DNA from: an uncultured Gammaproteobacteria bacterium
Lineage (GTDB): Bacteria > Patescibacteriota > Patescibacteriia > UBA2591 > UBA6264
Length of the DNA: 12,722 nt
Assembly (NCBI GenBank): GCA_964507075.1
Contig: CAZDOL010000003.1
Location: forward strand, 17,424 to 30,145
Direction: 5' to 3'
Program-made: the position numbers and the translations under genes
Notes under the pieces: generated by a model
What the model saw: the letters and a program-made list of their open reading frames with translations, nothing else
Database searches by the model: none
Told to the model about the DNA's origin: nothing
In this document: positions 1 through 12,722 of the stretch, piece by piece
Numbering within the stretch: the first letter of the stretch is position 1
Layout of the letters: the number at the start of each line of letters is the position of its first letter

Positions 1-27
1 GAGCACAGCGAGCAGGTTCTTATAATT
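1..27 (+). promoter_or_regulatory. Promoter-like module GAGCAGGTTCTTATAATT upstream of the Clp/Hsp100 gene; truncated copy of the repeat family at 2869-3013
   Basis: Perfect TATAAT at 21-26, ending 17 nt before the ATG at 43. The preceding GAGCACAGCGAGCAGGTTC matches the GAGC..AGCGA..GTTC units upstream of rplU. No TTGACA-like -35 seen. The window edge cuts the element. Confidence 0.4.
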
Positions 28-42
28 AAAAATTAAAAAATT

Positions 43-2775
43 ATGCAATTTGTTATTTGCCCAGAGTGTCAGGGTCACGGATTTCAAGGTTCTAAAAAAT
101 GTCCAGTTTGTTCTGGCAAGGGCGTTTATCTTTCGTTTGGAGGATTTGTTTTATTTTTTGAAAAAATTTTTAATCCTCAGGAAAAAATTAATGCTATTGG
201 AAAATCTTTCTTAAGAATTATGTTTAAAATAGCTTCTTTTTTATTTATTTTATGGGGAGTCGTTTGTTTACTAAAAATAGTTACTGACTTATTTAAGCTA
301 CCTTACTACCCCCTCTTTCTGACCCCACTTTTGCCCCTAGATAATCTATGGTTAATTTTTTGGTTAGCAGTATTAGTGGGTTGTTATTTAATTTATTTTC
401 AAGAAAGAAAAAAAGAAAAAAAAATAAAAATTTGGCCAAAATCTAAAATTACACAAACAAAGGAATTATTAAATTTTACGGATATAAAAAATTTGCCCGC
501 TAAATATAAAATTGAAGTTTTTTCTTCTTTATCCAGGTCCAGCTTAGTTCTAATTAGGCGAGCATGGAGCTTGGCTCGCAAGTATAAAAATTCTCAGATA
601 ATGCCAATTCATATCTTGGGAGCGGCACTAAGAGATTTAGACATTAAATTAGTTTTAGCGCGATTGGGATTGAATTATAATGTTCTACAGAAAAAAATAG
701 AACGCTCATTAAGTGTTTCAGATGAATCTCAAATCAAAAAAATGTCACAGATTACTTGTGGTTTAGATAGTAAAAAAATAATATTATTTGCTTATACTTT
801 GGCCGGAGAAAAAGATCGACTTAATTTATCCCCTCTAGAAATATTGGAATCTTTAATTGTTAATGATGATTTAGTTAGAGAAGTTTTTTATGATTTAGAA
901 ATTGATGCTCATCAAATAAAAAATGTTTGTCTTTGGATAGATCTTTATAATGAATTTAGGGCCCAACAACATTATTTTTTCCAACGTTCTCGTTTCAAGC
1001 CCAAGGGGGCCATTAATAAAGCTTATACAGCTATAGCTACCCCCAATCTTGATGCCTGTAGTCAAGACTTAACTCAATTAGCGCGTAATAATTATTTACA
1101 ATTTTGCGTAAATCGCGAGAAAGAAAAAGAAGACATTTTTAGAATTTTTAGCACAGAACGTCAAAGTATTATTTTAGTGGGTCAACCAGGTGTAGGAAAA
1201 TCAACTTTAGTGGGTGGCATTGCTCGTCTGATGGTTACAGAGGATGTACCTGAAATTTTAGAAGACAAAAGATTGGTTAGTTTAAGTTTGGCTAATTTAA
1301 TTGCTGGAGCATCAAGGCCAGGAGACATAGAAGCTCGGTTGCAGTCCATAATTAATGAAGTTTCTATTTCTGGCAATATCGTTCTTTTTATCAAAGATAT
1401 TCATAATATGATAGGGATGAAAACTACCCAGGGAGAATTGGATATTTCTGAAATTTTAGCTAATATCCTGAAATCAAAATCTTTTTTGCTTATTGCTACT
1501 TCTATCCCCAAAGAATATCATCGTTTAATTGAGGGTCAAGCTTTAGGGGAATCATTACAGAAGATAGACATGGAAGAGCCAGACAAAAATATTAATATCC
1601 AAATTTTGGAAGCTCATGCAGCTTTTGTGGAAAGCAAAGAACAGGTTTATTTTTCTTATCGAGCCATAGAACGAATTGTTGATTTGTCCAAGCGTTATAT
1701 TCATGACCGTTTTTTTCCAGAAAAAGCTGTTAATCTTTTAAAAGAAGTGGCAATTATGGTTAAAAGGGCGCGAAGTAAAAAAAGTATTGTTGGACCAGAA
1801 GATGTAGCTGATTTAATCTCTCAAAAAGTTAAAATTCCAATATCTAGGGTTACGCAAGAGGAGTCAAAAGTTCTCCTTGGGCTAGAAGATAGAATTCATC
1901 AGCGTTTAATTAACCAGAACGAAGCAGTGAACGCAGTTTCAGCTGCTTTGCGTCGGGCTCGTACTGAGTTAAGAAATAAAAAAAGGCCGATTGTTAATCT
2001 CCTTTTTCTTGGGCCTACCGGGGTTGGTAAAACTGAGTTAGCAAAAACAGTGGCTGAAGTTTATTTTGGCGATGAAAACAGAATGATTAGAATTGATATG
2101 AGTGAATATCAAGATAGCTCTAGCATAGGTCGTTTATTGGGGATAGCTAGCGAGAATAGGGGTGGTTATTTAACTGAAGCCGTTCGTCGCAATCCTTACT
2201 CTCTTTTATTGCTTGATGAAATAGAGAAAGCCGACCCAGACATCTTAAATCTTTTTTTACAAGTTATGGAAGATGGTCGTCTTACTGATGCCTTAGGGAG
2301 AACCATTGATTTTACAAATGTTATTCTAATTGGAACTTCTAATGCTGGCACAGAATTTATTCAAGAAGGTTTAAGAAAGAATATGTCCATAGAAGATATT
2401 AAAGAAATTTTACTGCAAGAGAAACTTAAGCCTCACTTTCGTCCTGAATTTCTTAATCGTTTTGATGGATTAATTGTCTTTAAAACTTTGGGCAAAATTG
2501 AAATTCAAAAAATTGCCAAATTATTATTAAATAAATTAAGCAAACAACTAGAAACCAAGGGAATTTCTTTCCGTGCGACCGAAGAGGCTATTCAGGAATT
2601 AGCTGAAGTTGGATTTGATCCTGCTTTTGGCGCTAGACCATTACGGCGTGCTATTCAAGACAGGGTTAACAATCTTTTGGCTGACTTTTTGTTAACTGGC
2701 AAAGTAAGTCGTAGAGATGTAGTGATTTTAGAAAAAGGAGGTAATCTCCGAATTGAAAAAGCAAATAGAATTTAA
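43..2775 (+). CDS. Atypical two-ring Clp/Hsp100 AAA+ ATPase (ClpA/B/C family) with an N-terminal CxxCxGxG zinc finger and two predicted TM helices
   Basis: 910-aa ORF. NBD1 Walker A is GQPGVGKST (about nt 1179-1206). NBD2 Walker A is GPTGVGKTELAK (2011-), Walker B is LLLLDEIEKA (DE at 2215-2220) and sensor-2 is GARPLRRAIQ. Clp_N-like repeats follow the TM region. The N-terminus reads CPECQGHG...CPVCSGKG. Hydrophobic segments are FKIASFLFILWGVVCLLKIV and LWLIFWLAVLVGCYLIYF. Confidence 0.9.
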   Translation: MQFVICPECQGHGFQGSKKCPVCSGKGVYLSFGGFVLFFEKIFNPQEKINAIGKSFLRIMFKIASFLFILWGVVCLLKIVTDLFKLPYYPLFLTPLLPLDNLWLIFWLAVLVGCYLIYFQERKKEKKIKIWPKSKITQTKELLNFTDIKNLPAKYKIEVFSSLSRSSLVLIRRAWSLARKYKNSQIMPIHILGAALRDLDIKLVLARLGLNYNVLQKKIERSLSVSDESQIKKMSQITCGLDSKKIILFAYTLAGEKDRLNLSPLEILESLIVNDDLVREVFYDLEIDAHQIKNVCLWIDLYNEFRAQQHYFFQRSRFKPKGAINKAYTAIATPNLDACSQDLTQLARNNYLQFCVNREKEKEDIFRIFSTERQSIILVGQPGVGKSTLVGGIARLMVTEDVPEILEDKRLVSLSLANLIAGASRPGDIEARLQSIINEVSISGNIVLFIKDIHNMIGMKTTQGELDISEILANILKSKSFLLIATSIPKEYHRLIEGQALGESLQKIDMEEPDKNINIQILEAHAAFVESKEQVYFSYRAIERIVDLSKRYIHDRFFPEKAVNLLKEVAIMVKRARSKKSIVGPEDVADLISQKVKIPISRVTQEESKVLLGLEDRIHQRLINQNEAVNAVSAALRRARTELRNKKRPIVNLLFLGPTGVGKTELAKTVAEVYFGDENRMIRIDMSEYQDSSSIGRLLGIASENRGGYLTEAVRRNPYSLLLLDEIEKADPDILNLFLQVMEDGRLTDALGRTIDFTNVILIGTSNAGTEFIQEGLRKNMSIEDIKEILLQEKLKPHFRPEFLNRFDGLIVFKTLGKIEIQKIAKLLLNKLSKQLETKGISFRATEEAIQELAEVGFDPAFGARPLRRAIQDRVNNLLADFLLTGKVSRRDVVILEKGGNLRIEKANRI

Positions 2776-2868
2776 CTTGCTTAATTCCTTTATTTATTTA
2801 TAATAATAGGACGCTGATTTTATAATTAAATCACCTTGACGTTAGTTATATATAAAGTAATTTAATTT

Positions 2869-3013
2869 CAAGGTTCTGCGAATGTAGTGAGCAGGTTCTT
2901 ACTATGAGCAAAGCGAATAACAAGGTTCTGCGAATGTAGTGAGCAGGTTCCTACTGTGAGCGTAGCGAACAGCAACGTTCTCGACGAACGAAGTGAGGAG
3001 AGGTTGTTATAAT
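2869..3013 (+). repeat. Tandem direct repeat array: two 52-bp units (2869-2920, 2921-2972) plus a diverged third partial unit (2973-3013) ending in TATAAT
   Basis: Unit 1 is caaggttctgcgaatgtagtgagcaggttcttactatgagcaaagcgaataa. Unit 2 is caaggttctgcgaatgtagtgagcaggttcctactgtgagcgtagcgaacag. The third is caacgttctcgacgaacgaagtgaggagaggttgttataat. The array is visibly GC-richer than the surrounding AT-rich spacer. Confidence 0.85.
3008..3013 (+). promoter_or_regulatory. Candidate -10 box (TATAAT) for rplU
   Basis: Perfect TATAAT ending 19 nt before the rplU ATG. It sits in the same context (AGGTTnTTATAATTA) as the box at 21-26 before the Clp gene. No clear -35. Confidence 0.4.
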
Positions 3014-3031
3014 TATTATTAAGATTAAAAT

Positions 3032-3379
3032 ATGGAGAAAATAGCAGTGATTAAAACAGGAGGAAAACAGTATTTGGTTCAAGAGGGAGACATTCTATCT
3101 ATTGAAAAGATTGAGGGTGAAAAGGGAGACAAAATTTCACTTAAAGATGTTTTGTTATTTGTGGACTCTAAACAAAAAAAGACGGCGATTGGTCAGCCGA
3201 CCCTTAAGGTTAGCGTTGATGCAGAAATTATTTCTCAATTTAAAGGAAAAAAAATTAGTGTTATTAAATATAAACCCAAAACTCGTTATTTTAAAAAACA
3301 AGGACACAGGCAATTGTGTACGGAAATTAAAATTATTAAAATTTTGGAGGAAAAAGCTCTAAAAGCAAAAAAGAAATAA
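3032..3379 (+). CDS. rplU: 50S ribosomal protein L21
   Basis: The N-terminus MEKIAVIKTGGKQYLVQEGD and the central KYKPKTRYFKKQGHRQ are classic L21 signatures. 115 aa with a Lys-rich tail. Confidence 0.95.
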   Translation: MEKIAVIKTGGKQYLVQEGDILSIEKIEGEKGDKISLKDVLLFVDSKQKKTAIGQPTLKVSVDAEIISQFKGKKISVIKYKPKTRYFKKQGHRQLCTEIKIIKILEEKALKAKKK

Positions 3380-3392
3380 TCATTTTTCATTT

Positions 3393-3965
3393 TTACATGG
3401 AAGATAAGAATTTAAGAGCTTTTTTTATTTTTTCTTCTGCCCTCACTATTTCAGAAGATGAAATTTGTTGAATAGCTTTTCGCGCTTGTTGAATTGAATA
3501 TCCCATGCCCAACAAAGCATCAATTGCTAATGCATCATTTGTAATATCATGCCCAAGAGAGGAATTTTTTTCAACAATTCCTTTAAGCTCTAATATAATT
3601 CTTCCAGCCGTTTTTTTGCCGATACCCGAGATTTTAGTAAGGGCCTCAACTTCTTTGTTAAGAATAGCGTTTTGTAATTTTTTTAAACTAACCAAAGAAA
3701 GGATATTTAAAGCTGACTTAGCTCCAATGCCAGAGATAGATGTTAAATGTTTAAAGTATTCCATTTCAGATTGGCTGGCTAATCCGTATAGATTTAAAGA
3801 ATCATCTTTTATCTGAAGTTTGGTAAAAAGTTTTATATTCTGGCCAATTTTAACCTTATCCAATAGAGGTTTGGTAATAAATATTTTATACCCCAGACCA
3901 TTGATTACTATTTGAATGGATTCTTGATTTTTGTCACTAATTGTACCTTCAATAGAAGAGATCAT
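3393..3965 (-). CDS. ruvA: Holliday junction branch-migration complex subunit RuvA
   Basis: MISSIEGTISDK... aligns with the canonical RuvA N-terminus (MIgrl.G). Helix-hairpin-helix motifs are SISGIGAKSALNIL and KISGIGKKTAGRIILELK. The C-terminal domain III reads LLGMGYSIQQARKAI. The ORF track extends to an ATG at 4028 (21 extra residues). I prefer the ATG at 3965 because homology begins there. Confidence 0.88.
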   Translation of the reverse strand: MISSIEGTISDKNQESIQIVINGLGYKIFITKPLLDKVKIGQNIKLFTKLQIKDDSLNLYGLASQSEMEYFKHLTSISGIGAKSALNILSLVSLKKLQNAILNKEVEALTKISGIGKKTAGRIILELKGIVEKNSSLGHDITNDALAIDALLGMGYSIQQARKAIQQISSSEIVRAEEKIKKALKFLSSM

Positions 3966-4063
3966 AATTCTTATTTTAAAGATTTTATTTAATTTGACAA
4001 GATGACGAATATCTGTTATGATATTCATATCTAATAAATGGATGGGGTTTAAGAATTATTTAT

Positions 4064-4330
4064 ATGATATTCTCAATGGAAAAATTCGGGGAAACAGTCC
4101 TCCCTGAAAATAATAAATTAAGTGAGGGGAAACAGTCAATCATGCAAAAATTCCTAGAAATGAAAGGAGAGGGTGTTTGTATTTTAGGAAAAGAATCATA
4201 TTTGAGGGGAAGCAGAATAGAGCTAAACTTATTGAAGACTTTTCATGAAACGGGTCCTGATAAACGAAGGGTAATTGAAATTAGTTCACTTTTGGGCAAG
4301 ATGATAGTTGAGAACCCAGAAAGAGTTTAA
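4064..4330 (+). CDS. Hypothetical small protein (88 aa)
   Basis: Open frame in the only gap between ruvA and the next ORF. No motif I recognise. An alternative start is M5 at 4076. No SD. Confidence 0.45.
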   Translation: MIFSMEKFGETVLPENNKLSEGKQSIMQKFLEMKGEGVCILGKESYLRGSRIELNLLKTFHETGPDKRRVIEISSLLGKMIVENPERV

Positions 4331-4339
4331 AAGAAATTC

Positions 4340-4633
4340 ATGTCAAAAATATTACAACAACTAGGAGAAATTATTGGTTCTTCAACAATCTCTGCCACTG
4401 ACCAAAACGATTTATTGGTTTTTTTGCCAATCTTACCAGAAAAGGCTTTAGAAGAACTTTTGAATATTTTTGCAAAAAATCCAAGGTTTATTAAGGATTT
4501 TAATGAGAATTTTAAGGCCAGAATGAATGCATTAGTTGATGGGCAGAATAAATGGGATGAATTAATTGCCCAAGAAGAAAAGATGTTAGAAGAGGAAGAT
4601 ATAGAAGAGGAAGAAGAATTATATGAAAATTAA
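4340..4633 (+). CDS. Hypothetical small protein (97 aa) with a strongly acidic C-terminal tail
   Basis: ORF starts 9 nt after the previous stop and ends 14 nt before rpsT. The tail is EEKMLEEEDIEEEEELYEN. No recognisable family. Confidence 0.55.
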   Translation: MSKILQQLGEIIGSSTISATDQNDLLVFLPILPEKALEELLNIFAKNPRFIKDFNENFKARMNALVDGQNKWDELIAQEEKMLEEEDIEEEEELYEN

Positions 4634-4647
4634 TAGTTAATTTATAT

Positions 4648-4911
4648 ATGCCAATTAAAAAGTCCGCATTTAAGGCAATTCGCCAATCTAAAAAACGCGA
4701 AATCTACAACAAAGGAATTAAAACCAATATTAGTTGGCTTAAACGTCAGTTTTTAAAAGCAATTGGCAAGAAAGATAAAAAAATTGCTGGTGATTTTTGT
4801 TTGAAACTGCAGAAATCCTTTGACAAAGCGGCCCAGAAAGGAGTTATTAAAAAAAATACTGCTAGTCGCAGTAAATCACGTTTATTTAAAATATTGCATT
4901 CTTTGAAGTAA
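4648..4911 (+). CDS. rpsT: 30S ribosomal protein S20
   Basis: MPIKKSAFKAIRQSKKR... and the basic helical composition with ...KGVIKKNTASRSKSRL are typical of S20. 87 aa. Confidence 0.9.
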   Translation: MPIKKSAFKAIRQSKKREIYNKGIKTNISWLKRQFLKAIGKKDKKIAGDFCLKLQKSFDKAAQKGVIKKNTASRSKSRLFKILHSLK

Positions 4912-4927
4912 TTTTATTATTATATTT

Positions 4928-5911
4928 TTAATCTTTTAAGATTAATAAGTTCAAGAGAATCTCGGCATTAATTTGCCGTGTTTTTTTTAGAATATCTATT
5001 TTCAGTAATTGTTGATAGATTTTTTTTAATTCTTTTAGCTCGTAATTTTGTTGCTGTTGGAGAGCTTTTTGACAGACAAAAGGATGCAAAGATAAATCTT
5101 TAGCTGCTTGTTGAGGTGATATATATCCTGATTTTTTGCCTACATATGATTTCATTCGCATGATAATTTTATATTGATAATTGAGCATAGATATGAGATA
5201 ATCGGTGGTCATTCCAGCTTCTATTTGTTCTAATAGCAATTGACTGGCCCCTTTTTTATTTTTTTGCCCAAAAGCATCAATGAGATTCCAGATATTTTGT
5301 TCAGCCGTGGGTTTAATCATATTTTGAACGTCTTTGAGTTGGATTTGGTTTTTCGCAAGACCAACAATTAACTTATCTAATTCATTCTTGATAGCCCAGA
5401 GATTGTTGTCTAAAGAGTTGACTATATATTCAATGGCCTGACTTTCTATTGTCAAGTTGTTTTGTTTGACGAATTTCTCTATCCAGATTTTGATTTTGCT
5501 TTTAGTTAATGGTTTAAATTCAGGATAAAACTTTTCTTTTTTCAGTATAGCAAGTATTTTTACTTGAGCTTCGCTTAATTCTTTCTCTATTATTTCCCCT
5601 TCTTTAAAGATAAGAATATTTTTTTTATCTTCTCTGATATTTTGGATAATATCTATTATTCCTTTAATAAGCTCATCATTAGAGGATATAGCATTTTTTT
5701 TAAATAGGTTTTCAATAATAACCATTCTTTTTTCTGAAAAAAGTCCACTGCTTAAAATAGCTTGACGGAATTTCTCTATCTTTAGATCATGGGCAGACAG
5801 GGTAGATATGTTTAAATCGCTCTGCGATCTCTCAAAAGTAAATTTCTCTTTTAGTAAGGATAATTGGGCAGAGGAGCGATAGGTGTCAGCTCCGTATAAA
5901 AATATTATCAT
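4928..5911 (-). CDS. holA: DNA polymerase III delta subunit (clamp-loader HolA)
   Basis: 327 aa. MIIFLYGADTYRSSAQL... is a typical HolA N-terminus (hhl.G.d.y). Length fits, and it lies next to rpsT, a pairing conserved in many bacteria. No Walker A, as expected for delta. Confidence 0.7.
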   Translation of the reverse strand: MIIFLYGADTYRSSAQLSLLKEKFTFERSQSDLNISTLSAHDLKIEKFRQAILSSGLFSEKRMVIIENLFKKNAISSNDELIKGIIDIIQNIREDKKNILIFKEGEIIEKELSEAQVKILAILKKEKFYPEFKPLTKSKIKIWIEKFVKQNNLTIESQAIEYIVNSLDNNLWAIKNELDKLIVGLAKNQIQLKDVQNMIKPTAEQNIWNLIDAFGQKNKKGASQLLLEQIEAGMTTDYLISMLNYQYKIIMRMKSYVGKKSGYISPQQAAKDLSLHPFVCQKALQQQQNYELKELKKIYQQLLKIDILKKTRQINAEILLNLLILKD

Positions 5912-5916
5912 ATATT

Positions 5917-6843
5917 TTAAAATAATTTAGTTTGTTTTTTTTCTGCAGTTAAAGTGCTTAATTTTTTGGCCAAACTTTTAAATCCTAGTTTTTCAAAATT
6001 TTTTAAAGCTTTTTCTGTATTTGTTTTTAAAACCCGACAATTTTGTAGTACTGATATATTTATTCCAGGAGCTTTGTCTTGTATGGTTACTAGCATTTTA
6101 TTTAGGATAATTTTTTTCTTGTTTTTTATAAGATTTTGTGTTAAAGATTCTTTTATTAAATTTTCTGGTTGACTATGGGAGGGCTTTTCTAAATATTGGT
6201 AAACATTTTCTATGTTTCCGAATTTTTTAATTAATCCTGATGCTGTCTTGAGTCCTACTTTCATTAAACCAGAAATATTATCTGAGGGGTCGCCAACTAA
6301 GGCCTTAAGGTCAATTATTTGTTCGGGTGAAACACCAAAACGCTCAAAAACCTCCGAGGAATTATAAATTTTATTTTGTTTTAATCCTTGTTGTAGAAAA
6401 TAAACCTCTGTCCGAGCATCTACTAATTGCAATAAATCTAAATCGCCAGTGATGATTCTGGCGCTCAGGTTATTGATTTCTTTTTTTGTATTATTTAGAG
6501 CCCCTATCAAATCGTCAGCTTCTAACCCATCTTGACTAAATGATTTTATGTCAAAACTTTCTAAAACCGATTTTGCCCAAGGAATTTGTTTGTAAAATTC
6601 AAGTGGTTGAGAAACTCTATTGGCTTTATATTCTTTATATTCTTTATGTCGAAAGGTTGGTGCTTTGGTGTCAAACGCAACTGCCAAATAGTCTGGCTTA
6701 TCTTTATATAATATTCTTAAAAGAAGAGAAGTGAAACCATAAACTGCGTTAATTGTTTGTCCTTTGAAATTTTTTAGCTTAGGAAGGGCGTGCCAAGCGC
6801 GATGAAGGACAGCAGAAGCGTCAATGATAATAAATTTTTCCAT
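5917..6843 (-). CDS. Stand-alone 5'-3' exonuclease / flap endonuclease (Pol I N-terminal domain homologue, no polymerase domain)
   Basis: IIDASAVLHRAWHAL, GQTINAVYGF, AVAFDTKAPTFRHKEYKEYKANR, EADDLIGAL, TGDLDLLQLV and LVGDPSDNISG are the conserved 5'-nuclease and H3TH motifs. The ORF ends at 308 aa. Confidence 0.85.
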   Translation of the reverse strand: MEKFIIIDASAVLHRAWHALPKLKNFKGQTINAVYGFTSLLLRILYKDKPDYLAVAFDTKAPTFRHKEYKEYKANRVSQPLEFYKQIPWAKSVLESFDIKSFSQDGLEADDLIGALNNTKKEINNLSARIITGDLDLLQLVDARTEVYFLQQGLKQNKIYNSSEVFERFGVSPEQIIDLKALVGDPSDNISGLMKVGLKTASGLIKKFGNIENVYQYLEKPSHSQPENLIKESLTQNLIKNKKKIILNKMLVTIQDKAPGINISVLQNCRVLKTNTEKALKNFEKLGFKSLAKKLSTLTAEKKQTKLF

Positions 6844-6864
6844 ATGGTTTTAAAAAATTGGAAG

Positions 6865-6937
6865 AGGCCAGGACGGGAGTCGAACCCGTGTATATCGGTT
6901 TTGCAAACCGACGCCTTAGCCACTTGGCTACCTGGCC
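6865..6937 (-). tRNA. tRNA-Cys (anticodon GCA), 73 nt, no encoded CCA
   Basis: Minus-strand read: GGCCAGG-TA-GCCAAGTGGCTAAGGCG-TCGGT-TTGCAAA-ACCGA-TATAC-ACGGG-TTCGACT-CCCGT-CCTGGCC-T. It has a 7-bp acceptor, 5-bp anticodon and T stems, anticodon GCA and discriminator U73 typical of tRNA-Cys. The 3' flank is CTTCC. Confidence 0.9.
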
Positions 6938-6998
6938 CTATTTTAAGCTTGCTTTATTTTTACTTTAGCAAAAAAATGTCTTTTTGTCCATGAGAGTC

Positions 6999-7021
6999 AC
7001 TTGGGAGTCCGACTCCCAAGT
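6999..7021. repeat. Hairpin palindrome copy 1 (ACTTGGGAGT-CCG-ACTCCCAAGT), 10 nt downstream of the HUH gene stop
   Basis: Perfect 10-bp stem with a 3-nt loop. Left flank is gaGTCAC. Confidence 0.9.
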
Positions 7022-7031
7022 AGGAATTACT

Positions 7032-7739
7032 CTAATATTCTAATAAAAGTTTTTTAATTTGTTTATTTTCTTTTATTTCTTTTAAAGAATCTTTGGTAAA
7101 TCCTTTGTAATCCTCTATGTTGCCAAATTGATCTAATATAATATCCTTTTCACAAAAATCCTTTTTATTTTTATTGTCATTGTCCTCAACATATTCTTCC
7201 CAGCTTGATTTAATTAACTTGGGAGTCCGACTCCCAAGTAAATTATAATCATGGACCTTGTAATTTAAATTAATATAGGCGCTTAGGTGCAATAAATACT
7301 CATTAGAATCTATATGGATTGCTTTATATTTTCCTTGACACAATGACCCGCTTCGTTTGTATTTCTCATTAAAATAATTCGTATATCCTGTTCCTATCTT
7401 GTGCATGAATTTTGGAATTCCGTCGTCAACTAATTGTTGTAAAAGAAAATGGTAATGATTTGGATTTAAGCAATAACAAACAAAATTAACCAATTTGTCT
7501 TTTTTTAACTTGAAAGTTGTTGATTTGGGAGTCCGACTCCCAAGTGATGTTTTTTCTTTAATATTTATCCTTGTAAAAGAATTTTCGTAGATACTGCCTA
7601 TTGGGTCAATGATATTAAATTCATCCATGCTTTGGAAAAATCGTCTTAAGTCGTTTTTGTTTTTAAAAATAATTCGTTTGTCTACTCCACGATTGTAGAT
7701 GTGATAATATTCTTCATTAATAAATGTAGGATTTTTCAT
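7032..7739 (-). CDS. HUH/Y1 single-strand DNA transposase-like protein (IS200/IS605 TnpA-related, REP-associated tyrosine transposase-like)
   Basis: 235 aa. The N-terminal YHIYNRGVDKRIIF matches the family's first strand. The HUH motif is NPNHYHFLLQ (HYH at 7449-7457). It also has GSLCQGKYKAIHIDSNEYLLHLSAYINLNY (compare RxGxLWQxRF...YLLxxxRYIhxNP, with the catalytic Tyr in YINLN). Assignment is from motif memory, not an HMM run. Confidence 0.72.
   Translation of the reverse strand: MKNPTFINEEYYHIYNRGVDKRIIFKNKNDLRRFFQSMDEFNIIDPIGSIYENSFTRINIKEKTSLGSRTPKSTTFKLKKDKLVNFVCYCLNPNHYHFLLQQLVDDGIPKFMHKIGTGYTNYFNEKYKRSGSLCQGKYKAIHIDSNEYLLHLSAYINLNYKVHDYNLLGSRTPKLIKSSWEEYVEDNDNKNKKDFCEKDIILDQFGNIEDYKGFTKDSLKEIKENKQIKKLLLEY
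7217..7239. repeat. Hairpin palindrome copy 2, inside the HUH ORF (codons 168-174, LGSRTPK)
   Basis: ACTTGGGAGTCCGACTCCCAAGT, a perfect 10-bp stem. The minus-strand reading ctt ggg agt cgg act ccc aag is in the gene's frame. Confidence 0.9.
7523..7545. repeat. Hairpin palindrome copy 3, inside the HUH ORF (codons 66-72, LGSRTPK)
   Basis: ATTTGGGAGTCCGACTCCCAAGT with one stem mismatch (T7524/G7544). It shares the extra right flank GTGATGTT with copy 4. Confidence 0.9.
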
Positions 7740-7755
7740 ATATTATATTTTATTT

Positions 7756-7778
7756 ACTTGGGAGTCCGACTCCCAAGT
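7756..7778. repeat. Hairpin palindrome copy 4, 17 nt upstream of the HUH gene start
   Basis: ACTTGGGAGTCCGACTCCCAAGT followed by GATGTT. The stem can extend to about 12 bp with one T/G pair. Confidence 0.9.
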
Positions 7779-7829
7779 GATGTTCCTATTGTAGCAGAAG
7801 AATAAGTATTTGTAAAAAATTGAAATTTT

Positions 7830-7850
7830 TTTGGAAGTCCGACTCCCAAA
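7830..7850. repeat. Hairpin palindrome copy 5 (degenerate), between the queA stop and copy 4
   Basis: TTTGGAAGTCCGACTCCCAAA with one mismatch (A7835/C7845). On a minus-strand transcript this becomes a G-U wobble. Confidence 0.75.
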
Positions 7851-7887
7851 CTTTTCTCTTTAAACAATTGGGTCCTAAATTTTTGTT

Positions 7888-8904
7888 TTACATGATGAGC
7901 ATGGCGTCGCCAAAGGAATAAAAGCGATACTTCTTCTTTATGGCTTCGGCATAAGCTTGTAAAATAAATTCTCTTCCAGCAAAAGCTGAAACAAGCATTA
8001 GTAATGTTGATTTTGGGAGATGAAAATTAGTAATTAGCCCGTCAATGAATTTAAATTTATATCCAGGATAGATAAAGGTTTGAATTGATTTAGCTCCAGT
8101 TTTTAGGATATGATTATGAGAAGAAAATGCCTCTAAAACCCGACAAGAGGTAGTGCCCACGGCTATTATATTTTTTATTTCTTTTTTAGCTTTGTTTAAT
8201 TGTTGAGCGATTGGCCTTTTTATTTCTCCCCACTCAGAATGCATTTGGTGATTTTCAATGTTTTCGGTTCTTACTGGCTGAAAAGTACCAAATCCAACAT
8301 GTAAGGTGACAAAATGCATATCTATTCCAATTGTTTTTAATTTTTGGATGATTTTTTTTGTAAAATGAAAGCCGGCAGTGGGCGCAGCAGATGACCCAGG
8401 CTGTTGCGCATAGATGGTTTGATATTCATGCAGATTAGATTTTCTTTTAATATAGGGGGGCGTAGGAGTTTCTCCCGCTTTTTTTAATTCTTTTTGCAAA
8501 CCTCCTTGAGGAGCGATGAATTTTATCGCCCAAGTTTGCTCTGATAGTTGTTTCTCAAGAATTCCGAACAACTTTTCATTAAAATGAATTCTTAAATTTA
8601 ATTTTCCCTTCCCTTTTAATATTATCTCCCAGCAATCATTTTTTAGTTGTTTTAGTAATAAAATTTCAGCCTTGCCTTTAGTTGGTTTTTTTCCGTTCAA
8701 GCGCGCGGGAATTACTTTAGAATTATTAGCCACCAAAACAGAGTTTGGTTTTATATATTTGTTTATATTATAAAAATAGTCATGAGTTATGCTTTTTTCT
8801 TTTCGATTTAAAATCATTAGCCTCGAACAATCTCGAGGCCTTATTGGTTTTTGCGCTATTAAATTTATTGGCAAATAATAATTAAATTTTTTTAAACTTA
8901 ACAT
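7888..8904 (-). CDS. queA: S-adenosylmethionine:tRNA ribosyltransferase-isomerase (queuosine biosynthesis)
   Basis: FNYYLPINLIAQKPIRPRDCSRLMIL is the N-terminal signature. PTPPYIKR, AAPTAGFHFT, VTLHVGFGTFQPV, AVGTTSCRVLE and FYSFGDAMLI match conserved QueA blocks. Confidence 0.95.
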   Translation of the reverse strand: MLSLKKFNYYLPINLIAQKPIRPRDCSRLMILNRKEKSITHDYFYNINKYIKPNSVLVANNSKVIPARLNGKKPTKGKAEILLLKQLKNDCWEIILKGKGKLNLRIHFNEKLFGILEKQLSEQTWAIKFIAPQGGLQKELKKAGETPTPPYIKRKSNLHEYQTIYAQQPGSSAAPTAGFHFTKKIIQKLKTIGIDMHFVTLHVGFGTFQPVRTENIENHQMHSEWGEIKRPIAQQLNKAKKEIKNIIAVGTTSCRVLEAFSSHNHILKTGAKSIQTFIYPGYKFKFIDGLITNFHLPKSTLLMLVSAFAGREFILQAYAEAIKKKYRFYSFGDAMLIM

Positions 8905-9801
8905 TTAGGTTTTAGTATATTTATTAATAGCTAATGTGCTGGCAATCATAGAAACAATGACTGCGAATATTAAGAGAGCTGTCCAAAATTCAAAACTTTG
9001 ATTTTGTAAATAAAGAGATATACTAAAGTCCATTTGTAGAAAATTTTTAATTTGAGGTTGGATAAATATGGAAAGTGGCCAAATTATGCCGATATTCAAA
9101 AGCCAAGCCACAATAGCATAAAGAGAGCCCTCTATCAAGAAAGGGGCTCTAATAAACCAAGAAGAAGCCCCCACAAGACGCATTATTCTGATTTCTTTCT
9201 TGCGAGAAATAGCTCCTAATTTTATAGCAGTAAAGATGACTAAGATGGCTATTAAAAGGAATAGTCCACTTATAATTAAACCAACTTGATAGATTTTTTT
9301 ATTGAATTTATTAAAAATTTTAATAAGCTCTTCGTAGTCATAAAAATTTTGGTCATGTATTAAACCTTGGTATTGCTCTTGATTGATAATTCCCATAGTC
9401 CTTTGATATTCAGCTGGATTTTGGAATTTGATAGAGATCACCGCCCCCAAAGGATTCTCGTTTAACTCTTCTAATGAATTTAAGATTATTGAATCTTCTT
9501 GATGCTTTTCTTTAAATTGAACCAAAGATTCTTCTGGGCTTAAATAATTGATTTCTTTGATTTCGTCGCAATTTTTTAGCTCTATTTTAAGTGCATTTAA
9601 TTCGTTCTGGTCTATATTATCTTTAAAATATATCCCTAAGTCCATTTTAGTGGCTATATTGTTCAGAGCTTGAGTGCCAAGAATACTGATGCTATAGAGA
9701 AGGGTTAGCGTAAAGAGCATAAGAAGAATAATAACAATGCTGGTTAGGGATAACCAAAAATTACGAAAAAAGTTCTGAAAAGCTAATTTAATAATTTTCA
9801 T
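8905..9801 (-). CDS. ftsX: FtsX-like cell-division ABC transporter permease
   Basis: 298 aa with the FtsX layout: TM1 (WLSLTSIVIILLMLFTLTLLY), an extracytoplasmic loop of about 130 aa, then three C-terminal TM segments. The motif IRIMRLVGASSWFIRAPFLIEG is typical of FtsX. Its start overlaps the aspS stop (ATGA at 9798-9801). Its stop directly abuts the queA ATG. Confidence 0.8.
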   Translation of the reverse strand: MKIIKLAFQNFFRNFWLSLTSIVIILLMLFTLTLLYSISILGTQALNNIATKMDLGIYFKDNIDQNELNALKIELKNCDEIKEINYLSPEESLVQFKEKHQEDSIILNSLEELNENPLGAVISIKFQNPAEYQRTMGIINQEQYQGLIHDQNFYDYEELIKIFNKFNKKIYQVGLIISGLFLLIAILVIFTAIKLGAISRKKEIRIMRLVGASSWFIRAPFLIEGSLYAIVAWLLNIGIIWPLSIFIQPQIKNFLQMDFSISLYLQNQSFEFWTALLIFAVIVSMIASTLAINKYTKT

Positions 9802-11219
9802 TTATTTTTAATAACAATTCCTAATTCTTTTAGTTGTTCAACGCTAACCTCACTGGGCGCATCCATCAAAGGGTCTCGAGCGTCAGAAGTTAAAGGAAAT
9901 GCAATTACTTCGCGAATATTTTTTTCATTTAACAATATTGACAAAAATCGGTCTAAGCCAGGGGCAATACCACCGTGCGGAGGTGTACCATGTCGCAAAG
10001 CTTTTAAAAAATGCTCAAATTGTTTTTTTTGTTCTTTTTTAAATCCAATCAGATTAAATATCTTTTCTTGAATGTCTGAGCGATATATTCTCATTGCCCC
10101 TCCTCCTATTTCTATTCCGTTTAATACTAAATCATGTTGGTAGGATTTGACTTTTCCCGGGTTAGAATCTAATAATGGTAAATCTTTTTCTTGTGGTCGA
10201 GTAAACATATTATGAGAAGGCGCCAATTGGTTATTTGCTCCAATAAATTTTTCATTTTCATCAGCTTGATTAACAAAGAGAGGAAAATTTAAAATCCAAG
10301 CAAAAGCTAATTCATCTGGATCTTTTTTATCCTTCCTTAGATCTGGTTTGTCAGTTTTATATTTTTTCATTACTTCCTCATAGTCTAAACGAGGCCAAGG
10401 GGTTTGAGTGATATGCTTTTTTGGAAAAAGTTTAGGAATCATTTTCGTGAACATTTCTTCAGTTAATTTAAGAATATCTTCTTGCTCAATAAAAGACATC
10501 TCAATGTCAATTTGATAGAATTCGCCAGGGGATCGATCTGCACGAGCATCTTCGTCTCTAAAACAAGGGGCGATCTGGAAATATTTTTCTATACCAGAAA
10601 TCATTAGTAGTTGTTTGTATTGTTGTGGAGCTTGCGGCAGGGCAAAAAATTTCCCTTTATGAATGCGTGAGGGAACTAAATAATCTCGAGCTCCTTCTGG
10701 CGTTGATTTAGATAAAATAGGGGTTTGCACTTCCACAAATTCTTTTTCAAACAGGAAATTCCTTACATAATGTAATACCCTTGATCTCATTATTATATTG
10801 TTTTTCATTCTTTCGTGCCTTAAGTCCAAATATCTGTATTTTAATCGCAGTTCTTCCTTGGCTTGTTTTTCTTCACTGTTGACTTCAAAAGGAGGGGTCT
10901 TAGATTCGTTAAGGATGGAAATTTTTTTAGCTAGAATTTCTATGCCTCCAGTTGGTATTTCTTCGTTAACTTGACTTTCTGGCCTTTTATTTACCATTCC
11001 TTCAATTTCCAAAACAAATTCATGTCGAATTTTATCTATTATTCCCAAGGAAACAGGGTCAATTTCTGTTGGAGCTATGATTACCTGAGCCAAACCAGAT
11101 TGGTCACGGAGATCAATAAATATTATTTTTCCTAAATTACGTCTAGAATTCACCCAACCAGAAATTTTAACCATTTTATTAACCTCATTAATAGTTTCTG
11201 TTATTTTAATTCTGTTCAT
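9798..11219 (-). CDS. aspS: Aspartyl-tRNA synthetase, bacterial type but lacking the GAD insertion domain
   Basis: N-terminal OB fold, LRLKYRYLDLR, PSRIHKGKFFALPQAPQQYKQLLM, motif 2 FRDEDARADRSPGEFYQIDIEMSF, YQHDLVLNGIEIGGGAMRIY, and motif 3 GTPPHGGIAPGLDR...IREVIAFP. Only 473 aa. Confidence 0.95.
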   Translation of the reverse strand: MNRIKITETINEVNKMVKISGWVNSRRNLGKIIFIDLRDQSGLAQVIIAPTEIDPVSLGIIDKIRHEFVLEIEGMVNKRPESQVNEEIPTGGIEILAKKISILNESKTPPFEVNSEEKQAKEELRLKYRYLDLRHERMKNNIIMRSRVLHYVRNFLFEKEFVEVQTPILSKSTPEGARDYLVPSRIHKGKFFALPQAPQQYKQLLMISGIEKYFQIAPCFRDEDARADRSPGEFYQIDIEMSFIEQEDILKLTEEMFTKMIPKLFPKKHITQTPWPRLDYEEVMKKYKTDKPDLRKDKKDPDELAFAWILNFPLFVNQADENEKFIGANNQLAPSHNMFTRPQEKDLPLLDSNPGKVKSYQHDLVLNGIEIGGGAMRIYRSDIQEKIFNLIGFKKEQKKQFEHFLKALRHGTPPHGGIAPGLDRFLSILLNEKNIREVIAFPLTSDARDPLMDAPSEVSVEQLKELGIVIKNK

Positions 11220-11222
11220 ATT

Positions 11223-12515
11223 TTAAGGGGTTAAACGATTAATAAGCCGAGGGAATGGTATGGTTTCTCTTATGTGTTTGCGCCCACAAATCCATCCAGT
11301 TAATCTTTCTAGCCCATACCCAAAACCAGAATGAGGAACGGACCCATACTTTCTTAAATCCAAATACCATTGAAACTCCTTAATTGGAATTTTTTCTTTT
11401 ATCATTCGCTCTTTTAATGTTTCATAATCATCTTCTCTTTGGGATGCGCCTATTATTTCTCCATATCCGTCTGGGGCGATAAGATCTGAGCCCAAAACCA
11501 ATCTTGGATTTTTGGGATCTGTTTTCATATAAAAAGCTTTGGTATTTTTTGGCCATTTTTCTATAAAAACAGGCACTTTGCTGTCTTGCGTTATCAATGT
11601 TTCGTCTTCCGCGCCAAAATCATCTCCTAATTTAATCTTAGAACCCATTTTCTGTATTTTTTCAATTGCTTTTTTATATGTGATTCTTTTGAAAGGAGGT
11701 TTAATGTTTTTTAATTTATTTATATCTCTTTCTAATATTATTAACTCTTGTTCGCAATTTTTAAGAATATGACCAACAATATAAGAGATTAATTGTTCTT
11801 GTATTTCCATATTTTCTTTATGCTCTACAAAGGCCATTTCTGCGTCCATCATCCAAAATTCAGTTAAATGCTTACGTGTTTTAGATTTTTCAGCTCTAAA
11901 TGTTGGGCCAAAGTCAAATACTCTATTGTGAGACGCAATTCCTGCCTCTAAATAAAGTTGCCCTGATTGAGATAAGTATGCCTTTCCTAAATGAAAATAC
12001 TTTACCTCAAACAGGGTGGTTGTGTCTTCGCAAGAGGTAGGGGTTAGAATAGGAGCATCAATTTTAATAAAATTGTTTTGCCAAAGAAACTCATAAGTGG
12101 ATTTTATTATCTCGTTTCTTATTCTTTGAATAGCCCATTGTTTTTTATCCCTTAACCAGAGATGACGATAATCTAGCAAGAAGTCAGGGCCATGCTCTTT
12201 CTTGCCAATAGGATATTCGTCAGCTATTTGGTAAATAGTCAAATCATTTATTTGTACTTCAAAAATATCCTTTTTTTGAGGATGTTTTTTAATAATTCCC
12301 TTGATTTCTAATGAGCTTTCTCGGTTGATTTTTTGAGCTTGTTCCCATTGAGAAGAGCTAACTTGTTTTTTTTCTATAATGCCCTGAATGAATCCAGTAC
12401 CGTCTCGTAACTGGATAAACATAATTAACCCTGATGAGCGAACATTGTCTACCCACCCTCGTATAATCACGGATTTACCAAGATGTTTTTTAATGTTTTT
12501 AATCAAAATATACAT
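11223..12515 (-). CDS. asnS: Asparaginyl-tRNA synthetase
   Basis: N-terminal OB fold (VIIRGWVDNVRSSGLIMFIQLRDGTG), AsnRS-type motif 2 FGPTFRAEKSKTRKHLTEFWMMDAEMAF, and motif 3 GSVPHSGFGYGLERL. 430 aa. Confidence 0.95.
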   Translation of the reverse strand: MYILIKNIKKHLGKSVIIRGWVDNVRSSGLIMFIQLRDGTGFIQGIIEKKQVSSSQWEQAQKINRESSLEIKGIIKKHPQKKDIFEVQINDLTIYQIADEYPIGKKEHGPDFLLDYRHLWLRDKKQWAIQRIRNEIIKSTYEFLWQNNFIKIDAPILTPTSCEDTTTLFEVKYFHLGKAYLSQSGQLYLEAGIASHNRVFDFGPTFRAEKSKTRKHLTEFWMMDAEMAFVEHKENMEIQEQLISYIVGHILKNCEQELIILERDINKLKNIKPPFKRITYKKAIEKIQKMGSKIKLGDDFGAEDETLITQDSKVPVFIEKWPKNTKAFYMKTDPKNPRLVLGSDLIAPDGYGEIIGASQREDDYETLKERMIKEKIPIKEFQWYLDLRKYGSVPHSGFGYGLERLTGWICGRKHIRETIPFPRLINRLTP

Positions 12516-12589
12516 AATATAATAATATAAAATTTCTAATTTCTAACGGACTGATTGTTTCCTGCTGTGTCAATGTTTCGGCGGGCAAG

Positions 12590-12617
12590 AATTGCTGATT
12601 GTTAATTGCTGATTGTT
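12590..12617. repeat. Perfect 14-bp tandem duplication AATTGCTGATTGTT x2, with a third CTGATTGTT at 12551-12559
   Basis: Direct reading of the sequence. It lies 75-100 nt upstream of the asnS start on the opposite-strand axis. Confidence 0.8.
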
Positions 12618-12630
12618 TTTTAGAGTCCTG

Positions 12631-12662
12631 ATTACCCAATTACCCAATCCCTAAGTACCCAA
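12631..12662. repeat. Short direct repeats ATTACCCA-ATTACCCA plus GTACCCAA
   Basis: attacccaattacccaatccctaagtacccaa read directly. On the minus strand this is TTGGGTA(A/C) repeated three times. Confidence 0.7.
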
Positions 12663-12722
12663 CTCTATTATTTTAACAGAAACTGGACAATAGTAAAAGT
12701 GATATAAAAAAATAATAAAATC

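Follow-up and report, generated by a model that had tools for sequence, protein, structure and literature searches.

A membrane-anchored ClpC-like ATPase of Patescibacteria, probably one part of a two-part membrane AAA+ machine

The question raised by this locus is what a Clp-type ATPase tied to the membrane does. The window (the whole stretch of DNA analyzed, 12,722 nucleotides) contains a complete open reading frame (ORF) of 910 amino acids at 43..2775 on the forward strand, as are all features below. Translation, domain matches, and alignment to ClpC identify its product (P0001) as a membrane-anchored Hsp100/Clp-type ATPase. Its domain order is a CxxCxGxG pair, two hydrophobic helices, a Lys-rich stretch, Clp_N, and two AAA+ modules. 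To our knowledge, the characterized Hsp100/Clp machines are all soluble; their pore-loop tyrosines grip the substrate, which is passed on to ClpP or handled jointly with DnaK. We assign a probability of roughly 0.6 to the reading in which this ORF supplies the ATPase of a membrane AAA+ machine made of two parts, with a client that is probably related to the envelope or to membrane proteins.

Judged from sequence comparison, the ATPase N-terminus is translated from the annotated ATG at 43, because the reading frame is conserved, its cysteines are invariant, dN/dS over codons 1 to 135 is about 0.2 (0.139/0.708), and the ATG abuts the upstream gene in relatives. The N-terminus is kept in 11 close homologues and conserved across 86 clusters. 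Purifying selection is strong over all 900 aa of the body, with a dN/dS of about 0.05 in the AAA part. A -10-like box, TATAAT (21..26), was read by eye 16 nt 5' of the ATG; it has no -35 hexamer and was therefore missed by the promoter consensus scan. Instead of this arrangement, relatives have the ATPase ATG 3 to 10 nt 3' of the stop codon of the gene for a small membrane protein, the partner. No Shine-Dalgarno sequence was found before the ATG at 43, indicating that the leader of the ORF is very short.

The ATPase carries a putative small Cys4 zinc knuckle at its N-terminus (residues 6 to 27, 58..123), assigned by translation, Pfam, motif count, and conservation. The translation starts M-Q-F-V-I-C6PEC9QGHG13-FQGSKK-C20PVC23SGKG27, confirming the two exact CxxCxGxG units read in the earlier note. 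The 10-residue spacer given there separates C9 from C20, and not the two octets, between which there are 6 residues. Exact CxxCxGxG occurs only seven times in the genome (ORFs with an M start of at least 100 aa, 180,607 residues): twice here, three times in DnaJ, and twice as singles. The occurrence of two copies 14 residues apart is therefore not due to chance. With a 56-aa query piece, residues 5 to 35 matched Pfam DnaJ_CXXCXGXG and Anti-TRAP at E values of 6.7e-5 and 1.4e-4, respectively. These scores lie under the family cut-offs, with 23.5 versus a gathering cut-off of 32.7 bits for DnaJ_CXXCXGXG (PF00684; profile positions 44 to 65 only), 22.2 versus 32 bits for Anti-TRAP (PF15777), and 27.8 versus 65 bits for NF058604, although pattern and spacing fit those of anti-TRAP. 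By comparison, PF00684 gives 60.5 bits with the DnaJ encoded in this genome. The exact units are shared with the DnaJ cysteine-rich domain and with anti-TRAP (RtpA), a single-zinc two-repeat module with the same C-x2-C-x10-C-x2-C spacing. In contrast to DnaJ, there are two repeats and not four, and therefore one predicted zinc center and not two, and there is no J-domain.

The four cysteines are invariant in 12 close homologues, and each is at least 90% conserved in the family alignment of 86 sequences, of which 83 carry two CxxC, 76 at least one exact CxxCxGxG, and 52 both exact units. Both exact units occur in 29 of the 139 full-length representatives; many relatives have a degenerate GxG. 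The idea that the GxG part is lineage specific, suggested by 16 distant members, was dropped given the exact motif in 76 of 86 clusters. The AF2 model has short beta strands in the knuckle region (pLDDT 81 to 87). The finger is missing from about one-third of the representative clusters, and CxxC was found in 0 of the 13 partner-fused forms examined. Two split-form members, L054 and L057, are also without it; L054 still has the partner upstream, and the finger therefore cannot be the sole docking element. With the finger optional in this way, the DnaJ-like substrate binding proposed for it earlier is at most a possible role.

The knuckle is followed by a beta hairpin (residues 28 to 38, with a conserved GG-Y/F-x-L) and an amphipathic K/R-rich juxtamembrane helix (residues 45 to 58; together 124..216), both assigned by AF2 and conservation. 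AF2 places the strands at residues 28 to 32 and 35 to 38 and the beginning of the helix at 45. Predicted transmembrane helix 1 (about residues 59 to 84, 217..294) combines the hydropathy maximum of 2.41, the AF2 helix at 45 to 84, and a K/R-rich flank before it. The short, Pro-rich, predicted external loop (residues 85 to 98, 295..336), assigned by K/R count and AF2, has a pLDDT of about 60; across the family it is 13 to 27 aa long, with a mean K/R count of 1.4. Hydropathy, charge, and AF2 mark predicted transmembrane helix 2 (about residues 99 to 121, 337..405), which has a conserved FW...YL.Y motif. Translation and flank charge then give the Lys-rich, predicted cytoplasmic stretch QERKKEKKIKIWPKSK (residues 121 to 135, 403..447), in which QERKKEKKIKIW is residues 121 to 132; the mean K/R count of this flank is 5.9 in 86 sequences.

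Kyte-Doolittle 19-residue windows exceed 1.6 at residues 55 to 87 (maximum, 2.41) and 93 to 121 (maximum, 2.0). AF2, given 86 sequences, yields helices at 45 to 84 and 99 to 127 (pLDDT about 82 to 89) with the loop between them; hydropathy and model agree with the two hydrophobic segments first noticed in the translation. A hydrophobic segment lies within the first 160 aa of 138 of 139 full-length representatives. Each of the 86 sequences has more K/R in the flanks than in the loop, and the helical pair at about residues 59 to 121 fits an N-in/C-in membrane anchor. This charge bias is also in line with the cytoplasmic location of both zinc finger and ATPase body that had been predicted by the positive-inside rule. 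Membrane location was predicted from hydropathy, charge bias, and the nature of the partner.

After the anchor, Pfam and AF2 place Clp_N and two AAA+ rings, as the earlier note described. The Clp_N-type helical N-domain (about residues 145 to 317, 475..993) is helical in AF2 and matches Clp_N at residues 176 to 223 with 28.6 bits (gathering cut-off, 20.7). The D1 AAA+ module (about residues 331 to 581, 1033..1785) was delimited by alignment to ClpC 6em8 and the family motif table, and the D2 module with D2-small (residues 582 to 894, 1786..2724) by Pfam, ClpC alignment, and motif table. The other Pfam matches are AAA, AAA_lid_9 (519 to 581), AAA_2 (648 to 808, 174.5 bits), and ClpB_D2-small (816 to 894, 78.6 bits). 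The best sequence match is ClpC 6em8 (E 5.5e-131), and ClpC and ClpB are the top Foldseek matches (ClpC with a TM score of about 0.81 over about 585 residues). Scores with the NCBIfam equivalogs are below half of the cut-offs: 546.6 versus 1232.1 bits for ClpB (TIGR03346) and 483 versus 993.15 bits for ClpA (TIGR02639). The order of Clp_N, D1, D2, and D2-small is shared with ClpC, ClpA, and ClpB. The protein is ClpA-like in having no M-domain (ClpB and ClpC matches split around the M-domain, and ClpA aligns in one stretch) and ClpB-like in having no ClpP loop.

The two rings differ in their motifs. D1 keeps Walker A (GQPGVGKS). Compared with ClpC 6em8, its Walker B position reads FIKDIH, its pore loop is SRPGDIE with no Tyr, and ALGESLQ stands where ClpC has ALERRFQ with the arginine fingers. 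D2 has intact Walker A (GPTGVGKT), Walker B (LLLDEIEKA), and GARPLRR motifs, which at the nucleotide site are strictly conserved in the family; its GYVG pore loop has been removed by a 4-residue deletion relative to ClpC 6em8. A 7-residue segment of the ClpP-docking loop (RFAGFGG in ClpC) is deleted here and in 16 of 16 aligned relatives, and the last AAA module contains no [LIV]-G-[FL] docking motif. Among 17 aligned members, i.e., this protein and 16 distant relatives, the D1 arginine fingers and pore-loop tyrosine are lost in all, the KYRGEFE and GYVG pore loops are absent from all, and the D1 Walker B Asp-Glu pair is lost in 15, being kept in L054 and L057. The counts among 150 representatives are 1 for GYVG, 0 for KYRGEFE, and 3 for the D1 Asp-Glu pair; some partner-fused forms retain the D1 Walker B. 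Of the features of class I Clp/Hsp100 proteins, two AAA+ modules with D2-small and Clp_N are present, and a catalytic D1 and aromatic pore loops are absent. The unfoldase function assumed in the earlier note is hard to reconcile with this set of losses, which includes the M-domain. Given the partner pairing, the dead D1 ring, and the lost gripping tyrosines of the pore loops, this ClpC-like ATPase is probably not an ordinary unfoldase.

The family was surveyed by profile searches. A single-sequence query with 165 N-terminal residues was too insensitive for this purpose, as it gave only 17 distant members together with many DnaJ CxxCxGxG matches. All matches with a named taxon are Patescibacteria or Parcubacteria, except one Bipolaricaulota-labeled metagenome-assembled genome and unspecific "bacterium" labels. 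The fusion of zinc finger and transmembrane region is accordingly clade specific, a point on which the earlier note had proposed a homologue survey. The architecture of the ATPase is found phylum-wide (distant members, 86 clusters, 150 representatives). L059 (G210, 1146-aa frame) was considered as a long variant and rejected as an unrelated surface protein matched via a hydrophobic segment. No description of a membrane-anchored or zinc finger Hsp100 in Patescibacteria/CPR was found in the literature, and the family is large and apparently undescribed.

The partner is a membrane protein of about 120 aa with no Pfam match. Its homologue is located directly upstream of the ATPase gene at all 11 distant loci checked and in 17 of 17 genomes in which both genes were located. 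The searches detected it in 203 of the 401 Patescibacteria genomes sampled; in G267, neither the ATPase gene nor the partner gene was found. Among the 150 partner matches listed, 40 lie in frames of 684 to 920 aa as partner-ATPase fusions. The long-frame matches that were fetched are true fusions (8 of 8), and there are also 5 fused representative proteins. The partner pairing is constant in the family, and in many lineages the partner is fused to the ATPase. A fold search with the AF2 model of the partner (pLDDT 74.9) was dropped, as the model was too poor (pTM 0.41). By the taxon names available, the proposed two-part membrane AAA+ machine is specific to Patescibacteria.

The suggestion that the ATPase substitutes for missing DnaJ or FtsH did not hold. 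The genome encodes DnaK, ClpP, FtsH (619 aa, from its own gene on contig C2), and a DnaJ of 371 aa with a full cysteine-rich domain, and the ATPase therefore replaces nothing. ClpX was not found in 31 of 31 relatives or in the present assembly, in which this ORF is the only gene with an AAA_2 domain. In both genomes of the same genus there is, in addition, a canonical ClpB/C paralogue whose motifs are intact; with its intact pore loops and NFGF loop, this paralogue would be the likelier ClpP partner. A tblastn search of the present assembly for this paralogue matched only the membrane paralogue; its absence is best explained by the incomplete assembly (92% complete) and is not a proven loss.

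The gene for ClpP is located 4 kb upstream of the ATPase gene, in a conserved gene order. The yidC gene lies upstream of the partner gene and recurs in several lineages; as a universal neighbor it was rejected, since the 1.5-kb flanks of distant loci gave no yidC match. A MraY/WecA-type GT4 transferase is encoded downstream of the ATPase gene or fused to the ATPase, and MltG is a recurrent neighbor of the locus. Neighbors other than the partner differ among lineages, e.g., glyS or an NTP transferase, and the client is therefore a guess.

In the two-part machine that we favor, the ATPase would form a hexamer whose N-terminal face lies on the membrane, with its own hairpins and the partner in a ring around that face. 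D1 would bind nucleotide without hydrolysis as an assembly ring, and D2 would be the sole motor, with no docking of ClpP and no steering by DnaK through an M-domain. The D2 cycles would serve to remodel or extract either a client associated with the membrane or the partner. Classical polypeptide threading is improbable because the aromatic pore loops of both rings are gone; the loss of the tyrosines argues against it, and gripping by other residues would remain compatible. The recurrent neighbors yidC, GT4 transferase, and MltG suggest membrane protein or envelope biogenesis as the client area. The zinc finger would most likely be a cytoplasmic accessory docking the ATPase N-terminus to the separately encoded partner or to an adaptor, since none of the 13 fused forms examined has it. 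A more specific version carries a low probability: the ATPase and its 120-aa partner may be a non-threading machine in which D2 motion is passed via the hairpins and the partner into or beyond the membrane (e.g., assembling, extracting, or remodeling envelope components), comparable to FtsEX/MacB mechanotransmission, with the finger as a clasp between motor and partner in split forms.

A classical ClpC/ClpA-type unfoldase on the membrane, whose finger catches clients that are then threaded, possibly into ClpP, to offset missing DnaJ or FtsH, is unlikely. Sequence and fold are nearest to ClpC, clpP is close by, ClpX was not found, no other AAA_2 gene is in the assembly, and the CxxCxGxG units are similar to the domain with which DnaJ binds substrates. 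However, the ClpP loop, the pore-loop tyrosines of both rings, and a live D1 are missing family-wide, dnaJ, dnaK, and ftsH are present, the same-genus paralogue is a better candidate for ClpP, and the finger is not universal. The architecture and topology given in the earlier note are supported, as are the translation of the N-terminus and the clade specificity of the fusion; the substitute role, the unfoldase function, and the role of the finger proposed there are not supported. Losing the canonical substrate-contact elements while the D2 nucleotide site is strictly conserved would also fit a regulatory or scaffolding pseudo-unfoldase, whose nucleotide states regulate a MraY/WecA-type transferase or YidC through the partner without moving substrates. 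The adjacent or fused GT4 and the adjacent yidC agree with such a role, which we nevertheless consider doubtful: D2 retains all catalytic motor motifs and the purifying selection on the whole body is strong, which together exceeds what a switch seems to need, and the neighbors besides the partner are inconstant. An artifact, with the true start downstream (e.g., at M60 or M187, both in-frame ATG codons) or with the helices forming a soluble hairpin, is very improbable. The conserved frame, cysteines, and dN/dS of the N-terminus and the gene spacing in relatives place the start ahead of the transmembrane region, where the earlier note had allowed for a later one; the architecture is phylum-wide, the charge bias is uniform, and the partner, which other lineages have as an in-frame fusion, is likewise a hydrophobic membrane protein.

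For the finger only, the alternative to a partner dock is an oligomerization or adaptor-binding domain like that of ClpX and ClpE, which deserves some weight as a minority reading. Both of these are soluble ClpP-docking proteins with retained pore loops. They resemble the ATPase in that a Clp protein begins with a Cys4 zinc motif, and in both the N-terminal zinc-binding domain is functionally important (PMC2976762). Some split forms without the finger keep the partner, which is in favor of this alternative. In contrast, the finger here has CxxCxGxG units and precedes predicted transmembrane helices, residues 1 to 56 gave no match to Pfam zf-C4_ClpX even at E values up to 10, and the absence from the fused forms fits a link to the partner.

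Other known systems resemble parts of the proposed machine. Compared with ClpC, ClpA, and ClpB, it has a membrane hairpin, a zinc finger, and an obligate small membrane partner and has lost the D1 Walker B, the arginine fingers, and the pore-loop tyrosines of both rings. FtsH, archaeal LonB, and Msp1/ATAD1 share an N-terminal anchor that sets the AAA+ entry face at the cytoplasmic membrane surface, and FtsH surveys clients of YidC, near whose gene the ATPase locus lies. FtsH has two N-terminal transmembrane helices, and the present protein has a predicted transmembrane pair as well. In FtsH, however, a single AAA module of the classical clade, whose pore loop is aromatic, is fused to an M41 protease, whereas the present protein is a double-ring Hsp100 with no Peptidase_M41 and no aromatic pore loops. 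Torsins, AAA+ proteins of the Clp/Hsp100-D2-like kind, also have no aromatic pore loops and act at the membrane with transmembrane cofactors, and NSF (D2 ring) and p97 (D1 ring) use one noncatalytic ring for assembly. The likeness to these three is in logic only, with no detectable specific relationship.

Patescibacteria are ultrasmall, mostly episymbiotic bacteria with minimal genomes, in which retained genes tend to be important. About half of the species sampled from this phylum were found to have the partner, and the membrane-anchored family to which it is tied has none of the usual Hsp100 couplings. Because split and fused forms both occur naturally, the role of the zinc finger is open to experiment. 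Identification of the client would give a textbook protein family a further mode of action and could explain part of how these ultrasmall bacteria build or maintain their envelope.

The first long ORF of the window (positions 43 to 2775, plus strand; window G+C, ~30 to 36%, i.e., AT-rich) encodes an ATPase of 910 residues. Residues 6 to 27 read CPECQGHG-FQGSKK-CPVCSGKG. Both CxxCxGxG units are exact, as the earlier note had it; the spacer between them is six residues, and the ten residues given there separate only the second and third Cys. Among the genome's M-start ORFs of ≥100 aa (180,607 residues), exact CxxCxGxG occurs seven times: two in the ATPase, three in DnaJ, and two as singles. Pfam DnaJ_CXXCXGXG and Anti-TRAP and NCBIfam RtpA match this stretch, each under its own cut-off. 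Kyte-Doolittle 19-mers scored above 1.6 at residues 55 to 87 (maximum, 2.41) and 93 to 121 (maximum, 2.0). After the second peak, the Lys-rich stretch QERKKEKKIKIW (residues 121 to 132) leads to Clp_N (residues 176 to 223) and then AAA_lid_9, AAA_2, and ClpB_D2-small. Translation, hydropathy, and Pfam thus bear out the feature order first noticed, from zinc motif through two hydrophobic segments and Lys-rich stretch to Clp_N and AAA+.

A search restricted to residues 1 to 170 matched 11 proteins of 909 to 911 aa, those named to taxon being labelled Parcubacteria or Patescibacteria. All 11, the most divergent at 46% identity, keep the entire N-terminus, with no change at any of the four Cys. 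Codons 1 to 135 gave a dN of 0.139 against a dS of 0.708 (compared with a relative 76% identical in that region), indicating purifying selection in the ATPase frame. In relatives, the ATG sits 3 to 10 nt past the stop of the upstream gene, leaving no room for a start further upstream. These data indicate that the N-terminus is translated, and the alternative of a true start downstream of the transmembrane region is implausible given this spacing.

In the family alignment of 86 sequences, the loop of the membrane hairpin is 13 to 27 residues long. The mean number of K/R was 4.4 and 5.9 in the two flanks versus 1.4 in the loop, and the flanks exceeded the loop in 86/86 sequences. By the positive-inside rule, this bias is in keeping with the topology that had been proposed, in which the N- and C-termini are inside and the loop is outside. 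The AlphaFold2 model built on this alignment (mean pLDDT, 82.9; pTM, 0.70) places short strands at the zinc knuckle, a beta hairpin at residues 28 to 38, a helix at 45 to 84, a low-confidence loop at 85 to 98, and a helix at 99 to 127, followed by a flexible linker, the Clp_N domain, and two AAA+ modules. In Foldseek, ClpC was nearest to the ATPase body (TM, ~0.81 over ~585 residues). In the family alignment, most members carry an Asp within the second transmembrane helix (window positions ~337 to 405; motif FW.S.L.D.YL.Y); the position is Gly/Cys (GC) in this ATPase and its nearest relatives.

The closest solved relative is also ClpC (6em8; E, 5.5e-131). In the residue-level alignment to 6em8, the first AAA+ module (D1) of the ATPase has SRPGDIE at the pore loop where ClpC has KYRGEFE, FIKDIH instead of FIDELH at Walker B, and ALGESLQ instead of ALERRFQ at the arginine-finger block. 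In the second module (D2), the pore loop is GI----ASENRGG versus GAPPGYVGHDDGG in ClpC, and Walker A, Walker B, and the GARPLRR sensor are all retained. The ClpP-docking loop and the M-domain, both present in ClpC, are deleted and absent, respectively. Scores with NCBIfam ClpB and ClpA were less than half of the equivalog cut-offs. In all 16 distant members fetched from other families and classes of Patescibacteria, both rings lack an aromatic pore loop, D1 lacks the arginine fingers, and the ClpP loop is missing. The D2 catalytic motifs are retained in every one of the 16, and the D1 Asp-Glu pair in just two (L054 and L057).

A profile search covered 1.84 billion representative proteins, and the best 150 matches were all of the membrane-Clp type. 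Among these, a hydrophobic segment lies within the first 160 residues in 138 of the 139 full-length proteins; GYVG occurs once, KYRGEFE never, and the D1 Asp-Glu pair three times. These counts indicate a family core made up of the membrane anchor and the degenerate motor. The N-terminus contains two CxxC in 81 matches, one in 8, and none in 50; of the 86 clusters in the closer set, two CxxC occur in 83, one or more exact CxxCxGxG in 76, and both exact units in 52. Judged from these sequences, the zinc finger is a common yet dispensable accessory. One member (P0065, locus L076) belongs to a MAG that bears the label 'Candidatus Bipolaricaulota'; this may reflect a wrong bin label or an occasional occurrence beyond the phylum; all other taxon-named matches are Patescibacteria.

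Upstream of the ATPase gene, the source genome has clpP, rny, rpmH, rnpA, yidD, yidC, and a hydrophobic ORF of 121 aa (G000:C3:16800-17165, just upstream of the window), an order unchanged in relatives. This small membrane partner (also at L011:7638-7997 and L013:7628-7990), for which no Pfam family was found, has the conserved motifs FPxWWY, P..(D)Y..GR, and W..LP. In all 11 distant loci checked, the gene just 5' of the ATPase gene is a partner homologue. Coordinates from two phylum-wide searches, made independently, show the partner as the adjacent upstream gene on the same strand in 17/17 genomes with both genes located. The partner was found in 203/401 sampled Patescibacteria genomes (183/339 high-quality ones), and one complete same-order genome lacks both it and the ATPase gene. 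In the source genome, a TATAAT box is found 16 nt 5' of the ATPase ATG, after a repeat-filled spacer. This spacer is a tandem repeat of ~300 nt, partly given as N (window positions 1 to 42 and G000:C3:17240-17465). By inserting between the two genes, the repeat apparently broke their coupling and brought in a promoter-like element.

Of 150 partner matches listed, 40 fall within open frames of 684 to 920 aa, and all eight of these that were fetched are in-frame partner-Clp fusions. The partner domain occupies about the first 130 residues (2 to 116 in six of eight), followed by one more hydrophobic segment and the Clp body. Such fusions also account for 5 of the best 150 representative proteins. 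This Rosetta-stone evidence suggests that partner and ATPase act as one membrane machine. Three partner-fused members (L079, L082, and L085) have an intact D1 Walker B (IILFIDEIH or IILFVDE[VI]H), indicating that D1 inactivation is not universal in the wider family; the pore-loop tyrosines are missing in such members also. No CxxC was found in 13 fusions examined, which favours a role of the zinc finger in coupling the ATPase to a separately encoded partner. This reading is weakened by the split forms L054 and L057, which have no finger, the former with the partner upstream.

It had been suggested that the ATPase substitutes for missing DnaJ or FtsH functions. The source genome (assembly, 613 kb, 92% complete) encodes FtsH, DnaK, a DnaJ of 371 aa whose cysteine-rich domain is complete, and ClpP, 4 kb upstream of the ATPase gene, so the ATPase does not fill such a gap. 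ClpX was not found in this assembly nor in any of 31 relatives, and no AAA_2 gene other than the ATPase ORF was found in the assembly. A canonical paralogue of ~872 aa, with a full M-domain, KFRGEFE, FIDELH, ALERRFQ, GYIGY, and an NFGF loop (L072 to L074), occurs in both same-genus genomes and in other family members. By its motifs, this paralogue is a likelier ClpP partner than the membrane ATPase. The NFGF loop sits at the ClpP-docking position, and the protein has a ClpB-like length; it may be a ClpB/ClpC hybrid and the sole ClpP partner in the lineage. It was not found in the 92% complete source assembly, most simply because that assembly is incomplete.

Neighbours other than the partner are not constant between lineages. 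In lineages only ~50% identical, yidC again lies next to the partner on its upstream side. In one lineage, an MraY/WecA-type Glycos_transf_4 gene is directly 3' of the ATPase gene (L076:8993-10096), followed by rplU as in the window, and this domain is fused to the ATPase C-terminus in P0124 (1231 aa; Pfam E, 7.6e-29). MltG/YceG is downstream in another lineage. Such a gene context hints at a function in the biogenesis of membrane proteins or of the envelope.

The architecture, the conserved and fused gene pair, and the set of motifs lost and kept are direct observations. On the proposed mechanism, the ATPase would form a hexamer with its N-terminal face against the membrane; D1 would bind nucleotide and serve for assembly, leaving D2 as the sole motor. 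The ATPase would be coupled neither to ClpP nor to DnaK and would work on a membrane-associated client, or on the partner, not by classical aromatic-paddle threading. We assign a probability of about 60% to the overall picture of a partner-linked membrane AAA+ machine with a D2 motor; the identity of a specific client is far less certain. Among Clp ATPases, ClpX and ClpE are known to have N-terminal zinc fingers (PMC2976762), so the finger alone is not unprecedented. A full-text literature search turned up no account of an Hsp100 with a membrane anchor or a zinc finger from Patescibacteria/CPR, and family members bear generic source names ('ATP-dependent Clp protease ATP-binding subunit', 'AAA family ATPase', or 'hypothetical'). 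The family is an Hsp100-derived group of AAA+ proteins with a new architecture, and its mode of action is probably new too.

Follow-up and report, generated by a model that had tools for sequence, protein, structure and literature searches.

The locus lies in a window of 12,722 bases from an uncultured member of the Patescibacteria, which agrees with the minimal-genome, CPR-like host envisaged in the original prediction. Pattern searches over this whole window recovered the palindrome TTGGGAGTCCGACTCCCAA five times within 850 bp, four times exactly (starts at 7001, 7219, 7525 and 7758) and once with 1 mismatch (start at 7831), and found no further copy in the 12,722 bases even when up to 3 mismatches were allowed; the chance expectation from 200 dinucleotide-preserving shuffles was 0.00 matches. 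The complete repeat is a unit of 23 nt, ACTTGGGAGT-CCG-ACTCCCAAGT, with a 3-nt loop on a 10-bp stem. On DNA folding four of the five copies had energies between -7 and -11.5 kcal/mol (z-scores between -4.2 and -8.3), and the mismatched fifth copy folded weakly (-4.7 kcal/mol, z -1.3). The accompanying ORF encodes a protein of 235 aa that contains the motifs NHYHF and SAYINLN (Table 1). The number and confinement of the copies, their stem and loop, and the ORF with HYH and YINLN are all as originally described. The gene was further said to be surrounded by the five copies, and copies do lie on both of its sides; however, the second and third are inside the ORF and in frame with it.

Table 1. 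Coordinates in the window of the Y1 gene, its hairpins and the promoter-like sites
Feature	Coordinates	Strand	Basis
Y1 HUH (TnpA_Y1 / RAYT-like) gene, 235 aa	7032..7739	-	ORF list and translation, Pfam, alignment, AlphaFold/Foldseek
Hairpin U, exact, within the putative promoter, 17 nt upstream of ATG	7756..7778		hairpin at the equivalent position in 68/81 loci
Promoter-like site on hairpin U: -35 TTGGGA, -10 TAAAAT	7747..7776	-	promoter scan
Hairpin A, in frame with an exact core, encodes LGSRTPK (aa 66-72), before HUH	7523..7545		equivalent in 48/81 loci
Hairpin B, exact, in frame, LGSRTPK aa 168-174, between Tyr helix and SSW	7217..7239		equivalent in 47/81 loci
Hairpin D, exact, 10 nt after the stop codon, flanks TCAC / GTAG	6999..7021		equivalent in 55/81 loci
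Fifth copy, degenerate (1 mismatch), lying 73 nt upstream of hairpin U	7831..7849		pattern search, weak fold
Second promoter-like site, TTTACA-17-TACAAT with TG, between fifth copy and hairpin U	7788..7816	-	promoter scan, consensus match only

The protein carries the HUH motif at H95-Y96-H97, the tyrosine Y155 in YINLN, an FQ/CQ motif at Q135 and an SSW motif at 178-180. It matched the Pfam model PF01797 (Y1_Tnp) at E 1.5e-6, its 28.8 bits exceeding the cut-off of 23 and aa 76-157 covering profile positions 33-119 of 121, and an alignment with 24 homologues (alignment A1) showed H95, Y96, H97, Q135, Y155, N157, N159, S179 and W180, and likewise N94, to be invariant, so that the metal-binding HUH motif and the single catalytic Tyr are retained at their aligned positions. 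The NCBIfam equivalog model NF047646 (REP_Tyr_transpos) gave only 20.8 bits, under its cut-off of 80, and in the same alignment the residue after YINLN is Y, H or D and never P, so that the Y---NP signature characteristic of the Y-motif of RAYT class 2 (PMC6006769) is absent. Because a sequence-profile search of the PDB with alignment A1 recovered no TnpA, a fold search was needed. The AlphaFold model is of moderate quality overall (mean pLDDT 65, pTM 0.65) with a confident core, in which HUH is placed on strand 95-102 and Tyr on helix 146-157. The first match of a Foldseek search against the PDB was 4er8_A, the E. coli RAYT with REP (E 4.3e-4, probability 1.0, TM(target) 0.58), followed by the IS608 and ISDra2 TnpA structures 2a6m, 2vjv and 2xm3. 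The product of the gene is thus an intact Y1 HUH protein with the TnpA/RAYT fold. Hence the proposal of a REP/RAYT-like Y1 HUH gene with its cognate hairpin is borne out by the Pfam match, the invariant residues, the resemblance to 4ER8 and the hairpins at most homologous loci, but not by the strict RAYT model. At E <= 1e-30 the protein family has 800 representatives, and its 50%-identity clusters number in the hundreds.

The two in-frame intragenic copies are the most informative feature of the locus. In the AlphaFold model the peptide of hairpin A falls within a loop with pLDDT<50 (aa 48-79) and that of hairpin B within a segment with pLDDT<50 (aa 166-175); the hairpin-encoded peptides thus appear to sit in low-confidence surface loops, where an insert is likely to be tolerated. 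Loops reading tga, taa or tag occur in 9 non-coding copies and in no in-frame copy. The repeated peptide is present at both sites in only about 16 of 130 diverse representatives of the family, and when the close loci were reduced to a non-redundant set of 75, both A and B were found in 29 of them and at least one of the two in 59; a two-site intragenic layout was accordingly rejected as a universal feature.

Hairpin U is built into a promoter-like site: its left arm supplies the -35, and after a spacer of about 17-18 nt its right foot provides the TG belonging to an extended -10. Only 7 nt separate the -10 from the ATG at 7739, and hence the mRNA is predicted to be leaderless, with hairpin U upstream of the predicted transcription start. 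The arrangement recurs in relatives of the locus, in which TGnTAnnnT stands at a fixed offset after 36 of 68 U copies versus 0-2 at A, B and D, and the distance from -10 to ATG is 6-10 nt in 27 of 39. Should the second promoter-like site be the one in use, hairpin U would instead be transcribed as a 5' leader. Additional upstream copies, comparable to the fifth copy of the window, were also seen in loci L061, L071, L075, L093 and L131.

We compared 80 related metagenomic loci, most of which have their own version of the hairpin at the Y1 gene (the counts for each position, over 81 loci, are in Table 1); 8 loci that fail a strict hairpin criterion nevertheless bear elements with a larger apex at the U, A, B and D sites. 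This comparison showed that: 1) the outer stem ACTTGG/CCAAGT is conserved across the loci. 2) The inner 4 bp and the loop vary from locus to locus while being identical among the copies of one locus, a pattern of compensatory change and concerted evolution. 3) In a covariation test of 87 intragenic copies, 86.1% of cells were paired versus 70.7% in shuffles, with none of 500 shuffles attaining 86.1%; 235 cells were altered on both sides versus 81 in the shuffles, and slid controls reached 46% at most. 4) Concerted change is visible at close range: L068 and L076, with proteins 78% identical, have cores that differ at all copies, and L075 and L095, at 79% identity, differ by one base pair in every copy. 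L061, L068 and L106 each contain two hairpin types and look like intermediates. Neither conserved synteny nor tRNA targeting survived as a description of these loci: none of the window's genes lies beside the homologues in the 38 loci longer than 6 kb, and an adjacent tRNA was seen in only one homologous locus.

Beyond the conserved core the copies differ in their feet and extensions. Across loci the non-coding copies read 5' YYAC-TTGG...CCAA-GT[GA][GA] 3', which puts GTRR on the 3' side, paired with the 5' foot; the GT[AG]G tetranucleotide of RAYT class 2 was not found at the hairpin 5' foot. The intragenic copies have the feet CAAC...GTTG. Within the window TCAC lies to the left of the first copy (hairpin D) and GTGA to the right of the fourth (hairpin U), as had been noticed before, but GTGA also follows the third, intragenic copy (hairpin A). 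The suggestion built on these flanks, that the bracketing copies behave as inverted termini, fails as a rule for the family because the orientation of the U loop relative to the D loop is random, being the same in 25 loci and flipped in 23; loops or entire apexes reverse orientation between copies. Hairpins U and A of the window have 8 additional bases in common (AACATCAC), the palindrome at hairpin B extends to 17 bp with one mismatch (7211-7245), and across loci the stems are prolonged at their outer ends by sequence peculiar to each locus, to as much as 24 bp. The idea that a longer unit, asymmetric in its flank, is mobile was considered and rejected, as the sequence common across loci ends at the 10-bp stem.

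Copies away from the gene were absent from the roughly 32 kb of source-genome sequence covered, of which about 20 kb was gained by contig walking; several of the source assemblies stop just short of the hairpin cluster. Dispersal of the palindrome beyond its locus was, however, found in related genomes. The Yonathbacteria MAG PFQT01, whose Y1 gene (L038) carries the same 19-mer as the window, has it on at least 8 other stretches, and in the Saccharibacteria MAG CAZYSH01 this 19-mer lies on about 17 stretches, in both cases mostly intergenic, with some of the dispersed Saccharibacteria copies in frame inside unrelated ORFs. The flanks of the 80 related loci hold about 6 exact copies. Thus, the copy number is low.

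The reading that we favor, with a probability of roughly 0.7, is that the locus is a REPtron-like unit of a large, previously undescribed Patescibacteria clade of TnpA_Y1 (RAYT-like) HUH nucleases. Its 23-nt perfect palindrome stands at four fixed places: in the promoter, at two in-frame sites and just past the stop codon. Catalysis and autoregulation are inferred. The protein would bind the hairpin in single-stranded DNA and cut and rejoin it at the foot, like E. coli TnpA(REP) and IS608 TnpA. Such cutting and rejoining, or template switching between copies, could copy the 23-nt unit from site to site; the copies would thereby stay alike, and now and then a new one would arise, mostly between genes. 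The promoter copy, in turn, might let the protein repress its own leaderless transcript.

A different, though unlikely, view is that the main substrate of the nuclease is its own gene, which would then act as an on/off cassette that edits itself and is also repressed at a promoter built from the same hairpin. The four hairpins would in that case be sites of self-directed single-strand cleavage and rejoining, through which the copies would remain identical where they stand, and the two intragenic hairpins would bound a 306-nt segment that could be reversibly excised or inverted; since this segment encodes the entire HUH-Tyr catalytic core, such an event would switch the enzyme on or off. No excision or inversion variants were found among the 8 source contigs, which are essentially identical over 1.37 kb. 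If this view were true, the locus would represent a REPtron closed upon itself, its genome being almost devoid of REPs, and perhaps a minimal ancestral state of REP/RAYT.

It is also conceivable, but distinctly unlikely, that the palindromes are regulatory only, serving as a duplex operator for a dimeric regulator and as terminator or mRNA stem-loops rather than as Y1 substrates. Hairpin U does overlap the -35 to -10 region, some D copies form the apex of A-tract/T-tract terminator-like stems (e.g. L102), and covariation by itself is no proof of a hairpin, as a symmetric dimer on duplex DNA would also keep the half-sites complementary and so preserve the palindromy. Against this, the locus-specific outward stems fit hairpin stability and not half-site recognition, and no preference for a T-run after hairpin D was seen across loci. 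Moreover, other genomes carry identical copies at a distance from the gene, some between genes and some within unrelated ORFs, and the nearest structural relative of the protein is an enzyme crystallised on a DNA hairpin. As for the RNA-level part of this view, an excess of G:T over A:C mismatches, the wobble signature expected on the sense strand, was sought and is absent (1 versus 12 at site A, 11 versus 5 at site B), and a structure acting at the RNA level was rejected. Given this absence, the flipping of loops and apexes, the location of hairpin U upstream of the predicted start, and an Rfam search of 6800-8000 that returned only the neighboring tRNA and no match for the palindrome, the palindrome probably works as DNA rather than RNA.

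The layout invites comparison with an autonomous insertion sequence of the IS200 type, in which hairpins U and D would be the left and right ends and the gene would move as a unit. IS200/IS605 TnpA (IS608, ISDra2) has the same fold, and a single Y1 gene between identical subterminal hairpins matches the IS200 layout; the absence of the window's neighbors beside the homologues, and the loci L131 and L134, which share 616 identical gene bases next to unrelated upstream DNA, likewise speak for movement. Several observations nonetheless make it improbable: 1) the protein was found on 17 contigs, and at the 8 places listed it has the same neighbors in a near-identical 1.37-kb locus. 2) In L093 and L098 the Y1 gene lies between syntenic flanks of about 80% nucleotide identity. 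3) Among the loci compared, proteins of identical sequence never differed in their context. 4) The tyrosine motif is Y---N, whereas subclass 1.1 has Y---Q (PMC6006769, Table 1). 5) The protein carries a 60-aa C-terminal extension, unlike the minimal protein of ~150 aa of IS200/IS605, and tnpB, often present in that group, is not among the neighboring genes. 6) The random loop polarity of U and D is at odds with same-strand end hairpins, and the multiple near-identical copies typical of such elements were not seen. The single context at the 8 places listed and the syntenic flanks of L093 and L098 suggest that the gene is a single-copy chromosomal resident and not a jumping insertion sequence.

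That selection acts on the protein, the enzyme needing a duplicated LGxxxxK peptide to which the DNA palindromy is incidental, is most improbable despite the recurrence of the peptide at the same two positions in many homologues, for the same 23-mer flanks the gene in non-coding sequence, upstream as well as downstream, and is dispersed elsewhere, the peptide varies freely among relatives with self-complementarity retained, its middle residue is altered by loop flips, both peptides lie in loops modelled with low confidence, and site A is missing altogether in some relatives.

Taken as a REPtron-like unit, the locus can be set against known systems. The closest are the REPtrons of subclass 2.4 (Bertels group 4 RAYTs; Cyanobacteria, Bacteroidetes), in which REPs are inserted within their own tnpA(REP) with the frame intact, in predicted peripheral loops (Quentin et al. 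2018, PMC6006769). Shared features are: 1) a Y1 HUH gene flanked by cognate palindromes. 2) In-frame copies inside the nuclease gene, in predicted peripheral loops. 3) Palindromes of the 'double foot' kind, in which one foot is paired to the other, and a gene that appears to be low-copy. The differences place the locus outside that subclass (PMC6006769, Table 1): its insertions occupy two fixed sites, one preceding HUH (aa 66-72) and one following the Tyr helix (aa 168-174), its motifs are NHYH, [FC]Q, YINLN and SSW in contrast to NH[IFV]H, WQ and YIxNNP, and the order of the feet is reversed, 5' YYAC...GTRR 3' here versus 5' GT[AG]G...C[TC]AC 3' there. The host phylum also differs, and here one copy forms part of the putative promoter.

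E. coli TnpA(REP)/RAYT (PDB 4ER8), the best structural match, shares the HUH and Tyr chemistry and an apparently single-copy gene between cognate hairpins, with enzyme and hairpin co-evolving, but the two proteins are too dissimilar in sequence for the NCBIfam model or the PDB profile search to link them. The REPs and BIMEs of E. coli, of which there are hundreds of extragenic copies, form imperfect and bulged hairpins that are strand-specific and have GTAG at the 5' side (Corneloup et al. 2021, PMC8266576), whereas the present palindrome, with its 3-nt loop, is perfect, lacks strand polarity and occurs in few or no copies away from the gene. Characterised TnpA(REP) enzymes are strand-specific and use the 5' GTAG or loop bases (PMC8266576); a perfect palindrome without consistent strand asymmetry weighs against the reading that we favor. 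Proteins also tolerate short palindromes in frame in the case of the Rickettsia RPE and the GTAG REPs of Opitutus (Di Nocera et al. 2013, PMC3733652), but their insertions are scattered over host genes and not at conserved positions in the nuclease's own gene across a family. A literature search on RAYTs of the CPR found nothing relevant. Because in-frame REPs within tnpA(REP) were already published for subclass 2.4, we regard the present system as a compact variant of REP/RAYT and not a new kind.

The cellular role of RAYTs is still being worked out, in part as the model systems have hundreds of REPs. The present Patescibacteria family offers a stripped-down case: the genomes are of ~1 Mb, the gene is apparently single, its four or five hairpins have defined positions, the presumed substrate is a perfect 23-nt hairpin, and the dozens of inner-stem types across the family provide natural variants of specificity. 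Hence, the family, whose genes are now annotated as 'transposase' or 'hypothetical' in these organisms, is well suited to asking how a Y1 nuclease reads a hairpin, whether it homogenises the copies, and whether it is autoregulated through a promoter made of its hairpin.

A pattern search of the window recovered four exact copies of TTGGGAGTCCGACTCCCAA, at 7001, 7219, 7525 and 7758, plus a single-mismatch copy at 7831; allowing up to three mismatches added nothing in the 12.7 kb, and shuffled sequence gave 0.00 matches. The original observation of a palindrome present five times and absent elsewhere in this stretch is thus confirmed. The complete repeat is a 23-mer, ACTTGGGAGT-CCG-ACTCCCAAGT. 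As single-stranded DNA, four copies have folding energies of -7 to -11.5 kcal/mol with z-scores between -4.2 and -8.3, and the fold of the mismatched fifth copy is weak. The central gene had been described as surrounded by copies, which holds in that they lie on both sides of it, but overlooks that copies 2 and 3 are inside the minus-strand ORF (7032-7739) and in frame, with both translated as LGSRTPK (aa 168-174 and aa 66-72, respectively).

This ORF encodes a 235-aa protein containing NHYHF and SAYINLN. Its proposed identity as a Y1-type HUH protein is upheld by Pfam Y1_Tnp (28.8 bits, threshold 23) and by the invariance of H95-Y96-H97, Q135, Y155, N157, N159 and S179-W180 in 24 homologues, whereas it falls far short of the NCBIfam RAYT equivalog (20.8, threshold 80). 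A database search returned 4,855 homologues, the named ones being "transposase" or "RayT" proteins of Patescibacteria, Parcubacteria or Yonathbacteria, and an exhaustive profile search gave 800 50%-identity clusters at E ≤ 1e-30. A sequence-profile search of the PDB yielded no TnpA match; the top PDB match of the AlphaFold model (pLDDT 65, pTM 0.65, core confident) is 4ER8, the E. coli RAYT with a REP hairpin, and the next ones are TnpA of IS608 and ISDra2. The pLDDT drops below 50 at aa 48-79 and 166-175, the segments holding both hairpin-encoded peptides.

Every aligned homologue carries a 7-residue peptide at the same two positions, which varies among homologues and repeats within each (FRSSAPK, LRSSASQ, MRGSASH, LGNSVSK and others), and the back-translation of each repeated peptide is a palindrome. 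The DNA of 80 related metagenomic loci (81 with the window) was searched for hairpins with a 3-nt loop, revealing a four-site layout of U in the predicted promoter, A and B in frame within the gene, and D beyond it (see table). Among non-redundant loci all four sites are occupied in 23/75, A and B together in 29/75, and at least one intragenic site in 59/75. The eight loci that failed the loop criterion also have elements at these sites; in these the outer stem is 7 bp long and the apex, which flips orientation from copy to copy, is larger. The two-site intragenic layout with a repeated peptide occurs in about 12% of diverse family representatives and is frequent in the close clade. The family consensus is (C)ACTTGG-NNRY-nnn-RYNN-CCAAGT(G), in which the outer six pairs are conserved family-wide and variation falls in the four inner pairs and the loop.

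Hairpin sites in the 81 loci and other features of the source region
Feature	Position	Strand	Description
Hairpin site U	about 35-70 nt upstream of start		locus-specific perfect hairpin in 68/81 loci
Hairpin site A	about +160 to +190		locus-specific perfect hairpin in 48/81 loci
Hairpin site B	about +430 to +480		locus-specific perfect hairpin in 47/81 loci
Hairpin site D	just past stop		locus-specific perfect hairpin in 55/81 loci
Two adjacent paralogous class II aminoacyl-tRNA synthetase genes	window 9798-12515	-	tRNA-synt_2 + OB anticodon-binding domain; 473 and 430 aa
Intein with LAGLIDADG domain in the source organism's replicative helicase DnaB	contigs L001:1-902, L138:2994-5678		about 5 kb beyond window

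Pairing is kept in 86.1% of cells over 87 distinct intragenic copies, against 70.7% in shuffles (0/500 reach the observed value) and a maximum of 46% in slid controls; both sides have changed in 235 cells, against 81 in shuffles, and each of the four inner pairs shows two to five pair types. Among close relatives all hairpin copies of a locus change jointly: between L068 and L076 (proteins 78% identical) the cores differ at U, A and B, and between L075 and L095 (79%) one base pair differs in every copy. A few loci (L061, L068, L106) hold two hairpin types, and we read these as intermediates. Identity among the copies of one locus normally ends at the 10-bp stem, which puts the unit being homogenised at about 23 nt. 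Window copies A (7517-7551) and U (7750-7784) are unusual in having 8 additional bases in common on one side, AACATCAC on the minus strand.

Several observations lead us to regard the element as acting at the level of DNA, most likely as a hairpin: on the sense strand G:T is not enriched over A:C among mismatched copies, loops and even entire apexes are found in both orientations, tga/taa/tag loops are never found in in-frame copies (9 cases in non-coding ones), the hairpin region has no Rfam match, and stems are frequently lengthened outward by locus-specific sequence, up to 24 bp. Such lengthening is in keeping with hairpin stability, and not with a duplex-binding dimer that recognises half-sites. 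The suggestion that the outer copies behave as inverted termini does not generalise, with loop orientation the same in 25 and flipped in 23 comparisons of U with D (A with B: 19 and 8).

Numerous copies form the apex of longer palindromes with locus-specific outer arms of up to 24 bp (L018:6175-6220, L028:5770-5815, L037:7790-7840, and L102 at +626 from the gene start); one example, AAAAAGCATCAC[hairpin]GTGATGCTTTTT, resembles a bidirectional terminator. These may reflect a unit inserting into existing hairpin loops, or palindromes growing outward.

TGnTAnnnT directly follows the right foot (...CCAAGTG) at a single fixed offset in 36/68 distinct U copies, as against 0-2 cases after A, B and D copies, and TTGGnn of the left arm occupies the -35 position, 17 nt upstream. 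The -10 element is 6-10 nt from the ATG in 27/39 cases, and therefore a leaderless mRNA is predicted. A promoter scan of the window returned TTGGGA-18-TAAAAT, ending 7 nt before the ATG at 7739, and a second candidate further upstream. The hairpin U copy is thus predicted from sequence to be the promoter, and we infer that the protein represses it by binding the hairpin.

The identical protein occurs on 17 contigs (JGI, ENA, NCBI), and all 8 places shown agree in its neighbours, with QueA to one side and tRNA-Cys plus a 5'-3' exonuclease to the other, and differ at one position in 1.37 kb. Distant homologues have unrelated neighbourhoods; the gene stays between syntenic flanks in L093 and L098. 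No additional copy of the hairpin was found in about 10 kb beyond each window end; related genomes hold dispersed ones. The flanking DNA of the 80 loci rarely has additional exact copies, with about six at more than 700 nt. When one genome per species was scanned, the same 19-mer turned up in 46 stretches, almost all from Patescibacteria, among them at least 8 others of the Yonathbacteria MAG that has the 19-mer in its Y1 gene (L038) and about 17 of one Saccharibacteria MAG; these are mostly intergenic, with a few in large ORFs. Taken together, the single context, synteny, rare flank copies and dispersed 19-mers suggest that the family is probably a REP-like system of low copy number centred on one resident gene, and not an insertion sequence.

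In the Saccharibacteria MAG CAZYSH01 the 19-nt hairpin forms tandem doublets of opposite loop polarity with 4 nt between, TTGGGAGTCGGACTCCCAA-cgag-TTGGGAGTCCGACTCCCAA (L014:3963-4004, L040:1829-1870, L009:425-470), some inside large ORFs, an arrangement that by analogy is REPIN/BIME-like; no Y1 gene appeared in the stretches retrieved from this MAG. The identical 19-nt core recurs in distant Patescibacteria (L009-L054: Saccharibacteria, Yonath-, Wolfe-, Vogel-, Niyogi- and Taylorbacteria), through either a small usable sequence space or horizontal transfer. L131:5013-5628 and L134:4764-5379 have the same gene over 616 identical bases and unrelated upstream DNA, diverging about 12 nt inside the ORF, due to either rearrangement or chimeric assembly. 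Several independent assemblies break about 50-150 nt from the upstream hairpins, at the queA end (window about 7890-7900; ends of L138 and L139; starts of L005, L007 and L008), and the palindrome cluster seems to fragment them. Relative to L001-L003, the single-cell contig L004 (NCBI ASNW01000003.1) joins the region to an inverted copy of upstream genes and divides the 430-aa aaRS into 257- and 290-aa pieces, which looks like amplification or an assembly chimera rather than biology.

Our literature search found no paper on comparable systems in Patescibacteria. Elsewhere, TnpA_Y1 proteins have been classified, and "double foot" REPs and, for subclass 2.4, REPs inserted in frame into the tnpA(REP) gene itself described (Quentin et al. 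2018, PMC6006769); REPs are also known in frame within other genes (Di Nocera et al. 2013, PMC3733652). Corneloup et al. (2021, PMC8266576) showed that TnpA(REP) enzymes act in a strand-specific manner and recognise GTAG, bulges or bases of the loop. The present family has the logic of published REP/TnpA(REP) systems but differs in four respects: its motifs (NHYH, [FC]Q, YINLN without P, SSW), its insertion sites (before HuH, after Tyr), its foot order (5' YYAC...GTRR 3') and its symmetry, one copy being also the predicted promoter. The REP/RAYT-like reading was right in its core, although the arrangement is richer and three of the features tested exclude strict RAYT membership. By analogy the unit works like a REPtron, a RAYT gene flanked by its cognate REP palindromes, in which the cognate hairpin would be cleaved and copied by the Y1 enzyme and used for autoregulation.

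Follow-up and report, generated by a model that had tools for sequence, protein, structure and literature searches.

The presence of two copies of one palindrome in the coding sequence of a predicted HUH/Y1 enzyme, both read in the same frame, raises the question of what these sequences are and how they have come to be so alike. The gene lies on the minus strand of a 12,722-nt stretch of DNA from an uncultured bacterium of ultra-small type, referred to here as the window. An earlier note on this DNA had described two in-frame palindromes, both translated as LGSRTPK within an ORF that stays open, and this was confirmed at 7524-7544 and 7218-7238. The spacing given there was also correct, the starts being 306 nt apart (102 codons), and the catalytic core (H95-Y-H97 and Y155) does lie between the two copies. 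The features of the locus are as follows.

7830-7850, minus strand: degenerate fifth copy of the palindrome, TTTGGGAGTCGGACTTCCAAA, with three changes
7757-7777, minus strand: upstream copy (U), exact, its end lying 18 nt upstream of the ATG
7776-7771, minus strand: predicted -35 hexamer TTGGGA, which is the 5' arm of U
7747-7752, minus strand: predicted -10 hexamer TAAAAT, its end lying 7 nt upstream of the ATG
7032-7739, minus strand: ORF of 235 aa for the HUH/Y1 RAYT-type enzyme, open throughout
7524-7544, minus strand: first coding copy (I1), residues 66-72, LGSRTPK, one base changed
7449-7457, minus strand: HUH motif H95-Y96-H97, with H95 and H97 invariant in 120 sequences
7251-7277, minus strand: catalytic helix Y155-x3-N159-x3-H163, with Y155, N159 and H163 invariant
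7218-7238, minus strand: second coding copy (I2), residues 168-174, LGSRTPK, exact
7000-7020, minus strand: downstream copy (D), exact, starting 11 nt past the stop codon

The 21-nt palindrome, CTTGGGAGTCGGACTCCCAAG as read on the minus strand, occurs in exact form at 7000-7020, 7218-7238 and 7757-7777. In I1 the last G is replaced by A, which turns AAG into AAA and leaves the lysine unchanged. Every copy within the window has the same orientation. Folded as single-stranded DNA, a perfect copy forms a 10-bp stem with a 3-nt loop at about -9.7 to -10 kcal/mol (z about -5.4 to -6.2). The degenerate copy at 7830-7850, in which the outer pair is altered on both sides to T-A and there is one G.T mismatch, folds at -4.7 kcal/mol. 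No match to the palindrome was found in 200 dinucleotide-preserving shuffles, and a palindrome scan found no in-frame copy in the genes of the window other than the enzyme gene. An Rfam scan of 6800-8000 returned a tRNA-Cys as its sole match and none for the hairpins.

The encoded protein matches the Pfam family Y1_Tnp (PF01797) over residues 76-157 (28.8 bits against a cutoff of 23, E 1.5e-6). This match begins only at residue 76, which corresponds to profile position 33, and so bears out the impression recorded in the earlier note that the segment between YHIYNRG and the HUH motif is long. The protein has 4855 homologues, mostly in Patescibacteria. Short entries in the lists of relatives resemble fragments. 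The HUH motif and Y155 were invariant in two sets of relatives (37 and 120 sequences), and the spacing of Y155/N159/H163 is identical to that of the active-site residues Y115/N119/H123 of E. coli TnpAREP (PMC3479197). An AF2 model built from 120 sequences reached a pLDDT of 75; it replaced a model from 37 sequences that was too weak (pLDDT 55). The top PDB match of the model in Foldseek was 4er8_A, the E. coli RAYT with its REP hairpin (E 4.4e-4, probability 1.00, TM 0.63), followed by the TnpA proteins of IS608 and ISDra2. Searches of PDB sequences with either the protein or the family profile as query returned nothing useful, so that structural relatives were recognised by fold comparison only. 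Profile, motifs and modelled fold all place the enzyme in the HUH/Y1 superfamily. Its score against the NCBIfam RAYT equivalog model NF047646 was 20.8 bits, below the cutoff of 80, and by this measure of sequence it is a distant lineage relative to the curated equivalog. By analogy with E. coli TnpAREP and IS608 TnpA, the 235-aa protein would be expected to bind, nick and transfer DNA strands.

The model has long segments with pLDDT below 50 only at residues 61-78 and 167-172. The first contains I1 and is a linker of variable length; the second coincides with the I2 region, and linker lengths differ among relatives. The earlier note had asked whether both peptides are surface loops, and the model puts them in variable, low-confidence linkers around the core.

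The age of this arrangement was examined in 80 related loci, the enzymes of which are 47-61% identical to that of the window, with a palindrome scored as present when at least 8 of 9 stem pairs were found at the homologous position. On this basis U was present in 67 of the 80 loci, I1 in 54, I2 in 49 and D in 60. U is thus the copy most often kept, and its commonest start is at -36. D most commonly starts 3-4 nt past the stop codon, and in four loci the stop codon itself forms the loop of D. Of the 103 coding copies scored across the 80 loci, 102 are read in frame 0, although the remaining two frames are open as well, and for I2 this holds without exception (49 loci). The heptapeptide was repeated at both sites, with at least 6 of 7 residues, in 80 of the 120 nearest relatives and in none of 120 shuffles. 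Relatives that are palindrome-free at I2 have an identical linker length and a residual x-x-x-x-x-S/Y-K pattern; I1 is missing from some relatives with shorter linkers. Where a locus has no copy, no palindrome remnant was found elsewhere in the linker. Roughly one locus in three lacks I1 or I2 or has it only in decayed form, and yet retains the catalytic motifs, which suggests that any function of the coding copies is non-essential. Of 14 close pairs in which the flanks could be used, 8 had kept flanking genes on one side or on both, and the enzyme gene evolves somewhat faster than a neighbouring gene (L100 and L107). Judged from these alignments, the four-hairpin layout is old and conserved. 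The suggestion that the two coding copies arose by recent self-insertion does not fit these data: the same two positions hold a palindrome in the same frame in relatives down to 47% identity, and at I2 the palindrome-free relatives have a linker of equal length. The conservation of positions and frame, together with the kept I2 linker length, indicates that the coding positions are old and that the sequence alone has been renewed.

Within one locus the stems of I1 and I2 were identical or at most 2 nt apart in 28 of 30 cases, and U and D stems were identical in 40 of 53 comparisons, whereas I1/I2 stems from different loci were identical in 16 of 870 comparisons and differed at 5.8 positions on average. 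There were 40 distinct perfect stems. Double-sided stem changes numbered 224, against 70 +/- 11 in shuffles, in a stem alignment limited beforehand to copies with at least 7 of 9 pairs. Between close relatives, one or two base pairs have switched in step at every site (L045 and L049 compared with L062, and L039 compared with L046), and the four centre-proximal base pairs are free to vary between genomes and are perfectly self-complementary in each copy. Stems that are alike within a locus and unlike between genomes are evolving in concert, with compensatory changes. Such covariation is no proof of a hairpin, since a duplex palindrome read by a symmetric dimer would give the same two-sided changes.

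The unit that is renewed appears to be the hairpin itself, since flanks are generally not common to copies. No conserved flank was found beyond +/-2 nt in the family loci, and the hairpin flanks lack a GTAG head, having only an A at -1, a T at +1 and a partial CA/TG. The part that is conserved is the foot, A-CTTGG/CCAAG-T. The earlier note had drawn attention to a flank shared by I1 and U, as a sign of duplication or insertion. This sharing is real, since AACATCA stands directly 5' of I1 and of U alike on the minus strand, but the GTGATGTT flank is not a feature of the family: U and I1 shared a 5' flank run of at least 4 nt in 1 of 47 loci, and that locus is the window. Now and then a recent copy has brought additional flank with it (L093, L055), and half-hairpin duplications are seen among the copies. 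The whole unit is inverted in L037, loop flips are about as common as non-flips, and copies occur in both orientations in the family loci and on both strands of other genes.

Outside the enzyme gene 17 copies were counted in 545 kb (about 1 per 32 kb), and one GTDB genome holds at least 11 copies on 8 contigs. Of the dispersed copies that were examined, most are intragenic. In-frame copies in other genes, for which a search had been proposed in the earlier note, were found in related genomes: ten lie in frame in ORFs matching Pfam families, namely DnaG, YchF, Fmt, RsmA (twice), ApbE, TsaD, PheT, ArgRS and a PMT_2 protein. Dispersed copies match the gene-borne copies of the same genome in either orientation, the inner stem and loop being genome-specific.

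Consensus prediction of the promoter in the window gave TTGGGA, an 18-nt spacer and TAAAAT, and U is predicted to supply both the -35 hexamer and the spacer. In 50 of the 67 loci having U it is followed by TGnTAnnnT, and in most loci 6-9 nt separate the end of the -10 hexamer from the ATG, a position that would imply a leaderless or nearly leaderless mRNA, with its predicted start at 7739 in the window. The promoter copy U probably gives feedback on the enzyme gene. A role in cis had been raised in the earlier note; the part of that proposal which concerns the promoter is plausible, given the overlap of U with the predicted promoter, and the part which concerns hairpins in the mRNA is disfavoured. 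The D copies do not resemble intrinsic terminators, there being no consistent T run.

On balance, and with a confidence only slightly above even, we take the in-frame palindromes to be resident copies of a RAYT-type enzyme's own REP-like hairpin, kept uniform by a copy-and-replace process that is limited to the hairpin. The NCBIfam score below the cutoff, the lack of a GTAG head and the low number of copies outside the gene speak against this reading. The uniformity of the copies would call for replacement of the 21-23-nt hairpin and nothing more, and the encoded enzyme is the most plausible agent, in that it could nick and rejoin single-stranded DNA at the feet of the hairpin. By binding the hairpin sites, and above all U, the enzyme would also exert negative feedback on its own gene. 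The L-G-x-x-x-x-K reading would then be a tolerated by-product in disordered linkers; in this frame the hairpin stem cannot contain a stop codon. I1 and I2 would be auxiliary or merely tolerated sites, and the loss of one of them in about a third of lineages indicates that the coding copies are dispensable. A particular form that the process may take, which we put forward tentatively and regard as rather doubtful, is an in-place exchange of cassettes, in which the enzyme would cut both feet of the 21-23-nt hairpin in single-stranded DNA and swap in another copy, in either orientation.

The likeness of the sites might instead be maintained by selection for transcriptional control, if they were duplex operators for a dimeric repressor, whether this protein or another. 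U falls exactly on the -35 hexamer and spacer in most loci, the four sites are about 200-300 bp apart, their orientation does not matter, and intragenic auxiliary operators such as lac O2 and gal OI are well known. A dimer that did not read the four centre-proximal base pairs would not, however, enforce their self-complementarity, and identical multi-base switches at 3-4 sites would be hard to achieve by point mutation and selection. The scattering of the same hairpins in unrelated housekeeping genes also speaks against control of this kind, as does the protein itself, whose fold and active-site residues are those of a nuclease acting on single-strand hairpins, and the half-hairpin duplications and extra-flank copies point to breakage and joining of DNA. 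We therefore consider operators unlikely as an explanation. Alternatively, in line with the self-insertion idea of the earlier note, hairpins might have inserted recurrently at hot spots in the two permissive linkers and older copies have been lost, the positions then not being ancestral. The I1 copy of L055, which is off-frame in a long linker and has a 17-nt flank in common with D, does resemble a fresh insertion, and the shorter linkers of some relatives without I1 and the 7-nt flank common to I1 and U in the window can be read in the same way. Against this, insertion would have had to find frame 0 in 102 of 103 cases though two other frames are open, flank sharing is rare, linkers without a copy hold no remnant, and the I2 linker keeps its length and its residual x-x-x-x-x-S/Y-K pattern in palindrome-free relatives. 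Recurrent insertion is thus, in our judgement, distinctly unlikely.

Two further readings have less to recommend them. The transcript of the gene includes I1, I2 and D, and it has been reported that E. coli mRNA is stabilised by REPs in the 3' UTR, which might suggest a role for the hairpins at the mRNA level, in the pausing of translation or in mRNA stability or processing. We hold this to be very improbable: the best-kept copy, U, forms part of the predicted promoter, ahead of the predicted leaderless start, and is probably outside the transcript, sense-strand mismatches comprise 14 G.T and 16 A.C with no G.U-compatible excess, copies lie in both orientations and on both strands of other genes, and the hairpins match no Rfam family. 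The earlier note had also envisaged a deletion switch. In such a switch recombination or enzyme-mediated excision between I1 and I2 would remove 306 bp in frame and inactivate the enzyme, for which the predicted junction is AAAACATCA-CTTGGGAGTCGGACTCCCAAG-TTAATTAAATC, with AACATCA 5' of the hairpin. I1 and I2 are indeed direct repeats in the same frame, their distance is always a multiple of 3 since both are in frame 0, and IS608-type enzymes are known to excise DNA between two hairpins (PMC3479197). Four further contigs with an identical protein (three from metagenome samples and one NCBI assembly) have a gene and flanks identical to those of the window. No deletion variant was seen in these contigs, which is a weak test as they were retrieved through the intact protein, or among the 270 relatives listed. 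Such a loss would be irreversible, and many relatives retain one coding copy only; a deletion switch is accordingly the reading to which we give scarcely any credence.

The closest known parallel is the REP/RAYT system of Proteobacteria, such as E. coli TnpAREP/YafM (PMC2817692, PMC3479197, PMC5581495). Both have an HUH/Y1 enzyme with a Y-x3-N-x3-H helix, 4er8 being the best fold match; in both, palindromic hairpins flank the gene and are also dispersed, and hairpins and gene co-evolve. The gene of a RAYT occupies one syntenic locus among close relatives, and the gene described here appears to do so in most of them (at least one side kept in 8 of 14 pairs). Unlike REP/RAYT, the system described here has the hairpin twice inside its own ORF at conserved positions and once in the core promoter, the palindromes are perfect over 9-12 bp, enclose a 3-nt loop and lack a GTAG head, copies appear to be few, and the dispersed ones examined are mostly intragenic rather than extragenic. 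An N-terminal insert and a C-terminal domain make the protein about 70 aa longer, it scores below the NCBIfam RAYT cutoff, and the hosts are Patescibacteria. The REP/RAYT literature that was covered, which is incomplete, describes neither REPs inside a RAYT ORF nor RAYTs in Patescibacteria. With IS200/IS605 elements (IS200, IS608, ISDra2) the locus shares the Y1 fold and, by prediction, the HUH/Tyr chemistry, as well as the form of a unit of about 0.7-0.8 kb that holds one tnpA-like gene and has a hairpin close to either end, the left hairpin region overlapping expression signals. The end hairpins of those elements are distinct and imperfect at left and right, whereas here they are identical perfect palindromes; here, too, extra copies lie inside the ORF, the genomic neighbours are kept among most close relatives with no sign of active hopping, and no tetranucleotide that might act as guide or target proved to be conserved.

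Rickettsia palindromic elements (RPE) and intragenic REPs (PMC3733652) provide a parallel for in-frame palindromic repeats in functional housekeeping genes, and RPE likewise add a short peptide in tolerated regions (PMC3733652). The unit here is 21-23 nt (7 codons), compared with roughly 100-150 bp for RPE-1, and, unlike RPE, it is tied to a cognate enzyme gene that carries the element at fixed positions, and all copies in a genome are kept alike in sequence. A functional analogy, and no more, is offered by auxiliary operators such as lac O2 in lacZ and gal OI in galE: they too combine a promoter palindrome with intragenic copies, but they are duplex sites for dedicated repressors and are not known to be mobile, to be homogenised or to occur in unrelated genes.

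The system bears on how REP-type hairpins and RAYTs stay matched, and on what RAYTs actually do. Here the cognate hairpin stands in the predicted promoter of the enzyme gene and twice in its ORF. Hundreds of relatives have this layout, each genome with a hairpin version of its own, and from such natural variants, whose copies have all changed in step, the co-evolution of the two can be read directly in the sequence. Cassette exchange, if it takes place, would be a DNA transaction distinct from transposition, in which patches are rewritten at fixed genome addresses (the enzyme's promoter, its own coding sequence and essential genes) with length and frame unchanged, and it would explain how REP-like repeats stay matched with their enzyme. 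In the gene-dense genomes of Patescibacteria this 7-codon palindromic element is found mainly inside essential genes, and such an intragenic element affects both the annotation and the protein alignments of a large uncultured group.

The sequence CTTGGGAGTCGGACTCCCAAG was found in five copies on the minus strand of 6900-8000, all in the same orientation, and no match to it was obtained in 200 dinucleotide-preserving shuffles. A scan of the window detected no hairpin copies beyond the surroundings of the enzyme gene (ORF 7032-7739, minus strand). The four copies closest to the gene are referred to here by the letters in brackets.

Hairpin copies in the window
7830-7850, minus strand, degenerate fifth copy with three changes, 37 nt past the queA stop
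7757-7777, minus strand, exact copy upstream of the enzyme gene (U)
7524-7544, minus strand, copy with one change, first coding copy (I1)
7218-7238, minus strand, exact copy, second coding copy (I2)
7000-7020, minus strand, exact copy downstream of the enzyme gene (D)

Folding of the perfect copies as single-stranded DNA gives a 10-bp stem and a 3-nt loop at near -10 kcal/mol. The change in I1 (AAG to AAA) is synonymous yet breaks the outermost stem pair. At 7830-7850 the outermost pair has changed on both sides (T-A for C-G) and there is one G.T mismatch; this is an older or diverging hairpin copy. The earlier note had described two copies that are read in frame as LGSRTPK in an ORF that stays open (residues 66-72 and 168-174 of ORF 7032-7739), that lie 306 nt or 102 codons apart and that bracket the catalytic core. 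All of this is borne out, with H95-Y-H97 and Y155 lying in between, and the observation is much broader than first described.

In an alignment of 37 relatives both sites hold a heptapeptide that varies between proteins and matches within each (LRSSASQ/LRSSASQ, FSGSATE/FSGSATE, LGHSMSK/LGHSMSK, LGGEASK/LGGEASK), and such pairs are precisely those that palindromes encode (L pairs with K or Q, F with K or E, and G with P, S, A or T). At least six of seven residues are repeated at the two sites in 80 of the 120 nearest relatives and in none of 120 shuffled sequences. Among more distant cluster representatives the repeat is seen in 14 of 125, and the arms of some are quite different (e.g. CKGPTFA and KFQHSVL). 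For comparison at the DNA level 80 metagenome loci (47-61% identity) were fetched; with redundant or unusable loci dropped and the window and three genome loci added, the scored set comprised 80 non-redundant loci (handles beginning with L), a site being counted as occupied at 8 or more of 9 stem pairs.

Occupancy of the four sites in the scored loci
U, upstream, start mostly at -36 from the ATG: 67/80 loci
I1, about nt +170 to +195: 54/80 loci
I2, about nt +440 to +500: 49/80 loci
D, start mostly 3-4 nt past the stop codon: 60/80 loci

The consensus of the hairpin is A-CTTGG-NNNN-NNN-NNNN-CCAAG-T; at each of the four sites, 83-94% of copies have the A (position -1) and the T (position +1). 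Judged from these sequences, the four-hairpin gene layout is conserved, a trait of the family. Of 103 I1 and I2 copies, 102 use frame 0. The stem codons in that frame take the forms CTT/TTT, GGN/AGN, NRY, loop, RYN, NCC/NCT and AAG/AAA, so that a stop is possible in the loop codon only; for 29 of 102 coding copies, flipping the loop would create one. At four loci (L051, L058, L083 and L098) the ORF ends within D: the hairpin is in frame, and the loop, TAA or TGA, provides the stop codon. The proteins of these loci end in the first three hairpin codons (LGS-stop) and their coding copies have the flipped loop TTA or TCA. In alignment A2 (columns 11-12 and 16-17) the 5' arm of the two loop-adjacent pairs invariably has a purine followed by a pyrimidine (R8, Y9), and the loop-closing pair is always 5'-Y...R-3', the reverse never being seen. 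This arrangement frees the stem of frame-0 stops. It might equally stem from triloop stability or protein recognition.

The enzyme scores above threshold against Pfam Y1_Tnp, with a match from residue 76 onward only, and weakly against the NCBIfam RAYT model (20.8 bits, cutoff 80). A word index returned 4855 homologues, of which few are named and nearly all of those are Patescibacteria; exhaustive search of 50%-identity cluster representatives gave 202 clusters at E <= 1e-30 and 2729 at E <= 1e-10. None of H95, H97, Y155, N159 and H163 varies among 120 relatives. In E. coli TnpAREP, Y115, N119 and H123 complete the metal site (PMC3479197), and the Y-x3-N-x3-H spacing of the enzyme is the same. 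A structure model built with 120 sequences (mean pLDDT 75, pTM 0.77) has as its best PDB match 4er8_A (E 4.4e-4, probability 1.00, target TM 0.63), the E. coli REP-associated tyrosine transposase with bound REP hairpin; the IS608 and ISDra2 TnpA proteins rank lower. Both its fold and its active-site residues are those of a single-strand nuclease/ligase that binds hairpins.

The copies within a locus evolve in concert. The locus set contains 40 different perfect stems; I1 and I2 have identical stems in 15 of 30 loci and are within 2 nt in 28 of 30, and U and D are identical in 40 of 53, whereas between loci I1 and I2 are identical in 16 of 870 comparisons and show a mean of 5.8 differences. Among 96 distinct coding copies two-sided changes occur at 10 of 12 pairs (224 cells against 70 +/- 11 in shuffles), and 91% of cells are paired for the structure against 25-47% for slid controls; pre-selection of this set at 7 or more of 9 pairs inflates the paired percentage but not the two-sided changes. 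Between L062 and its relatives L045 and L049 (76-77% protein identity) one compensated base pair has changed at all four sites, and between L039 and L046 (81% identity, same neighbours) two base pairs have changed together at U, I1 and I2. When copies from the same locus are compared, the loop is flipped to its reverse complement about as frequently as it is unflipped. At L037, where the unit is an imperfect palindrome, I1 and I2 are matched exactly by U in reverse complement, which indicates that whole units invert. Since flanks past +/-2 nt are mostly unrelated between sites of one locus, the homogenised unit is the hairpin itself, and homogenisation is limited to this 21-23-nt unit, in either orientation. 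The AACATC(A) flank said earlier to be shared by U and I1 of the window is indeed common to both, but it is one of very few exceptions among the loci.

Occasional fresh events carry extra flank, as at L093 and L055. At L093, D and a copy in the neighbouring rsmA share 4 nt of 5' and about 12 nt of 3' flank, which suggests a local copy event into the adjacent gene; the rsmA copy lies 1109 nt after the ATG and D at 641, and both read LGGSASKWEKE. At L055 the 3' flank common to I1 and D is 17 nt long and includes a second 3' arm; this I1 is the sole coding copy out of frame and sits in a long linker. Single-arm tandem duplicates adjoin many full hairpins, for example ACCGCCAAGTG three times in L102. 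They lie downstream of D in the window, L102, L106, L108, L092 and L054, and upstream of U or D in L029, L032, L033 and L034; past D in the window (6988-7010) GACTCCCAAGT is followed by a decayed GACTCTCATGG. These duplicates may have been left by breakage and joining or by slippage at the hairpin foot. At L034 (protein P0002) I1 and I2 differ and both are perfect (CTTAGGTGC..., LGNRVPK, and TTTGGTGGC..., FGGSATK), and the genome apparently harbours two hairpin families, each able to occupy a site.

Both coded peptides fall in variable regions of the enzyme, and the sole long low-confidence segments of the model, 61-78 and 167-172, hold the two LGSRTPK peptides; the coding copies are thus confined to two flexible linkers. 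The I1 linker (PIGSIYEN-KLVNF) varies in length, with several palindrome-free relatives shorter; the region has a median length of 24 aa where the palindrome is present and 20.5 aa where it is absent (p = 7e-5). The shortest I2 linkers read VHQ-LGHSMSK-SSW, and palindrome-free relatives are of equal length with diverged residues (VHG-INSLLYK-SSW, VHK-IKNKMIK-SSW). As length is kept without the palindrome, the I2 position looks ancestral, with the palindrome decaying where renewal stops. According to the earlier note, conservation of the same peptides and nucleotide sequence in distant orthologues from palindrome-free genomes would make them ancestral coding sequence. Half of this holds: the positions are common to distant orthologues, but the peptide and nucleotide sequences are not, following instead the palindrome of each genome. 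The interpretation was partly right.

Of the 67 loci with U, 50 have TGnTAnnnT after it; in 31 of these the motif directly adjoins U and ends 6-9 nt from the ATG. The modal geometry places the U 5' arm, cTTGGnn, at -35 with a 17-nt spacer; in the window a promoter scan gave TTGGGA (7776-7771), an 18-nt spacer and TAAAAT (7752-7747) on the minus strand. At the level of consensus, U overlaps the predicted promoter, and by the same argument transcription would start at or beside the ATG and the mRNA would be leaderless. Should the predicted start be correct, the copy that is best conserved would not be transcribed, pointing to a role in DNA. When mismatches in imperfect coding copies were counted on the sense strand, G.T (14) did not exceed A.C (16), so there is no sign of selection for RNA pairing.

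Flanks of related loci hold 17 locus-specific copies in 545 kb (about 1 per 32 kb). The exact 21-mer of the window occurs in 24 stretches of GTDB genomes from several Patescibacteria lineages, at least 11 copies being on 8 contigs of one Candidatus Yonathbacteria genome. Of the perfect dispersed copies at metagenome loci 8 of 14 lie inside long ORFs, as do several GTDB copies; both strands and more than one frame are represented. Hairpins in other genes, for which a search had been proposed, were thus found in related genomes, and all ten ORFs checked are housekeeping genes (DnaG, PMT_2 glycosyltransferase, YchF, Fmt, RsmA twice, ApbE, TsaD, PheT and ArgRS); the element is therefore a 7-codon coding palindrome. 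In Candidatus Yonathbacteria PFQT01 (L004 6187, L010 5783, L017 7804, L018 3645) the exact 21-mer tips longer perfect palindromes whose flanks are self-complementary for 9-30 further bp, different at each site; these resemble the a-palindrome-a^c palindromes ascribed to Pseudomonas REPIN activity (PMC3337134).

The identical protein occurs on 17 contigs, among them ASNW01000003.1 of GCA_000405165.1. Across the enzyme gene, four further contigs with this protein (three metagenome samples, one NCBI assembly) match the window at every base, and they show no flips or deletions. In one metagenome sample 45 nt of queA (window about 8069-8112, minus strand) are swapped in frame for an unrelated 75 nt (L026 9597-9672, +10 codons) holding a G+C-rich quasi-palindrome, CCCCCACGACCAATCTGGTGTGGGGG, the rest of the contig being about 99.9-100% identical. 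Upstream of the window region on a longer contig (L025 1-902) precomputed Pfam hits mark a DnaB helicase intein with a LAGLIDADG endonuclease domain.

We infer that what the enzyme recognises is the conserved foot of the hairpin in single-stranded DNA. By nicking and rejoining there it would copy or replace hairpins at sites that already have one and, occasionally, at new sites; its binding to the promoter copy would lower transcription of the gene itself, and the coding copies would be auxiliary or merely tolerated. They would be dispensable, since about one third of lineages have lost one with the catalytic residues kept. The main rival is that a symmetric dimer recognises the duplex palindrome, which would mimic covariation; against this, centre-proximal base pairs vary freely yet stay perfectly paired, multi-base switches are seen at all sites, copies lie within unrelated genes, and there are traces of breakage and joining.

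The system resembles REP/RAYT systems in the active-site helix, the flanking co-evolving palindromes and the nearest solved structure, and differs in falling below the NCBIfam threshold, in lacking a GTAG head and, judged by the copies in the sequences scanned, in lacking high extragenic abundance. With some RAYT tests passed and others failed it is best termed RAYT-like and kept apart from the curated RAYT equivalog. No paper found in the searchable literature gives an account of a cognate hairpin at two conserved positions in the enzyme's own ORF, of such a hairpin built into a core promoter, or of a mainly intragenic hairpin life in Patescibacteria, and these three features appear undescribed. 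The element itself behaves like the Rickettsia RPEs and other intragenic REPs (PMC3733652). RAYTs are single-locus, vertically inherited and fast-evolving (PMC2817692, PMC5581495). Most close pairs of loci with usable flanks retain homologous neighbours, and in L100 and L107 the neighbour is 97% and the enzyme 90% identical; judged by these pairs, the inheritance of the enzyme gene resembles that of RAYTs more closely than that of an actively moving insertion sequence.
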